Virus record (IMG/VR): IMGVR_UViG_3300023174_005819
Span: 1 to 64,000 of that record
Strand: one strand, 5' to 3'
DNA from: a virus
DNA length: 64,000 bases
Below, piece by piece: positions 1 to 64,000 of this stretch. The notes beneath the pieces are model-generated. The model was not told the origin of the DNA, did not search any database, and was given only the letters and a program-made list of their open reading frames with translations. Each line of letters opens with the position of its first letter. The first letter of the stretch is position 1. The translations under genes were made by a program, and so were the position numbers.

Positions 1-2062
1 CCAAATTATAAGTTGGATTGACTTGATCGAATTTAATATCAATTTCAGCCAATTTTAAAAACTCAAGAGCTTCGCCAACCTTCTTGAAGTTCGATTTTGC
101 ATAGAACATAACCGCACTCAAATATTGGGCAAACTCTGAATTTTCTTTTTCAATAAGTTCGTGCAAATCTTTCTTTTGCACATTTTGAACAAGATCAGCA
201 AAGTTATTATCTTCTTTGTTATGCTTGTCCCAATGATTCTTGTCTGTGATTTGCTGTGATAGTTTAGAATACTCCTTGCGGATTCCATCTTCGAGATGTT
301 TCCAGAGGCTTGTAAGATTTTTATTTTTATTAATAATCTTTTTCTTGGATTCAAAAGTTTTGGATTTGATTCCATAAACTTCTGGAAGTTTCTCGCCAGT
401 AAGTTCTTCATACTTCTCAAGAATATCTTTTAGAGTTCCATTTCTAAATTCGTGTTCTTTGCCTTGAGCTTGGAAGTTGCTGATCTCTACATAGATAGCA
501 GTATCATTTGCTAAATCCATAGCCATAGTCTCCCAATTATTAGAATTAGTTCCCCAATTCGTAGCATCTTTACGCTTAAACTTAAAGATTTGAGAGGAAT
601 GTTTTGGATTCTTACTGGTTACAACGCTAGTTCCAGAATTAATCTTCTGAATTGTAATCTTCTCATAATCAGAGAGATTCAAATAATTCTCATTAACAAT
701 ACCAAGTTCCTTGTTAAAGGAATCTTTCGTTGCTTGATCTACGAATGTAAATACATAAGCACCATCAATCTTGTCTCCTAATTCATTCCAAAGAGTAGCA
801 AGACGATGAGTTACTCCCATAGCTGAACCAGTATCATTGACTAGGATTTTATGCGTCTTTTCACAAAGAATCCTTTTAGCTTCATTCTCTGAATTTAATT
901 TTGTGCTTCTGCGAGACTTCTGATAAAACTTTGAAGTCAATTTGCCATTCTCAATCATCTTCGCAATCTTATCATTGAAATCAATATGATTATCAGTAAT
1001 AGTTTTGCTATTCCAAGTAACCTTGTTGCTCAAAGCATTACGAACAATGTAACCCAAACTGCCATAAGTTCCAAAGACTTCATTATAAAGAGCTTTGGCA
1101 TCATAGATGTTTGTAGAATCTTTGAATTGTTGAGAGATGCACTCTGCCATCTCCTTCTTAATCTTGCGAAACTTTTCTCTGATAGCTTTTCTAGTCTTTT
1201 CAGTATATTCTAGATTCTCACGGCTTGCTGTAATATCTAGTTCGCCAAGTTCAAACTCGACTTCAAATCCTTGAGAGCAAATACTTTGCTCATCAGAATC
1301 TTCTTTGAATTGCACATCGCTAGTTTCGATAGGATAACCAACTCCCATAATAGCAACAGATTCTTTACCATAGCTAGAGTTATTATAATAAGCCCAACCA
1401 TTACCTTTAAATACTGGTGTGCGATCATAGATTTCTGATAAATCTTCTTTTCTTGCACCTTTGATAATTGGTTTGTTCTTGAAATACTTAAACAATTCTT
1501 GAGCAGTAGACAAGAAGGTTTCTGTATCTTCTTCTTTGATTGGAACAGAAATTAATACGCCAGTAGGCTCGGAAGATTTTTCTTCCTTGAGCTTAACAAT
1601 CTTACCAATTTTAGTTTCATCAATAAAAGCATTGTAAGTAGTTTTCTTGCCATCGTGATAAGAAATCAAAACAAAGTTATCACCATAGCTAAATGGTGCA
1701 AACTTACCAATACCATAATATCCAATAGCAGAATTACTATTGCGTTTGGTAGATTCACCATAGTAGCAATAAAGATTCTTAATATCATCGGCAGAAAGAC
1801 CATTACCAAAATCTCTGATAGTTAAGGTAGGCTCTAGCTTGGTAGGAAGTTTAATCTCAATCGGACGCTTGCTCTTTGCTTCAATATTAGCGTCTTGTGC
1901 ATTACAAGTAATCTCACGCAAAACTGCGAGAGGTTTGTTGGAATACAACTGATTGCGAAGGATGTTAAAGATATAAGGAAGTCCAGATTGCTTGATTCCG
2001 AAACTTACGGATTCAAAACTATCGGACTCGACTACATTGATTGGTTTTTCGATTAATTTCAT
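1..2062 (-). CDS. rIIA: rIIA-like protein (N-terminal GHKL/HATPase domain); runs off the left edge of the window
   Basis: Not in the ORF track; N-terminal part translated by hand from ATG at 2062: MKLIEKPINVVESDSFESVSFGIKQSGLPYIFNILRNQLYSNKPLAVLREITCNAQDA...LTIRDFGNGLS...YGESTKRNSNSAIGYYGIGKFAPFSY. These are the GHKL motifs typical of T4 rIIA homologues. Confidence 0.85.
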   Translation of the reverse strand, partial: MKLIEKPINVVESDSFESVSFGIKQSGLPYIFNILRNQLYSNKPLAVLREITCNAQDANIEAKSKRPIEIKLPTKLEPTLTIRDFGNGLSADDIKNLYCYYGESTKRNSNSAIGYYGIGKFAPFSYGDNFVLISYHDGKKTTYNAFIDETKIGKIVKLKEEKSSEPTGVLISVPIKEEDTETFLSTAQELFKYFKNKPIIKGARKEDLSEIYDRTPVFKGNGWAYYNNSSYGKESVAIMGVGYPIETSDVQFKEDSDEQSICSQGFEVEFELGELDITASRENLEYTEKTRKAIREKFRKIKKEMAECISQQFKDSTNIYDAKALYNEVFGTYGSLGYIVRNALSNKVTWNSKTITDNHIDFNDKIAKMIENGKLTSKFYQKSRRSTKLNSENEAKRILCEKTHKILVNDTGSAMGVTHRLATLWNELGDKIDGAYVFTFVDQATKDSFNKELGIVNENYLNLSDYEKITIQKINSGTSVVTSKNPKHSSQIFKFKRKDATNWGTNSNNWETMAMDLANDTAIYVEISNFQAQGKEHEFRNGTLKDILEKYEELTGEKLPEVYGIKSKTFESKKKIINKNKNLTSLWKHLEDGIRKEYSKLSQQITDKNHWDKHNKEDNNFADLVQNVQKKDLHELIEKENSEFAQYLSAVMFYAKSNFKKVGEALEFLKLAEIDIKFDQVNPTYNL

Positions 2063-2068
2063 ATATTG

Positions 2069-2097
2069 AATTTAAATTAAATTTAAAATGATGTCAA
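2069..2097 (-). promoter_or_regulatory. sigma70-type promoter directly upstream of rIIA
   Basis: TTGACA (2097-2092), 17 nt, TAAATT (2074-2069), 6 nt, ATG. Confidence 0.7.
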
Positions 2098-2105
2098 ATA
2101 ATATT

Positions 2106-3218
2106 TTATTCGTAGCTATCTCTGTCAATAGCAATCACATACGGAAATCTTGGCACTTCATCTGGCGTATAATTGAAGAATTTTATGGTAGCTTTCTTGC
2201 CAACCAAATCATTTCTTTGCTTGTAAAGTTCTTTAAGATAACCAAAATCACCTTTGATATTACTCTTGAAGTATTTACCTTTAGCATTTGTAAATTCCAT
2301 ATAGCCAGCAGTTCCTTTGCGGTTGCCTTCGCCTTCTTTTACTCCATTGATAATAAACTCTGCATCCATAAACTCTTTTCTTTTAAGAAGAAACTTACTA
2401 CGCTTATTCTCGTAAGGTCTATTTAGTCTAATCATTTGACCTTCGTAACCATTCTCCATATACATTTCATAAGATTCAGTAAGTTCTTTTTCGCTATTTA
2501 CTTTTAAAGTAGTAACGACAACAATGCTTGTGTATTTTCTTTTAGTAAGAGCATTGGAAACTGCTTCATACCTTTCGTAGAATAAATCTTTCTCATTTAA
2601 CAAACCAATTTTAGGTGCATCATAAACCCAATATTGAATACTATCTGCACTTTCTTCTAGTTCTTCGTCAGTAGGTTTAGTTCTTTTTACAAGAGAGCAA
2701 ATCTTATTAAAATCATTTGCAAACTTATCACAATATAACTCACCATCAAGAATTGCATTAGGATAATCTTTAAAGAATAAATCTAAATTCTGGCGAATGT
2801 GCGGTGCAGAAATAATCTTCTTGCCATTTCTGCTAAACATTCCATCTTTAGTTACGATACAACGAATACCATCAAGTTTAGGTTGGCTATAAACTGGATA
2901 AGCAATTTCGTGATCTTCATACTTTTGTGCAAGCATTGGCTCAAAGTATTGAACCTTATTAATATCTTTGATAGATTCAAAGTAACCAGATTCTAATTTC
3001 TTCTTGCGTTTTGCTTCTGCTTCTTTGATCGCTTGTTCTTCTGGAGTAGTAGCATTTGCTCTGCCAGCATTTTTAATATCACAATCACTCCAATTATTAG
3101 TAATCTTTTCACCATCTGTTTGACCAGAGATCGTGCGATATTGATTTCCTTTAACTTCGATAGTCCATTCTTGGACTTTGCCAGTTTTAGTCTTTTTATA
3201 AATTGTAGGTAACTTCAT
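2106..3218 (-). CDS. lig: ATP-dependent DNA ligase
   Basis: Adenylation motif QPKLDGIRC, plus LDGELY, YEGQMIR, LLKRKEF and a C-terminal PRFP. Confidence 0.93.
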   Translation of the reverse strand: MKLPTIYKKTKTGKVQEWTIEVKGNQYRTISGQTDGEKITNNWSDCDIKNAGRANATTPEEQAIKEAEAKRKKKLESGYFESIKDINKVQYFEPMLAQKYEDHEIAYPVYSQPKLDGIRCIVTKDGMFSRNGKKIISAPHIRQNLDLFFKDYPNAILDGELYCDKFANDFNKICSLVKRTKPTDEELEESADSIQYWVYDAPKIGLLNEKDLFYERYEAVSNALTKRKYTSIVVVTTLKVNSEKELTESYEMYMENGYEGQMIRLNRPYENKRSKFLLKRKEFMDAEFIINGVKEGEGNRKGTAGYMEFTNAKGKYFKSNIKGDFGYLKELYKQRNDLVGKKATIKFFNYTPDEVPRFPYVIAIDRDSYE

Positions 3219-3224
3219 ACTTCC

Positions 3225-3253
3225 AGTATATGCTGGACTAATAGATTCGTCAA
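3225..3253 (-). promoter_or_regulatory. sigma70-type promoter for the ligase (near-leaderless)
   Basis: TTGACG (3253-3248), 17 nt, TATACT (3230-3225), 6 nt, ATG. Confidence 0.75.
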
Positions 3254-3435
3254 ATTTTGTTTCTTTTTGATTTAGAAGGTTTTGCGACTTTGATTAAAGA
3301 AAAACTTCCATCTTTATTATAATGCCAATCAATAGTATCTCCGATTTCCCATCCCATTTTTTTCATCAATTTATCTGGAAATTCTAGATATAAATGTCCA
3401 TCTTCTGATTTTTGGATTGGAATATTATATTTCAT
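3250..3435 (-). CDS. AbrB/MazE-like small DNA-binding protein
   Basis: LYLEFPDKLMKKMGWEIGDTIDW matches the swapped-hairpin AbrB pattern. Confidence 0.6.
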   Translation of the reverse strand: MKYNIPIQKSEDGHLYLEFPDKLMKKMGWEIGDTIDWHYNKDGSFSLIKVAKPSKSKRNKI

Positions 3436-4172
3436 ATAAGTTCAAGTCTAATATAATTATTTGATATGTCAAGAGTTTTATATTGTCTAGGTTGCCAATC
3501 TGGTTTCTCTTGAGCAATTTGAATATTTCGCCTAAAGTCCATATTCTTTTGATCTAAACAATGGATATATCTTAAATAATCATCGTGATTAATATGATAC
3601 ATATATCTTTTTATATCAAAGAATATTATTCTTTGTAGAGATTTAAATTCTTGCCACCAGTTTTTTACTTCAATTTTTTTTGCTAGTAATCTATTATATA
3701 AATCTTCATCTTCATATCCCCAAATTGGCATTAAATTCTCATTGTAACCCTTACCAAAATCTTTTTTATTAACCAAAAGAAATCCCATTGAGCCAAGATA
3801 AAAAGAAGCACATCCAGTAATAAAATAATTAACTAATTCTCCATTATTAATATTTTGATATTTTAACCAAGATTCATTTAAATTTATATAATCTACATCT
3901 AATTTAAGTAAAACTTTATTGCTTGGGTCTGTGTATTGGGATGCTAGATTAAGAGCTAAACATCTATAATAATATTTTTGATTTTCTACTCTTATAACTT
4001 TTATATTATATTCTTGCATTTGTTTTATTAAAACTTTATTATTTATGATTGGTTGTTTAGAATCCCAATCTACTATTACAAAATCTTTTATAAGAGGAAT
4101 TTTTGTCCAAGTTGGAAGCATTTGTTCCAATCTGTCTGTTCTATTTTTTAATGCTAAAATACAAGAAATCAT
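3432..4172 (-). CDS. GT-A glycosyltransferase (GT2/GT7-like)
   Basis: VIVDW, LKLDVD (DxD) and GYNENLMPIWGYEDEDL (galactosyltransferase C-terminal motif). Confidence 0.75.
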   Translation of the reverse strand: MISCILALKNRTDRLEQMLPTWTKIPLIKDFVIVDWDSKQPIINNKVLIKQMQEYNIKVIRVENQKYYYRCLALNLASQYTDPSNKVLLKLDVDYINLNESWLKYQNINNGELVNYFITGCASFYLGSMGFLLVNKKDFGKGYNENLMPIWGYEDEDLYNRLLAKKIEVKNWWQEFKSLQRIIFFDIKRYMYHINHDDYLRYIHCLDQKNMDFRRNIQIAQEKPDWQPRQYKTLDISNNYIRLELI

Positions 4173-4978
4173 ATAATTCTTTTTAAGGTAAAATAGTTAT
4201 CTGATTTATATATTATATCATATTTTTGCGGAGTCCATATAGTTTTATTTTTTGCTATAAAATCATTAATTGACGCTTTTCTGAATATATCTTCTTTTAT
4301 GGAATTATTTGATATTTTATAGTTTCCTTTTAAATTCGCTACTCTTTCTTCATCTGATGTATTAATATTAGAAATATATTTTTGTATATTAAAGAAAATT
4401 ATTTTTCTTGAATTTGTCCATTCAGAAATTTGAGGTCTTTGAAATTTAGAAAGTAAATAACGATCTAATCTTAAATTTAAATCAATATCGTCATAACCCC
4501 AAACTGCTTCAAAATTTTCATTGTAGCCTTTCACATTTTCAAAATCTTTTTTATTTACCAAAAGAAATCCAGAAGAATCTTTAGAAAATAAATTACTTCC
4601 AGATAAAAAATATTTGTTTAAGATATATGGAGAATTTTTTGATTCGTCAAGTTTAATTAAATTTAAATAATTAATCCAGCTTGAATCAATATTTGAAGAA
4701 TCTGCATCTAGTTTTAGTATAATTTCATTATCTATATATTTGCTTGCTAAATTCCAAGCAAGACAACGATAAAAAAATTTCTCATTTTCTACTCGAATTA
4801 TTTTAATATTTTTATTTTTATAAGTTTCGTTTTTAATAATAGGACTTTCTATAATCGGTTCGTTAGAACTCCAATCAACTATAACAAAATCTTTAATCTC
4901 TGGAATGTTAGTCCAAGTTGGAAGTATTTGTTCTAACTGCTTTGTTCTATTCATTACGGATATTATACAAGAGATCAT
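4169..4978 (-). CDS. GT-A glycosyltransferase (GT2/GT7-like), paralogue of 3432-4172
   Basis: LKLDAD and VKGYNENFEAVWGYDDIDL; N-terminus closely similar to the neighbouring gene. Confidence 0.75.
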   Translation of the reverse strand: MISCIISVMNRTKQLEQILPTWTNIPEIKDFVIVDWSSNEPIIESPIIKNETYKNKNIKIIRVENEKFFYRCLAWNLASKYIDNEIILKLDADSSNIDSSWINYLNLIKLDESKNSPYILNKYFLSGSNLFSKDSSGFLLVNKKDFENVKGYNENFEAVWGYDDIDLNLRLDRYLLSKFQRPQISEWTNSRKIIFFNIQKYISNINTSDEERVANLKGNYKISNNSIKEDIFRKASINDFIAKNKTIWTPQKYDIIYKSDNYFTLKRII

Positions 4979-4979
4979 A

Positions 4980-5999
4980 TTAAATTATTTTATTTAAAGT
5001 TATTGTATTGTGAGTTTTTATATTTGATATAGGAATATCAAAATTTTTTATCATTTGTTCGTATTTGATAGACGAGATATTAATTGCATCTTCAAAAACT
5101 TTGTGAAAATTTAAAAAATTTTCATTAAGATAAATCATAGATGGACTAGGAGAAATTAAATTAGAAAGATTGCAACATATTTGTGGTTTTTTAAAAGAAA
5201 AAATATGGTTGTAATTTGAACTTATAACATCGTAGTAATAACCTTTAGTTGGATTATTGACTAGAAGATTTAAAATATAATCTGAATCATTAATCTCGTT
5301 ATAGAAATCAATTTCATTTAAATCTGATTTTATATTTATATATTTAATATTTTTTAAATTAGAATCTATGTTATTTGCGTATTGACCCATTATATTTATT
5401 TCAAAATCTCTTTGAGAATTAATTTTTGTTTTTGTTAAAGATATAAGATTGGAGAGATCCCTAAATTTAGAATTAAATCTTCCCATCAGTAAAATTTTTA
5501 TTTTTTGATTTAATTTTATTTTTTGTGGTAAAATTCTTGATAATGGATTATCTAATGGAAATAAATAATTTAAACCAAATGTTTGAGCCATAGGACTTAA
5601 ACCTATTAAAACAGGATTGGTGAAATCTTTTTTTAAAAAATCAAAATTATTTATATGAGAGGGTTTATGTATCGGTAAAATTATTTTAGATTTAAAATCT
5701 TGTATAATTTTATTGTCATAATTGGGAGTAGATTTAGATTCTTGTATTTGATTTGCTTTATCCTTGTGGGCGTTTATTGGAGTAATTAAAAATGCTTTTT
5801 TAAAATTATTTTTATGATCTGGACTATATTGTTTAATATAATTTAAATTATATTTTTGAAGTAAATCTAATAAATTATAATTATTATGAATAGAATAAAT
5901 ATAAGGATCAAAATTATTGGATTCTAATATTCCATAGAAAGCTAAAACAACTTCTGTATGGTAGTCTGTATTGTTTAAAATTAAAATTTTCTCCTTCAT
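4980..5999 (-). CDS. hypothetical protein, possibly a GT-B glycosyltransferase
   Basis: 339-aa ORF; C-terminal half (LLMGRF...FYNEINDSDYIL...FKKPQI) loosely resembles GT-B; glycosyltransferase neighbours. Confidence 0.4.
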   Translation of the reverse strand: MKEKILILNNTDYHTEVVLAFYGILESNNFDPYIYSIHNNYNLLDLLQKYNLNYIKQYSPDHKNNFKKAFLITPINAHKDKANQIQESKSTPNYDNKIIQDFKSKIILPIHKPSHINNFDFLKKDFTNPVLIGLSPMAQTFGLNYLFPLDNPLSRILPQKIKLNQKIKILLMGRFNSKFRDLSNLISLTKTKINSQRDFEINIMGQYANNIDSNLKNIKYINIKSDLNEIDFYNEINDSDYILNLLVNNPTKGYYYDVISSNYNHIFSFKKPQICCNLSNLISPSPSMIYLNENFLNFHKVFEDAINISSIKYEQMIKNFDIPISNIKTHNTITLNKII

Positions 6000-6006
6000 A
6001 GGAGAA

Positions 6007-6654
6007 TTATCTAGGGCTTAAAAATCTTATAGCTTTCCTAATTGCTTTCCATTGTAGCCAATTCAAGAAATTAATAATCTTGACAATCCCAATAGAAAGT
6101 TTCCATTCAATAAGATTCATAGTCTTAACATAATATTTAAAATAAAAACTATAAACTGGACATTTCATTTTTCTTTCGTGATCTTCTATTTCTTTCATAA
6201 AAGATTCTTGTGCCTCTATTCTTTGACCAGATGAATTTTTTTCTATGGGCTTAATTAAGGATATTTCTCTTAATAAACCTTGGACTACAACGCATTTCCA
6301 GTCTGGAAAGTAATCATAGCTTTCCTTGGTTTTGCCAGAGATGTAAGCACCAAAAGTAAATGTGCCAGTATAATCATCTCTAAAAACTTCTTCTCTACTA
6401 TCTTCTACCAATTTATTCTTATTAAAAAATTCACCAAATCTACTACCATCTTTTACATAATCTGGATTATCTTCCCAATGGCTAGTTATTTTTAATTCAA
6501 ATAATCTATAATCACGAATAATATAAGTAGACATAAGACTTTCTTCTAGTTCTTTTGTTTGAAATTCTTCTTTCTTGAAATCAATATTAAGAGCTTTCAA
6601 CTCATCATTAAGAGGTAAATCTTGCTCCACTTTGATATAATTAAACATACCCAT
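6007..6654 (-). CDS. hypothetical phage protein
   Basis: Probable start MGMFNYIK at 6654, just after a TTGACA...TATAAT promoter; the track start of 6699 lies upstream of that promoter. Confidence 0.6.
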   Translation of the reverse strand: MGMFNYIKVEQDLPLNDELKALNIDFKKEEFQTKELEESLMSTYIIRDYRLFELKITSHWEDNPDYVKDGSRFGEFFNKNKLVEDSREEVFRDDYTGTFTFGAYISGKTKESYDYFPDWKCVVVQGLLREISLIKPIEKNSSGQRIEAQESFMKEIEDHERKMKCPVYSFYFKYYVKTMNLIEWKLSIGIVKIINFLNWLQWKAIRKAIRFLSPR

Positions 6655-6692
6655 ATAATATATTATATAGTTATTTAAGATATTGTCAAATT

Positions 6693-6782
6693 TTACCAAT
6701 GATGAATTGCATTTATAATAAGCACAATATTAGCTATCACACCTAATATAACAATAAACATTTCATATAATTTATGAGTCAT
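6693..6782 (-). CDS. small membrane peptide (29 aa)
   Basis: Hand-translated MTHKLYEMFIVILGVIANIVLIINAIHHW; ATG overlaps the uvsE stop (ATGA); one hydrophobic helix. Confidence 0.5.
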   Translation of the reverse strand: MTHKLYEMFIVILGVIANIVLIINAIHHW

Positions 6783-7678
6783 AGTTTGGCGAAAGATTGT
6801 TCTTTCATCTTTAATTCAAAATCAACATCTATATTATCATAACCATAAGTATTGGGCAAGAACTTTGCGTAGTCTGCGTGTTTGCGTGGATTCTTATGAC
6901 CATCAATGCTTTCGGAGTAATGAAATAGTGGAGTATGATTGCCCCAAGTAATTCGTGCAAGATGAAATGCTTGTTCTTCTGATAGATTATCTGAATGGCA
7001 TTTGTGATGAAGATAATCGAAAGTAATGGGGATATTAGAAATAGAATGAAAATACTTCATAAGTTTCTTAACTGACCAGCAAGTATCTTTATCATCATTT
7101 TCTATTACTAATCTAGACTTAACATCATCTGATAGTCTTTGAAAGTTGCTCATAAACTTCTTTACTATGTCATTTAGATTGCCCTTGGAATTATGTATGT
7201 GCATATTCATAGGAGAATCATAGTTAAGAGGACAACCGATTTGAGTCATAAACCAACCATAATGATTTAATTCTTTGATTGTTTTAGTTATGGCATTTTC
7301 GTTATCACTTGCAAGAACATTAAATTCACTAGGATGGCAAGATACTCTTACATTCCTAGATTGAATAAGATGTTTGATACTATCAAATGATACTAATATT
7401 TTATGATAATCTGGTAAATCTTCTAGCTTTACATTTGCTTTGTCATAAGTAATAAGAGGAAATAGATCAGAAGAAATTCGATAAGTATGATTATGGTCTG
7501 CACAATACTTTATGTATTGATATGTAGTAGTCATATTGTTTAATATTCTAGAAGATAAGGTAGAAAGAGCTTCTTTCCTATCCATAGATGAGAAACGAGC
7601 ATAAGTCATAGTATTGAACTTGATAGGATTATCTTGTTCAGTTAGACTTAATACAATGCAACAAACTCCTTTTCGCAT
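6779..7678 (-). CDS. uvsE: UV DNA damage endonuclease
   Basis: YRISSDLFP, RVSCHPSEFNVLAS, MNMHI, RLVIENDD, PITFDYLHH, PLFHYSES, HADY, DFELKMKE. Confidence 0.93.
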   Translation of the reverse strand: MRKGVCCIVLSLTEQDNPIKFNTMTYARFSSMDRKEALSTLSSRILNNMTTTYQYIKYCADHNHTYRISSDLFPLITYDKANVKLEDLPDYHKILVSFDSIKHLIQSRNVRVSCHPSEFNVLASDNENAITKTIKELNHYGWFMTQIGCPLNYDSPMNMHIHNSKGNLNDIVKKFMSNFQRLSDDVKSRLVIENDDKDTCWSVKKLMKYFHSISNIPITFDYLHHKCHSDNLSEEQAFHLARITWGNHTPLFHYSESIDGHKNPRKHADYAKFLPNTYGYDNIDVDFELKMKEQSFAKL

Positions 7679-7684
7679 TATTCA

Positions 7685-7713
7685 AATATAATATAAGTTG
7701 TCAAACTTGTCAA
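7685..7713 (-). promoter_or_regulatory. sigma70-type promoter for uvsE (near-leaderless)
   Basis: TTGACA (7713-7708), 17 nt, TATATT (7690-7685), 6 nt, ATG. Confidence 0.75.
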
Positions 7714-8091
7714 TTAAACTTTTTCAAAGAATCCAAAGCTATTTAACCTTGTTGCTCCGTGATACTTATACTTAATAGTAAAACTTTCTGGTTCAATAAT
7801 AGATAAGAATTTCTTACCTTCTTCTGTTTCATACAAATAATAATCTTGACCTATGATACATTCTATTCTGCACTCAAAACTATCAACAAAAGTATTCCAT
7901 TCGTGCAAAGAAACTAACGCATCATACTCTGTCTTAATTTCTTCTAAACGAGTTTCTATTTTTTTATTTAGATTTAAATGTCTAACTTGTTGTAGCTTAC
8001 CAAGATCAGCAAGCTCAATTTTTGGAGCAGAGTATTCTGCTATGTATGAGGAACTTGCACGATTTTCCAAAACTCTTTTTGGGTCTGTCAT
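7714..8091 (-). CDS. DUF2452-like protein
   Basis: IIGQDYYLYETEEGKKFLSIIEP resembles the DUF2452 C-terminal motif. Confidence 0.5.
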   Translation of the reverse strand: MTDPKRVLENRASSSYIAEYSAPKIELADLGKLQQVRHLNLNKKIETRLEEIKTEYDALVSLHEWNTFVDSFECRIECIIGQDYYLYETEEGKKFLSIIEPESFTIKYKYHGATRLNSFGFFEKV

Positions 8092-8264
8092 TTGTAAATA
8101 TATGTAGATGAACCATTATGGTTTTTTAATTCCTTTTTAATCAACGACTTATCTCTTTCGTCTGACCAATTTATACTATCAAAGTTTTCTTTAAACCTAT
8201 TAGAGAAACAATTTCTTGCTTTATCGCCTTTTCCAGCACCATTATTTGAACTTTTTTCGTTCAT
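8088..8264 (-). CDS. small hypothetical phage protein (58 aa)
   Basis: Hand-translated MNEKSSNNGAGKGDKARNCFSNRFKENFDSINWSDERDKSLIKKELKNHNGSSTYIYK; stop overlaps the next start (ATGA). Confidence 0.65.
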   Translation of the reverse strand: MNEKSSNNGAGKGDKARNCFSNRFKENFDSINWSDERDKSLIKKELKNHNGSSTYIYK

Positions 8265-8360
8265 ATATTTGGCTTTTTTCTGTTAGCAAATATGACTATA
8301 TTTGGAAATATCGCGTTAGCAAATATAAGTATATATTTGGCTAAATCTCGTTAGCAAATA
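8264..8360. repeat. three tandem copies of a 29-bp element TATATTTGG-N9-GTTAGCAAATA
   Basis: Copies at 8264-8292, 8297-8325 and 8332-8360 with different 9-nt cores (CTTTTTTCT, AAATATCGC, CTAAATCTC). Confidence 0.85.
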
Positions 8361-8654
8361 TTACTTTTTGAAATCACCAAGATCACGATCAAAAGAAAAC
8401 TTTCCAGGTTTTTCTACAAGACCTTCATAAGTTTCCTCTGTGCATCCAGCCATTTCAGTAAATGGAGCTACTACTGCAAAAATTCCAAATGCACCAATAG
8501 TTGCTGCGGTTGAGATTGGGCGAACAAATACTAAATCTCCCGCTGATAGAAAACCATCTGCTACTGGAGTAGACTCGCTTTGAGTTCCAGAATCAGAGAA
8601 GCCTAAAGAGGCAGAAAATAGTGCTATTAATACTAGTGTTTTAATTTTATTCAT
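8361..8654 (-). CDS. exported/membrane hypothetical protein
   Basis: Signal-peptide-like N-terminus (MNKIKTLVLIALFSASLGFS) and hydrophobic DLVFVRPISTAATIGAFGIFAVVAPF; own TTGACA-17-TATAAT promoter. Confidence 0.6.
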   Translation of the reverse strand: MNKIKTLVLIALFSASLGFSDSGTQSESTPVADGFLSAGDLVFVRPISTAATIGAFGIFAVVAPFTEMAGCTEETYEGLVEKPGKFSFDRDLGDFKK

Positions 8655-8716
8655 ATTAATATATTATATATAAAACATAGATATTTGTCAATTATATTTT
8701 ATAATATTTATATCAA

Positions 8717-9619
8717 ATGATCAAAATTAATGATTTATTAGAAAGAATTTTATTTCTTAAAAAAGAAAATAATAAATTATATTTTATAAATAAAAATAAC
8801 GATAAAGATTGGTGGTCAAAAACATCTCCTAGACTAGTTAAATATATTTTAGATAATCCATCTGTTATGCCAGATGAGGATGGATTTTATTTGATTTTAA
8901 CATCAGAAAGAATTGGGTCTATTGATTTAAAAGATTGGATTTCAGATGAAACATTTAATATATTAAAAAACAATAATATAAAAATTGGAGTTTCAACTAG
9001 TTTAGAAAAAGACTCTTGTAATATTATATGTATACCAAATTATTTTATATTAATAGATGGCAAAAAATATCATGATTATTTTTTATCAAAAAGTAAGATA
9101 AATCATAATTGGGAATTTAAATCTAATGATCTTATATATATGGGGACATTAAATTGTAACTTTAGAATAAATGCAATTAATCTTCTAAAAGAAAATGGAT
9201 TTAAAAAATTATTTACAAGACAAAACACAAATATTAATAATATATCTTATGATGAACATATTAATTATAAATTTATTCTAGATTTACCAACAGAGCATCA
9301 ATATAATTATGACTATTCTTGGGCTATTTGGAAAAAATTTTATTTTAAATCAGTAGTTTTTCATTTATCTTTACCGCAAAAACATCATACATTTTTTTAT
9401 GATCATTTTAAAGATGGTGAGCATTGGATTATTTGTAAAAATGTAAATGATATTATAGAAAAATATAATTATTATCTTAATAATCAATTAGAGGCTAAAA
9501 GAATAGCTGAAAATGGTTATAATAAAATCATATCAATTGTTAATAATTATGATAATGAATATAAAAAATACTTGCAAAAATGCAGAAATAATTTACATCA
9601 CCTTAAATACTTTATTTAA
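8717..9619 (+). CDS. glycosyltransferase, GT90/CAP10-like
   Basis: ISYDEHINYKFILDL...FFYDHFKDGEHWI...AKRIAENG matches the GT90-type C-terminus. Confidence 0.6.
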   Translation: MIKINDLLERILFLKKENNKLYFINKNNDKDWWSKTSPRLVKYILDNPSVMPDEDGFYLILTSERIGSIDLKDWISDETFNILKNNNIKIGVSTSLEKDSCNIICIPNYFILIDGKKYHDYFLSKSKINHNWEFKSNDLIYMGTLNCNFRINAINLLKENGFKKLFTRQNTNINNISYDEHINYKFILDLPTEHQYNYDYSWAIWKKFYFKSVVFHLSLPQKHHTFFYDHFKDGEHWIICKNVNDIIEKYNYYLNNQLEAKRIAENGYNKIISIVNNYDNEYKKYLQKCRNNLHHLKYFI

Positions 9620-9622
9620 TTA

Positions 9623-9651
9623 TATATTTGAGATTTTTTTGTTAGCAAATA
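9623..9651. repeat. fourth, isolated copy of the 29-bp element
   Basis: TATATTTG-AGATTTTTTT-GTTAGCAAATA; same length and orientation as the copies at 8264-8360. Confidence 0.8.
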
Positions 9652-9657
9652 AAGATA

Positions 9658-10290
9658 TTAAATATATTCTAATATAATTTTATTGTGTATTACTTTGATA
9701 ATTTTAAAGTTTTTATTTTTCAATAAAAAATCGTCTACAGCAGTTTTTACATGTGGAAAATCATGACTCCCATAATCGTCTAATATAATGTATCCATTTT
9801 TTATAATTATATTTTTAGACTGCTCCAAATCATATTTTACGCAATCATATTCATGGTTTCCGTCTATATGTATAATTCTGTATGATAAATTATTATTAAG
9901 ATAGTCTATATAATTATTACTTATTAAAGTTTGTGAGTTTGCTTGTATTAATTTATATTTCAAATTTTTAAGATTTTCTCCGTATATATTTTTTAAAATT
10001 TTTTCAGACCAATTAATTAAATTCGCACATGTACCATTACAAATTCTTGAGTCTTCTGGATTTAAGAATAAATCAATTCCAATTATTTGTTCATTATTTT
10101 TTAATAAAAATGATAGTGGTATAAAACTTTTAGATTGATAAACTCCAATCTCTAGGATATTCCCTTTTATATTTTTTTCTTGATGTATTGCGTCTAATTT
10201 AAAAAATTCTTCTATAAAATTAAAATGAAACCATCCTCGAATATGTTTAAAATTTTTCTTATACTTATCTAGTGCATCTTGATTTATCAT
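9658..10290 (-). CDS. class I SAM-dependent methyltransferase (Methyltransf_24-like)
   Basis: ILEIGVYQSKS, IHIDGNHEY, GYIILDDY. Confidence 0.8.
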   Translation of the reverse strand: MINQDALDKYKKNFKHIRGWFHFNFIEEFFKLDAIHQEKNIKGNILEIGVYQSKSFIPLSFLLKNNEQIIGIDLFLNPEDSRICNGTCANLINWSEKILKNIYGENLKNLKYKLIQANSQTLISNNYIDYLNNNLSYRIIHIDGNHEYDCVKYDLEQSKNIIIKNGYIILDDYGSHDFPHVKTAVDDFLLKNKNFKIIKVIHNKIILEYI

Positions 10291-10317
10291 ATCTAATGAT
10301 TATAGATTTAAATAAAA

Positions 10318-10404
10318 CGGAACGAGTAGGATTCGAACCTACGGATAGAGTTAACCATCGGAAGTTTAGTAAACTTCTGCTTTAGACCACTCAGCCATCG
10401 TTCC
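10318..10404 (-). tRNA. tRNA-Ser with anticodon ACU (reads AGU)
   Basis: GGAACGA/TCGTTCC acceptor stem, D arm GCT-GAGTGGTCTAA-AGC, anticodon stem GAAGT/ACTTC with loop TT-ACT-AA, long variable arm, T arm GTAGG-TTCGAAT-CCTAC, G73; CCA not encoded. Confidence 0.9.
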
Positions 10405-10408
10405 AATG

Positions 10409-10480
10409 CTCCCAAACTAGGATTTGAACCTAGAACAGCCTCGTTAACAGCGAGGTACTCTACCATTGAGTTATTTGGGA
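10409..10480 (-). tRNA. tRNA-Asn(GUU)
   Basis: TCCCAAA/TTTGGGA acceptor stem, anticodon arm CCTCG-CT-GTT-AA-CGAGG, T arm CTAGG-TTCAAAT-CCTAG, G73. Confidence 0.92.
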
Positions 10481-10488
10481 AAAATATA

Positions 10489-10776
10489 TTAATTATTCTC
10501 TGCAACTTCATTTACATGATCTTTTATTAGATTATATATTCTTACTTCTTCTTTATTAGCTTTTCTTTCAACCTTAGAAAGATTATTAAATTTATATTCT
10601 TTTAATTGATGATGTTTAAAATGATATACTCGTTTATTTGAATAAACTTCGTTAGTAAATCTGATATATCTAAATGGTAAAGCTTCGCCTTTGATCTTAT
10701 AAAGAGTACCTAATACTGGTTGCTCTTTTTCTTCTTCAAATACTCCATCAATGAATTCTAGAATTTTTTTTAACAT
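10489..10776 (-). CDS. hypothetical protein
   Basis: 95-aa ORF in the same minus-strand run as 10748-10948 and the tRNAs. Confidence 0.55.
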   Translation of the reverse strand: MLKKILEFIDGVFEEEKEQPVLGTLYKIKGEALPFRYIRFTNEVYSNKRVYHFKHHQLKEYKFNNLSKVERKANKEEVRIYNLIKDHVNEVAENN

Positions 10777-10948
10777 TTTTCTTTTTCCTTTTGGGTTTAA
10801 CGCGTTTCCAAATTTTTCCTTGATTGTCTAAATCTACGCTCCATAGCATTACTTTATTATAAATTTTAAATCCATAACCCCAAAACATTAGTGTTCTACT
10901 TATGATATCGCCTATAAAATATAAAATATATGATAACAACAGTTTCAT
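10748..10948 (-). CDS. small hypothetical membrane-associated protein
   Basis: Hydrophobic N-terminus and basic tail; preceded by TTGACT...TATAAT. Confidence 0.55.
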   Translation of the reverse strand: MKLLLSYILYFIGDIISRTLMFWGYGFKIYNKVMLWSVDLDNQGKIWKRVKPKRKKKNVKKNSRIH

Positions 10949-10994
10949 ATTAATATATTATATAAATTTTATAATAAAGTCAATATAATATATT

Positions 10995-11474
10995 ATGAAA
11001 ATAGGTTTTAATTGTAGTAGTTTTGACATGCTTCATGCTGGTCATGTAACAATGTTAAGAATGGAAAAAGATTTATGTGATTATTTAAAAGTTGCTTTAC
11101 AAGTAGACCCAACAATTGATAGGCCAGGAATTAAGAATAAACCAATTCAAAGTATATATGAAAGATATGTTCAATTGCAAGCTTGTAAATATGTAGATGA
11201 AATATTGGTTTATAGTACAGAATTTGATCTCCTTCAATTAATAATGACTCAAAAAATAGATATAAGATTTTTGAGTGAAGAATATTTAAATAGAGATTTT
11301 ACTGGAAAAGATTATTGTATTAAAAATGGAATTGAACTTCACTATCATAAACGTGGTCATATTTATTCTTCTAGTGAATTAAGAAAAAGAACAGCAGATT
11401 TAGAGAAAATTAAAAACGATCAAAATCTGATAGAAATTCCACAACATTCTCCAGTTTTGATTAAGCCAGAATAG
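10995..11474 (+). CDS. cytidylyltransferase (TagD/glycerol-3-phosphate cytidylyltransferase-like)
   Basis: SSFDMLHAGH (HxGH), KPIQSIYERYVQLQACKYVDEI, YSSSELR. Confidence 0.85.
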   Translation: MKIGFNCSSFDMLHAGHVTMLRMEKDLCDYLKVALQVDPTIDRPGIKNKPIQSIYERYVQLQACKYVDEILVYSTEFDLLQLIMTQKIDIRFLSEEYLNRDFTGKDYCIKNGIELHYHKRGHIYSSSELRKRTADLEKIKNDQNLIEIPQHSPVLIKPE

Positions 11475-11536
11475 CACAGCGGTAGTGCAACGGTTTTGTA
11501 AACCGTAGGTCATCGGTTCGAATCCGATTTCTGGCT
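11465..11536 (+). tRNA. tRNA-Thr(UGU)
   Basis: GCCAGAA/TTCTGGC acceptor stem, anticodon arm ACGGT-TT-TGT-AA-ACCGT, T arm ATCGG-TTCGAAT-CCGAT. Confidence 0.92.
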
Positions 11537-11537
11537 C

Positions 11538-11753
11538 TTATCTTCGTTTATTAGGAACAAAATATACTATTGCTTCATCACCATATACTTGAAAAGATTT
11601 TAATTTATAGTTTTTATTTTCAAGCATATTTTTTAATTCGTTAATATATTCACTTTTCATATAAACTATAATTTTATTATTATCTTTTGAATCAATTCCA
11701 TATTCTTCTGCAAATTCAGAACAAATAGCTAGAGCTTCACTTTGATTACTCAC
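11538..11753 (-). CDS. hypothetical protein
   Basis: 71-aa ORF; GTG start 8 nt after a GTGTAA motif. Confidence 0.55.
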   Translation of the reverse strand: MSNQSEALAICSEFAEEYGIDSKDNNKIIVYMKSEYINELKNMLENKNYKLKSFQVYGDEAIVYFVPNKRR

Positions 11754-11769
11754 ATAATATTTTACACTA

Positions 11770-12765
11770 TTAAATTGAAGATCTGTTTCCAGAGAATACT
11801 ATTTCGCAATATTCTTGTAATTGGGTTACTATATATTCTTTCATTGAATCAAAATTAATAAAGTCAATATGACTTGGTCCTTTTTCGTCATCTGTTATAA
11901 TTTTATATTTATTAATATCTTCTAAGATATCGCATTTATTTATGATTAATTTATTTGTGCCAGAAATTTTAACTGCTTGTTTTAAGTGATTTAATCTTAA
12001 CCAATTAACTATTCTTTTGCGACCAGTAGTTGATCCAAATTCTTTACCAAGTTCTATGATTTTATTGAGATATTGATCATTCCATAACGATTCTGAAAAG
12101 AGAGGATCAACCCCACTTTTAGTATCATAAATTTTAGCAACACCAATAATATCTCTTATTTTTTTAGGAGAAAATCCTAGCGAACAAGCTGAATAAGGTA
12201 GCGTTTCACTACTAGTAACATAAGGATAGTTTCCATAATTTAAGTCTAGCCAAAAACTTTGAGCCCCTTCACAAAGAATATTGCCATATAGTTCGCCATC
12301 CCAAATATATTTTTTATCTAGATAATTTCCAGCAAGCCTTCCAATTCGTAAAGCTTTATCGGCGTATGCAGGAGCAATTCCTTGACCAGTTGTTCCGAGT
12401 TTAGGTTTTAAAAATTTAAGATCATATTGGATATGTCTTTCAGTAATTATATGAGCTTTTGGACTAACTTTGATTAATGATGTATCAAATCCTTCTTTTT
12501 TAAGATAATCTATTTCGTCAAAAAATTTGTCAATATTGATAACACAATTTGGACCAATGATGCTAAGTTTATTTTGGAAAACTCCACAAGGAATAATATG
12601 AGTTTTATATTTTTTATCATTGAGATAAACTGTATGACCTGCATTGGGGCCACCATTCCAACGACAAACAGCATCATAATTTTTACTAATAGCATTACTT
12701 ATTTTACCCTTTCCTTCATCACCCCAAGCTAAACCAAATATAATATCTACATAATTGACCATCAT
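11770..12765 (-). CDS. purA: adenylosuccinate synthetase (short form)
   Basis: WGDEGKGK, GGPNAGHT, GTTGQGIAPAY, EGAQ, YPYVTSS, EFGSTTGRKR, NKCD. Confidence 0.92.
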   Translation of the reverse strand: MMVNYVDIIFGLAWGDEGKGKISNAISKNYDAVCRWNGGPNAGHTVYLNDKKYKTHIIPCGVFQNKLSIIGPNCVINIDKFFDEIDYLKKEGFDTSLIKVSPKAHIITERHIQYDLKFLKPKLGTTGQGIAPAYADKALRIGRLAGNYLDKKYIWDGELYGNILCEGAQSFWLDLNYGNYPYVTSSETLPYSACSLGFSPKKIRDIIGVAKIYDTKSGVDPLFSESLWNDQYLNKIIELGKEFGSTTGRKRIVNWLRLNHLKQAVKISGTNKLIINKCDILEDINKYKIITDDEKGPSHIDFINFDSMKEYIVTQLQEYCEIVFSGNRSSI

Positions 12766-12800
12766 TATGATGATACTAATATATTAAACTAATGTAAAGA

Positions 12801-13133
12801 TTATTTTTTATTTATTAAGTGTTGCTGTATTATGTCAAAATTACGATCTAGTTTCTTTTCGATTCTATCAAAATAATCATCAAAAGATTCTTTTGTAACA
12901 TAGGTAGTTGAAATTTTTAAAGCTAAATCTGAAATTTCTTGTTGGTGTTTTCTGCCTTCTGCTTCCATTTCTTTTCTTAAAGTTATAAAATCACTAAAAG
13001 TTTTATCGTTAATCTCTTTCATGAGACTTTCTTGTTTGTCAAAAAGTGAAAATACTCTAGTAAATAACCATCCACCTAAAAAGGATAATGCTCCTAAAAT
13101 AAGATTAAATAGCAATGTAATATCTAAATTCAC
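12801..13133 (-). CDS. membrane-anchored coiled-coil protein (possibly holin/lysis-related)
   Basis: One N-terminal TM segment then coiled coil (YVTKESF...RIEKKLD); GTGTAA 8 nt upstream of the start. Confidence 0.5.
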   Translation of the reverse strand: MNLDITLLFNLILGALSFLGGWLFTRVFSLFDKQESLMKEINDKTFSDFITLRKEMEAEGRKHQQEISDLALKISTTYVTKESFDDYFDRIEKKLDRNFDIIQQHLINKK

Positions 13134-13163
13134 ATAGATAATTACACATTAATTGAATAGATA

Positions 13164-14228
13164 TTATAGCTTTAAATCACCAAAATCATCATCAGAGATA
13201 TCGGTTTTCCTTGCCCCAACCTTATAACTAGAAATCTCTGTTTCTTGAGGTGCAACTTGAACTTTACTACTGTCAAGATAACTATCATGCCATCCAGATA
13301 TAGGATTATCTTTTTGATTAAATATCTTCTTATAGCCAAGGCTTCTTAGCCTAGAGTCACACAACCATTTAGAATAACCATCTAACACTTCAGCATTTAA
13401 TCCAAGTAAACTGCCATTGCTAAATAGATATTTAGACCATTCGCTTTCATTTTTAGCTGCTTGTTCGTAAAAAGCGTAAATTTTGTCTTCACTTTTCTTA
13501 ACTATAGAAGTAAAACCTTCTTTATCTTCTTCTCTTAAGATTTTAATTAAGTTTTGACTGACTGCAAAATGTAAAGCTTCATCTCTTTGAATAAATTTAA
13601 TAATCTTAGAGTTACCTTCCATTTTACCACGATATCCGAAATAGAAAGAACAAGCGAAAGAAACATAAAACACAAGTCCTTCCATTACATTAATAGAAAG
13701 AATAGCATCAAAAATCTTTTGTTTAGGATCTTTCTTTTCGTCATCTCCAAGAATCTTATCAAAATTATTTCTAATTAATTCAGCACGACTTGTAATTTCT
13801 TTATCTTCCATAATGCTATCAAAGAATTTAGTAGCATCTGGATATACATTATTCAAAAGATAAGAATAAGAATAACTATGGATACCTTCAAATTGCGCCC
13901 AAGTATTCATGCAAATTTCAAGTTCTGGATTACTGACATAATCTTTCAAGGAATGAATACTACGAGAAAGCATACTGTCTCCAAGAGTTTGGAATCTTAA
14001 ATTGCTATCAAATACAAATCTTTCTGTGTCAGTTAAATTTTTATAGTCACTTCTATCTTTTCCTAGTGCTATTTCATGAGGCCACCAGAAATTTTCATTT
14101 TGCTTTTTAAATAATTCAAAGAATATTGGATACTTAAAACGATCATATCTTTGAAGATTAAGGTCTTCTCCAAGAAACAATGGTTGTTTAGTGGTGTCTA
14201 TGTTTTTAAAATTTAAAACAGTCTTCAT
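13164..14228 (-). CDS. nrdB: ribonucleotide reductase class Ia beta subunit
   Basis: FWWPHEI, FEGIHSYSY (radical Tyr), EGLVFYVSF, RDEALH, VAPQETEISSY. Confidence 0.95.
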   Translation of the reverse strand: MKTVLNFKNIDTTKQPLFLGEDLNLQRYDRFKYPIFFELFKKQNENFWWPHEIALGKDRSDYKNLTDTERFVFDSNLRFQTLGDSMLSRSIHSLKDYVSNPELEICMNTWAQFEGIHSYSYSYLLNNVYPDATKFFDSIMEDKEITSRAELIRNNFDKILGDDEKKDPKQKIFDAILSINVMEGLVFYVSFACSFYFGYRGKMEGNSKIIKFIQRDEALHFAVSQNLIKILREEDKEGFTSIVKKSEDKIYAFYEQAAKNESEWSKYLFSNGSLLGLNAEVLDGYSKWLCDSRLRSLGYKKIFNQKDNPISGWHDSYLDSSKVQVAPQETEISSYKVGARKTDISDDDFGDLKL

Positions 14229-14231
14229 GGA

Positions 14232-16493
14232 TTATAGTTTACACGCACCGCTTGAACAATCTCTATCTTCTTTTTGATTTAAAGACTGCTCTTTATCACC
14301 ATCATCTGTGTTATTATAATATAAACTAATTAACCCAAGGCTATAAGCATAAATAAGCTCTTTCATAACCTTTGCATCTGGTAATATGTTGTTTTCATAA
14401 TGGCTATAGTTGTAGTATACATTAGTTGATATGGCCATGTCAATATATTTTTGAATAACTGCATTGATTTTTAATAGTCCGCTATTGTCTTTAAGATCAT
14501 AAGCTAATTCATAATTATCATCATATTTACCAATTCCTGGAACCATAACTGGAAGTTTACCCATTTTACTGGTTTTATATGTTATAAGACTACGAATAGG
14601 TTCGACTCCATTTGTTGAGCATTGAATTACTGAACTACTTTCGCAGGGCATACAAGAAGATAATGTAGAATGCCTCAAGCCAAATTCTTTAATATCTTTT
14701 CTTAGTTTATCCCAATCAAGAGATAATTTTCTTTTAACTAATTCGTCTACTTTATCTTTGTATGTATCAATAGGTAGTATACCTTTTGAATATTTGGTTC
14801 TATCAAACTTATCGCATTTGCCTTTTTCTTTAGCTAATTCAAGACTACTTTTTAATAGATAATATTGAAAATGCTCCATCCATTCATCAACTACAGATAG
14901 TGTTTTGTCTGAACTATATTTTAATTCATTTTTCGCCAAGAAAGCTGCCAGATTTGTAATTCCGACTCCAAGGCTTCTTCTTTTTTTAGCAAAATTTTCA
15001 GCAGCAATATTAAAATAATCTTGAAGCTCAATGATTTCATCTAGAAATCTTACGATAAGATCGCAGGTCTTCTCAAGATCTTGCCAGTTTTTTATTTCTA
15101 GCATGTTTACCGCTGAAAGAATACACATTCCGATTTCGCCCTCTTTATCGTGATAATCATTTAATGGAATAGTAGGATGAATAACTTCTGTGCAAAGATT
15201 ACTCATTGTGACTTTATCTAACCATGCTCCGTGATTGTTTGCGTGATCTACATTTAAAATATAAATTCTACCAGTTTCAACTCTTTCTTTAATAATAAGA
15301 GAGAATAGTTTGCGAGCAGACATTTTCTTTTTTAATTTTAATTTTTTAGATTCACATTCTTTGTATACTTTATCGAAGTCTTTTGTTCCCCATGCCTCAT
15401 AAAGCTCTGGAACTTCTGCATTATTAAATAGAGTAATATCTTCATCTTTTAAGATTCTATCATAAAATAACTTGCTCATACCAACTGTGTAGTCAAGTTT
15501 ACGAACTCTATTGTCATCTGTTCCTGCATTATTTTTCAATACAACAATATCTTCAATTTCATAATGCCACCATTGAATATTGCAGGTTGCGCTACCACCT
15601 CTCAATCCATTTTGTTGCCATGCCTTTACGCTACTTTCATAGATTTTTAAAAATGGAATTAAACCAGTATGTACAACTTCCCCATTCTTAATAGAAGATC
15701 CAATAGCTCTAATCTTACTTATATCAATTCCAATTCCACATCTATTCGCAGTAGCCATACTAACTGCAGTAGCACTAGCAGTAATGCTATCTTTTGTATC
15801 GTCTACTCCAATTAAGCAGCAACTAGCGTAATTTCTGCTAGATGTTCTAACTCCTGCCATTACTGGTGTTGGAAGATTAATTTTATGTTTACTAATAGCA
15901 TCGTAAAATTTTCTAACATAAGAAAGTCTTGTTTCTGCTGGATATTTTGCAAAAGCATAAGCTGATATCAAAATATAAGCAAATTGTGGGGTTTCGTGAA
16001 TTTCTCCAGTAGTTCTATTCTTAATTAAATATTTATCACAAAGCTGCTTGATTCCAGCATAAGTAAAAATAAAATCTCTATCGTGATCAATAAATTCCCC
16101 AATTTTATTTATCTCATCTTCTGAGTAATGATTTAAAATACTTAGGTCATAAACTTTATTTTTAATATTTTGATTTAAAAATTCTGATAATCTGGGGGCA
16201 TGTTTACCTTTCCAAACATCTTTTCTAAGCTGATAGTTCAATAACCTTGCTGCAACATATTGATAATTTGGTTTTTCAATTGAAATTAAATTTGCCGCGC
16301 TTTCAATTAAAAGATTATGAATTTCCTTCGTATTAATTCCATCGTGAATATTAATTTTTGCGTTAATCTCAATATCCGTTAAACTAACTCCGCTATAACC
16401 ATCAATCGCCCAGTTAATTACTTTGTTTATTTTTTCTATATTAAACTTTTCAGTAGAACCATTTCTTTTTTTAACATTCGTATTTTTATTCAT
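14232..16493 (-). CDS. nrdA: ribonucleotide reductase class Ia alpha subunit with ATP cone
   Basis: VKKRNG ATP cone, PTPVMAG, ASCC, SNLCTE, C-terminal CSSGACKL. Confidence 0.95.
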   Translation of the reverse strand: MNKNTNVKKRNGSTEKFNIEKINKVINWAIDGYSGVSLTDIEINAKINIHDGINTKEIHNLLIESAANLISIEKPNYQYVAARLLNYQLRKDVWKGKHAPRLSEFLNQNIKNKVYDLSILNHYSEDEINKIGEFIDHDRDFIFTYAGIKQLCDKYLIKNRTTGEIHETPQFAYILISAYAFAKYPAETRLSYVRKFYDAISKHKINLPTPVMAGVRTSSRNYASCCLIGVDDTKDSITASATAVSMATANRCGIGIDISKIRAIGSSIKNGEVVHTGLIPFLKIYESSVKAWQQNGLRGGSATCNIQWWHYEIEDIVVLKNNAGTDDNRVRKLDYTVGMSKLFYDRILKDEDITLFNNAEVPELYEAWGTKDFDKVYKECESKKLKLKKKMSARKLFSLIIKERVETGRIYILNVDHANNHGAWLDKVTMSNLCTEVIHPTIPLNDYHDKEGEIGMCILSAVNMLEIKNWQDLEKTCDLIVRFLDEIIELQDYFNIAAENFAKKRRSLGVGITNLAAFLAKNELKYSSDKTLSVVDEWMEHFQYYLLKSSLELAKEKGKCDKFDRTKYSKGILPIDTYKDKVDELVKRKLSLDWDKLRKDIKEFGLRHSTLSSCMPCESSSVIQCSTNGVEPIRSLITYKTSKMGKLPVMVPGIGKYDDNYELAYDLKDNSGLLKINAVIQKYIDMAISTNVYYNYSHYENNILPDAKVMKELIYAYSLGLISLYYNNTDDGDKEQSLNQKEDRDCSSGACKL

Positions 16494-16569
16494 AATGTAA
16501 CTAGTACAAAAACTATATTACATTCTTTTTTAAAATAAGGAAAGAAAATTTTTAAAAGTTATAAACAAT

Positions 16570-16920
16570 TTACTCTAAATGACTTTTAGGGTGTACTCGA
16601 CCTTTTCTTTTTTTACTCCAATTTTTATAGTAGTTATTTTTTACTGGATCTTTGCCATAAACCTTTTTTCTTTTTTCTGAAAGCTCCGAGCTTCTATCCC
16701 AAAGATCTCCAATACTACCCTTTTGATTTTTTGTATATTCAGAAAATTGTTTATCTGTTGTTTCAGCTTTTAATGTTCCATGAGTATTAACTTCTGGAAC
16801 TGTAAAGACTCTTTTCCATTCTATTCCTTTTTTATCAATATATACGTGATCGTCATGTACAGATTGTACGACATCTATTGTTTCTTCAGTTTCTGGATGT
16901 ATATAGGTATATAGTGGCAT
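16570..16920 (-). CDS. FmdB-like small protein (degenerate Zn ribbon)
   Basis: MPLYTY...WKRVFTVP resembles the FmdB N-terminus but lacks the cysteines. Confidence 0.45.
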   Translation of the reverse strand: MPLYTYIHPETEETIDVVQSVHDDHVYIDKKGIEWKRVFTVPEVNTHGTLKAETTDKQFSEYTKNQKGSIGDLWDRSSELSEKRKKVYGKDPVKNNYYKNWSKKRKGRVHPKSHLE

Positions 16921-18006
16921 TTATTTTAAATAAGATAAAATATTTTCTGTTAATTTCTCTGAAGTAAATTCTTGTTGCAATTTTAAACCTTCTTTATTAA
17001 TTTTATTAGTCTCTACTCTTTTTATTGCTAATTCACAAGCTGAAATAAAATTATCTTCATCAAAATCATAGATATTGCCTTGATTATATGGTAAGCCTTT
17101 ATTAAAAAAGATTCCATCATAAGATTCTATTTTAGAATTAGGTTCTACTAGGACACTATTACTTTCATTAGCCCAAGATTTATATCCATGAGCATCCATT
17201 ATTACTGAATGTTTACCCATAGCGACAGAATGAAATTCTGGTAATCCCCATCCTTCTGCACCACTCATTCCTAGTACGATATTAGCGCTATTTAAAAAAT
17301 CATTGTAAATTTTATTTTGCCCCATAAATGGTAAGAAATTAATATTAAAATAAGTTTTACCTTCTAAAGCTTGAGAAATAAGATTATTTTGATCTTCTGG
17401 TTTCATAAATGGATTAAAAATGGAGCATTGTAGAGCGTATTTTTTATTATTACCAAATTTTTTAGCCCAAAGTTTAATTAATTTTAAATGATGCTTTCTC
17501 TTTTCTAATTTACCAACTAAATTAAAAACAATTCTGTCATCAATAAAATAAGATTTATCTGTTTTATTAAAATTATACTTATCAAAGGCCAGTGGAATAT
17601 ATTCAACATTTTTACATCCAAGATTTTTAAATATTTCTACTGTTTCTTTGCAAGAGAAAAGAACTTTATTGTTATTTTTTACAGTATTTAACTCTACTTT
17701 TGTTGGTTGATCTAATTCATAAAAACTAAGTAAAACTTGTTCGTTAGAATAGCTTTCAAATGATCCATTAAGATGCCAGAGTTTAAATAATTTATTTTTT
17801 CTATTAAATGATTCTAGTGAGGTATTAATTGATTCTTGTAACCAAGTACTAAATTCTTGAGTTAAATCGGATTGAGTAGATAGATCAACATTACCAATAG
17901 GTAAAATACCTACATTAGTTTTAGAATTAAATAACTCTCTAAGAACTAATGTAGATATCTGACCAAAACTTACTGAATTTATTGGTAAGTTAAGAGTTAA
18001 ACTCAT
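16921..18006 (-). CDS. GT-B (GT4-like) glycosyltransferase
   Basis: VGKLEKRKHH and SGAEGWGLPEFHSVAMGK (EGxGLP motif). Confidence 0.8.
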   Translation of the reverse strand: MSLTLNLPINSVSFGQISTLVLRELFNSKTNVGILPIGNVDLSTQSDLTQEFSTWLQESINTSLESFNRKNKLFKLWHLNGSFESYSNEQVLLSFYELDQPTKVELNTVKNNNKVLFSCKETVEIFKNLGCKNVEYIPLAFDKYNFNKTDKSYFIDDRIVFNLVGKLEKRKHHLKLIKLWAKKFGNNKKYALQCSIFNPFMKPEDQNNLISQALEGKTYFNINFLPFMGQNKIYNDFLNSANIVLGMSGAEGWGLPEFHSVAMGKHSVIMDAHGYKSWANESNSVLVEPNSKIESYDGIFFNKGLPYNQGNIYDFDEDNFISACELAIKRVETNKINKEGLKLQQEFTSEKLTENILSYLK

Positions 18007-18308
18007 AGGATGTCATCTTCATCCTCTTCAATAACTGGTTGAGCTTTCTTTACTGGAGCAGTTTTAGCTGCTGGTACAGAAGCTACAGTTTTGTTTTGAC
18101 TGTCCAAAGGCTTAGATACGTATAACCTATAATCTGGAGCCTTTTCATTTGTCTTTTTGCTATTAGCAAAAACTACAACATCAATTCTTTGACCATCATG
18201 ATCATTAATATAACCAGACAGAAATGACATTCCTGTTTTGCTTTTCTTTTTCCAAAGTGCGCCTAGCTCATTTTGGTTCTTATTTGTATTTTGATTTGTA
18301 TTATTCAT
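18003..18308 (-). CDS. DUF736-like putative ssDNA-binding protein
   Basis: ELGALWKKKSKTGMSFLSG...KAPDYRLY with an acidic tail EEDEDDIL. Confidence 0.6.
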   Translation of the reverse strand: MNNTNQNTNKNQNELGALWKKKSKTGMSFLSGYINDHDGQRIDVVVFANSKKTNEKAPDYRLYVSKPLDSQNKTVASVPAAKTAPVKKAQPVIEEDEDDIL

Positions 18309-18329
18309 TTTTATATTGTATATCTTTTA

Positions 18330-18953
18330 TTATATTTTGTCAAAAGAATTTTTACTTTCAACTTTAGTTTTTAATAGTTTAATAGCTTTATTATGAATAT
18401 TAATAGCCGTTTGCGTACTTATCTTTAATTTTTTAGCTATTTTATTCCAAGGGGTTTTCTTGTTAGAATCATTTAAATATCGCATTTTGAATATCTTCTG
18501 TATTCTTTCGTCCGAACAAGATTCAATAATATTCATAATATATTCATTAATATTTTTATATTCTTTTTGAATTGGAGTATTTTTTTCTATTAAGTAGTTT
18601 AACTTATCAGTTTCAAGGGTTAAGTAATGACTATTTTCGTTCATGCAATTAAGGCATTGATATCTTACTTGATTATATAACCAAGTTGAAAATTTGGAAT
18701 TTTTATTCTCATCAAAACTTAATGCAGATTTATATACTATATAGTCTTTTTGATCTATTACATCTTGAAGATGAACTCCAGATGCAATCATAGGACTAGA
18801 GTATTTTTTATATAAAGAATTACAAAGAGCAGAATGTTTTTGAATTAAAGCTTTTAATGCTTCTTCATCATTCTTTTCTTTTATATTCTTTACTAAAGTA
18901 ATGTCGTCTGTTATTATATTCATATTATTTTTTATTTTGTAAATATTTTTCAT
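18330..18953 (-). CDS. phage sigma70-family RNA polymerase sigma factor
   Basis: Region-2-like SALSFDENKNSKFSTWLYNQVRY; region-4 HTH WNKIAKKLKISTQTAINIHNKAIKLLK. Confidence 0.8.
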   Translation of the reverse strand: MKNIYKIKNNMNIITDDITLVKNIKEKNDEEALKALIQKHSALCNSLYKKYSSPMIASGVHLQDVIDQKDYIVYKSALSFDENKNSKFSTWLYNQVRYQCLNCMNENSHYLTLETDKLNYLIEKNTPIQKEYKNINEYIMNIIESCSDERIQKIFKMRYLNDSNKKTPWNKIAKKLKISTQTAINIHNKAIKLLKTKVESKNSFDKI

Positions 18954-19512
18954 AAATATTTTTTAATTGTTTTTGCATTAATTCATATAAGAAATTAACG
19001 TCTTGACAAGTTTCCCAAACTATACTTATATCGGATACAGCTTTGAGTTTATTATCATTAGATTTTTCTTCTATATTAGCTGGAGGGACTAAAGAGCCAT
19101 CGTCCAGTTTCCTTGAAATATGCACTAAGATGCCATTATGTGATTTTATCCAAGAGTATTCATCATCTTTGTACTCTATATATCTTACGTCTGTTACAAT
19201 TGGTACAACATTATTAGCAATTAATTTATTGACTTCTGGTTGAATTGTGGAAGTCCAGTATTTTCCATCCGTTTGGATTCTTCTACATTTTCCATAAGCA
19301 ACCATGAGTGGTCTTACTATTTCTTTGTTTTCTGGACTGCAATTTAGTAAGTCTATTTTAAATTTATCTTTAGTAAAATCGTATAGTTCATTTTTTAATG
19401 CATCAGCAAAAGCTAATCTTTGCGATTTAATTGCTTTTTCTTCTAGATACCTTTTTAAAATAGAATAAAAAGTATCTTTTCCAGATCGAGCTACTCCAGT
19501 TAATCCAATCAT
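18925..19512 (-). CDS. deoxynucleoside monophosphate kinase
   Basis: P-loop GVARSGKDT, AFADALK, VTDVRY. Confidence 0.8.
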   Translation of the reverse strand: MIGLTGVARSGKDTFYSILKRYLEEKAIKSQRLAFADALKNELYDFTKDKFKIDLLNCSPENKEIVRPLMVAYGKCRRIQTDGKYWTSTIQPEVNKLIANNVVPIVTDVRYIEYKDDEYSWIKSHNGILVHISRKLDDGSLVPPANIEEKSNDNKLKAVSDISIVWETCQDVNFLYELMQKQLKNIYEKYLQNKK

Positions 19513-19515
19513 TTG

Positions 19516-20001
19516 TTATTCTCCATAAGATATATCTCCAGTTCCGTCGTATTTTGGATAATCTTGTCCAGTTCGAATTTGTTGTGTTCTAACTTGAGTT
19601 TGTATATTTTCTTTTAAAGCTTTAGTATTCACGCTTGGATCGATATTTTTTGCTTCAAATGGTTGGGCAAATATCGTACCACGAGATTGATTAGTAGATT
19701 TATAATCAGTCTTGTATGTTCTATATATTTTATTGTTAACTATATAATACTCTGGAAATGGTTTAGAAAATATAGTTCCATGAGATTGATTTGTTCCATT
19801 TCCGCCACCAGTTTTATATGTTTGGTAGACTTCTATTCCTCTAGCGGTTTTAACATAATTATATTCTTGGAATGGTTTATTGAAAATTGTACCATCAGAT
19901 TGATTTGTTCCACCACCCGTAGTTTTATATGTTTCGTACACAGCTCCAGATTGAGCGACTGCGAAATTAGCTATAAATGATAGTAGTATTATATATTTCA
20001 T
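19516..20001 (-). CDS. secreted protein with three internal repeats
   Basis: Signal peptide (…FAVA/QS), then three copies of YxTYKT...TNQSxGTIFxxPFxE. Confidence 0.7.
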   Translation of the reverse strand: MKYIILLSFIANFAVAQSGAVYETYKTTGGGTNQSDGTIFNKPFQEYNYVKTARGIEVYQTYKTGGGNGTNQSHGTIFSKPFPEYYIVNNKIYRTYKTDYKSTNQSRGTIFAQPFEAKNIDPSVNTKALKENIQTQVRTQQIRTGQDYPKYDGTGDISYGE

Positions 20002-20411
20002 ATTTTAATTAATTCTATATTGTAAAATTTAAATATTTCTTTGGCTGTAGAATCCTTTTCATATTCTTCTGAGTATACCACACTTTTAACTCCATATGCA
20101 ACAATATTAGTAGCACAATTTGAACAAGGTAATAAAGTGGAAGCTAGTAAGTGTGGTTGGTCTCCTCTTTTAACCAAAGATAAAGCGTTGGTTTCAGCGT
20201 GGACCATGTACTTTCTTCTATTATCTCTATCTCTAAAGAAATCTTCATTGATGCTAAACTTAGGTAATAAACCATTATATCCTACAGATAATACTCTACC
20301 ATCTTTATTTAATATGCATACCCCAACTTTTTTATATGGATCTTCTGATCTTCTTGACCAAATTCTTGCTGTTTCAATCGCAGCTTCTATAAATGATATT
20401 CTATTATTCAT
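19998..20411 (-). CDS. dCMP deaminase
   Basis: RSEDPYKKVG, GYNG, HAETNA, PCSNCA Zn-binding motifs. Confidence 0.9.
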   Translation of the reverse strand: MNNRISFIEAAIETARIWSRRSEDPYKKVGVCILNKDGRVLSVGYNGLLPKFSINEDFFRDRDNRRKYMVHAETNALSLVKRGDQPHLLASTLLPCSNCATNIVAYGVKSVVYSEEYEKDSTAKEIFKFYNIELIKI

Positions 20412-20478
20412 TTTGAAAAAAATGCCACTTTATCGCTATTCCAACTCCTATTGCTATGCATATAATTGTTTGAAACAT
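20404..20478 (-). CDS. small membrane peptide (24 aa)
   Basis: Hand-translated MFQTIICIAIGVGIAIKWHFFQNE; sits 8 nt after a TTGACT-17-TAATAT promoter and overlaps the dCMP deaminase start. Confidence 0.5.
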   Translation of the reverse strand: MFQTIICIAIGVGIAIKWHFFQNE

Positions 20479-20558
20479 AAGATTATATATTAAATCTTTT
20501 TTATTTTTAAGTCAATTATTTTCTTGATTGTTTATAAAGAATAGTTTAATATAAATAA

Positions 20559-21668
20559 ATGCAAAAACAAGAATTCAAAGAAGCGTTAAGTTACGATGAT
20601 ATTTCGTTGCTCCCAAATTTTTCAGATATCACTTCCAGAAAAGAAGTAGATACAACTACTAAAATTTCAAGAAATTGTAGCATTAAGATTCCAATCGTAC
20701 TTTCTCCAATGGATACAGTATCTTCTGTTAAATCATGTATTAAGATGAATAAACTTGGTGCAGCTGGAGTTTTACATAGGTTCATGTCTGTTGATGATCA
20801 AAGAGCTAAAGCTAGAATTATTAAAGATGAAAGCGATTTCTGTGTCACAGCAATTGGTCTTAAAGATGCAGAAGAAAGAATTAGAGCTACTAGCACATTT
20901 ACTAATCTTTATTTTTTAGATACTGCTAATGGTTTAGCTAAGAATGTAGAAGATTTTCTTAGATGGTATAAAACTTCTGGATTTTCTCAAGATGTTATAG
21001 TAGGTAATACTTTAACAAAAGAAAGTGTTTATAGGCTAGCTAATCTTAAAGCAGATGGATTTAGGCATTTAATTGGTCCAGGTTCTATGTGTTTAACTCA
21101 AGTCAAAACTGGAATTGGATGTCCAAGTCTGACTGGTAATTATTACGCTTGGAAAGCTGTAAGAAATTGGGAACTTTCTCAAGTTGATTTATTTAAACAA
21201 GATAAACCAAATCCATCTCATAGACCTAGTATTCTTGCTGATGGTGGTATACGATATCCAAAAGATTTAGTTAAAGCTATTGCTAGCGGATGTGATGCTG
21301 TTATTTGTGGAAGAATTTTCGCTGGACTATCTGATGTTGTTGATGATGAGAATATCATTGAAATAGATGGCAAAAGATTCGCTAAATATAGAGGAATGGC
21401 TAGTCAAGATGTTGTCGAAGATTATGACTTATATGATGGAACTAAAAAGAATCTATTTGTAGAAGGAGATAATACTTTAATTCCAATTATTGAAAATAAA
21501 TCTATTGAAGATATTGTTTATGATTTCACTAATGGTTTAAGAAGTTCTATGAGTTATCTTGGGTTCAGGAATATACAGGATATGCGCGGAGGTCTATGGA
21601 ATAATACTATACAAGCTGTTAGAAATAGTCCGAATAGTATGTATGAGGGATTTGCTCATGGAAAATAA
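20559..21668 (+). CDS. IMP dehydrogenase/GMP reductase family enzyme without CBS domains (probably GMP reductase-like)
   Basis: SPMDTV, catalytic loop IGPGSMCLT, ILADGGIR, KYRGMAS, GLRSSMSYLG; the flap lacks the IMPDH Arg-Tyr dyad. Confidence 0.85.
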   Translation: MQKQEFKEALSYDDISLLPNFSDITSRKEVDTTTKISRNCSIKIPIVLSPMDTVSSVKSCIKMNKLGAAGVLHRFMSVDDQRAKARIIKDESDFCVTAIGLKDAEERIRATSTFTNLYFLDTANGLAKNVEDFLRWYKTSGFSQDVIVGNTLTKESVYRLANLKADGFRHLIGPGSMCLTQVKTGIGCPSLTGNYYAWKAVRNWELSQVDLFKQDKPNPSHRPSILADGGIRYPKDLVKAIASGCDAVICGRIFAGLSDVVDDENIIEIDGKRFAKYRGMASQDVVEDYDLYDGTKKNLFVEGDNTLIPIIENKSIEDIVYDFTNGLRSSMSYLGFRNIQDMRGGLWNNTIQAVRNSPNSMYEGFAHGK

Positions 21669-21697
21669 TTGATTTAAATTAACAAACACCTTATAAT
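21669..21697 (+). promoter_or_regulatory. sigma70-type promoter (near-leaderless)
   Basis: TTGATT (21669-21674), 17 nt, TATAAT (21692-21697), 6 nt, ATG at 21704. Confidence 0.7.
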
Positions 21698-21703
21698 ATT
21701 AAA

Positions 21704-21964
21704 ATGAATAAAGAAAATGTAGATAAACTTATAAATAGCAATAATCCTTACGCAAGAGGAACTGAGTTTAGTCCTATTGTTAGGATTTACCCTAAGATTT
21801 CAAGAAATATAGTATGCCCTAGTAGTGGTAAAAAATTTAAAAATTGTTGTGGACAAACTGGACAAGATTTCTGTGATAAAGCAAAAGATTCATTAAAAGA
21901 ACATTTAATGAAATTAGTCGATGAACATGAAAAAGAAAAACAAACAGAAAAAACAAAAGAATAA
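21704..21964 (+). CDS. small SEC-C-motif protein
   Basis: KISRNIVCPSSGKKFKNCCG resembles the SecA C-terminal metal-binding motif. Confidence 0.65.
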   Translation: MNKENVDKLINSNNPYARGTEFSPIVRIYPKISRNIVCPSSGKKFKNCCGQTGQDFCDKAKDSLKEHLMKLVDEHEKEKQTEKTKE

Positions 21965-22103
21965 GTATTACGCTATTTTCAGTAAAAGCGATAATTTTCT
22001 TCATGGAGTATTTCCACCATCACAAGATGGTCTTTCTAAAGCTAAAGAATATTTACTAAAATTAGATCCATCAAATAAAAACTATAAGATTAAAAAATAT
22101 TAA
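21921..22103 (+). CDS. small hypothetical protein
   Basis: 60-aa ORF overlapping the end of the preceding gene. Confidence 0.5.
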   Translation: MNMKKKNKQKKQKNKYYAIFSKSDNFLHGVFPPSQDGLSKAKEYLLKLDPSNKNYKIKKY

Positions 22104-23086
22104 TTCTTAATATTTGGATCCGCTAAGTCTGGATTATGTTGAGCCTTAGTTCCTCGTTTGAAATTCCTATGTAGATTTTCATATAATATTTTAAATGTAT
22201 CTAATGGTTTTTCTATGACATTTTGAATTTTTTGCTCTGGTTTTTGTGCTTCTTGATTTTCTATTTTCTTAATGATTGAGTTATAAGCTATAACTAAACA
22301 TACTGCTAGTGGGTCAAAAACAATAACAATTAATATAATAAATATTCTAACTGCAGTTTCTATCTTTAATCCAAATGCGTCTGCTACAAATTTAAATGTA
22401 CCAATTTCGCCTTTTGTATTATCGCTTTCAAGTTTCATTATTTCTTGGCTATTTTCTAAACTTTGTTTTTCTAGGTTTTGAAGATCAGAAGTTACTGTGG
22501 ATATTTGAGAGAATAAGTTATTAATATTACTTTGAGATCCTTCTACTATCTTATTTTTGCTTTCTACTAATTTAATATCTGTTACTTTTTCAGTTTTAGC
22601 TGAACTAAAGAATCCTCCGCCAGTAATTTTAGTTGTAGTTACGTCTTGTTTAACAGCATTATCTAATGATGTTTGATATGTCTTTTGTAATTCTATGAGA
22701 TCTTTAAGTTTGTTCTTATTGAAATCTATTTGTGAAATATAAAAGTTTTGTTGAGATTTTAAGCTTTGAATTTTATTTAAATTCAAGGAATATTGAGAAA
22801 AATTACGTTGAAAAGCGTCAGAAAGAAAACCAAAAATACCAAGACTTGTTATGCACATAAGTAATATAGTTGCGGATAGCATATACTTTTTAAGTAAATT
22901 ATGTATTGATGACCAATATCTATAAAGATAACTTGCGCTTACTAATTTCGCTACTTCCAAACTTCCAGCCATAACCGCAACACTCCAAAAACTTGCTGCA
23001 AATAAAAGAGCAATTCCTTTTACAGAAAAAAATGCAGCACAAGAGGCTAAAATAAATGCAGACAACCCTAGTATATATTTAAACAT
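22100..23086 (-). CDS. multi-TM protein with a long coiled coil
   Basis: About three N-terminal TM segments (GSLEVAKLV, ITSLGIFGFLS), coiled coil, then a C-terminal TM (IVIVFDPLAV). Confidence 0.7.
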   Translation of the reverse strand: MFKYILGLSAFILASCAAFFSVKGIALLFAASFWSVAVMAGSLEVAKLVSASYLYRYWSSIHNLLKKYMLSATILLMCITSLGIFGFLSDAFQRNFSQYSLNLNKIQSLKSQQNFYISQIDFNKNKLKDLIELQKTYQTSLDNAVKQDVTTTKITGGGFFSSAKTEKVTDIKLVESKNKIVEGSQSNINNLFSQISTVTSDLQNLEKQSLENSQEIMKLESDNTKGEIGTFKFVADAFGLKIETAVRIFIILIVIVFDPLAVCLVIAYNSIIKKIENQEAQKPEQKIQNVIEKPLDTFKILYENLHRNFKRGTKAQHNPDLADPNIKN

Positions 23087-23119
23087 AATATTTAATACAA
23101 ATTACACAGATATATCTTA

Positions 23120-23470
23120 TAATAATTAACTTTGATTCAATATGGTTTTCTGAATTATTTAACTTTTCTTTGATATCCAAAAGGGCTTTACCTCCAGATT
23201 TTATATATCTGAAGTTGAGTATTATCAATCCAACTTTTCTTTTGACTCCAAATTTTACTGCGATCTCAGCAGTAAACGGGCCATCGCACTTATGGATCAG
23301 AGGTAGCTTCGATCACTACATTCTGCGATGCCTATAGCTACATTTCCTTATTTAGCCATATAATGTACAAATTAAGGTTTTAATAGTTGTCAGCCCTTAT
23401 GACATTGCTATCTCAGGGATTGATAGTTGATTTTTTGACATCAACAAACTGCTCTAATTGGGAACTATGT
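23120..23470 (-). ncRNA. candidate structured non-coding RNA of unrecognised class (3' end uncertain)
   Basis: ORF-free region with its own TTGACA-17-TAGTAT promoter, at least 7 stem-loops, two possible pseudoknots, and G-U pairs favouring the minus strand. Confidence 0.6.
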
Positions 23471-23476
23471 ACTTAC

Positions 23477-23505
23477 ATACTATTCTAATTTTCAACTTTT
23501 GTCAA
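23477..23505 (-). promoter_or_regulatory. sigma70-type promoter pointing into the ORF-free structured region
   Basis: TTGACA (23505-23500), 17 nt, TAGTAT (23482-23477). Confidence 0.7.
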
Positions 23506-23521
23506 ATTTATTAATAAAAAC

Positions 23522-23556
23522 TTGCTTTATTTTATTAAAAGCTTTATAATGTGTAA
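23522..23556 (+). promoter_or_regulatory. tmRNA promoter (sigma70-type with an adjacent GTGTAA motif)
   Basis: TTGCTT (23522-23527), 17 nt, TATAAT (23545-23550), immediately followed by GTGTAA. Confidence 0.7.
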
Positions 23557-23578
23557 GATTAGTTAGTTCTTTAACATT

Positions 23579-23966
23579 GGGCGCGTACTGGTTTCGATTT
23601 TAGAAATCGGAATTAAAATGCAAGTGGAGGTTGAATCGAGGACTCCTTAAAAAGTTTCACTTATATTAACTGCCAAAACAGCAAAATATAAAGGTCATAT
23701 TTCTGCAAGAGCTTCTCTTGTTGAATTGACCGCTTCTGTAGCCTAAGTTCTACAGCGTGACTACCTTGACACATCTATTGGATAGTTGCGTAATTAGATG
23801 TTTGAGTATAATAAGTTTTTTTATTCTTTTTATATTCAATATTCAAAATAAAATCGCTAAGTATGTTTGTTCTTTATCTATACAAAGCTAAAAACAAAAA
23901 GAACTAAACTTGTAGTATTTTAATTTAGATTTTTAAAAGACAAAGGTTCAATTCCTTTCGCGTCCA
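23579..23966 (+). ncRNA. ssrA: tmRNA
   Basis: 5' GGGCGCGTACTGGTTTCGA pairs with 3' CGCGTCC-A, giving the G3:U70 Ala identity pair; T arm AAAGG-TTCAATT-CCTTT; tag ORF after TAACT at 23672-23746 = AKTAKYKGHISARASLVELTASVA*. Confidence 0.92.
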
Positions 23967-23998
23967 AGTAAACGAATCTCTTAGCCTCCAATTTTATA

Positions 23999-24367
23999 GT
24001 GAAATCAAAAAGAAATAAAACAAGATTAGATCAATATAGTCCATTTAAATACTCTTTAAATAAAGCTAGATCACGAAGTAAATCTAGAAATGAAGTTACA
24101 GATTTAACTCTTGAATATTTAAAAGAGATTTGGGAAAATCAAAAAGGATTATGTTCATATACTAATATTAAAATGGAACTACCAAGAAGCTCCCAAGATG
24201 AAGATATCAAGAAAAGTCCAACCAAACTAAGCCTTGATAGAATTGACCCAAGTATAGGATATATAAAAGGTAATGTTGAATTTGTATGTTATTGCGTTAA
24301 TGTTATGAAAAATGATTTCACAAAAGAACAGATGGTACATTTTATAAATCAAATTAAAAATAATTGA
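23999..24367 (+). CDS. HNH-type endonuclease
   Basis: QKGLCSYT...SLDRIDPSIGYIKGNVEFVCYCVNVMK, a beta-beta-alpha-Me motif common in phages. Confidence 0.75.
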   Translation: MKSKRNKTRLDQYSPFKYSLNKARSRSKSRNEVTDLTLEYLKEIWENQKGLCSYTNIKMELPRSSQDEDIKKSPTKLSLDRIDPSIGYIKGNVEFVCYCVNVMKNDFTKEQMVHFINQIKNN

Positions 24368-24390
24368 AGTAACATTTTTTATAATTTAAA

Positions 24391-24396
24391 GTGTAA
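24391..24396 (+). promoter_or_regulatory. GTGTAA putative late-promoter motif
   Basis: 8 nt upstream of ATG 24405; the same motif and spacing recur before several other genes. Confidence 0.55.
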
Positions 24397-24404
24397 TAAA
24401 GATT

Positions 24405-25670
24405 ATGGGTAATTATGATATAGCTTCTTGGCCAGCACGAGCAAATTCTTACAATGGAATAGCAAATATAGCTCTTAATGGTTGGGCGCAACAATATCCA
24501 CTAAGCTTATACCAAGTATCACTTGCAACACCAACAATTTCTGCTACAGCGGGAGGAGATGGAAATGTATTATTAACTATTACCAATGGTAATTCATCAT
24601 ATAGATATCTCGTATATATTGATGGAGTAGGCGTTGGATTTTTTAAATCAATAGACAATCAAATTACAATTTCTAATTTACCTCTTACCGTTCCTCATAC
24701 AATTCGAATTAGATCTACATATGTAACTTATTCTGGAAACACCGTAACAAGCGCAGGACTAAGCCAATTGAGCAATTCAGTTACAGTTACTCCACAATTT
24801 CAATTTGCAGCAAGAGTTCCACTTAACTTAAGACAACCTTATAATGGAGGAGTAGGTCAGTATAATCAACCTCCATATGATTATGTTGATGTAATAAGAT
24901 TACCCTCTTTACTATACTCTACTTCAGATTGGGAATACACCGACAATACATATACTGACCAAGAAGCTCCTGGTGCATACGCAATTCCACTTAGTCCATC
25001 TTTTAAAATTTCAATATATACAGCTCAAATAAGATTAAGAGCTAGAATAGTAAACGGAGCAAAAGATGAAACATATTTTGGAGCAGTAGATTACTCTTAT
25101 AAAGATGTTGATGTTACTGTTGATGATCCATTTTTAGATTTATATGGAGCTGATGGACATGATATCGGTTATTATTATTTTCAAAAATTGATAGAACTTG
25201 GATTATATCAAGCAAATATTAGCTCAAATATTTCTAGTGCAATAGGATGGAGACTTACAAAAGAATACATGCTTTCAAAACCTTATCTTGGTAATAAAAT
25301 TAAAAATATTATTAAAAATAATTTTAACATCATAATGAAATCAAGAGAAGCAATGCTACAATTTAGAGATATAACAAACTTTAATCCTAAACTAACTAAA
25401 GATTTTCAAGATTTTACAATAACATATCAAGGACCAATTTGGATTAATCCAAAAATCATTTCAACAAGCGGAACTCCAGATGAAGTAACAATACCAGCTA
25501 ATGCACCACTATATAATTTAAAAAATTCAAAAAATAGAATATTAAAAAGTGGAAATTCTGCTGCAGCAATACTTTTATCTAATCCTCAAGATTGTTCACA
25601 TTATTCCTTTTCTGCAATCGCAGCGCCACTTAGTGCAGATGACTATTATGGAAATGCGCCAGCTTCTTAA
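24405..25670 (+). CDS. putative virion protein with an Fn3/Ig-like N-terminal domain
   Basis: PTISATAGGDGNVLLTIT...ITISNL...LSNSVTVTP is a beta-rich Fn3-like pattern. Confidence 0.55.
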   Translation: MGNYDIASWPARANSYNGIANIALNGWAQQYPLSLYQVSLATPTISATAGGDGNVLLTITNGNSSYRYLVYIDGVGVGFFKSIDNQITISNLPLTVPHTIRIRSTYVTYSGNTVTSAGLSQLSNSVTVTPQFQFAARVPLNLRQPYNGGVGQYNQPPYDYVDVIRLPSLLYSTSDWEYTDNTYTDQEAPGAYAIPLSPSFKISIYTAQIRLRARIVNGAKDETYFGAVDYSYKDVDVTVDDPFLDLYGADGHDIGYYYFQKLIELGLYQANISSNISSAIGWRLTKEYMLSKPYLGNKIKNIIKNNFNIIMKSREAMLQFRDITNFNPKLTKDFQDFTITYQGPIWINPKIISTSGTPDEVTIPANAPLYNLKNSKNRILKSGNSAAAILLSNPQDCSHYSFSAIAAPLSADDYYGNAPAS

Positions 25671-25679
25671 TATAAAAAT

Positions 25680-26516
25680 ATGACAACCGATAATACATCT
25701 TTAGAGAGCATTTGGAGCCAAACTGTTGGAGAAGATCCTACAGACCCATATCTTAATTGTAACTCTTGCGAACTAGATTGCGCTAATCAAGCATTAAATG
25801 ATGCAGCCGCTAATGTTTCAAACTTTCCATTTAACATGAAAGCAGCTGCCAAAAATGATTTTCTTGCTCCACAACCAAGCGCAATGGATATTCTTCGCCA
25901 GGAAGAGCACCTTAGAGCTTTTAACGCGGACCAGGCTGCAAAAAAAGGAGCAAGAGCAATGGTAGACTTGGGGCCCAGTCGAAGGTATCCTATCTCATTT
26001 TCTCCAAATAGAGGAGGTGGTGGAAGCCGATCATCTAGCGGATTTGAAGCAACTTCTATTGGTTCTGAAAATCCTTTAGGCCAAACAGGATCAGTAGGAT
26101 TTCGATGGTCTGGTAATGAAGTTAGCTGGGATCCAGATAATTTTCTTAACGAAACTAGTGGCAGCGTAGTAGTCGTTCCAGAGCAAGGAATTACAGATGT
26201 TGGAAATGCTGCTGGCAGTTTGTTGAGAGAAACTTTTAATCCAACTCCCGATCCAGTTACAACTGTGAGTTGTTCAACTGACACAGCAGCAGCTACTGCT
26301 GCTGTTCCTGCCACTCCAACTACAAGTGGCCTTGGCGCTACTGGATCACAATCAGCAGTAAGTGCAACGCAAGGAACCACAGTTACTGGAGGAGGAGGAT
26401 TGAATCAAGCTGGCGGAGGATCAGTAAGTAGCGTAAAAACTGGAGTAAATAATAATGGTGTCGCAACTCAAGGCAATGGGGGCTTCAGAGGGGTCAAAGC
26501 AACAATCAGGCCTTAA
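25680..26516 (+). CDS. low-complexity Gly/Ser/Thr/Ala-rich protein
   Basis: 278 aa; N-terminal CNSCELDC; G/S/T/A-rich C-terminal half. Confidence 0.55.
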   Translation: MTTDNTSLESIWSQTVGEDPTDPYLNCNSCELDCANQALNDAAANVSNFPFNMKAAAKNDFLAPQPSAMDILRQEEHLRAFNADQAAKKGARAMVDLGPSRRYPISFSPNRGGGGSRSSSGFEATSIGSENPLGQTGSVGFRWSGNEVSWDPDNFLNETSGSVVVVPEQGITDVGNAAGSLLRETFNPTPDPVTTVSCSTDTAAATAAVPATPTTSGLGATGSQSAVSATQGTTVTGGGGLNQAGGGSVSSVKTGVNNNGVATQGNGGFRGVKATIRP

Positions 26517-26568
26517 AAGATAATTTTTAGATATATAAATATTACATTCATAGAATACTAAATAATCT

Positions 26569-27534
26569 ATGAATATACTTTGGCCAGATATACATAAAAA
26601 TCTAACAAAAAATATAGCAAAAGCATTTTATAAACTTGGTCATACTTTAATTTTGCCAAGCAATCAATATATTCCAACTAATTTACCTCCTAAACAATTT
26701 AACCAATGGGCATGGAACACAAGTTGGACTCAAGAAAAAGTAGATCTTGAATTTGAACATAAAAATGTAAAAGTTTTAAACAAACAAGAGATATTAGACA
26801 TTAAACCAGAAATAATATTTATCACCAGCTTTGAAAGTCAATTTGAAATTTTAAATGAAATTTGGCCCCACTTAAAAGATAATAGTAAAATAGCTTGCTA
26901 CAGTGGCAATGATTATTGGGATGGAGCTTATCCATTTTATATTATTAAAAATTATCTTTGTGCAGATTATGTTGGTTTTTGTTTAGCTAATAAATATAAA
27001 GTAAATCACTTATATTATAAGCCTTGGGTAGATTATGATAGATGTACTTTTGATGGACCAACAGACGGAAATATAGTTGGAATTTATATTTCAGAATATG
27101 AAAATAATTTTAATCAAGAATATAATATGAGTAAAGCATTGCAACAAATTACTCCATATATAGACTACCATTATCACACAAATAGCTCTCAACAAGAATT
27201 AACTAAAACCCTTAAGTCTAGTATTGCAACTCAACATATCAAACACCTTGAAGGTTATGGAATAGCTATTATAGAAAGCATGGCTTGTGGTAGACCAGTT
27301 CTTATGCATCGCCAAATGGCGCAAAACAAAAGCTTAATGAATTGGAGTATTGAAAATGTAACAGCTCTATTCTTTGAAAGTCAGCACGAATATATAGCAA
27401 AATTAAAAGCATTATATGATAGTAAAGAATATAGACATTTTATTCAATATACAACAGCTAATGTAATAAGGCAAATTATAGACAACAATCAAGAAACAGA
27501 AAAGCTTGGACATTTTCTTAATAATCTAGTATAA
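26569..27534 (+). CDS. GT-B (GT4-like) glycosyltransferase
   Basis: HLEGYGIAIIESMACGRPV. Confidence 0.75.
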   Translation: MNILWPDIHKNLTKNIAKAFYKLGHTLILPSNQYIPTNLPPKQFNQWAWNTSWTQEKVDLEFEHKNVKVLNKQEILDIKPEIIFITSFESQFEILNEIWPHLKDNSKIACYSGNDYWDGAYPFYIIKNYLCADYVGFCLANKYKVNHLYYKPWVDYDRCTFDGPTDGNIVGIYISEYENNFNQEYNMSKALQQITPYIDYHYHTNSSQQELTKTLKSSIATQHIKHLEGYGIAIIESMACGRPVLMHRQMAQNKSLMNWSIENVTALFFESQHEYIAKLKALYDSKEYRHFIQYTTANVIRQIIDNNQETEKLGHFLNNLV

Positions 27535-27543
27535 TTTTTAATA

Positions 27544-28380
27544 GTGAAAATCTGGCTCTGCGGTATTACCCAAAACGAGAAACAGAATATTGATGATATG
27601 ACAAAACATATATATCAATATTTTGATGGTTTAATTTTTGTAGATGGTGGATCAACAGATGGTACATTAGAAATATTAAATGCAAGAAAAGGCCAAGGAA
27701 AGATTGTAAACAGAGAATGGTCAAATGACCACGATATTCAAATGAATGGTTTTTTAAGAGCAAATGTAATGCAAAATGGCGATTGGTTTATTATTCGAGA
27801 TAGCTGCGAAAGATTAGATATAGATTGGGCAAAAAACTTGCGTAATTTTATAGAAAATTTTTTAGAAAAAAATAAAGTAAATAGTTGTGTTGATAGGCAA
27901 AAAGCATTTCTTGTTAAATATTTTGATGATATGATATTTCAAGGTAGCCCGCATTGGGGACTACAAGGTATGAGGCCAGGATATATTGATCTTTATGAAT
28001 ATTATAATAAAAATCAAAAAATGTTTGCATGGGAAGAAAGACCATCTCAAAGAAAGCATTATATTGATAGTGATATGAAATATTATTTTGTTTACGGAAG
28101 ATCAAATCATTGTGTTCTTCATTATTATGATAATGGAAGAACTCCAGAAAGATACCAACAACAAGAAGGCATAAGACAAAATTTTAGATCTTTTTGCGAA
28201 AGTTTAGGTATAAGATTTAATCTAGAATCATTAAAAAATTATTGGAAAAATAATCCAATTGACGAAAAAATGAAATTTTTTATCAATAACGAAAGATTAA
28301 TAAGAAGATTTTATAGATTAAATATTTTAAATCATACATTAGAAAAAATTGACTCATCAGAAGAATGGGTATTAGAATGA
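27544..28380 (+). CDS. GT2-family glycosyltransferase
   Basis: FVDGGSTDGTLE and WFIIRDSCERL. Confidence 0.75.
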   Translation: MKIWLCGITQNEKQNIDDMTKHIYQYFDGLIFVDGGSTDGTLEILNARKGQGKIVNREWSNDHDIQMNGFLRANVMQNGDWFIIRDSCERLDIDWAKNLRNFIENFLEKNKVNSCVDRQKAFLVKYFDDMIFQGSPHWGLQGMRPGYIDLYEYYNKNQKMFAWEERPSQRKHYIDSDMKYYFVYGRSNHCVLHYYDNGRTPERYQQQEGIRQNFRSFCESLGIRFNLESLKNYWKNNPIDEKMKFFINNERLIRRFYRLNILNHTLEKIDSSEEWVLE

Positions 28381-29267
28381 AATTAATTGATTGCTTTATG
28401 TTTTTTAATGAAAAAGATATTGCATATCTTAGAATTAAAGAATTATATGATGCTGTAGATTATTTTGTTATTAATGAAGCCACGAAAACTCACCAAGGGC
28501 AAGATAAAGAATTATCCTTTTGGAAGGATGACAGATTACAAGAATTTAAAGATAAAATTATTTACTCTTCAATAGATTTAGATGGAAGATTCGATTATTT
28601 AATGCCAAAATTTTTTCCAGATGCAAATATTGGCGCAAAGGAACATGAACAAAGAATAAGGCTACTCGAACAAATTGAAAAACTAAATCTATCAGATGAT
28701 GATATCGTTATGATATCGGATTGCGATGAAATTCCTAATAAAAATATATTCCAAGAAATTCTGAATTATCCAGTAGTAGCATTAAATCAAATGTTTTTTG
28801 TTCATTATATTAATATTTATACAAATAAAAATGTAACTGGAACCATAGCTTGCAAATATAAACATTTAAAACATTTAAATACTCTATGTTTTGGAATGGG
28901 TCTTCAGCTTTTAAGAAGAGATAAAGATTTTATGCCAAGGATAGAAAATGGAGGTTGGCATTATTCATATATGGGTGGACCAAAATCTGTAAGCAGAAAA
29001 GTAATCTCAACTTATGATGGAAATTTAAATTCTGAGTGGAAAACAGAAGAATCTTCTAATATGTTAATTCAAGAAAGTATAAAAAATAAAAAAAGTCCAT
29101 TCTCTCAAATGCCATTAGAATTTATAGATTTAAATATAAAAAATAAATTCATAGAATTTTTAACAGCAAAAAATGGAACATGGATTAATGCACAAGGGTG
29201 TTATCAATTTTCTCCAAATATTTTGGAAAAAGACATACAAAATCATAAACATCTTATATATGAATAA
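28377..29267 (+). CDS. GT17-like (beta-1,4-GlcNAc transferase/MGAT3-like) glycosyltransferase
   Basis: IDCFMFFNE...LRIKELYDAVDYFVINEA..TH, SDCDEIP, GGWHYSYMGG. Confidence 0.8.
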   Translation: MKLIDCFMFFNEKDIAYLRIKELYDAVDYFVINEATKTHQGQDKELSFWKDDRLQEFKDKIIYSSIDLDGRFDYLMPKFFPDANIGAKEHEQRIRLLEQIEKLNLSDDDIVMISDCDEIPNKNIFQEILNYPVVALNQMFFVHYINIYTNKNVTGTIACKYKHLKHLNTLCFGMGLQLLRRDKDFMPRIENGGWHYSYMGGPKSVSRKVISTYDGNLNSEWKTEESSNMLIQESIKNKKSPFSQMPLEFIDLNIKNKFIEFLTAKNGTWINAQGCYQFSPNILEKDIQNHKHLIYE

Positions 29268-29958
29268 TCCATTTGATTACTTTGATAGGATATATTGCAT
29301 TAATCTTCAAGAAAGAACTGATAAGTGGCAACAATGCCTACAAGAATTTACTAAATTAGGAATAGAAAATAAAGTAATTAAATTTAATGGAATTAAATTT
29401 ATAGGAGAATTACCACCACAACTAAGATGGATTAATATTCGAGCCTGTGGATGCACAGCTTCGCATAGAGAAATTATAAAAATTTGCAATAATGAAAATG
29501 TAAAAAATGTACTAGTTCTAGAAGATGATGTAGAATTTCACAATGACCCAATTAAAAATTTAAATTTATCTATAAATGAATTAAAAGATAAAGAATGGGA
29601 TATATTTTATCTTGGAATGAATGTGACAGATGAAAAATTTAAAAATCCATTAGAGCGAGTAAGTCCAAATTTATTAAAAATCAAAAGCGCTCTCACAACT
29701 CATGCGATCGCATATAACTCTTCATGCTTTAAACTTATTTTAGATCATATTCCAGAAGGTTTAAATATTATTAACTGGCAGGCAGAAAATGAATCTTATG
29801 ATGGATTTTTCATGAAACATTTCTTAAGTCAAAATAAAGCGTTTTGTACAAATGAATATTTAGCAACACAAAGAGATAGTTTTTCAGATATTAACCTTGG
29901 AAATGCAACTTATGGAAAAGCCATAATGGAAAATTTTTATAGAATGCGACCAGCATGA
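29260..29958 (+). CDS. GT25-family glycosyltransferase
   Basis: IYCINLQERTDK, GCTASH, LVLEDDV, TTHAIAY; likely start MNNPF at 29260. Confidence 0.8.
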   Translation: MNNPFDYFDRIYCINLQERTDKWQQCLQEFTKLGIENKVIKFNGIKFIGELPPQLRWINIRACGCTASHREIIKICNNENVKNVLVLEDDVEFHNDPIKNLNLSINELKDKEWDIFYLGMNVTDEKFKNPLERVSPNLLKIKSALTTHAIAYNSSCFKLILDHIPEGLNIINWQAENESYDGFFMKHFLSQNKAFCTNEYLATQRDSFSDINLGNATYGKAIMENFYRMRPA

Positions 29959-30764
29959 TAACATTTTTTCAATTAGGTAAATATGGCGCAATTGGAAATC
30001 AACTTTTTCAATATGCAACATTATATTCTATAGGCAAAATTAATAACTATGAGATTAAAATACCTAAAACAGAAGAACATTTTGATGAAGGTACAAATAG
30101 AATTCAGCATTATTTCTTAAATTGCTTTGATAATATCTCAGCTCAAATACTTACAGAGCAAGATGCTACATCAATAAAATATAAAGCATACGATGGCAAC
30201 GCGATATCTTATAATAAGGACATATTCAACATACCAGACTTCACAACATTAGAAGGATATTTTCAATCTTATAAATATTTTCATATTTTTAAAAAAAATT
30301 TAAAAGAACAATTAAAATTTAAACAATCTATTAAAAATTCTGCTGATAAAAAATATAATATAAATTATAAAGATTTTACTTCGGTTCATTTAAGATATGG
30401 AGATTATGCCCATAGACAAGATCACCATCCTATTATGGACAAGGATTATTATCAAAGAGCTTTTGATTTAATAAACTGCTCAAATTGTTTGGTTTTTTCG
30501 GATAGTATAGATTATGCTAAAAATATATTTAATGAATTTAAGGATATAAATTTTACTTATATAGAAAATAATCACGCTTTTGAAGATATGTATATCATGT
30601 CTAATTGTAAAAATAATATTTTAGCAAATAGTAGTTTTTCTTGGTGGGCAGCTTGGTTAAATGAAAATAATAAAGTTATCGCACCAAGAAATTGGCTAGG
30701 CCCAGCGTACAATGGAAAATGGAATTTAGACGATTTAATTCCAAAAGAATGGATTATTATATAA
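29955..30764 (+). CDS. GT11 alpha-1,2-fucosyltransferase-like
   Basis: GAIGNQLFQYA, GYFQSYKYF, SVHLRYGDY, ANSSFSWWAAWL. Confidence 0.88.
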   Translation: MITFFQLGKYGAIGNQLFQYATLYSIGKINNYEIKIPKTEEHFDEGTNRIQHYFLNCFDNISAQILTEQDATSIKYKAYDGNAISYNKDIFNIPDFTTLEGYFQSYKYFHIFKKNLKEQLKFKQSIKNSADKKYNINYKDFTSVHLRYGDYAHRQDHHPIMDKDYYQRAFDLINCSNCLVFSDSIDYAKNIFNEFKDINFTYIENNHAFEDMYIMSNCKNNILANSSFSWWAAWLNENNKVIAPRNWLGPAYNGKWNLDDLIPKEWIII

Positions 30765-30765
30765 T

Positions 30766-31377
30766 ATGCTTTTAATATCAGAAAAAACTTTTGAAAAAAT
30801 TTCTCCAAATATAAAGGGAGTTATTCATATTGGAGCGCATCATGGACAAGAACATGTATTATATAAAAAATATAATATAAATAAAATGATTTACTTTGAA
30901 CCTCTAAAAGATGTTTTTGAGATTTTAAAATCAAATATTAATAATGAAGGCATAGTTGTAAACAAAGCGCTTGGTAATGAAAATAAAAAAGTAATGATGA
31001 ATGTAGAGAAAAATAACCAAAGCCAATCAAGTTCAATACTTAATCCAAAAATTCATTTACAACAATATAATTGGGTACATTTTAATCATAAAGAAGAAGT
31101 AGATATGATCAAACTCGATGATTACGAAGGAGACTTATCTTTATATAACTTTATTAATATAGACATTCAAGGATACGAACTAGAAGCTCTTAAAGGGGCA
31201 TCTAAAGTATTAAATAATATTGATTATATTTTATCAGAAGTAAATCGCGCAGAAGTATACGAAGGATGCGCCCATGTAAAAGATTTATGTGATTTTTTAC
31301 ATACATATGGATTTGAATTAGAAGAGGTCTCATGGGCTGGAGAAACATGGGGAGATGGTTTATTTATAAAGAAATGA
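30766..31377 (+). CDS. FkbM-family methyltransferase
   Basis: IHIGAHHGQE, FEPL, NIDIQGYELEALKGA. Confidence 0.85.
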   Translation: MLLISEKTFEKISPNIKGVIHIGAHHGQEHVLYKKYNINKMIYFEPLKDVFEILKSNINNEGIVVNKALGNENKKVMMNVEKNNQSQSSSILNPKIHLQQYNWVHFNHKEEVDMIKLDDYEGDLSLYNFINIDIQGYELEALKGASKVLNNIDYILSEVNRAEVYEGCAHVKDLCDFLHTYGFELEEVSWAGETWGDGLFIKK

Positions 31378-32237
31378 ATAAAAAAAATTTTAATTTAATA
31401 GATAATAATTTTGCTCACGATAAATATAGTGTTGCAGGAGTAGACTCTAAACATATAGCTTGGGATAGAGAATTAAAAGATTTAAATAATCCAACATTTT
31501 ATTCTCATATTAGAATGTTAGATATACAAAAAGGCTTATCAAGCAAAGATAAATCATATGGATTTATAGTAGAATCTAGAGGGATTGAAGCCCTTGGATA
31601 TCAATTAGTAGAACCAGTTATACCATATTTTGATAAAGTTTTTACGCATAATTCTGATTTTATTAAAAAATATGAAAATTGCAAATGGATTCCTGGAGGA
31701 GGAATTTGGATTGGTGGAAGAAATGACTTACCTCATGGAGAAGGTGAAATAGAAATTTATAATAAAAATAAATTATGTTCAATGGTATCCTCTAATAAAA
31801 GAATGTGCGAATTGCATTTAGTTAGACTACAAATCATAGATTTTCTTCAAAATAATACTAAAATAGATAAATTTACTGGCGGAGGAGGACCTGGAGATGG
31901 AAATTGGCTCCCAATTTTTAGAACACTAAAAGATTATATGTTTTCAATTGTAATAGAAAATTATATAGATGATTTATATTTTACAGAAAAAATATTAAAT
32001 TGTTTTGCAACTGGTACAATTCCAATATATCTTGGCGCAAAAAATATAGGATCAATTTTTGATAAAAATGGAATATTGCAGTTTTCTTCTTTTGAAGAAT
32101 TTAATAATATTGTAAATAATTTATCAGAAGATCAATATTATTCAAGAATGGAAGCGATTAAATACAACTTTAAAAAATCTTTAGAATTTAGATCTATAGA
32201 AGATTATATATATGAAAAATATTTTATTATTGGGTAA
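31374..32237 (+). CDS. GT10-like fucosyltransferase
   Basis: YMFSIVIEN...YFTEKILNCFATGTIPIYLG (alpha-1,3-FucT motif). Confidence 0.75.
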   Translation: MNKKNFNLIDNNFAHDKYSVAGVDSKHIAWDRELKDLNNPTFYSHIRMLDIQKGLSSKDKSYGFIVESRGIEALGYQLVEPVIPYFDKVFTHNSDFIKKYENCKWIPGGGIWIGGRNDLPHGEGEIEIYNKNKLCSMVSSNKRMCELHLVRLQIIDFLQNNTKIDKFTGGGGPGDGNWLPIFRTLKDYMFSIVIENYIDDLYFTEKILNCFATGTIPIYLGAKNIGSIFDKNGILQFSSFEEFNNIVNNLSEDQYYSRMEAIKYNFKKSLEFRSIEDYIYEKYFIIG

Positions 32238-33081
32238 AGGTTATATTGGATCAAATCTTGCGGAATATTTTAAATCTAAATCAGATATAAAATCAAATAT
32301 TTATTCGAAACAAGATTTAAACTATTTAGACTTTTATACTTTAAATAAATATCTCCAGCAAAATCAATCTATTGAAATAGATTATATTATAAATTGTGCT
32401 GGATATACTGGAAGGCCAAATGTAGAAGGATGTGAAAATGATAAAGAAACTTGCTGGAAATATAATGTAAAATTACCAATTCTTTTAACAGAAGTAGCAT
32501 CTTATTGGAAGATACCTATTATTCATATTAGTAGTGGATGTGTTTATACTGGAAATGAAAAAGATTATACAGAAGAAGATGAACCAAATTTTGGAATTTA
32601 TAATCAAAATAGTAGTTTTTATAGTAAAACTAAACATGCATGCGAATTGTCATTAAAGAACACCAACTCCTATATCTTTAGAATAAGAATGCCTTTTTCA
32701 CACAAATCTTCTGAACGTAATTATATAGATAAAATATTAAAATATGAAAATCTTATAAGTTATAAAAATAGCTTAACAAATATAAACGATCTTAATGAAT
32801 TTATTTATAAATTTATAAATTTAAAAAATAAACCACAATATGGTATATATAATGTAACTAATGAAGGTTCTGCAGATGCAAAAGAAATAACAGAAATCCT
32901 TAAAAAATATAAACTACAAAATAAGAATTGGAAATTTTTTGACCAGAGCGAAATGAACTTCAAAGTTTCAAGAAGTAATTGCGTGCTTTCTACAGAAAAA
33001 ATTAAAAAATTAGATTTACAATTACCAAATATTTTTTCTAGTATTGAAAATGCAATCAGTAGATTTAAAAATGATACCTAA
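32212..33081 (+). CDS. NDP-4-keto-6-deoxyhexose reductase, RmlD-like / bifunctional 3,5-epimerase-4-reductase type
   Basis: GKGYIG, CAGYTGRPNVEGCE, SSGCVY, FYSKTK, RIRMP. Confidence 0.8.
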   Translation: MKNILLLGKGYIGSNLAEYFKSKSDIKSNIYSKQDLNYLDFYTLNKYLQQNQSIEIDYIINCAGYTGRPNVEGCENDKETCWKYNVKLPILLTEVASYWKIPIIHISSGCVYTGNEKDYTEEDEPNFGIYNQNSSFYSKTKHACELSLKNTNSYIFRIRMPFSHKSSERNYIDKILKYENLISYKNSLTNINDLNEFIYKFINLKNKPQYGIYNVTNEGSADAKEITEILKKYKLQNKNWKFFDQSEMNFKVSRSNCVLSTEKIKKLDLQLPNIFSSIENAISRFKNDT

Positions 33082-33724
33082 AATTATACATTTAATATGG
33101 TTCGGAAATAAGAAACCAGAAAAATTTGATTTCACATTAAATGAAATTAAACGAATAAATAATGATTACGAAATTAAAGAATGGAATGATAATAATATTG
33201 ATTTTGAACTAGTTCAAAAAGACTTTTTTAATAAAACTGAAAATCTAGGATCAAAATCTGATATTTTAAGATTTGAACTACTTAATAAATATGGTGGAAT
33301 TTACATGGATTATGATTTTATTCAAATTAAAAAATTTGATGAATTATTAGATTACGATTTTTTTATTGGAAGTGGAAACGAAAATGAAACATGGAATAGT
33401 ATTGTTGGTTCTATTCCAAATCATAAAATTTGTAAGGATTTTCTACATGGATTATCTAGTACTACTCCAGTAATAAAAAATGATAATGGAGATGAAGTTG
33501 GTATGGTCATGAGTAAAACTGGCCCATATTATATCCATAAAATTTATAGTCATAACAATTCTTTATCAAATATTAAACATTTAAATAAAAATTATTTTTT
33601 TCCATTTCCAGGAGGCGAAAGAGATTTAGTAAAAAATTTTGATGAACAATCAATTAATTATATTAAATCTTTCGCAACCCAAGAAACGATTTGTATACAT
33701 TTTCATACTTGTACATGGCAATGA
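33071..33724 (+). CDS. GT32 (DxD sugar-binding) glycosyltransferase
   Basis: MIPKIIHLIWFG, KSDILRFELLNKYGGIYMDYD, TGP. Confidence 0.88.
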   Translation: MIPKIIHLIWFGNKKPEKFDFTLNEIKRINNDYEIKEWNDNNIDFELVQKDFFNKTENLGSKSDILRFELLNKYGGIYMDYDFIQIKKFDELLDYDFFIGSGNENETWNSIVGSIPNHKICKDFLHGLSSTTPVIKNDNGDEVGMVMSKTGPYYIHKIYSHNNSLSNIKHLNKNYFFPFPGGERDLVKNFDEQSINYIKSFATQETICIHFHTCTWQ

Positions 33725-34563
33725 ATATATTAGAAACACCTTTCATGGTTAAAACTAACCATGAATATCCTCCAAATAATAAAATTATATTTGAAGAATA
33801 TTTTTATAATTGGTTTATAAAAAATAAACCTCAAACAACTAAAACATATTTACCAATTTTTTGGACTAACTACTATATCTCAAAAGAATATGCACAGCAA
33901 GATATATCTGAAATTGATAGATTTCTAGATACTTTAGATAAAAGCAAAGAATATTTCACAATCATTCAATGGGATGATGGTATCGTAAATCCATTTGAAT
34001 ATAAAAATATATACGTTTTTGGACAAGGAGGCGGAGGGGGTAAAAATGGTTATATTGGAAATTATTCAATTCCATTAATTTGCCAGCCAAATCCAAATAT
34101 AAAAATACAAAATAAAGATATTTTTGCTAGTTTTATAGGCGCTATACATGGTAGAAATAATCAAATTAGGGAAAAATTGTATAGCGATCTTAATAATAAA
34201 CATGGGTATTTATTTGAAAACTCTATAAGTTACGATGCGTTTTCAAATGTAATGTCTAGAAGTATTTTTTCTTTATGTCCAAGGGGATATGGAGCAACAT
34301 CTTTTAGAATATGTGAAGCTTTACAACATGAATCCATTCCAGTATATATTTCAGATAAGCCTTGGATTCCATTTAATAATATTATAAATTTTAATGATTA
34401 TGGAGTTATTATTGACATAAAAGATATTGATCATATAGATAATATTCTTAAATCTATACCTAAAGAAGAAATAGAGAAAAAAATAAATATTGGAAAAATT
34501 ATATATAATGAATATTATACATATACAGGATGCGCAGATAAAATTATAAAAATAATTAAATGA
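33721..34563 (+). CDS. GT47/exostosin-like glycosyltransferase
   Basis: SIFSLCPRGYGATSFRICEALQHESIPVYISD. Confidence 0.82.
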   Translation: MNILETPFMVKTNHEYPPNNKIIFEEYFYNWFIKNKPQTTKTYLPIFWTNYYISKEYAQQDISEIDRFLDTLDKSKEYFTIIQWDDGIVNPFEYKNIYVFGQGGGGGKNGYIGNYSIPLICQPNPNIKIQNKDIFASFIGAIHGRNNQIREKLYSDLNNKHGYLFENSISYDAFSNVMSRSIFSLCPRGYGATSFRICEALQHESIPVYISDKPWIPFNNIINFNDYGVIIDIKDIDHIDNILKSIPKEEIEKKINIGKIIYNEYYTYTGCADKIIKIIK

Positions 34564-35363
34564 AAAATGTTATAGTTTTAGCAACGGATCACAATCATAT
34601 AAAATATGTAAAATATAATATTAATAATATTAGAAGTACGCATGGAGACATTGATATAGTGGTACTACATGATAAATGTTATTCAGAAATAATTAATAAT
34701 GAGTTGAATAAATATAATATCATATCATATCCTGTTGATTGCTTAAAAATTAACGATGGGCCATTTTATATTAAATATCATTTATTCGATGTATTTTTTA
34801 AAAAATGGGAAAATATATTATATATAGATTCAGATACAATGATTTTTTCAAATTTAAATCCAATCTTTGAAATGTTAAATGAAAATAATTTATTTTTTGC
34901 AGATTATGAAAAATGTAAAGTTTTAAACTTTTTTACTTCTGATTGTCCACAAGATTTAGGAAATAATGATATATATCTTGATCTTCTTAATGAAGAAAAT
35001 ATAAATAAACAAGGATTTAATTCTGGAATTTTACTATACAAATCTTCTATTATTCAAGAAGATACAATAAGTAAATTGTATAAGTTACATGAAAAATATA
35101 TAGAAGTAAATAAACACGGCAAAGAGCAAAACATTTTATGGAAATTTAAACCTGGAACAGATCAACCAATAATAAATTTAATATTTGCTAATATAGTAAA
35201 ACAGATGCCAAATAATTATTTTTCATTTTATTCAAATATATCAGATTCTACAGTTATATCACATTTTTGTAGATGGGATGCTCCATGGTTTAATGAGCGA
35301 TATGGATATAGAATAAACATGAAATATATAGATTACTATAATCAAATGCTAAATTTAATTTAA
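34560..35363 (+). CDS. GT8-family glycosyltransferase
   Basis: ILYIDSDT, FNSGILL, DQPIINL, HF. Confidence 0.8.
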   Translation: MKNVIVLATDHNHIKYVKYNINNIRSTHGDIDIVVLHDKCYSEIINNELNKYNIISYPVDCLKINDGPFYIKYHLFDVFFKKWENILYIDSDTMIFSNLNPIFEMLNENNLFFADYEKCKVLNFFTSDCPQDLGNNDIYLDLLNEENINKQGFNSGILLYKSSIIQEDTISKLYKLHEKYIEVNKHGKEQNILWKFKPGTDQPIINLIFANIVKQMPNNYFSFYSNISDSTVISHFCRWDAPWFNERYGYRINMKYIDYYNQMLNLI

Positions 35364-35365
35364 TT

Positions 35366-36082
35366 ATGAAGAAAATCTGTATTAATTATGTTGGTCAACC
35401 TAGAACTTTTTATAAATATTATAAAAATCAATTCAAAAATTTACCTTTAAATTATAAAGATTTTGATATTCATTTTTTATTTTCTACATGGGAAAATGAA
35501 AATACAGACATATATGCAGAAAAGACTCAAGATATTAAAAAAGATATTTTTATAAAAAAATATAGTCCACCACAAAAAGAAGAATTTAATTGGGACCCAA
35601 GATTTCAACATCATCATAGTAATCCTCAGTTTCATGGTAAAGGAGTTTTTAATTATTTTTGTCAATTAAAAATTTGGAATCATTCAAACCAGACAATTTT
35701 AGAATATGAAAATAAAAATAATTTAATTTTTGATTATATAATTCAACTAAGACCTGATACATTTTTTGGATATAATGAAGAATCTGAAAACGAAACTGGC
35801 GTAAAAGATATTTCAATATATGATAACTTAGAAGATAATACTATTTATACTCCATCAGAATGTAGATTTGATGTTTATTGCTGTGGATCTGTTCCAGATC
35901 AAGTAAGATGGGCTAAAAGAGATTGTATTTTAAAATTAAATCATGCAATAGAAATAGCTGAAAAAATACAACCAGTACAATTTGAAATACATCCAGAAAG
36001 CTCTTTATTTCAAATAATAAAATATTATGGTTTCAAATTAGAATATAAAGAAGCTGCAATGACATGCGTGATTCAAACTTAA
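35366..36082 (+). CDS. putative glycosyltransferase (GxxR...RPD type)
   Basis: ICINYVGQPRTF...FDYIIQLRPD; similar to the N-terminal domain of 38959-40416. Confidence 0.5.
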   Translation: MKKICINYVGQPRTFYKYYKNQFKNLPLNYKDFDIHFLFSTWENENTDIYAEKTQDIKKDIFIKKYSPPQKEEFNWDPRFQHHHSNPQFHGKGVFNYFCQLKIWNHSNQTILEYENKNNLIFDYIIQLRPDTFFGYNEESENETGVKDISIYDNLEDNTIYTPSECRFDVYCCGSVPDQVRWAKRDCILKLNHAIEIAEKIQPVQFEIHPESSLFQIIKYYGFKLEYKEAAMTCVIQT

Positions 36083-37293
36083 AAATATTAGATTTCAATT
36101 TACAAGAAAATAAATTTTTATATCTATCTAAAGACGAAAATAATAGAGAAATAAATATTTTTTTATTACAAGATATCCAATTTACAGGAGATAATCTATT
36201 CTATCCTAATATTCTAGGATATTCTCATAAAAATAATAGAATTTATTCTTTAATTAAAGAAAAAATAATGTCTTTAGAAAAGATAAAAAAAGATAATATT
36301 TTTACAAATGAAATAAACAACATAGAGAAAAAATGTACTCAACCATTATTTTATTTCATCTACAATACAGATAATTATTTTCATTTTATTTATGATTCTT
36401 TGCCATATTTAATATCTTATTTTTCATTAAAAAAACAAATACCAAATATTAAGTTACTTATGAATTACCCGAATCAAGAAAAAAAACAATTTTACAAATT
36501 TGTTGAGGAATTTTTACAAATTTTAAAAATTGAAAAACATGATATTGTTATGGTTGATTCGGATACTGTATATTCTAATATATATGTATCAAATTCCTAT
36601 ACTCATGACTTTGATTCAAATCTACCTCCAAGAAAGGAAATATATGATTTTTATAAAAAAATATCAGACCAAGTAATAGATAATCATGATTTACCTAAAA
36701 AAATTTATATTTCTAGAAGAACATGGTTAAATAAAGATCATAGTAATATAGGAACAAATTATACAACTAGAAGAAAATTAATAAACGAAGATGATTTAGT
36801 GAAAATGTTAAATAAATACGGATACGAAGAAATATTTACGGAAAATCTATCAACAAAAGAAAAGATAGCTTTATTTAAAAATGCTACAAATGTAATTGGA
36901 GCTTTTGGGGGTGGTATATGTAATGTTTTATTTAGTAAACCCCAATGTCAATTAATAGCGATTGAATCTCCAGGTTTTTTAGATATAAATCAAAGATTTT
37001 TATTTTCTTTGAAGAATATAGATTTAAAAATATTTAAAGATACAAATCATTACGAAAAAACAAAATATAAAAAATACATGAGAGTAAAATATAATTCAAT
37101 AATTGGAGAAATTATTGAAGTAGATGGGGATTATATAACAATTGCATATACTGATAATTTTATTGCAGGGTGGAACGCTGATTTAAACTATAAAAATATA
37201 AGAGTAAAAAGTGAATTATGCCAATTACTGGACAATGGACTTAATTCAAGTTGGGAGTTAAATATCAAAAATTTAGAAAAAATATTAAATTAA
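36064..37293 (+). CDS. GT61/DUF563-like glycosyltransferase
   Basis: NYFHFIYDSLP, KIYISRR, RKLINE, IGAFGGGICN. Confidence 0.75.
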   Translation: MRDSNLKILDFNLQENKFLYLSKDENNREINIFLLQDIQFTGDNLFYPNILGYSHKNNRIYSLIKEKIMSLEKIKKDNIFTNEINNIEKKCTQPLFYFIYNTDNYFHFIYDSLPYLISYFSLKKQIPNIKLLMNYPNQEKKQFYKFVEEFLQILKIEKHDIVMVDSDTVYSNIYVSNSYTHDFDSNLPPRKEIYDFYKKISDQVIDNHDLPKKIYISRRTWLNKDHSNIGTNYTTRRKLINEDDLVKMLNKYGYEEIFTENLSTKEKIALFKNATNVIGAFGGGICNVLFSKPQCQLIAIESPGFLDINQRFLFSLKNIDLKIFKDTNHYEKTKYKKYMRVKYNSIIGEIIEVDGDYITIAYTDNFIAGWNADLNYKNIRVKSELCQLLDNGLNSSWELNIKNLEKILN

Positions 37294-37306
37294 TATATAA
37301 TATATT

Positions 37307-37930
37307 ATGACTGAAGCTATACAACAATTAAGAGAAAAAACAGTAGCCGAGAATATTGATTTTTTAAAGGATAAGTCATATTTTGAATTTGGTGTATTTG
37401 AAGGAAATTCATTATTAATGTTCTATGATTTGTATAAAAAATATTCAAACACGCAAAATGCTTTATTTTATGGATTTGATTCATTTAAAGGGCTTCCAGA
37501 AGAAACACTAGATAAAAATAATCCATCTTATTGGAATAATGGTCAATATAGTACAAGTGGAAATATTTCGCCAAATTTAAATAAAGAAAATATTATAATA
37601 GTCGAAGGTTTTTTCTCTGAGTCATTAACAGAAGCATTCGCAGCAACTCTTAATCAAAAAATCGGTCTACTTCATATAGATTGCGATATATATACATCTA
37701 CCTATCAAGCTTTAGATTTTTGTTTTAAAAATGATTTAATAGTTCCAGGAACAATTATAATGTATGATGATTGGGGTGGTTATCATGAGAAAAAAGTAAA
37801 TGAGTTTGAATGTGGAGAAGGTTTAGCTCATAAAGAAATACTAGAAAAATATAATAAAAAATGTATCTTTAAATCTAAAACAATCGTTTGGGAAAATTAT
37901 CACGAAATTAGTACTTTTGTGGTACAGTAA
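37307..37930 (+). CDS. TylF/MycF-family O-methyltransferase
   Basis: EFGVFEG, GFDSFKGLP, LLHIDCDIYTST, GTIIMYDDW. Confidence 0.85.
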   Translation: MTEAIQQLREKTVAENIDFLKDKSYFEFGVFEGNSLLMFYDLYKKYSNTQNALFYGFDSFKGLPEETLDKNNPSYWNNGQYSTSGNISPNLNKENIIIVEGFFSESLTEAFAATLNQKIGLLHIDCDIYTSTYQALDFCFKNDLIVPGTIIMYDDWGGYHEKKVNEFECGEGLAHKEILEKYNKKCIFKSKTIVWENYHEISTFVVQ

Positions 37931-37950
37931 TATTTTTTAGTTTTTATAAA

Positions 37951-38949
37951 ATGAAGAAATATACTAATATAAAATTAGTACATATTAAAAATGGTATAGA
38001 TATCGTACATAATACAAGCGAACAAAATAAAGAAGTACTTTTTGGATTTAATGATCAAAATAATTTTATTCAAGGATTAACTTATCCAACGAATATGTAT
38101 TTTGATATGGATGTTTTAAATAAAAACAATAGAGAGATCATTAACATAAAAAATAAATCATTTTTATATTATTCATTTAATTATCAAATTAGCTTCGCTC
38201 ATTATATGACTCAATGCTTACCTAAATTGAAAACATTTATTGAAAATGATGACATGCTATTAGTTATACCAGAAAGCACTTATAATCAAACATGTAAAGA
38301 TATATTGAATATTTTAAATATAAATATTAATAAAATTTTAATTGTTAAAGATGATGTAGAATATAGATTTGATGAACTATATGTAGTCGAACATATTGGT
38401 GATCAATGGGGAGGACCAGGAAATATTAATGAAGATGGTGTTAAAGTATGCGAACTAATTAGAAAAAATTTAAATATATTTCCCACAAATAAACCATATA
38501 GAAAAGTTTATTTGAAAAGAGATGGTGCGCCAAATACTACTCATGGTAATGGTGAAGTTGGAATTACAAGAAAAATATTAAATGAAGAAAAGTTAATAGA
38601 TTTTTTAAAGAACAATGAATTTGAAATAATAGAATTAGGAAGCAAATCAATAAATGATAAAAAAGAAGCGTTAAAAGATATCAAAATACTAATAACGCAA
38701 TTAGGTGCTAATTGCATGAATTTAATTTTTTCTAATAATATAGAAAATAGCATTTTTCTATCAAATGACAGACCAATTGCTGAAGCATTTTATATAAACA
38801 TGTTCAACAGATTAAGTAATAATAAAAATAATCATCATAACTTATACTATAAATCAGAAGATATTAATGCTGATCCAAAAAATGGTTGGAATAGTCCATT
38901 TATTGTAAATGTAAATGATATTAAAAATATATTAGATCAAATTCAATAA
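37951..38949 (+). CDS. GT61/DUF563-like glycosyltransferase
   Basis: FAHYMTQCLPKL, KVYLKR, RKILNE, LGANCMN. Confidence 0.7.
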   Translation: MKKYTNIKLVHIKNGIDIVHNTSEQNKEVLFGFNDQNNFIQGLTYPTNMYFDMDVLNKNNREIINIKNKSFLYYSFNYQISFAHYMTQCLPKLKTFIENDDMLLVIPESTYNQTCKDILNILNININKILIVKDDVEYRFDELYVVEHIGDQWGGPGNINEDGVKVCELIRKNLNIFPTNKPYRKVYLKRDGAPNTTHGNGEVGITRKILNEEKLIDFLKNNEFEIIELGSKSINDKKEALKDIKILITQLGANCMNLIFSNNIENSIFLSNDRPIAEAFYINMFNRLSNNKNNHHNLYYKSEDINADPKNGWNSPFIVNVNDIKNILDQIQ

Positions 38950-38958
38950 ATATTGTAT

Positions 38959-40416
38959 ATGAAAATAGCAGTATTAATCTCTGGATATCTCAGATCTTTT
39001 AAATTAAATATATCTTTAATAAAATCTAAAATTTTAGATCAATATAAAAATGTTGATATATATATTCATATAACTAAAAATGAAATAAAAAATGATAAAT
39101 ATTTTAATATAACAAATGAAGTAGAAGATATTTCATATATAAAAAATATTTTAAATCCAAAATGTATTTTATTAGAAGACAATATTGATATCTTTAAAAA
39201 TCCAAAGAAAAACAATCTTTATAATACATGGATAAAATATTACAAGTTAAATGAAATTAAAAAAATAAATGAAAAATTAAATGGAAAATATGACTTGGTT
39301 GTAAAATATAGACCAGATTTAAATATAATAACTGATGAAATTTTTTTAAAACAAATAGAAGACAAAATATATATACCAGAAAAAAGTCTAATTGATATAT
39401 CTAAATTAGAAAATCCTAATGATAAATATATGTGCGATATATTTGCTTATGGCAAATCTAATTTAATGGATCAATATTTTAATATATATAATAAATTAGA
39501 AGAATTATCTCAAGAACACGGATATACTCCAGAAACAATCATTTACCAATATTTAAGTAAAGAACAAATTCCATATAAACTTATTGATTTAGATTATTCA
39601 ATGATTTTATCTATATGCAATACTTTTGCAATTTGTGGAGATTCTGGATCTGGAAAATCTACTTTGAGCAATATACTTCAAGAGTACTTCTCGAACTCTT
39701 TCGTTTTAGAATGCGATAGATACCATAAGTGGGAAAGGAATGACAAAAATTGGAAAAAGTTTACACATTTAAATCCAGAAGCAAATTATATAACAAAAAT
39801 GGAAAATGATATTTTTGATTTAAAAATTGGCAAGACAATTCACCAAGTTAATTATGATCATTCAAATGGAAAATTTACTCAAAAAGAAAAAATAGAAAAA
39901 TCAGACAATATAATTGTTTGCGGATTACATAGTTTATATTCAGAAAATCATGGAGCATATAACTTAAAAATATTTATTGATACAGATATTAATCTTAAAA
40001 CTAAATGGAAAATAAAAAGAGATATGCAAAACAGAGGCTATTCGATTGAAGAAACGCTAAAACAAATAGAAGCAAGAAAAGAAGATTATTATAAATATAT
40101 ATATCCCCAAAGAGATAAATCAGATATTATTATTAATTTCTTTACAGATAAGGATTTTGATATAACTAAAATTGATGAAGAAGATACTGTTAATTTAAGA
40201 ATTTTAATCAATAAAAAGTATTCTTTGATAGATATATTAAGTCATTTATCCAAAAAAGAAATACAATTCAAGATAAAATCGAATAATGAGATATTTAATG
40301 AAATTGTTTTTTATAAATATAAAAAATGTAATATTTTAGAAAACTCAAAGATATCCTTCGATAATTATTATGATTATATAATGTTTTTTATATTATCGTT
40401 GCAACAAAATCATTAA
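38959..40416 (+). CDS. fusion of a putative glycosyltransferase domain and a phosphoribulokinase/uridine-kinase-family domain
   Basis: N-terminal ISGYLRSF...YRPDL; C-terminal GDSGSGKST, DRYHKWER, YDHSNGKF, GLH, KIKRD..RGYS. Confidence 0.78.
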   Translation: MKIAVLISGYLRSFKLNISLIKSKILDQYKNVDIYIHITKNEIKNDKYFNITNEVEDISYIKNILNPKCILLEDNIDIFKNPKKNNLYNTWIKYYKLNEIKKINEKLNGKYDLVVKYRPDLNIITDEIFLKQIEDKIYIPEKSLIDISKLENPNDKYMCDIFAYGKSNLMDQYFNIYNKLEELSQEHGYTPETIIYQYLSKEQIPYKLIDLDYSMILSICNTFAICGDSGSGKSTLSNILQEYFSNSFVLECDRYHKWERNDKNWKKFTHLNPEANYITKMENDIFDLKIGKTIHQVNYDHSNGKFTQKEKIEKSDNIIVCGLHSLYSENHGAYNLKIFIDTDINLKTKWKIKRDMQNRGYSIEETLKQIEARKEDYYKYIYPQRDKSDIIINFFTDKDFDITKIDEEDTVNLRILINKKYSLIDILSHLSKKEIQFKIKSNNEIFNEIVFYKYKKCNILENSKISFDNYYDYIMFFILSLQQNH

Positions 40417-41075
40417 TGAATAAATTATTAGAATTAGCCCATTCTCTCGATAAATTCGTAGTAGGAATGGAGGGAAATGTTTCTCAAAGAATAAAAAATG
40501 ATTTTTTAATAAAAGCTAGTGGATGTAGTTTGAAAAAACTATCCGAACAAGATCTTGTATTATGTAATATAAAAGGGAAGCAAATTAATAATTTTAAAAA
40601 AAGACCTAGTATTGAAGCGCAATTTCATTCTATTTTATTCCAAAATATAAATATAGAATTTATAGCTCATAGCCATCCAATTAATACTTTAAAAATTTTA
40701 TGTACTGAATTAGTAGAGGAATTTGCAAATAATAGATTATTTCCAGATCAAGTTGTTTTCAATGGAATAAAATCGTGCGTTGTACCATATGTAGCACCAG
40801 GAATTGAATTAGCTATAGAAATTAATAAAAGTATAAATATCTTTAATCAATTTAATAAATATTTTCCTAAGTTAATTTTACTTAAAAATCATGGAGTTAT
40901 ATCTTTGGGTTCTACCGCAGAGGAATGCTTGGTTGCAACAGAGATATGTGAAAAAGCAGCAGAAATTTTCTTAGGATCAAAATTATCAGGAAGCATAAAT
41001 TTTTTAACTGAATCAGATCAATTAGAATTAGAAAAAGATCCAAATGAAATTTATAGAAAAGGTTTATTAACATGA
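40416..41075 (+). CDS. class II aldolase/epimerase family protein
   Basis: EGNVS, IKASG, PSIEAQFH, HSHP, LKNHG. Confidence 0.85.
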   Translation: MNKLLELAHSLDKFVVGMEGNVSQRIKNDFLIKASGCSLKKLSEQDLVLCNIKGKQINNFKKRPSIEAQFHSILFQNINIEFIAHSHPINTLKILCTELVEEFANNRLFPDQVVFNGIKSCVVPYVAPGIELAIEINKSINIFNQFNKYFPKLILLKNHGVISLGSTAEECLVATEICEKAAEIFLGSKLSGSINFLTESDQLELEKDPNEIYRKGLLT

Positions 41076-41365
41076 AGGTAATATATATCGATATAGACGA
41101 AACAATTTGCAATACTCCAGAAAGTAGGGATTATTTTCAAGCAACCCCAATAAAAGAAAATATAGAAAAAATAAATAAACTCTATGAACAAGGTAATACG
41201 ATTGTATATTGGACATCTAGAGGTAGTAGAAAACAAATTAATTGGTATGCATTAACTAAATCCCAATTAGACTCATGGGGAGTAAAATATCACGAATTAA
41301 GAGTAGATAAACCATACTATGATTTATTTATTGATGATAAAACATTAAGAATTGAAGAAGTATGA
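41072..41365 (+). CDS. small HAD phosphatase (capsule biosynthesis EcbF/BcbF-like)
   Basis: DIDETIC, WTSRG, KPYYDLFIDDK. Confidence 0.8.
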   Translation: MKVIYIDIDETICNTPESRDYFQATPIKENIEKINKLYEQGNTIVYWTSRGSRKQINWYALTKSQLDSWGVKYHELRVDKPYYDLFIDDKTLRIEEV

Positions 41366-41838
41366 AAATTATATCTCACAGAGGCAATATTAATGGAAAA
41401 GTCTTAGATAAGGAAAATAAACCCTCATATCTAGATTCTGCGATTTTCTCTAAAATTGAAGTAGAAGCAGACATTAGATGGATAGATAATAAATTTTATC
41501 TTGGCCATGACAATCCAGATTATATTATAAATGAAGAATGGATTTTAAAAAGAAAGGATTATATATGGTTTCATTGTAAAAATTTAGAAGCTGCACAAAA
41601 ACTAGAAACTTTATCTAAGGATATAAAATACTTTTGCCATACCAATGATCCATTTATATCTACTAGCACAAATCATTTTTGGGTTCATGATTTTACTTGT
41701 AATTTAAACAATCAATGCATTATACCATTATTAGATGAAATTGATATTAAAAATTTTAACAATAAAATTGTTTACGCGGTATGCACGGATTATGTAAATT
41801 TTTGTAAATATAATTTACGCCAAAAGGGATTATGCTAA
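41362..41838 (+). CDS. GDPD/PI-PLC-like phosphodiesterase
   Basis: ISHRGN, EVEADI, LGHD, WFHCKN, VCTDY. Confidence 0.75.
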   Translation: MKIISHRGNINGKVLDKENKPSYLDSAIFSKIEVEADIRWIDNKFYLGHDNPDYIINEEWILKRKDYIWFHCKNLEAAQKLETLSKDIKYFCHTNDPFISTSTNHFWVHDFTCNLNNQCIIPLLDEIDIKNFNNKIVYAVCTDYVNFCKYNLRQKGLC

Positions 41839-43400
41839 TTAAAGATAATATTCAACTTATAATTCCTATGTCGGGAAAAGGAAAGAGATTTGCTGAAGCT
41901 GGATATAAAACATTAAAACCATTGCTAGAAGTAGATGGTTTTCCAATGGTTCAACATGTATTAAATCTTTTTCCTGGAGTAACAGACATATCTTTCATTT
42001 GTGATGAAGCACATATAAAAGAAACTAATATGCTACAAATATTAAAATCAATTGCACCAAATGCCAAAATATTTAAAATTTATAATAACACAAAAGGTCC
42101 AGTAAATGCCGTATGTTCAATCGAAGAACATATAGACGAAAACAAAGAAGTAATTGTGTCTTATTGCGATTATGGTACAGATTGGGATTTCGACAAGTTC
42201 TTAGAAATAACTAGAAATGGAAATTTCGATGGAGCAATACCATGTTATACAGGATTTCACCCTCATATGTTGGGTAGCGATAATTACGCTTTTTGTAGAG
42301 AAGAAAATAAAATACTTTTAGAAATTAAGGAAAAAGAACCATTTACAAACAATAGAATGAATGAATACGCTTCAAATGGAACTTACTATTTTAAAACAGG
42401 ATCAATTCTTAAAAAATATTTTAAAGAATTAATTGACTTAGACCTTAATTTAAAAGGAGAATATTATGTCAGTTTAGTTTATAATCTTTTAGTTAGAGAC
42501 AATTTAAAAGTTAATATTTTTGAAATTAAAAAAATGCTTCAATGGGGAACGCCATATGATCTAGAGATATATAAAAGTTGGTCATCTTATTTTAGTAATA
42601 TTAAAAAACCTCAAACGCCAATCTACAATGATCCAGAAACTACATTAATTTTGCCAATGGCTGGAAGAGGAAGCAGATTTTCTGAAGAAGGTTATTCATT
42701 GCCAAAGCCATTATTAGAAGTAGACTCAAAACCAATGATAATACAAGCTGTAGATTGTCTTCCTCAATCACAAAATAATATATTTATATGTTTATCAGAG
42801 CATATTAAAAATTTTAATTTAGAAGAAAAATTAAAAAATAAATATTCAAATTGTAAGGTTTTATCTATAGACCGAACTACCCAAGGCCAAGCTTGTACTT
42901 GTGAATTAGCTATTAAAAACTTTAAATTAGACTTAAACAAACCAATCTTAATTTCCGCTTGTGATAACGGAGTTTACTATGATCAAGACAAGTATTTAAA
43001 ATTATTAGAAGATAAGAATAACGATATTATTGTTTGGTCTTTCAGAAATAACCAAACTAGTAAAGTGCATCCTAATATGTATTCTTGGTTAGACGTAGAT
43101 GGAGATAATAATTTAAAATATGTTTCTTCTAAAAAATTCATATATGATGATCCATTAAAAACTCATGCAATTATAGGAACTATGTTTTTTAGAAAAGCTA
43201 AATATTTTATGGATGGTCTACAAAAAAATTACGAAGAAAATATAACAACAAATAATGAATTTTATGTAGACGATGTATTGAATCAAAATATCAAAATGGG
43301 ATTAAATATAAAAGTATTTGAAGTTAAAAATTATATTTGTTGGGGAACTCCAGATGATTATAAAACTTATAATTATTGGAAAGATTATTTTAATAAATAA
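41832..43400 (+). CDS. tandem-domain sugar-phosphate nucleotidyltransferase
   Basis: Two copies of IPMxGxGxRF..GY..xKPL and WGTPxD. Confidence 0.85.
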   Translation: MLIKDNIQLIIPMSGKGKRFAEAGYKTLKPLLEVDGFPMVQHVLNLFPGVTDISFICDEAHIKETNMLQILKSIAPNAKIFKIYNNTKGPVNAVCSIEEHIDENKEVIVSYCDYGTDWDFDKFLEITRNGNFDGAIPCYTGFHPHMLGSDNYAFCREENKILLEIKEKEPFTNNRMNEYASNGTYYFKTGSILKKYFKELIDLDLNLKGEYYVSLVYNLLVRDNLKVNIFEIKKMLQWGTPYDLEIYKSWSSYFSNIKKPQTPIYNDPETTLILPMAGRGSRFSEEGYSLPKPLLEVDSKPMIIQAVDCLPQSQNNIFICLSEHIKNFNLEEKLKNKYSNCKVLSIDRTTQGQACTCELAIKNFKLDLNKPILISACDNGVYYDQDKYLKLLEDKNNDIIVWSFRNNQTSKVHPNMYSWLDVDGDNNLKYVSSKKFIYDDPLKTHAIIGTMFFRKAKYFMDGLQKNYEENITTNNEFYVDDVLNQNIKMGLNIKVFEVKNYICWGTPDDYKTYNYWKDYFNK

Positions 43401-43408
43401 AATTATTC

Positions 43409-44383
43409 ATGAATATTTTAATAACTGGTGGATTAGGATTTATTGGTTCTAATTTTATTAAATATATAATTCATAAAAATGAAGTAAATGTAATAATAAA
43501 TATAGATACAACAACAAAAAAACATACTTCATCTAATAAAAAAAATCTACAATCTATCGAAAATAATCCTAAATATAAATTTTATGATTTTTGGTTAGAT
43601 ATATTAGACTATTCTCCTTCGAAAGAAGAACTCAAAAGAATAATAAAAAATTATAATATAACTCATATAGTTCATTTTGCTGCTGAATCTCATGTTGATA
43701 ATTCAATATCTGACCCAAGAAGATTCATTCAATCTAATATATTAGGCACATTTAATCTTTTAGAAATTATTAGAGATTTTCCACAAATCAGATTTCATCA
43801 TATTTCTACTGATGAAGTTTATGGTAGTTTAGGAGAAAATGGAAAGTTTACAGAAACAACATCTTATGCCCCAAATTCTCCATATTCTGCATCAAAAGCC
43901 GCAAGTGATATGTTAGTTAGAGCATATAATCATACTTTTAAAAGTTTAATCACAATTTCTAATTGCTCTAATAATTATGGTCCAAATCAACATAATGAAA
44001 AATTTATACCAGTTGTTATTAATTCTATATTAAATAATAAAAAAATACCTGTTTATGGGAATGGAAAAAATATAAGAGATTGGATTTTTGTTAATGATCA
44101 TTGTGAAGCGGTATGGTCTATACTAAACAATGGTAAAATTGGAGATACCTATAATGTGGGCGGTAATTGTGAAAAAACAAACTTAGAGATTATTAATGAT
44201 ATTTGTGAAGTATTAAATGTTAATCCTCAAGATTACATATCTTTTGTAGAAGATCGTAAAGGACATGATTTTAGATACGCAATAGATAATGCTAAAATAA
44301 ACAAAGAATTAAACTGGTATCCAATTACATCTTTTAAAGATGGACTAAAACAAACAATTGATTTTTATAAAAATTTGTTATAA
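43409..44383 (+). CDS. rmlB: dTDP-glucose 4,6-dehydratase
   Basis: TGGLGFIGSN, HFAAESHVDNS, STDEVYG, YSASK, NNYGP, DRKGHDFRY. Confidence 0.93.
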   Translation: MNILITGGLGFIGSNFIKYIIHKNEVNVIINIDTTTKKHTSSNKKNLQSIENNPKYKFYDFWLDILDYSPSKEELKRIIKNYNITHIVHFAAESHVDNSISDPRRFIQSNILGTFNLLEIIRDFPQIRFHHISTDEVYGSLGENGKFTETTSYAPNSPYSASKAASDMLVRAYNHTFKSLITISNCSNNYGPNQHNEKFIPVVINSILNNKKIPVYGNGKNIRDWIFVNDHCEAVWSILNNGKIGDTYNVGGNCEKTNLEIINDICEVLNVNPQDYISFVEDRKGHDFRYAIDNAKINKELNWYPITSFKDGLKQTIDFYKNLL

Positions 44384-44392
44384 TATATCAAT

Positions 44393-45538
44393 ATGAGTTT
44401 AAATTTTCAAGAAACCTATTATGGTAAAAAGATAGATACTTCTAATATTTTAAATATTGAAGATGCCAGCAGAATAATTAATGGAAGAAAAACAGTAGTA
44501 ATAACTGGAGTGACTGGTCAAGATGGAAGTCATATGGTTGATTTTTTGCTTAAAAATACAGATTATCTTATTTTTGGTGGAGTAAGAAGATTGAGCGTAT
44601 ACAATCATGAAAATATTAAACATATTAAGTCTGATAGATTTCATCTTATTAATTTTGATTTAACTGATTCTCATGCTATATCTAGAACTGTAGAAAAATT
44701 ACAACCAGATTATTTTATTAACTTTGCTGCCCAAAGCTTTGTTGCAAGTAGCTGGGATTTCGCTAGACAAACTTGGCAAACTAATTCTACAGCAGTTCTT
44801 GATATTTTAGAAGCTATAAGACTTTATAAACCATCTTGCAGACTTTATCAAGCTGGTTCAAGTGAGGAATTCGGAAATGTACAATATACTCCTCAAGATG
44901 AAAATCATCCATTAAAACCAAGAAGTCCATATGGAGCAAGTAAAGCAGCTTCTCGTCAATTAGTTAAGGTATATAGAGAATCTTATAATATATATGCTAT
45001 TCAAGGTTGGCTTTTTAATCATGAAGGCACAAGAAGGGGTGAAGAATTTGTTACTAGAAAAATTACAAAAAATGTAGCAAGAATTTCTAATGCGGTTAAA
45101 AATAACAAAGAATTTAATCCACTTGAATTAGGTAATATAGATGCAAAAAGAGATTGGAGTGATGCAGAAGATTTTATAGAAGGTGTTTGGATGATGTTAA
45201 ATCAAGATAAATACAATCAAAATTACGATGGAGCACCAAAAGAATATATTTTCTCATCTAATGAAACTCATACCATTAGAGAATTCGCAGAAAAAGCCTT
45301 TGCTTGCGCTGGAATTACTGGCGAATGGATTGGTGAAAAAGAACATGAAGTATACATATCTAATGATAAGAAAGTATTAATTCAAATTAATCCAAAATTC
45401 TATAGACCAGCTGAAGTAGAACTTCTACTTGGAAATTCAGACAAAGCTAGAAAAGAGTTAAACTGGCATCCGAAAATTTCATTTGACAAATTAATAGAAA
45501 AGATGGTAAACTGGGACATTGAAAATCTCAAATCATAA
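44393..45538 (+). CDS. gmd: GDP-mannose 4,6-dehydratase
   Basis: ITGVTGQDGS, AAQSFV, PRSPYGASK, LFNHE, FVTRKIT, KRDW, FYRPAEV. Confidence 0.93.
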   Translation: MSLNFQETYYGKKIDTSNILNIEDASRIINGRKTVVITGVTGQDGSHMVDFLLKNTDYLIFGGVRRLSVYNHENIKHIKSDRFHLINFDLTDSHAISRTVEKLQPDYFINFAAQSFVASSWDFARQTWQTNSTAVLDILEAIRLYKPSCRLYQAGSSEEFGNVQYTPQDENHPLKPRSPYGASKAASRQLVKVYRESYNIYAIQGWLFNHEGTRRGEEFVTRKITKNVARISNAVKNNKEFNPLELGNIDAKRDWSDAEDFIEGVWMMLNQDKYNQNYDGAPKEYIFSSNETHTIREFAEKAFACAGITGEWIGEKEHEVYISNDKKVLIQINPKFYRPAEVELLLGNSDKARKELNWHPKISFDKLIEKMVNWDIENLKS

Positions 45539-45854
45539 ACTTTGTCAATTAATAGTTAAAAAATTTATTAAAGGAAATATTAATTGGCCAAGAGAAATTA
45601 AAATCGCTCAAAAATTGGTTAAAAAATTCAATTCTTTTGATTTTTGGGATAATCTAAAAGACTTAGGAAGCCCACCACCTTCATTAGCTTGGTTCCTTAA
45701 ACCAGAAGGTAAGGCTTTTATATTAAAAGAATATGAAAGTTTTAATTTAAATCTAAATATAGAAATAATAAAATTAGAACAAGATAAAGTTCAAGACGAT
45801 AAAAAGATTTGTAAAAAACCTAAAAGTTTGATAGAATTTATAAGACAAAAATGA
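45519..45854 (+). CDS. hypothetical protein
   Basis: 111-aa ORF overlapping both neighbours in the operon. Confidence 0.55.
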   Translation: MKISNHKLCQLIVKKFIKGNINWPREIKIAQKLVKKFNSFDFWDNLKDLGSPPPSLAWFLKPEGKAFILKEYESFNLNLNIEIIKLEQDKVQDDKKICKKPKSLIEFIRQK

Positions 45855-46555
45855 AAAATATAGCTCTCACTTCTGCGATAAATTATAATGATTATTTAAA
45901 AATTTTCAAACAACATAATTATAATTATTTTGATGAAATATATGTAGTTACAGATACAAAGGAAGATAATGAACTACAAGAGATATGTAGTGATTCTAAA
46001 TTTAAATTAATAAAAACTGATAAATTTTATACTTTTGAAAATCAACCAGCAAAATTCAATCGAGGCGCAGCTTATACATACGCTATGAGTTTATTGCAAA
46101 ATCCAGAAATAATTACAATTATAGACGCTGATACTCTACTACCAGAGAGTTATCATAGTATATTTACAGAATTAAAATATAAAAAATTTGATTATATGGT
46201 GAGTGCTAGAAGATTCGTATTAGAAACTTATCAAGATTATTCAAAAGTCTTTTTAGAAAAAGATCCAAATTATAAATTGGAAATAAGAAGTTCTGATTGG
46301 GGTTGGGGATATTTACAAATTTTTCATGCAAAAAGTAAATGGTTAAAAAACGGGCTTGTATATCCAGAAAATTATGATTGTGCAGTATCAGATTTTATGT
46401 TTAGAAGGCAATTTGGATGGCATATTTTTAGACAAGATACAGAAGAACATTATTGGGATCCAGAGGCGCAAGTATGCTTAAGGCAATTTCCAGTATATGG
46501 TCTAGGTCCAAATAATATTAATTCAAGAGGTCGCCGTGCACCAGAATTTAAATAA
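45851..46555 (+). CDS. GT-A-like glycosyltransferase
   Basis: FNRGAA, IIDADTLLP (DxD), GYLQIFH. Confidence 0.6.
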   Translation: MKNIALTSAINYNDYLKIFKQHNYNYFDEIYVVTDTKEDNELQEICSDSKFKLIKTDKFYTFENQPAKFNRGAAYTYAMSLLQNPEIITIIDADTLLPESYHSIFTELKYKKFDYMVSARRFVLETYQDYSKVFLEKDPNYKLEIRSSDWGWGYLQIFHAKSKWLKNGLVYPENYDCAVSDFMFRRQFGWHIFRQDTEEHYWDPEAQVCLRQFPVYGLGPNNINSRGRRAPEFK

Positions 46556-46594
46556 TTTAGTTGCATTTTGTTAAAAGAAAGGTATAATAAAATT

Positions 46595-47737
46595 ATGGGA
46601 AGAAAACCTAAAGAAGAAATCGTCCAATCATCTGGTCCAAGTTCATCAGATAGATTGTTATCATTTTTAAAAGAAAATAAAGAAGATCATTATAATTTCG
46701 AAGATGAAATTTATTATAAAGTATCAACTGGTAGTTTAAATCTCGATATCGCTACAAGTGGTGGCTTGTGTCCAGGTTTACATAGATTTATTGGTATGAA
46801 TGAAGGCGGTAAAACTTCAGAAGCCCTTGAGGTAACAAAGAATTTTCTTAAATCGGTAGAAAATTCAAGAGCTTTACTTTTTAAAGCAGAGGGAAGATTA
46901 AGCAAGGAAATTAAAGATCGTTCTGGTATTAAGTTTGTAACTGACCCAAAAGAATGGGTTGACGGAACTTGTTTCGTATTTGAATGTAATATTTTTGAAA
47001 CAGTTTCAGAATTAATGAAAGATCTTATCCAGTCTAATGATGAAAATAAGAGATATATGTTTATTTTAGATTCAGTTGACGGTTTGATGACAAAAGGTGA
47101 CTCTCAAAAAAGCATGACCGAAGCAACAAAGGTTGCTGGCGGAGCAGTTATTTCTTCTATGTTGATGAAGAGAATCTCTCTTGCACTTTCTAAACGTGGT
47201 CATATGGCAATTTTTATTAGTCAAGTTCGATCTGATATTAAACTCGATCCTTATGCCGCGAATAAGGATATTCGTCAAACTACTGCGACTGGTGGAAATG
47301 CATTATTGCATTTCGCTAATTGGATTCTTGAATTTGAACCAAAGTTCAACAAAGACCTTATTCTTGAAAAACCAAATGACAAATATGATCCAGTTAAGAA
47401 TAAAATTATTGGACATAACGTTAAGATTGTTATTAAAAAATCCACAAATGAATCTACAAACTCTAAGATTCAATACCCAATCAAATATGGTCGTAAAGAT
47501 GGTTCTTCTGTTTGGAGAGAATACGAAATTATTGATCAAATTTTGGCTTGGGAATTTGCAACAGCAAAAGGAGCATGGGTTACTTTTTCTGATGAGATCA
47601 TTGAAGAACTTAAAAAAGTAAATCTAGAACTTAAGAAGCAACATCAAGGAATAGATAATCTAAGATCTTATCTCGAAGAGAATAAACCAATCGTAGATTA
47701 TTTTTATAATAAATTCATTAATACTCTTGCATCATGA
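46595..47737 (+). CDS. recA: RecA/UvsX-like recombinase
   Basis: STGSLNLDIATSGG, Walker A GMNEGGKT, ILDSVDGL, ISQVR, TGGNALLHFA; likely start 46595 after TTGCAT...TATAAT. Confidence 0.88.
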   Translation: MGRKPKEEIVQSSGPSSSDRLLSFLKENKEDHYNFEDEIYYKVSTGSLNLDIATSGGLCPGLHRFIGMNEGGKTSEALEVTKNFLKSVENSRALLFKAEGRLSKEIKDRSGIKFVTDPKEWVDGTCFVFECNIFETVSELMKDLIQSNDENKRYMFILDSVDGLMTKGDSQKSMTEATKVAGGAVISSMLMKRISLALSKRGHMAIFISQVRSDIKLDPYAANKDIRQTTATGGNALLHFANWILEFEPKFNKDLILEKPNDKYDPVKNKIIGHNVKIVIKKSTNESTNSKIQYPIKYGRKDGSSVWREYEIIDQILAWEFATAKGAWVTFSDEIIEELKKVNLELKKQHQGIDNLRSYLEENKPIVDYFYNKFINTLAS

Positions 47738-48153
47738 GATTATTGAATATTAACGGCAAGCTCGTTAATAAAAATGTAAGAAACTACGAAATAGATTGGG
47801 ATGGAAAATGCAGAAGCAAATTGCAATTTAAATTCAAGCAATTCTTCTATCCTTACTGGAAAAATCATATTGTTTATGAAGAGTTTCCAGTTTATGGAAG
47901 CATGCTTAAAGTAGATTTATTAAATGCTACGAAAAAGATAGCAGTTGAGATACAAGGCAATCAACACGAGAGTTTCAATAAATTCTTTCACGATAATTCT
48001 AGATTAAAATATCTTCAAAGCATAAAAAGAGATGTTAAGAAAGAAAAATGGCTTGAAATGAATGGATTTAAATTCTTAGAACTCTACGAAAATGATTTAA
48101 AAAGTCTGTCACCACAATATATAGAAGAAAAGTGCGGAATATTAATTATTTAA
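47734..48153 (+). CDS. Vsr/DUF559-like endonuclease
   Basis: EEFPV...VDL...AVEIQGNQH...RDVKKEKWLEMNG. Confidence 0.7.
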   Translation: MRLLNINGKLVNKNVRNYEIDWDGKCRSKLQFKFKQFFYPYWKNHIVYEEFPVYGSMLKVDLLNATKKIAVEIQGNQHESFNKFFHDNSRLKYLQSIKRDVKKEKWLEMNGFKFLELYENDLKSLSPQYIEEKCGILII

Positions 48154-48168
48154 GTGTAAAATTCTGTA

Positions 48169-48432
48169 GTGACAAATAAGAAAAAATTTAATTTCCCACC
48201 TGCTCTTTTAAAACAAATTGATGAATGCAGTTTTGGTGGATATATTCTTTTTAATTTTTCTAATAAAGGTGAACCTCAAGTATATACTAAATTTGATAAT
48301 CAAATAAATGCTATGGCTCTTTTATATTATTTAAATACATGGGGACAAAGCATAGACCAACTTAATCTAGAAGCCACTACTGATTTAATAGCAAGAAAAA
48401 ACGAAGAAGAAGATTCAGAAGAACAAGATTAA
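48169..48432 (+). CDS. hypothetical protein
   Basis: 87-aa ORF; GTG start 9 nt after GTGTAA. Confidence 0.6.
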   Translation: MTNKKKFNFPPALLKQIDECSFGGYILFNFSNKGEPQVYTKFDNQINAMALLYYLNTWGQSIDQLNLEATTDLIARKNEEEDSEEQD

Positions 48433-48435
48433 AAC

Positions 48436-48464
48436 TTGACTTTTAATTTCTAGTTTGGTATCAT
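48436..48464 (+). promoter_or_regulatory. sigma70-type promoter for dnaB
   Basis: TTGACT (48436-48441), 17 nt, TATCAT (48459-48464), 9 nt, ATG. Confidence 0.7.
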
Positions 48465-48473
48465 ATATAAAGG

Positions 48474-49958
48474 ATGATTTATTCTTTACAAGTAGAAAGA
48501 CATGTATTAGGTGGTCTATTAAAGCATCAAGATTTATTTGCAGATATTGATGTATTTTTAACAGAGAATGATTTCTATAATGATGTTCATTGTACTATTT
48601 ATTCAATATTTAAGAATATCAAGCATAGGGGCGAAAATGTAGATAAAGTACTATTAGCCGAAAAGATTAAAAATCTTGGAATCTCATTTAAAGATGAAAT
48701 TAATATCTTTGATTATATTGATAACTTAAGCTTCTCACAAATCACGGAAGAAGCAACAATGGAAGCGTGCAAGGAACTTATTAAGTTGCGAGTTAGAAGA
48801 GAAATATCTTCAACAGCAGATAAGCTTAAAGAATATGTAACGAAAAACTCAGATGAATCACTTGATTCTATAATATCTAAAATAGATCAGATTTATAACA
48901 AAAAGATCTCGTCTTATTCTGAGAATGATATGCCAATTAATATTTTTGAAGGAGTTGAAGATCTTATCGAAGAAATTGGCAATAGTCCAAAAGAAGATAC
49001 TGGACTTATAACTCCATATTCTGAATTTAATAGAATGTATGGTGGTTTAAAGAATGGTAATATTTATGCAATCGCAAGTAGGCCAGGTCAAGGAAAATCA
49101 ACTTGGTTAAATGATATTTGTTTTAAAACTTCTATTAATCCTAAGAATAAAACTAAAACTCTTATTCTTGATACCGAAATGCAAACTGTAGATATTCAAT
49201 TAAGAATGGTTGCATCTTTAAGTGGAGTTCCAGTTTGGTATCTTGAAACTGGAAACTGGCGTAAAAATGAAGAAATGACCAAGAAAGTAAGAGAAGCTTG
49301 GGATAAGGTTAAAAAATATGAATACTTTCATTATCATGTAGGAAATAAAAATATTGATCAAGTATGTTCTATGATTCGCAGATGGTATCTTTCTAAAGTT
49401 GGAAGAGGAAATCAAGCTATGATCGCTTATGATTACATTAAACTAACTGGAGAAAAAGTCGGACAAAACTGGGCAGAACATCAAGCGATTGGTGATAAGA
49501 TAGACAAACTAAAAAGAATTTCAGAAGAAATCAATTGTCCAATTATTACAGCCATGCAATTGAATAGAACTGGTGAAAGTTTTAATAGAAAAGGTTCAGA
49601 GGTTGTTGATGATAGCTCTGTAATTTCACTTTCAGATAGATTACAATGGTTCGCATCATTCGTAGCAATCTTTAGAAGAAAAACTCTAGATGAGATTACT
49701 CTTGATGGTCAAGCGTTTGGAACTCATAAGTTGATTCCCACTAAAACTAGATTCCAAGGAAAAGACGCAGCTGGTCATCAAGATTTGGTTAGAAGACTAG
49801 ATTGCACTGGTAAAGAAGTCTGGTCACAAAATTATTTAAATTATAATGTTCAAAACTTTAATATAGAAGAAAGAGGATCACTCGCAGATGTAGCAGAACG
49901 TCAAAGAGAACAATACGAACTTAATGATGCAAACGCAAATGACGGAGAACTATTATGA
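48474..49958 (+). CDS. dnaB: replicative DNA helicase
   Basis: ASRPGQGKS, LDTEM, YDYIKL, TAMQLNR. Confidence 0.92.
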   Translation: MIYSLQVERHVLGGLLKHQDLFADIDVFLTENDFYNDVHCTIYSIFKNIKHRGENVDKVLLAEKIKNLGISFKDEINIFDYIDNLSFSQITEEATMEACKELIKLRVRREISSTADKLKEYVTKNSDESLDSIISKIDQIYNKKISSYSENDMPINIFEGVEDLIEEIGNSPKEDTGLITPYSEFNRMYGGLKNGNIYAIASRPGQGKSTWLNDICFKTSINPKNKTKTLILDTEMQTVDIQLRMVASLSGVPVWYLETGNWRKNEEMTKKVREAWDKVKKYEYFHYHVGNKNIDQVCSMIRRWYLSKVGRGNQAMIAYDYIKLTGEKVGQNWAEHQAIGDKIDKLKRISEEINCPIITAMQLNRTGESFNRKGSEVVDDSSVISLSDRLQWFASFVAIFRRKTLDEITLDGQAFGTHKLIPTKTRFQGKDAAGHQDLVRRLDCTGKEVWSQNYLNYNVQNFNIEERGSLADVAERQREQYELNDANANDGELL

Positions 49959-50611
49959 ATGTAAATTTAGTATCAATTACAAAACCAGAAATTAAAGGAA
50001 TTAAAAATCCAGAAGATTTAGTTGCATTTTGTGCTAGAGTTAGTAATCCATCTAATCAAATGAATGTTGAAACTGCTCCGAAGCTATTAAAATTTTTAAT
50101 CAAACATAAGCATTGGAGTCCATTCGAACTTGTTGATATGTGTGTTGAAATTAAAACTAGCAGAGGAATTGCAGCTCAAATTCTTAGACACAGATCATTT
50201 AGTTTTCAAGAATTTAGTCAAAGATATAGTATTGCAAATGAGTTTGAAGATATTGAACTCAGATTACAAGGAGATAAGAATAGGCAAGTGGGTGAAATTC
50301 TTATGAAAACAAATACCGATGCATATGATAAAGTCAATGAACTTCTAATAGAATCCCTATCACTTTCTCAACATTGTTATGATACAATGATTGAAAATGG
50401 AGTTGCGAAAGAAGTAGCAAGAATGATATTACCACTAACAACTCAAACCACAATGTATATGAAAGGTTCATTAAGAAGCTGGATTCATTATATCGAATTA
50501 AGAACAGAACAGAATACTCAAAAAGAACATAGAGTAATTGCAGAAAAATGTAAAAAGATTTTCATTAAAGAATTTCCTACAATAAGTGAGGCTTTAGAAT
50601 GGAAGAATTAA
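49955..50611 (+). CDS. thyX: flavin-dependent thymidylate synthase
   Basis: HWSPFE, QILRHRSFSFQEFSQRY, EVARMILP, TQKEHR. Confidence 0.95.
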   Translation: MNVNLVSITKPEIKGIKNPEDLVAFCARVSNPSNQMNVETAPKLLKFLIKHKHWSPFELVDMCVEIKTSRGIAAQILRHRSFSFQEFSQRYSIANEFEDIELRLQGDKNRQVGEILMKTNTDAYDKVNELLIESLSLSQHCYDTMIENGVAKEVARMILPLTTQTTMYMKGSLRSWIHYIELRTEQNTQKEHRVIAEKCKKIFIKEFPTISEALEWKN

Positions 50612-51504
50612 ATGTATATCAAATCCTAACAGATCTTGGTTACCAATTAAAAGATTGTGGAAAAGAATTTAGAGCTAAACCTTTATATAGGGATAGCGAT
50701 AATGACTCTGTATTAAGAATCTACAAAGATACTGGCAAATGGGTGGATTTCAAACAGAATATGAGCGGCGACATAAACTCACTAGTTAAATTAACACTTA
50801 AATTAGAAAATCCAAGTGAAGCTCAAGAATGGCTTAAAAATAAAAACTTTGCATTTAAAAAGCCAACAGAACCAGAAAAACCACTTATAAAATCTTCTAA
50901 AAAATTTGATATAGAAATTCTTTCTAAACTACAAGACGATCAAGAGTATTGGCTCAAAAGAGGAGTAGATATTGAAACATTAAAAATTTTCAAAGGTGGA
51001 GTTGCAAAAATGGGAAAGATGAAAAACAGATATGTATTTCCTATTTTTAATTCTAAGAATAATATTATAGGATTTTCTGGAAGAGACATTACCAATTTAT
51101 CTAAGATAAAGTGGAAGCATATTGGTGAAAAAACAGAATTTGTTTATCCATTATTTGTTAATTCAGAAATCATACAACAACAAAAAGAAATAATCTTAGT
51201 TGAAAGTATTGGAGATATGTTGAGTTTATGGCAAGCTGGAGTTAAGAATACTCTTGTTACATTTGGAACTAGTTTAAGTTTAGCGATTTTAAATTACTGT
51301 TTAAAACTTGATCCAAAAAAAATTTATATTAGTTTAAACAATGATTCAAATAAAAACAATGCTGGAAATATTGCAGCAGAAAAAACTCAATCTAGATTGA
51401 GTAGATACTTTGATAAAAGTCAACTTAAAATAGCTCTACCACCTAAAAAAGATTTTGGTGAGATGACTAAAGAAGAAATAATTCAATGGAAAAACAATCT
51501 TTAA
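50599..51504 (+). CDS. DNA primase (DnaG-like TOPRIM)
   Basis: RYVFPI...IGFSGR, LVESIGD, KKDFGEM; no canonical Zn finger. Confidence 0.8.
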   Translation: MEELNVYQILTDLGYQLKDCGKEFRAKPLYRDSDNDSVLRIYKDTGKWVDFKQNMSGDINSLVKLTLKLENPSEAQEWLKNKNFAFKKPTEPEKPLIKSSKKFDIEILSKLQDDQEYWLKRGVDIETLKIFKGGVAKMGKMKNRYVFPIFNSKNNIIGFSGRDITNLSKIKWKHIGEKTEFVYPLFVNSEIIQQQKEIILVESIGDMLSLWQAGVKNTLVTFGTSLSLAILNYCLKLDPKKIYISLNNDSNKNNAGNIAAEKTQSRLSRYFDKSQLKIALPPKKDFGEMTKEEIIQWKNNL

Positions 51505-52451
51505 AAGTATTATCAGCATCTAGAATTAAAACTCTTGAGACTTGCTCTTGGGTTTATTGGAATAATTATCATACCAAAGTTCCACAATCTCAAAATGATG
51601 GAGCTTTAAGAGGAACGATTTGTCATACAGTTTTTGAATTACTCTTAAATAAAAGACATCTTAAAAATTATAAAAGAATAATAAAAAAGAATTCGATTGA
51701 TGGTGATGAGGGAGTAAATAGGTTAGTTAAAAAACTATCAGCAAAGGTCAAGCTTGACGAAAGCAATTATAAACTATTAAATGATATGATTTTAGTTGGC
51801 CTTAAAAACGACTTCTTTGGACAAGGTGGAGAAATAATTAAACCAGAGTATGATTTTGATATTAAAAATGATGAACCAAAATATCATATTCGTGGCTTTA
51901 TAGATAAGCCAGTTAAAATCAAAAAAGAAATGCATATAATCGACTATAAAAGCTCTAAATACAAGTTTAGGGGTGATGACCTTGAAGCTAATATTCAAGC
52001 TATGATGTATAGTCTTGCTAGTAAAAAATTATGGCCCAAGTTGAAACCTATTGTTAAATTTCTATTTCTCAGGTTTCCAAAACAACCAATTCAAGAGCTA
52101 GTATTTGATGACAATCAAATTAAAGGATTCGAGCATTATCTGGAGCACATTAATGATTATGTTAATAAGTTTGACGAAGAATCTGCCAGATCAAACTTTG
52201 CAATAGATAGCGTTAAGAATAAGTGGATGTGTCAAATTGGTGGATGGAAATGTCCATATAAAGATCCATATACATATTATGTCAAAGTAAATGATAAAGG
52301 CGATATAGTAGAAACTAGCCTAGAAGATAATTTTAAAGATATTAAAGGATTCAAAGTAGAAACTCGAAAATATGAAGGATGTCCAAAGTTTCAAGCTGCT
52401 TCCGCTAAAGATGACTTTCTAGATGACTCAAAAGACGAATTTTTAGATTGA
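51486..52451 (+). CDS. PD-(D/E)XK (RecB/Cas4-like) nuclease
   Basis: LSASRIKT, RGTICH, RGFIDK...IIDYKSS, QAMMYSL. Confidence 0.82.
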   Translation: MEKQSLKVLSASRIKTLETCSWVYWNNYHTKVPQSQNDGALRGTICHTVFELLLNKRHLKNYKRIIKKNSIDGDEGVNRLVKKLSAKVKLDESNYKLLNDMILVGLKNDFFGQGGEIIKPEYDFDIKNDEPKYHIRGFIDKPVKIKKEMHIIDYKSSKYKFRGDDLEANIQAMMYSLASKKLWPKLKPIVKFLFLRFPKQPIQELVFDDNQIKGFEHYLEHINDYVNKFDEESARSNFAIDSVKNKWMCQIGGWKCPYKDPYTYYVKVNDKGDIVETSLEDNFKDIKGFKVETRKYEGCPKFQAASAKDDFLDDSKDEFLD

Positions 52452-52483
52452 TATATTTATAAATTGTTGTTATATTGGTAAAA

Positions 52484-53230
52484 ATGATACCTTTATTTAA
52501 ATCTCATTATTCTTTAGGAAGATCTATTCTTACTCTAGAGGATAAATCTGAAAGAGATGAGTATCCAGATTCTATTATTCAAATAGCTAAACAAAATAAA
52601 TTAAAAGAGATATTTCTAGTAGAAGATAATATGTCATCATTTCTTGAAGCTTATACTAATTGCAAGAACAATGATATTAAATTAAATTATGGATTAAGAA
52701 TTTCAGTTACAGAGTCGATAGCTGATAAAACGGATGAATCAAGAGCAAAAAACTCAAAATTTATACTTTTCTTTAAAAATAAAAAAGGTTACGAATCCTT
52801 GACTAAATTATTTAGTATTGGTGCAAAAGATGGTTTTTATTATGAACCTAGAGTAGATTATACTACAATAAAGAATAACTGGTCAGATGATTTAATTATG
52901 GGTATTCCATTCTATGATTCTTTCATATTTAATAATACTTTAAAAAATAGCATATGTGTTCCACAAATAGATTTTACAAAACCAGTAGTATTCATTGAGC
53001 AAAATGAATTGCCTTTTGATTTTATTATTAAAGATAAAATATTATCATTTGCAGAAAAGAATAAATTAGAAATTTATAAAGCAAAAAGCATTTACTATAA
53101 TGATAGAAAAGATTTTAAAACATACTTGACATTCAGATGCATTAATAATAGAAGTGTTCTAAATAAACCAGATATTGAGCATATGAGTAGTAATGAATTT
53201 TCTTTTGAAAGCTGGAAGGAAAATAATTAA
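52484..53230 (+). CDS. stand-alone PHP domain of DNA polymerase III alpha
   Basis: PLFKSHYSLGRSIL, LNYGLRI, LFFKNKKGYESLTKL, YYEPRVD. Confidence 0.8.
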   Translation: MIPLFKSHYSLGRSILTLEDKSERDEYPDSIIQIAKQNKLKEIFLVEDNMSSFLEAYTNCKNNDIKLNYGLRISVTESIADKTDESRAKNSKFILFFKNKKGYESLTKLFSIGAKDGFYYEPRVDYTTIKNNWSDDLIMGIPFYDSFIFNNTLKNSICVPQIDFTKPVVFIEQNELPFDFIIKDKILSFAEKNKLEIYKAKSIYYNDRKDFKTYLTFRCINNRSVLNKPDIEHMSSNEFSFESWKENN

Positions 53231-53232
53231 AT

Positions 53233-53871
53233 ATGGACGAACATTTATTAAGATACGACAAAAATAAAACTTTAGTTTTTATAGATTGCGAAACATTTAA
53301 TCTTTGCTTAAATTTTTGTCATAATATTCCTTGGCAAATTGCTATGCTTAAAGTTCAAGGCGATAAAAAAATTGATCAAAAGAATTTTTATTTAAAATGG
53401 CAAACAGACTTAAAAATTAGTCAAGATGCAGCCAGAATCACAAGATATGACCATAAAAAAGTTCAAAAAGAAGGTTATGATCCTAAAGAGATATTTCCAA
53501 CTATTAAAGATTGGTTAGACCATGCAGATTATATTATTGGTCACAATACTCTTGGGTTTGACATTTATCTTATAAAAGAGTATTATAAATACATGGGTTG
53601 TAATTGGCATCATCTTGTGAATAAATTTATTGATACAAATGCAATAGCAAGAGGTATAAAATATGAGATGCCTTATAATTCAAAAGATAGCTTAATTGAA
53701 TATCAATATAAAATTCTTCATACTAGAAAAAAGAATGTTAAAAGTTCTTTGACTTTCTTAGGAAAAGAAAATGGGATAGAACATGATTACGAAAAACTTC
53801 ATGATGCTATTAATGATCTTGACTTAAATTTAAAAGTATGGAATAAATTAAAATGGCAATTAGAGGTATAA
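53233..53871 (+). CDS. DEDDh 3'-5' exonuclease (DnaQ-like)
   Basis: FIDCET, GHNTLGFD, LHDAINDL. Confidence 0.85.
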   Translation: MDEHLLRYDKNKTLVFIDCETFNLCLNFCHNIPWQIAMLKVQGDKKIDQKNFYLKWQTDLKISQDAARITRYDHKKVQKEGYDPKEIFPTIKDWLDHADYIIGHNTLGFDIYLIKEYYKYMGCNWHHLVNKFIDTNAIARGIKYEMPYNSKDSLIEYQYKILHTRKKNVKSSLTFLGKENGIEHDYEKLHDAINDLDLNLKVWNKLKWQLEV

Positions 53872-53872
53872 T

Positions 53873-54097
53873 ATGGCATCATTAGACGATATTTATGATA
53901 TAATCCAAAAACTAGAAAATGGTGGAATAGAATATTTACTTATCACGGTCCAAAAAGGTAAAAAACAAGGTAAGGCTGATGTATTCTTTAATCTAAAAGA
54001 TAAGGCATCTATGAAAATATTAGCGACTGGATTAGCAGCTTTTAACAAAGAGATAGATAATATTGATAGACAAGATGAAGATGAAGATGATGAATAA
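53873..54097 (+). CDS. small acidic hypothetical protein
   Basis: 74-aa ORF between the exonuclease and dnaE. Confidence 0.6.
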   Translation: MASLDDIYDIIQKLENGGIEYLLITVQKGKKQGKADVFFNLKDKASMKILATGLAAFNKEIDNIDRQDEDEDDE

Positions 54098-56672
54098 TAC
54101 CATAAAAGATGAATTATTTTCCAGTAAGTTTACTACTACTGACCTTGGATTGCATGGGGTCAGACTTCCAGAATTTAATATTGATGGATCTTTAAAAAGA
54201 CATCTTAACATTAGCGAAGATGTTTCTAATTACGACTTTCTAAGGGCATTAGCCCTAAATGGTTTCAAAGATTTAAAGATAGAAAAAGATAATAAAGATT
54301 ACAAGAAATATATTGATCGAGCAAAATACGAACTAGAAACATTGAAAGAATTAGGTTTTACTGATTATGTTTTATTAGTATGGGATGTTATTAATTTTTG
54401 TAAAACAAATAATATACCAGTTGGACTAGGTAGAGGTTCAGCTGCTGGTTCACTTATTCTTTATCTAATTGGCGTAACTAGAATTGATCCAGTTAAATAT
54501 GACCTTTATTTCGAAAGATTTATATCCAAGATTCGAGCTAAAAAGCAGGTTATTGATGGAGTAACATATCTTGATGGCAGTTTAATGTGCGATGTCGATT
54601 TAGATATTTGTTATTATAATCGTCAAAAAGTATTACAGTATTTAGAGTCTAAATTTAAAGGTAAAACTAGTAAAATTCTAACGCTTAATACTTTAAGTGG
54701 AAAACTTTTAATTAAAGAATGTGGTAAAATCGTTGGAGAAAAAACAGAAGAAGAAATGACGAATATTTCTTCATTAATCCCCAAAGTTTATGGTCAAGTT
54801 AAAGATATTAATACTGCATATGAAGAAGTAGAAAAATTTAAAGAATGGTGCGATGAAAATAAAGAAACATTTCAAATTGCTTTAAAGTTAAGAGATTTAA
54901 TTAAAAATAAAGGAGTTCATCCATCTGGAGTTCTTCTTTCTTACTACGATTTAGAAACAGTATGTCCAACAGAATTTTCTTCTGATAAAGAACCAGTTTC
55001 AAGTTTTGATATGAATTGGGTTAGTTTATTTAATATTAAACTTGATATCTTGGGATTAAGAAGTGTTTCCGTAGTTGATGATGTTTGTAAAAATATTGGC
55101 ATTAAAGTAGAAGATATTGATTTAAATCATGAATCTATCTATAGAAATCTACAAGATTTAAAATCTCCTCATGGTTTATTCCAAATTGAAGCAGAAACTA
55201 ACTTTAGAGTTTGTCAAAAAGTAAAACCAAAGAATCTTGAAGAACTTAGCGGAGTATTAGCTCTAGCAAGACCTGGAGCATTACAATTCGTAGATAAATA
55301 TGCTGCCCACACAAATTATCAACAATCAGAAAGTATTCATCCATTCTTTGATGATATTCTAAAACAAACTGGTGGAGTAGCATTGTATCAAGAGCAATTG
55401 ATGAAGATGGCTAATAAGATTGGATTTACTTTGGATGAAGCAGAAATCTTAAGAAGAATCGTAGGCAAAAAGAAAACCGAAGAGATCAAAGCTTGGAAAA
55501 AGAAGATTGAATCAAAGATCAAAGAAAATAAAATACCAAAAGAAGTAGGAGAAATTCTATGGAAAATCTTGGAAGATTCTGCGAATTATTCTTTTAACAA
55601 GAGTCATTCATTGGCATATGCAGCTTTAGCGGCAGTTACAATTTATTTAAAATTTAATTATCCTCAACAATTCTTCTTATCTTTATTGAAAATGAGCAGA
55701 AACGAACCAGACCCAATTGGTGAAATTTCTAAAATTCAAAAAGAAATGCATGAGTTTGATATTAAACTTCTTCCTCCGCATATCATCAAATCAGAGATGG
55801 ATTTCTCAACAGAAGATAAAGATATTAGATTCGGATTACTATCAATCAAAGGTATTAGTGATAAATCTATTGAAAAATTAAATAGTTTTAGAAATAAGTA
55901 TTCTAATAAATTTGAGATTTTTCAAGCAGCAGAAGAAGCCAATCTTAATATTGGAGTGTTATCTTCTTTAATTCAAGCAGGAGCATTGAGTGGTTTTAGT
56001 CAATCTAGAAGTAAAATTGTATTAGAAGCTCAATTATGGAATATTTTAACTTCTAAAGAAAAGAAATATTCAATTTCATTCGCAGACAAATTTGATTATG
56101 ACTTAATTAAAATTATTAAGCATCTTAATAAATTTACTGACGAAAAGAATCATTTAGTTATTAAAGATAATAGATTAAATACTATTAAAGCAAAATATGC
56201 ACCATATCTTGAAATCTATAACCAAAATAGTAAAAGCGAAAGTTTTGCTAATTGGTATTATGAAAAGAAACTTTTGGGATATACATATAATAAAAATTTA
56301 AGAGATATCTTCGCAGAGAAAAGAGAAAATCTTAAATATGTTAGCGATATTGTAGATGAACCAGTTAATAGTAAAGTGGCATTTGTTGGTCAAATAGAAG
56401 AAGTCTATACTGGGGTATCTAAAAATGAAAAGAAAACCAGATATGTAAGGTTAAAGATATCAGATGAAACAAGTTCAATTAGCGTATTAATATTTAATGA
56501 TAATATTGAGAATAATAAATTATTAAATAATAAAGCTTTTGAAGAAGGAAATATTGTTATTGCTAAGGGCTCAAAGAGAGATGATTGTATATTTGGAGAC
56601 TTGATAGCTATTCAAGATCATCAAATTTATATGAAATTAAATGATTTAAAAAAGACAGATAAAAATAATTGA
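54090..56672 (+). CDS. dnaE: DNA polymerase III alpha catalytic core (lacks PHP)
   Basis: GLGRGSAAGSL, FERF, DVDLD, HPSG, KLDILGL, YQEQLM, YSFNKSH, C-terminal OB fold; start may be 54087 or 54090. Confidence 0.93.
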   Translation: MNNTIKDELFSSKFTTTDLGLHGVRLPEFNIDGSLKRHLNISEDVSNYDFLRALALNGFKDLKIEKDNKDYKKYIDRAKYELETLKELGFTDYVLLVWDVINFCKTNNIPVGLGRGSAAGSLILYLIGVTRIDPVKYDLYFERFISKIRAKKQVIDGVTYLDGSLMCDVDLDICYYNRQKVLQYLESKFKGKTSKILTLNTLSGKLLIKECGKIVGEKTEEEMTNISSLIPKVYGQVKDINTAYEEVEKFKEWCDENKETFQIALKLRDLIKNKGVHPSGVLLSYYDLETVCPTEFSSDKEPVSSFDMNWVSLFNIKLDILGLRSVSVVDDVCKNIGIKVEDIDLNHESIYRNLQDLKSPHGLFQIEAETNFRVCQKVKPKNLEELSGVLALARPGALQFVDKYAAHTNYQQSESIHPFFDDILKQTGGVALYQEQLMKMANKIGFTLDEAEILRRIVGKKKTEEIKAWKKKIESKIKENKIPKEVGEILWKILEDSANYSFNKSHSLAYAALAAVTIYLKFNYPQQFFLSLLKMSRNEPDPIGEISKIQKEMHEFDIKLLPPHIIKSEMDFSTEDKDIRFGLLSIKGISDKSIEKLNSFRNKYSNKFEIFQAAEEANLNIGVLSSLIQAGALSGFSQSRSKIVLEAQLWNILTSKEKKYSISFADKFDYDLIKIIKHLNKFTDEKNHLVIKDNRLNTIKAKYAPYLEIYNQNSKSESFANWYYEKKLLGYTYNKNLRDIFAEKRENLKYVSDIVDEPVNSKVAFVGQIEEVYTGVSKNEKKTRYVRLKISDETSSISVLIFNDNIENNKLLNNKAFEEGNIVIAKGSKRDDCIFGDLIAIQDHQIYMKLNDLKKTDKNN

Positions 56673-56697
56673 CATTTCTAAATATAGCTAGTAACAT
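56669..56697 (+). promoter_or_regulatory. sigma70-type promoter
   Basis: TTGACA (56669-56674), 17 nt, TAACAT (56692-56697), 8 nt, ATG. Confidence 0.65.
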
Positions 56698-56705
56698 AAA
56701 GTAAT

Positions 56706-57251
56706 ATGATATCATTTTATAAACCAAATAGCAAGAATACAGGCACGGCTTGTAGTTTCAGCGTAAATTCAAAAGATAATTCAGTATGGGGGTCATTAAT
56801 CAAGCAAAGCTCTTGGAATGATGCCAAAAAAATTGGATCTTTTTCAGAAAATCAAAATAATCCAAGTAAAAGTGTTAAAGTCAAATTTTCTTTAACAGAA
56901 GCAGCAGGTCTTTTAGATGCTCTAGAAAGAAACACAGAATTTTCAGCATATCATACTTCTGAGAAACAAATTACAAAAATCAAATTAGCACCTTATATTA
57001 GAGATGAAAAACAAGTAGGCTTTTCATATAGCGTAAATAAAGAAGACAAGCAAAATGTTGAAAATAAACAATCCTATTTGATTGGTTTTTATTTTAACGA
57101 AGCAAGACTATTGAAAGAATTTTTAAGTTATTCTTTAAATTCTGTTTTCGAAGCTCAAAGAATTGAAGCTATTAAGAAAGCAAAAAATTCAACAAAAGAA
57201 ACCAAAGACGTTAGCGCAACTAATCAAGAAGAAGATAGCGAACTCTGGTAA
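56706..57251 (+). CDS. putative ssDNA-binding protein (Whirly/PC4-like fold)
   Basis: Repeated beta-strand/helix pattern (KFSLTEAAGLL; FYFNEARLL), acidic tail ending EEDSELW, located directly after dnaE. Confidence 0.45.
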   Translation: MISFYKPNSKNTGTACSFSVNSKDNSVWGSLIKQSSWNDAKKIGSFSENQNNPSKSVKVKFSLTEAAGLLDALERNTEFSAYHTSEKQITKIKLAPYIRDEKQVGFSYSVNKEDKQNVENKQSYLIGFYFNEARLLKEFLSYSLNSVFEAQRIEAIKKAKNSTKETKDVSATNQEEDSELW

Positions 57252-59167
57252 TGGAAAGAAAAAAGAAAGTTCTAATACAAACGGATTTTGCCTTAGCTAA
57301 AACAGGCTTTGGTAGAAACGCTAGAGCTTTACTTAAATATTTGTATTCTACAAATAAATATGATTTAATTCATTATTGCTGTGGAATGACTTATGATCAT
57401 CCAGAATTCAAAAAGACTCCTTGGAGATCTGTTGGCTCACTTCCTAATACTCAACAAGAATTAGATCAACTAAATAAAGATCCAAATTTAGCTCGAATGG
57501 CAAGTTATGGAGCGCATTATTTAGATCGAGTTATCAATGATGAAAAGCCAGACGTATATTTTGCAGTACAAGATATTTGGGGGGTAGATTTTGCTATTGA
57601 AAAGCCTTGGTTTAATAAAATTGCATCTGTAATTTGGACTACATTAGATTCTCTACCTATTCTTCAATCTGCTATTACTAATGCTCCAAAAATTAAAAAT
57701 TATTGGATTTGGAGTAATTTTGCTACAAAAGCTCTTCATAAACTTGGATATAGTCATGTAAAAACTATTCATGGATCTTTGGAAGATAAAGATTTTTATC
57801 GTTTATCAGATTTTGATAGAAATCAACTTAGGAAAAAATACAATATTGCTCAAGATGCATTTATTATCGGATTTGTATTTAGAAATCAATTAAGAAAAAG
57901 CGTTCCTAATTTACTTCAAGGATATGCATTATGGAAGAAAAATAATCCTCAAATTAAAAATACATACTTACTACTTCACACTCATTGGGGAGAAGGGTGG
58001 AATATACATAAATTAGCAGCAGAAGCTGGAGTAAATCAAAATGAAATATTAACAACTTATATATGTAAAAGCTGTGGAAATTATGAAATTAAAAATTTTA
58101 CTGCACAAGATTTAGATTGTAAATTTTGTGGATCAAAGAAAACTCAAACCACAACAAATGTTAGTATCGGAGTCACGGAGGCTCAATTAAATGAAGTATA
58201 TAATTTAATGGATGTTTATTGTCATCCATTTACTAGTGGGGGTCAGGAAATTCCAATTCAAGAAGCAAAATTAACGGAATTAATTACGTTAGTTACAAAT
58301 TATAGTTGCGGAGAGGAAATGTGTGAACCAGAAGCTAACTCATTACCACTAGATTGGATAGAATACAGAGAACATGGTACAGAATTTATTAAAGCATCAA
58401 CTCTTCCAGAATCAATAGCAAAACAATTAAATATAGTATATAAAATGCCTATTCATCAAAGAAAAGAAATTGGAAAAAAGGCCAGAGAATGGACTATTAA
58501 AAATTTTGCAATTAGTAATGTTGGAAAAAGTATAGAAAATTTTATTGATAATCAAAAATTAGTTGATTGGAATGAAATAAAAGAGAATCCAGAGGATAAA
58601 AAAGATCCTTATTTTCAAATTCCAAATATCACAGATGATGCAGAATGGTTAATATTTATGTATCATAATATATTAAAAATGAAAAATATTGATCGCAATG
58701 ATTCTGGACATCAATATTGGATGGGAGAATTAGCGAAAGGAGCAAAAAGACAAGATATCGAAAATTATTTTAGAAATGTGGCATTAAAAGAAACAGAAGA
58801 TAAAAAACAGGTTAAATTTGAGGATCTACTTGACCCAAATGATAAAGGTAGAGTGATATATGTTATGCCAGAGAGTGCTGGAGATATTTTCTTAAGCACT
58901 GCATTATTTAAATCTATTAAAAATAGATATCCAGATTATAGTTTATATGTTGCAACAAAACCACAGTACAAAGATATTTTAGATGGTAATCCATATGTTC
59001 ATAGATGGATAGAGTATAATCCAATTATGGATAATTTGATTTGGTTAGAAGGAAATAATCAACATAATGGATATTTTGATATTGCTTATTTACCATATAC
59101 TTGTACTCAAAGAAATTTAAATTATCTTCACAATGGTTTAGATAAAATAGAATTTCAATTAAGTTGA
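57251..59167 (+). CDS. multidomain GT-B glycosyltransferase (GT4-like with a Zn-ribbon insert, plus a GT9-like C-terminal segment)
   Basis: TGFGR, RNQLRKS, CKSC...CKFC, GGQEIPIQEA; C-terminal SAGDIFLSTALFKSIK...GNPYV. Confidence 0.78.
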   Translation: MERKKKVLIQTDFALAKTGFGRNARALLKYLYSTNKYDLIHYCCGMTYDHPEFKKTPWRSVGSLPNTQQELDQLNKDPNLARMASYGAHYLDRVINDEKPDVYFAVQDIWGVDFAIEKPWFNKIASVIWTTLDSLPILQSAITNAPKIKNYWIWSNFATKALHKLGYSHVKTIHGSLEDKDFYRLSDFDRNQLRKKYNIAQDAFIIGFVFRNQLRKSVPNLLQGYALWKKNNPQIKNTYLLLHTHWGEGWNIHKLAAEAGVNQNEILTTYICKSCGNYEIKNFTAQDLDCKFCGSKKTQTTTNVSIGVTEAQLNEVYNLMDVYCHPFTSGGQEIPIQEAKLTELITLVTNYSCGEEMCEPEANSLPLDWIEYREHGTEFIKASTLPESIAKQLNIVYKMPIHQRKEIGKKAREWTIKNFAISNVGKSIENFIDNQKLVDWNEIKENPEDKKDPYFQIPNITDDAEWLIFMYHNILKMKNIDRNDSGHQYWMGELAKGAKRQDIENYFRNVALKETEDKKQVKFEDLLDPNDKGRVIYVMPESAGDIFLSTALFKSIKNRYPDYSLYVATKPQYKDILDGNPYVHRWIEYNPIMDNLIWLEGNNQHNGYFDIAYLPYTCTQRNLNYLHNGLDKIEFQLS

Positions 59168-59181
59168 TATATCATAAATAA

Positions 59182-60333
59182 ATGAGACTTCTTGATACAT
59201 ATGCAACAAATACTGGTTCAAAAATTGATCGACCTTTTATTTATACTAAATTTTTCCCATTACCTTTAGATAGATATATAACACTTCAAGCTCAAACTCC
59301 ATATGATTCAAGGAATTATTCTTATTGGCAAGAAGTTATAGATATATTACTTCCATATTTATCTAAAGAAAAAATACATCTTGTTCAAGTTGGGACTAAA
59401 GATGAAAGACCATTAAATGGAGCTATTAATTTATTAGGGCAAACTAATATAAATCAATTAGCATATGTAATAGAAAACTCTACTTTACATTTTGGAGCAG
59501 ATAGTCTTTGTGTTCATTTAGCTTCATATTTTGATAAACCCATAGTTTCAATTTATAGCATAAGTAATCCAAATGTAGCTGGTCCGCATTTTGGAGATAA
59601 AAATAAACATATTCTATTAAAAGGATATGAGAGAATAGGAAATAAAAAACCATCCTATTCTCAAGTAGAATCGCCAAAATCTATTGATACAATTAAACCA
59701 GAAGAAATTGCTAAATCAATTCTACAACTTTTACATATAAAATATAATAATATACCAGAGACTATATTTTTTGGAACAGACTTTAATGTTAAAAGTTTCG
59801 AGATTATTCCAGATGAAATTTTAGACCCAAATTCAATACCAGTAGAAAATCCAATCATAAGAATGGATTATAGTTTCAATGAAAAAGCTTTAGAAGTTAT
59901 AATCTCTACAAAGAAAAGTATAGTATTTACAAATAAACCAATTAAAAAAGATATAATTGAAAAATATAAGCATAATATCAATCAATTAATTTATATAATT
60001 GAAGAAGATAATAGCGTTGATTTTGTTAAATTGCTAAAGAATAATTCCATAAATTATGTGCTTTTATCATTTTTACCAGAAGAAATTTTAAATAATTTTA
60101 AATTAGATTATATGGATTATAATTTAATTGTTAATAGGAAACATAAAACTAAAGAAGATACAAAAATAGAAGATACAAATAATCTTTGTTACAAATCTTG
60201 TAGAACACTATTTTCATCAAAAGGTAAATTTACGTCAAGATACGATTGGATTAATGGTAATGGGAATAAAGTAGTAGATCATCCAAATTTTTGGAAAGAA
60301 GCTGATAATTTTTACATTTTTAAGTTGACTTAA
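59182..60333 (+). CDS. GT9 (heptosyltransferase-like) glycosyltransferase
   Basis: VQVG, NLLGQTNINQLAYVI, HFGADSLCVHLASYFDKPIVSIY. Confidence 0.75.
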   Translation: MRLLDTYATNTGSKIDRPFIYTKFFPLPLDRYITLQAQTPYDSRNYSYWQEVIDILLPYLSKEKIHLVQVGTKDERPLNGAINLLGQTNINQLAYVIENSTLHFGADSLCVHLASYFDKPIVSIYSISNPNVAGPHFGDKNKHILLKGYERIGNKKPSYSQVESPKSIDTIKPEEIAKSILQLLHIKYNNIPETIFFGTDFNVKSFEIIPDEILDPNSIPVENPIIRMDYSFNEKALEVIISTKKSIVFTNKPIKKDIIEKYKHNINQLIYIIEEDNSVDFVKLLKNNSINYVLLSFLPEEILNNFKLDYMDYNLIVNRKHKTKEDTKIEDTNNLCYKSCRTLFSSKGKFTSRYDWINGNGNKVVDHPNFWKEADNFYIFKLT

Positions 60334-60353
60334 AATATAATTTACAGTATCAT
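60325..60353 (+). promoter_or_regulatory. sigma70-type promoter (near-leaderless)
   Basis: TTGACT (60325-60330), 17 nt, TATCAT (60348-60353), 6 nt, ATG. Confidence 0.7.
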
Positions 60354-60359
60354 TCTTAA

Positions 60360-61172
60360 ATGAGTCCAAAAATAAAATCAGAAGAAAATACAATTTCAAT
60401 TGGTAGTTCAGAGCTATTTGAACCAGTAACAGTAGTTGATTCAGAGAATAAATCAACATCTCCTCAAGTAACTCCTCCAAATATAATAACAAGAAACCAA
60501 TATGGACTTATCGAAGATAAAACTCTTAATTATATATTTAATGATGATGGAACTATTAATTGGCGTAAAATGGTTAAAACTGAACATCTTGTACCTAATA
60601 GACAAAAGACTCAAGAAACAGATGTTTCAAAGCTTCAAGATAAAGATCTTCTTATACTTTTAGGTGGAATTAAAGAGTTAGCTCAAATCAGAGGATATAC
60701 TAGTGTTGAATATAAAGTAGTTGCAGCTTCTGAAAATTATTTTGCAACAAGCTGTAGAATCACTTGGCTACCAAATTATGAAACTGGTGGAAGAGAAGTA
60801 GTTTTTGAATCTCTTGCTGACGCTACTTTAAATAATACAAAGAGTTTCGCCAGATTCTTCTTGGCTGCGATTGCTGAGAATAGAGCGTTTGTTCGCTGTG
60901 TACGCAATTTCTTAAAGATTAATATTGTTTCTCAAGAAGAGCTTGGCGATGCAAAACTTCTTGATGATTCTTCTTCTGTAAATGAAAATCCAACTTCTCC
61001 ACAATCATTACTTGAAAAAGTCATGAAAGAAAAGAATGTTAATTTTGAAGCACTAAAGAAAAGATTAATTAAAGATAATTTTGATAATGCAGAAAATTTA
61101 AATTCTATATCAGATATACCTAAAGTTAAATTATTTGAACTAATAGATAGAATCAAAAAGATTAAAGATTAA
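60360..61172 (+). CDS. putative single-strand annealing protein (Rad52/Sak-like)
   Basis: GGIKELAQIRG...AIAENRAFVRCVRNFL resembles the Rad52-superfamily core helix. Confidence 0.55.
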   Translation: MSPKIKSEENTISIGSSELFEPVTVVDSENKSTSPQVTPPNIITRNQYGLIEDKTLNYIFNDDGTINWRKMVKTEHLVPNRQKTQETDVSKLQDKDLLILLGGIKELAQIRGYTSVEYKVVAASENYFATSCRITWLPNYETGGREVVFESLADATLNNTKSFARFFLAAIAENRAFVRCVRNFLKINIVSQEELGDAKLLDDSSSVNENPTSPQSLLEKVMKEKNVNFEALKKRLIKDNFDNAENLNSISDIPKVKLFELIDRIKKIKD

Positions 61173-61465
61173 TAATCTTTATACTTTATTAATTGATTTC
61201 TAACAAAATAAAGATTAATAAAAAATCCACAAAAAGCACTAAATATATTACTCAAATAAGGATGTGTTAGTCCATAAAATGGATTAATAAAAAAACTTAT
61301 AAATAAAGATATCCAAAAACTAGAACATTCATGACACAATAATAGTCGATTTATATATGGTATTCTTGCTATTAAATTTCTAAATGGTCTAGTTATTTCA
61401 GTATCGCTCCAAGCGAAACAAACTCCTAAACAGACAAATAGATAAATAAAAAAACAGTAAAACAT
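61169..61465 (-). CDS. DUF1360-like membrane protein
   Basis: PFR...LLLCHECSSFWIS (CxxC-W) flanked by TM segments. Confidence 0.6.
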   Translation of the reverse strand: MFYCFFIYLFVCLGVCFAWSDTEITRPFRNLIARIPYINRLLLCHECSSFWISLFISFFINPFYGLTHPYLSNIFSAFCGFFINLYFVRNQLIKYKDY

Positions 61466-61471
61466 TTTTAA

Positions 61472-61753
61472 TTATTTAATTCGTGAATTCAAAAAATTCT
61501 CAAGAGTAATTAACATTTTCTTTGTTGTTTCATCACTAAAAAGATTATTGAAGTAATCAGTTTCTGCGTCAAATTTAGATATTAAATATGATATAACTCT
61601 TTTAACGCATGGACAACTTACATTACGCTTTGCTACAGTTAAATCAGCTAAAATTTCTGGAAATTTATCTTTTAAAGAATTAAAAATTTTAGGATTTTGC
61701 AATATACCATTTAAATATAAATTAGAACTAATATATTTTTTAAATTCCGACAT
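61472..61753 (-). CDS. hypothetical protein
   Basis: 93-aa ORF containing NVSCPC. Confidence 0.55.
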   Translation of the reverse strand: MSEFKKYISSNLYLNGILQNPKIFNSLKDKFPEILADLTVAKRNVSCPCVKRVISYLISKFDAETDYFNNLFSDETTKKMLITLENFLNSRIK

Positions 61754-61793
61754 ATATAGAATTATATATTATTTACAGTATTATTTCAATATT

Positions 61794-62603
61794 TTATCTT
61801 TCACCACTTAATATATATGTTTGAAAAGCTAAACTTAATTTGGCATCATCAGAAATACTATAATTTAATTGAGTTTGATTATTTATTAAATTAGATAAGT
61901 TAAATGATAATAAAGATTCATCTGTTTTATATTTTTTAAAAGAAATATTTAAATTTCTTTGAGTGATTCCAGTTAATATATTAGTTACTTTTTCTTGAGT
62001 ATAATTACTCATAGAAAATTCAAAATTTAAAGATATTGATATTGGATATTTTATAATTACATTATCTGGAAGATAATTACCAACAGTATAAACTGCTTCT
62101 CTTGGAATATTTATATTTAATTGAAAATTTTGCAATCTATTTTCATTAGCTTCTTTTAAATTTAAATCAACGTAACAATTATCTCCTATATTGAAATTAT
62201 TTAAAACTTTTGGCGTATAATTGAAAACTCCAGTTTCATTTCCTAATTCTCCTAAAATCAAATTTTTAACATTAACAATTGGATACTGATCTAAAGAGTA
62301 AGATATACTATAATTTGTTAAATAACCACTAGAAAATTTAAAATAATTATTGCCATATTCAAGTTTACCACCAAATGGTCTAGACCCAGTATAGCCTATA
62401 AACCTATCATTAGAGCTTAATATATAATTTAAATCAAGATTCGCAACAACTGGAGCAGTTACCAAATAATTTATATTCTGGTCATTTATAGCTAAAGATG
62501 GATTAATATTATTATTATAATTAATATTTAAACTCTGCACTCCAGATATCAAAGAATCATTTAGATAAAAGTTTTGATTTTCTATAGAATATACATTAAA
62601 CAT
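61794..62603 (-). CDS. putative virion/tail structural protein
   Basis: Beta-rich (ISGVQSLNINY, YLTNYSISY, LQNFQLNI); GTGTAA motif upstream; next to the tail-tip genes. Confidence 0.5.
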   Translation of the reverse strand: MFNVYSIENQNFYLNDSLISGVQSLNINYNNNINPSLAINDQNINYLVTAPVVANLDLNYILSSNDRFIGYTGSRPFGGKLEYGNNYFKFSSGYLTNYSISYSLDQYPIVNVKNLILGELGNETGVFNYTPKVLNNFNIGDNCYVDLNLKEANENRLQNFQLNINIPREAVYTVGNYLPDNVIIKYPISISLNFEFSMSNYTQEKVTNILTGITQRNLNISFKKYKTDESLLSFNLSNLINNQTQLNYSISDDAKLSLAFQTYILSGER

Positions 62604-62612
62604 TAACTATAA

Positions 62613-62633
62613 TTACACTACTTTTAAGTGTAA
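62613..62633. promoter_or_regulatory. back-to-back GTGTAA motifs (putative divergent late promoters)
   Basis: TTACAC (62613-62618) and GTGTAA (62628-62633) between divergent structural genes. Confidence 0.55.
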
Positions 62634-62654
62634 AATATAAGAGGTAAAAGGTAT

Positions 62655-63197
62655 ATGGCTAGCATTTACGATATAGTTCCTAGTTGGAACGCTGGAAGTA
62701 CTTATAATAAGTATAATATAGTACTAGGATCTGATAATAAATATTATTATTCAATTATAGATTCCAATATTAATCAAAATCCAATAGATCCATTAAATCT
62801 TCAAGTTGAGTGGGATGGATACATAATTATAAATGGTAATTTAACTCCTAACTTTTTTTGGAAACCTTCTTATAATATAGAAGCAATTTCTAAACCAAGA
62901 GTTAAAATAAATCAATTTGGAAATGGTTATCAACAAAGAATATCTGATGGAATAAATATTAATTTAATTGAATTTAATATTATTTTCGAAAATAGGTCAG
63001 AATTAGAAACTGTTTCAATACTTCATTTTTTACAACAAATGAATACAAAACAAAGTTTTATATATAATTTACCAACAATTTACTCAAAATCAACTTCTAA
63101 TTTAAACACAATGTTTATATGTCCAGAATGGAGCGCCAGTTTTATTTCTTACAATAATTATTCTATAAAAGCCAATTTCACAGAAGTTCCAAAATAA
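62655..63197 (+). CDS. minor tail protein (lambda gpM-like) with an N-terminal extension
   Basis: FFWKPSY...PRVKINQFGNGYQQRISDGIN...F.CPEW...ANFTEV. Confidence 0.75.
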   Translation: MASIYDIVPSWNAGSTYNKYNIVLGSDNKYYYSIIDSNINQNPIDPLNLQVEWDGYIIINGNLTPNFFWKPSYNIEAISKPRVKINQFGNGYQQRISDGININLIEFNIIFENRSELETVSILHFLQQMNTKQSFIYNLPTIYSKSTSNLNTMFICPEWSASFISYNNYSIKANFTEVPK

Positions 63198-63198
63198 T

Positions 63199-64000
63199 AT
63201 GCCAACATCTTCAGAAACATATAATTTAATTGTAAGTGGAGCAAAAGATATTAATGCAGAGTTAAGTTCTCTTACTCCATCTTCTCCATTACAATTTTAT
63301 GAAATAGATTTATCAGAAGTTTCTCCTATAACAATAAATTTTGATTATAATGGACAACAACCGATGAATCGTGGAATTTTACGTATTTATAATGATTATA
63401 ATTTATTTAAAATAACATCCGATTCTTATGGAAGAATAAAATGGCAAAATAATTTTTACTATCCATTTCCTATATTTTCAGAAGGATTTGAATATACTTC
63501 AGCAGGAACACTTCCTACTCCAAAAGTTTCTATATCAAACCTTTCTCCAGATTATTCTAATAATTCATTTTATAATTATATCAGAATGCAAATGCAGTCT
63601 TTGGGTGATATAGTTGGAGCAAAATTTACAAGAATTAAAACTTTTTTAAAATATTTAGACGGATCAAATTTTTCTCAAGGTTACAATCCATATATGACAA
63701 ACTCTGGAATATATGAAATGGAACTTCCAAGAGATATTTATTATATAGATAGAAAAACAATAGAAAATAAATCAATAGTAGAATATCAATTAAATACAAT
63801 TTTAGATTTAGAAAATTTAGTTTTACCAGGAAGAACGATTTTAGCCAAAAAATGTCCTTTTCAGTATAGAGGAGAAGGATGTTGTTATGAATATAATAGT
63901 AGATTAACATATTTACATAGTGGAATTTATGCTAATATACAAAATTCTCCTATAACAGTCAAAGCTCTTCAAACCGCACCACCCGTAGCTAGTGAAAATG
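63199..64000 (+). CDS. minor tail protein L (lambda gpL-like); runs off the right edge of the window
   Basis: Hand-translated MPTSSETYN...LQFYEIDLS...YPFPI..EGFE...GTLPTPKVSI...RIKTFLKYLD...LPGRTILAKKCPFQYRGEGCCY. Confidence 0.8.
   Translation, partial: MPTSSETYNLIVSGAKDINAELSSLTPSSPLQFYEIDLSEVSPITINFDYNGQQPMNRGILRIYNDYNLFKITSDSYGRIKWQNNFYYPFPIFSEGFEYTSAGTLPTPKVSISNLSPDYSNNSFYNYIRMQMQSLGDIVGAKFTRIKTFLKYLDGSNFSQGYNPYMTNSGIYEMELPRDIYYIDRKTIENKSIVEYQLNTILDLENLVLPGRTILAKKCPFQYRGEGCCYEYNSRLTYLHSGIYANIQNSPITVKALQTAPPVASEN

Follow-up and report, generated by a model that had tools for sequence, protein, structure and literature searches.

A conserved, multiply pseudoknotted RNA probably encoded beside the tmRNA gene in one clade of uncultured freshwater phages

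What does a phage keep in a gap that has a strong promoter and no long open reading frame (ORF)? The window analyzed here, the 64,000 nucleotides at positions 1 to 64,000 of IMG/VR virus record IMGVR_UViG_3300023174_005819, has such a gap next to its tmRNA gene. Our work indicates that the gap is very probably an independent gene, read from 23470 to 23160 on the minus strand, and that its product is a trans-acting, multiply pseudoknotted noncoding RNA (ncRNA) of ~311 nt, a member of an undescribed family known so far from only one uncultured clade of freshwater phages with genomes of ~130 to 170 kb. A preliminary description of the window had proposed a large structured phage ncRNA of an undescribed class, transcribed from a promoter of its own, and a conserved promoter and start, covariation and the lack of an Rfam match now speak for that proposal. 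It had also called the region the longest stretch without a recognizable gene; at the level of 100-aa ORFs, longer gene-free gaps exist at 8092-8716 and 61173-61793. The features of the locus are the following.

23160 to 23470, minus strand: ncRNA gene, ~311 nt, with a mean column identity of 91% across 64 distinct sequences
23477 to 23505, minus strand: promoter of the sigma-70 type, with -35 TTGACA at 23505 to 23500, a 17-nt spacer and -10 TAGTAT at 23482 to 23477
23579 to 23966, plus strand: phage tmRNA gene (RF00023, 106.8 bits), the usual divergent neighbor, outside the ncRNA
23170 to 23337, plus strand: 55-aa ORF with a TTG start, antisense to the ncRNA
23079 to 23228, minus strand: 49-aa ORF from the ORF list of the window

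Homologues came from IMG/VR and metagenome contigs; the 93 that were fetched gave 64 distinct full-length sequences, the window's included. The loci fetched by sequence pattern carried the RNA in 36 of 36, 7 of 7, 2 of 4 and 48 of 48 cases. A gapped two-anchor pattern gained only two real loci, the other two (L079 and L081) being chance matches within coding sequence, and three copies of the RNA (L063, L073 and L115) end at the edge of their locus. All homologues are 85 to 100% identical and belong to a single phage clade, and much of the RNA is invariant. Proteins encoded nearby have drifted to 65 to 75% in phages in which the RNA stays 85 to 100% identical, and the mean identity of the RNA is above that of the tmRNA (93.8% versus 87.4%; RNA higher in 44 of 44 comparisons). 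The covariance model R1 (326 positions) gives the window's RNA 406 bits, its sole match in the window and the genome, and the RNA is present as one copy in genome G000 and in three relatives that are 86 to 100% complete. It is common in freshwater metagenomes, those of lakes and rivers among them, and these come from at least nine studies.

Searches further afield were negative. R1 had no match in the 23 loci without an nhmmer match, and it did not match five fragments of distant relatives, which are only 4 to 36% complete, so that absence from them carries no weight. There was no match to the RNA by blastn among 50,697 phage records, nor to the 20 kb around it by megablast among the 50,697 cultured-phage records; the DnaE-like polymerase is at most 32% identical to those of cultured phages. 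An invariant 20-mer and an invariant 21-mer of the RNA had no match in 185,579 species genomes, a search for exact words that misses diverged copies.

The promoter TTGACA-17-TAGTAT read in the preliminary description stood up to comparison. On the minus strand at 23505 to 23477 it scores 10 of 12; of 53 distinct upstream regions from homologues, 52 have TTGACA, which is followed by a TAnnnT -10 element, and the spacer and discriminator vary freely. Sequence conservation begins at the predicted +1, 23470, the first base of a conserved ACAUAG, and stops at 23160 (GAAAAGUUA). Because no intrinsic terminator was found 3' of the gene, this end is placed by conservation alone.

No long ORF follows the promoter, as had been noted, only the 55-aa antisense ORF and the 49-aa ORF. 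That either of them makes the locus a small protein-coding gene has a negligible probability. Both exist in the window, and 34 of the 64 sequences keep the 55-aa ORF intact; however, 1-nt indels or stops break it in the remaining 30, its variable sites fall 28, 25 and 35 on the three codon positions with no third-position excess, and a conserved ribosome-binding context at its TTG start was absent from the homologues. An open ORF with third-position bias is thus not what the homologues show, and covariation in helices accounts for the substitutions.

The homologues keep a fold. In the pseudoknotted model 98.4% of 4,841 cells are paired, compared with 35.0 to 46.6% when the partners are slid, and both sides have changed in 16 pairs (149 cells), compared with 2 to 6 pairs (4 to 24 cells) for slid partners. 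None of 500 shuffles matched the observed values, in a control that ignores the relatedness of the sequences. Covariation among homologues, the check that the preliminary description had proposed, is hence present across the 64 sequences; it is strand specific in at least eight helices, pseudoknots among them, and for PF, PK, PE and P1 (below) conservation is the sole evidence. Covarying pairs sought outside the model were only lineage-correlated columns. G-U pairs occur on the minus strand only, as had been claimed, with 479 G-U cells versus 13 when the structure is mirrored. Taken by itself, the folding energy is unremarkable (z = -1.8 for the minus strand and -3.0 for the plus strand); the case for the structure rests on covariation, and folding energy does not discriminate. 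The model contains the following helices.

23161 to 23453, minus strand: P1, tentative closing helix, 23453-23451 with 23163-23161 and 23448-23446 with 23168-23166
23426 to 23445, minus strand: PA, hairpin GUUGAU/AUCAAC, RNA positions 31-36 with 45-50, 99.5% paired
23425-23417 with 23231-23223, minus strand: PB, long-range helix UAUCAAUCC/GGAUUGAUA enclosing the core, 100% paired
23388 to 23404, minus strand: PC, hairpin UGUC/GACA, RNA positions 72-75 with 85-88, AAGGGCU in its loop
23398-23392 with 23187-23181, minus strand: PK, pseudoknot AAGGGCU/AGCCCUU joining the PC loop to the 3' region
23333 to 23377, minus strand: PD and PE, H-type pseudoknot, PD pairing CCUUN (23377-23373) with NAAGG (23350-23346)
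23360-23354 with 23339-23333, minus strand: PE, UAUGGCU/AGCUAUA interleaved with PD, 97.8% paired, without covariation
23282 to 23330, minus strand: PF and PG, extended hairpin, PF pairing CAUCGCA (23330-23324) with UGCGAUG (23288-23282)
23254 to 23276, minus strand: PH, hairpin UUUACUGC/GCAGUAAA with the 7-nt loop UGARAUN
23190 to 23215, minus strand: PJ, hairpin ACUUC-AGAU/AUCU-G-GAGGU with one bulge

Most helices that had been drawn from the single sequence recur where they had been placed in all or nearly all of the 64: the hairpins GTTGAT/ATCAAC, TATGGCTA/TAGCTATA and CTTCAGAT/ATCTGGAG, the pairing CATCGCA/TGCGATG and the stem TTTACTGC/GCAGTAAA (23276-23254). The closing pair of PA is G-C in 57 sequences, A-U in 4, G-U in 1 and unpaired in 2, and that of PC is U-A in 42 and C-G in 22. 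Three pairs of PB have changed on both sides (A-U to G-C, U-A to C-G and C-G to U-A), as have 6 of the 8 pairs of PH, in which 99.4% of the cells are paired. PJ has a U-G that becomes C-G in 8 sequences and another pair that is G-C in 51, A-U in 4 and G-U in 5. The pseudoknot predicted between CCTTA and TAAGG covaries, one PD pair being C-G in 46, U-A in 10 and A-U in 6. PF is invariant with the sole exception of one U-G; the PG helix that it encloses (RNA positions 156-166 with 177-185, with the 10-nt loop AAGCUACCUC) has a pair that is A-U in 53 and G-C in 9, and the divergent homologue L090 rebuilds PG as a perfect 8-bp stem, as read by eye from the alignment.

The complementarity of AAGGGCT to AGCCCTT, to which the preliminary description had drawn attention, is kept in 64 of 64 sequences with all seven pairs; its sole change is an A to G that leaves the pair as G-U. 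Such invariance is consistent with pairing, and covariation here gives no proof. The closing helix P1 is weakly supported: RNA positions 23-25 would pair with 313-315 and 28-30 with 308-310, which are 100% paired, its changes are one-sided only (A-U/G-U and G-U/A-U), and an alternative, positions 32-39 with 299-306, is likewise kept.

Other proposed pairings had to be amended, were not supported or compete with pairings that have better support. In the hairpin TGTCA/TGACA four pairs stand, and the fifth (A76-U84) is unpaired in 36 of 64 sequences. Each pair of CTATC/GATAG is present in 62 to 64 of the 64 sequences, yet this stem overlaps the long-range helix TATCAATCC/GGATTGATA, three pairs of which covary. 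For GTAG/CTAC the count is 63 of 64, yet the divergent L090 loses two of its four pairs and rebuilds a nested helix there. In 8 of 64 sequences AAGTTG/CAACTT contains A-C mismatches, and it uses bases that also belong to two supported helices; ATAGTT/AACTAT, drawn as the enclosing stem, is interrupted by a C-A mismatch in 18 of the 64.

Is the RNA tied to its neighbors? The divergent tmRNA gene is where it had been described, and a tmRNA adjoins the RNA in 64 of 72 informative loci; it is missing from the other 8, in which at least 1,300 nt upstream were available. Back-to-back promoters, with the RNA ~105 nt from the tmRNA, are found in a minority of loci (this window, L050 and L057); most relatives have a 69-aa ORF between the two and a gap of ~292 nt. 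On the downstream side the next gene is usually convergent, on the other strand, and encodes 171, 112 or 109 aa. Only a minority of loci have a following gene on the same strand, and that gene differs from locus to locus.

The window is one of these: a same-strand gene for a 328-aa membrane protein (22100-23086) begins 73 nt past the conserved end, with no terminator in between. From the window alone, the RNA might be a cis-acting leader of this gene, a 5' UTR or a riboswitch-like element, which the preliminary description had named as a finding that would count against it. We consider this extremely unlikely. The next gene is convergent in most relatives, and the 328-aa gene lies 0.5 to 1.4 kb off in some of them, the RNA being elsewhere on the contig in others; 10 contigs have the 328-aa gene with no RNA within 4 kb and the RNA elsewhere on the same contig. 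Hence, the RNA does not keep a constant place before one class of gene on its strand. Its own conserved promoter, strand-specific covariation and independence of its neighbors are the marks of a stand-alone trans-acting ncRNA.

The locus lies at the divergence of a leftward and a rightward block of genes, near the minimum of the cumulative GC skew of the window. The region is variable, some relatives having tRNA genes there and others the tmRNA module. These properties would suit a DNA-level element, such as a replication origin, a packaging site or a recombination hotspot at the switch of gene direction. This reading is highly improbable, as compensation keeps pairing on one strand (the 479 G-U cells would be A-C on the other), a conserved promoter stands exactly in front, the alignments show no iterons or tandem repeats, and the element stays intact across differing genomic contexts.

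Expression of the ncRNA is weakly indicated by one unstranded, assembled contig. The RNA was found in one of four metatranscriptome runs, the other three having only tmRNA-like contigs that may come from other organisms. In run X15, a contig of 514 nt with a depth of 28.8 covers 23160 to 23430; it stops at RNA position 46 and extends 243 nt past the conserved 3' end into the flank of a relative. With these ends and this overrun, it may stem from read-through, from a convergent mRNA or from DNA that entered the library. The parts of the window that it leaves uncovered are uninformative, because the contig comes from a relative with flanks unlike those of the window.

Why would a phage maintain such an RNA? 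The preliminary description had suggested a ribozyme, a scaffold or a protein sponge, possibly co-regulated with the tmRNA. To our knowledge, large (>200 nt), intricate, pseudoknotted RNAs are rare in bacteria and phages, and almost every one of those we know of with a solved function is a ribozyme, the core of a ribonucleoprotein or a self-assembling particle. Apart from its helices, the RNA has conserved stretches that the model leaves exposed, among them the repeated tract that had been noticed at 23252-23232 and 23181-23161, which the alignment of 64 sequences bears out.

23232 to 23252, minus strand: purine-rich tract 1, UUUGGAGUCAAAAGAAAAGUU, identical in 55 of 64 sequences
23161 to 23181, minus strand: purine-rich tract 2, UUUGGAUAUCAAAGAAAAGUU, with changes in the same 8 sequences as tract 1

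The twin tracts carry C/C in 56 sequences, U/U in 8 and a mixture in none. Because the 8 U/U sequences form one clade (in a tree built without these two columns; one change, SH-aLRT 86), the joint change is a single event and not strong evidence. Two invariant UGAGA motifs lie at a junction (23415-23411) and in the PH loop; this loop reads UGARAUN, its GAUC palindrome is not conserved, and it fits the T-loop pattern.

We tentatively hypothesize that the RNA is a scaffold or decoy that docks a protein or RNA partner through invariant single-stranded elements. A rigid, knotted core would present these elements (the two near-identical purine-rich tracts, the two UGAGA motifs and the AAGCUACCUC loop), the elements would dock the partner, and the RNA could then act as a scaffold or decoy when the phage takes over host translation or RNA metabolism. 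Such docking would explain the linkage to the phage tmRNA in most informative loci. Several observations point against it. The tracts changed together in a single event, and the complement of the purine tract, allowing up to two mismatches, occurs 5 times in the window versus 5.6 expected, that is, with no enrichment of targets. Complementarity to the tmRNA is at the level of chance: the longest perfect complement is 8 nt (shuffles usually give 8 to 9), and the duplex of the whole molecules has an energy of -95.8, no better than the shuffle mean of -100.1. In addition, 8 of the 72 loci do without a tmRNA.

A more specific role, which we regard as quite unlikely, is that of a phage-made machine for handling tRNA or tmRNA, in which the two UGAGA motifs would together make a double T-loop platform for docking the elbow of the phage tmRNA or tRNAs. 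RNase P, T-box leaders and the ribosomal L1 stalk dock elbows by means of T-loop platforms. SmpB was absent from three relatives that are 86 to 100% complete, and an RNA-only or RNA-led enzyme might process, chaperone or re-target the SmpB-less phage tmRNA. A search for Gp23 gave no match anywhere, its controls included, and carries no weight.

Whichever partner or activity the RNA may have, it is a compact, well-delimited candidate for biochemistry, with promoter, ends, helices and exposed elements mapped by prediction. Its occurrence suggests that a partner RNA may accompany the tmRNA genes of phages. Should a binding partner or an activity come to light, it would add a new side to the takeover of host translation or RNA metabolism by large freshwater phages.

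Does the RNA belong to a known family? Rfam 15 (4,227 models; gathering score required) matches only the tmRNA and three tRNAs in the window. With E up to 10, the region 23000-23600 gave only Termite-leu (16.6 bits versus a cut-off of 51), Corona_pk3 and sroH, and three divergent homologues searched at E = 5 gave only the tmRNA and a chance AbsR25 match outside the RNA. The Rfam comparison that the preliminary description had called for hence yields no known family, and the absence of RNase P, SRP, 6S and intron hallmarks that it had reported agrees with the lack of an Rfam match. A literature search at the level of article text and abstracts found no description of the RNA. A group I or II intron is at odds with the missing model match, the gene's own promoter and the intergenic position. 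As for Y RNA or YrlA, there is no Rfam match, and the TROVE family (Ro60/Rsr) was absent from G006 (100% complete), G007 and G008, in which the controls matched.

The RNA might also be a universal RNA already known, for instance RNase P RNA, in a divergent or permuted form that escapes covariance models. It resembles bacterial RNase P RNA (RNaseP_bact_a/b) in its length of ~311 nt, in a possible closing helix joining both ends, in a long-range pseudoknot flanked by an A-rich conserved strand, here GGAGGUAAAGCCC, and in having tRNA-like substrates nearby (the tmRNA; tRNAs elsewhere in the genome). P4 of RNase P has a universally conserved bulged U and the CR-I/CR-V sequences. However, the long-range helix AAGGGCU/AGCCCUU is perfectly paired without a bulge in 64 of 64 sequences and its strand order is unlike that of P4; none of the models for RNase P, SRP, 6S, tmRNA or introns matched at E = 10 in the window's 601 bases or at E = 5 in the three homologues; and two scans with invariant words found no cellular homologue. 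We therefore consider a universal RNA very unlikely.

Phages are known to encode other RNAs to which no function has been assigned. Species 1 and 2 of phage T4 (rnaC and rnaD) are small stable RNAs encoded with tRNA genes, and they are much shorter than the ncRNA described here. The large "ornate" RNAs come closer in character; ROOL is about twice as long as the present RNA, and GOLLD well over twice as long. Like these two, which are often carried by phages or prophages, it is large, intricately folded, stand-alone, phage-borne and located by a tRNA-type gene, and the available text of one report places ROOL and GOLLD typically next to tRNA-like genes (PMC12286853). A self-assembling RNA of the kind of ROOL, GOLLD or OLE, which would form a homo-oligomeric, RNA-only particle during infection with the invariant loops as intermolecular contacts, would also account for the extreme conservation of loops and junctions. 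We consider this unlikely, as neither ROOL (RF03087) nor GOLLD (RF01998) nor OLE is matched by Rfam, there is no sequence or covariance-model similarity to ROOL and GOLLD, the RNA has been found in a single narrow phage clade and is well below their size, and the loop palindrome GAUC is not conserved.

Long non-coding RNAs have been described at the g004-g005 and g005-g006 junctions of Cellulophaga phage phi14:2 (bioRxiv 10.1101/2020.03.07.982082) and, in the available part of that report, they likewise appear as abundant or conserved intergenic phage RNAs with no function assigned. They are not the same RNA by our comparison: R1 run over the first 9 kb of phi14:2 gave noise, with a best match of 12.4 bits over 70 nt. 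Many matches with E < 0.05 in these 9 kb indicate that E-values of R1 are miscalibrated for short partial matches, and bit scores were used instead. The DNAVirus_X candidate structured RNAs were found in IMG/VR intergenic regions on covariation evidence (Fremin et al. 2023, PMC10690425). As the motifs given in the accessible text of that study are 29 to 151 nt long, the complete RNA of 311 nt is not among them, and single hairpins of it may be. The catalogue and the present RNA have in common their source, IMG/VR intergenic regions, and their type of evidence.

A gene for a noncoding RNA (ncRNA) of about 311 nt occupies much of the roughly 490 bases between the tmRNA and a leftward gene for a 328-aa protein, an interval in which the only ORFs are of 55 aa (+) and 49 aa (−). 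The TTGACA-17-TAGTAT promoter claimed in the preliminary description is present, and the inferred length of the RNA follows from the conserved block, which runs from the expected +1 (23470) to 23160. The features of this module are as follows.

23505 to 23477, minus strand: ncRNA promoter (−35 TTGACA, 23505..23500; 17-nt spacer; −10 TAGTAT, 23482..23477; score, 10/12)
23579 to 23966, plus strand: full-length tmRNA, on which ARAGORN and Rfam agree
22100 to 23086, minus strand: leftward 328-aa gene, predicted membrane or coiled-coil protein
L039:4832-5041 and equivalents, minus strand: 69-aa ORF separating the tmRNA from the ncRNA promoter in most relatives

TTGACA is present in 52 of 53 distinct upstream sequences (TTGAAT in the remaining one) and is followed by a TAnnnT hexamer, and a conserved ACAUAG begins at a constant distance from this promoter, at the expected +1. 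Conservation ends at GAAAAGUUA (23160); the sequence beyond varies between genomes, and an intrinsic terminator was looked for there and not found. Hence, the inferred RNA has a well-defined 5′ end, and its 3′ end is set by conservation only.

Homologues were collected in several ways. With the 328-aa protein as the query, 34 related viral loci were recovered, 9 of which carry the ncRNA as a block of 308 to 310 nt that is 88 to 95% identical to 23160-23469; in these loci the −35 and −10 hexamers are kept and the flanks, promoter spacer, and discriminator diverge freely. An exact 24-mer from the invariant center of the ncRNA identified 36 viral contigs, each of which carries the complete RNA; a 23-mer of its 3′ part added 7 contigs, and a gapped two-anchor pattern gave 2 real loci and 2 chance matches within coding sequence. 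The one scan of metagenome contigs yielded 48 loci, all 48 with the ncRNA and many identical to IMG/VR contigs. Together, the window and 93 fetched copies gave 64 distinct full-length sequences for the alignment, from which three truncated copies were excluded. Mean column identity is 91%, and the lowest pairwise identity among the first 35 sequences is 85%.

Is this RNA folded, as the preliminary description proposed? Most of the complementary segments listed there were located at the coordinates given. For 23100-23480 the folding-energy z-scores are −1.8 (minus strand) and −3.0 (plus strand); folding energy alone does not mark the region, and the claim of a highly structured RNA needed comparison with relatives. 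We drew up a structural model from the aligned sequences and scored it on all 64 of them, using as the control the same helices with partners slid by 1 to 3 columns.

Pairing in the structural model and in the slid control
Standard-pair cells (of 4841): model, 98.4%; slid, 35.0 to 46.6%
Pairs changed on both sides: model, 16; slid, 2 to 6
Cells changed on both sides: model, 149; slid, 4 to 24

Column shuffles, which ignore relatedness, gave a mean of 8.3 pairs changed on both sides, and none of 500 attained the observed values. Covariation among homologues, proposed earlier as a check, is present, and it is distributed over several helices.

Helices with compensatory changes
PH, UUUACUGC/GCAGUAAA: in 6 of 8 pairs
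PC: U-A in 42 sequences, C-G in 22
PD, CCUUN/NAAGG: C-G in 46, U-A in 10, A-U in 6
PB, long-range 9-bp helix UAUCAAUCC/GGAUUGAUA: in 3 pairs
PG: A-U in 53, G-C in 9
PA: G-C or A-U (4 sequences)
PJ: G-C or A-U (4 sequences)

PD is interleaved with the PE hairpin in an H-type pseudoknot, the CCTTA/TAAGG one suggested earlier. The second proposed pseudoknot joins the PC loop AAGGGCU to AGCCCUU about 200 nt downstream. Its complementarity holds in 64 of 64 sequences, but the helix is essentially invariant and does not covary: the one A-to-G change retains the pair as G-U, which is compatible with pairing and short of proof. A closing helix of positions 23-30 with 308-315 is tentative, with one-sided changes only. 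Four of the stems proposed earlier are less well supported. CTATC/GATAG is kept in 62 to 64 of the 64 sequences per pair but overlaps the covarying PB, and GTAG/CTAC is kept in 63 but loses two of its four pairs in the divergent copy L090, in which the nested PG re-forms with 8 perfect base pairs (alignment read by eye). AAGTTG/CAACTT overlaps PB and PJ, and 8 of 64 sequences show A-C mismatches in it; ATAGTT/AACTAT is C-A in 18 of 64. The strand assignment was borne out: G-U cells number 479 with the model on the minus strand but 13 when it is mirrored to the plus strand, where pairing falls from 98.4% to 88.8%, matching the direction of the promoter.

Other explanations of the conserved block were considered. 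Protein coding was rejected, as the antisense 55-aa ORF is intact in only 34 of 64 sequences; its variable sites per codon position number 28, 25, and 35. A leader, or simply the 5′ UTR of 22100-23086, is argued against by the downstream gene, which varies: it is convergent in most relatives (171, 112, or 109 aa) and a differing same-strand gene in others, and in ten contigs the 328-aa gene and the ncRNA are more than 4 kb apart. A repeat element was ruled out with a covariance model (326 positions, 63 pairs), which found one copy apiece in the window's contig and in three relatives of 86 to 100% completeness. In Rfam 15 the ncRNA had no match at gathering level and three junk matches at E values up to 10 (601 bases), and three divergent homologues were also unmatched, in agreement with the earlier view of it as a candidate new class. 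Two invariant 20/21-mers, searched as exact words, had no occurrence in cellular genomes of 185,579 species (one genome each), and the ncRNA was absent from the cultured phages searched.

The viral contig from IMG/VR is 87 kb long, with a completeness rating of ~56%; the window covers its first 64 kb, and its G+C content is ~30%. A divergent upstream tmRNA is present at 64 ncRNA loci and missing at 8 with at least 1300 nt upstream; a further 21 loci are too short on the upstream side to be scored, and a contig present in both IMG/VR and the metagenomes is counted under each. The gap between the two RNA genes is ~292 nt as a rule and occupied by the 69-aa ORF, which matches neither a Pfam nor a PHROG family; the window lacks this ORF, and therefore the genes lie ~105 nt apart. 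With the window as reference, the ncRNA is more conserved than the tmRNA in 44 of 44 distinct comparisons (mean identity, 93.8% versus 87.4%). The tmRNA has a predicted tag of 24 residues that is basic and ends in SVA. With positive controls included, neither SmpB nor a Ro/TROVE protein was found encoded in three relatives (one complete, two nearly complete).

The module sits in a hotspot of gene-content variation among relatives. The 328-aa protein matches no Pfam or PHROG family and is 65 to 95% identical in 32 of 34 related loci and 32 to 36% in two distant ones. Directly behind the tmRNA is a small HNH/endonuclease VII-like gene (23999-24367, +; phrog_3322, E = 3.6e−26). A tRNA-Ser whose anticodon, ACU, is rare (10317-10405, −) sits beside tRNA-Asn(GUU) (10408-10480, −); it is kept in many relatives (loci L011-L024), where it is often found upstream of the 328-aa gene, in the place taken by the tmRNA/ncRNA module in the window. 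A 331-aa protein (11770-12765, −) matches phrog_1211 (E = 4.6e−65), annotated as 2-aminooxy adenylosuccinate synthetase (PurZ/PurA-like); together with a GMP reductase-like gene (20559-21668) and neighboring genes apparently for dCMP deaminase and ribonucleotide reductase, it hints at modified nucleotide metabolism.

Fourteen DNA runs from nine studies (lake, river, freshwater, aquatic, and unspecified metagenomes) contain 39 to 76% of sampled words of 23100-23980, and six metatranscriptome runs contain 11 to 18%. When four RNA runs from four studies were compared with 22700-24400, tmRNA-like contigs occurred in all four and the ncRNA in one, X15. The X15 contig (514 nt; depth, 28.8) differs from the window by 16 letters, spans 23160-23430, and extends a further 243 nt downstream of the conserved 3′ end, where it no longer resembles the window. 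Being an assembled, strandless contig without transcript ends and with the flanks of a relative, it gives a hint that the ncRNA is expressed.

What could the ncRNA do? The unpaired elements that do not vary are the 5′ leader, a UGAGA motif at the PB-PC junction and another in the PH loop (UGARAUN), a loop of 10 nt, AAGCUACCUC, and a pair of purine-rich tracts of 21 nt whose sole difference is in their middle. The tracts have a single variable C; 8 sequences carry U there in both tracts, and none carries it in only one; in a tree built without those two columns these sequences form one clade, and hence the co-change is one event, not repeated co-evolution. Targets complementary to the tracts are not enriched within the window, and the ncRNA is no more complementary to the tmRNA than chance predicts. 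We hypothesize that the knotted core would display the invariant elements to a partner, either protein or RNA, and that the ncRNA would act in trans as a scaffold or decoy, probably within the takeover of translation or RNA metabolism also served by the phage tmRNA. This is our preferred reading, although as a specific mechanism it is tentative and rather doubtful. In a further reading, which we consider very improbable, the RNA would dock the elbows of tRNA or tmRNA through the two UGAGA motifs as putative T-loop-like elements.

A description of the ncRNA was not found in a literature search. The large IMG/VR catalogue of candidate structured RNAs reports motifs of 29 to 151 nt only, and single hairpins of the ncRNA may be listed there (PMC10690425). 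In Cellulophaga phage phi14:2, a long gene-free stretch (2904-4602) is reported to give highly transcribed "long non-coding RNAs" (bioRxiv 10.1101/2020.03.07.982082); small ORFs formerly annotated in this stretch are now removed from the RefSeq record. Kinship with these abundant intergenic RNAs was rejected, as the covariance model yields noise only. A self-assembling particle like those of ROOL or GOLLD is an unlikely form for the ncRNA to take. We file it as a new family among the orphan, highly structured, stand-alone phage RNAs encoded beside tRNA-type genes.
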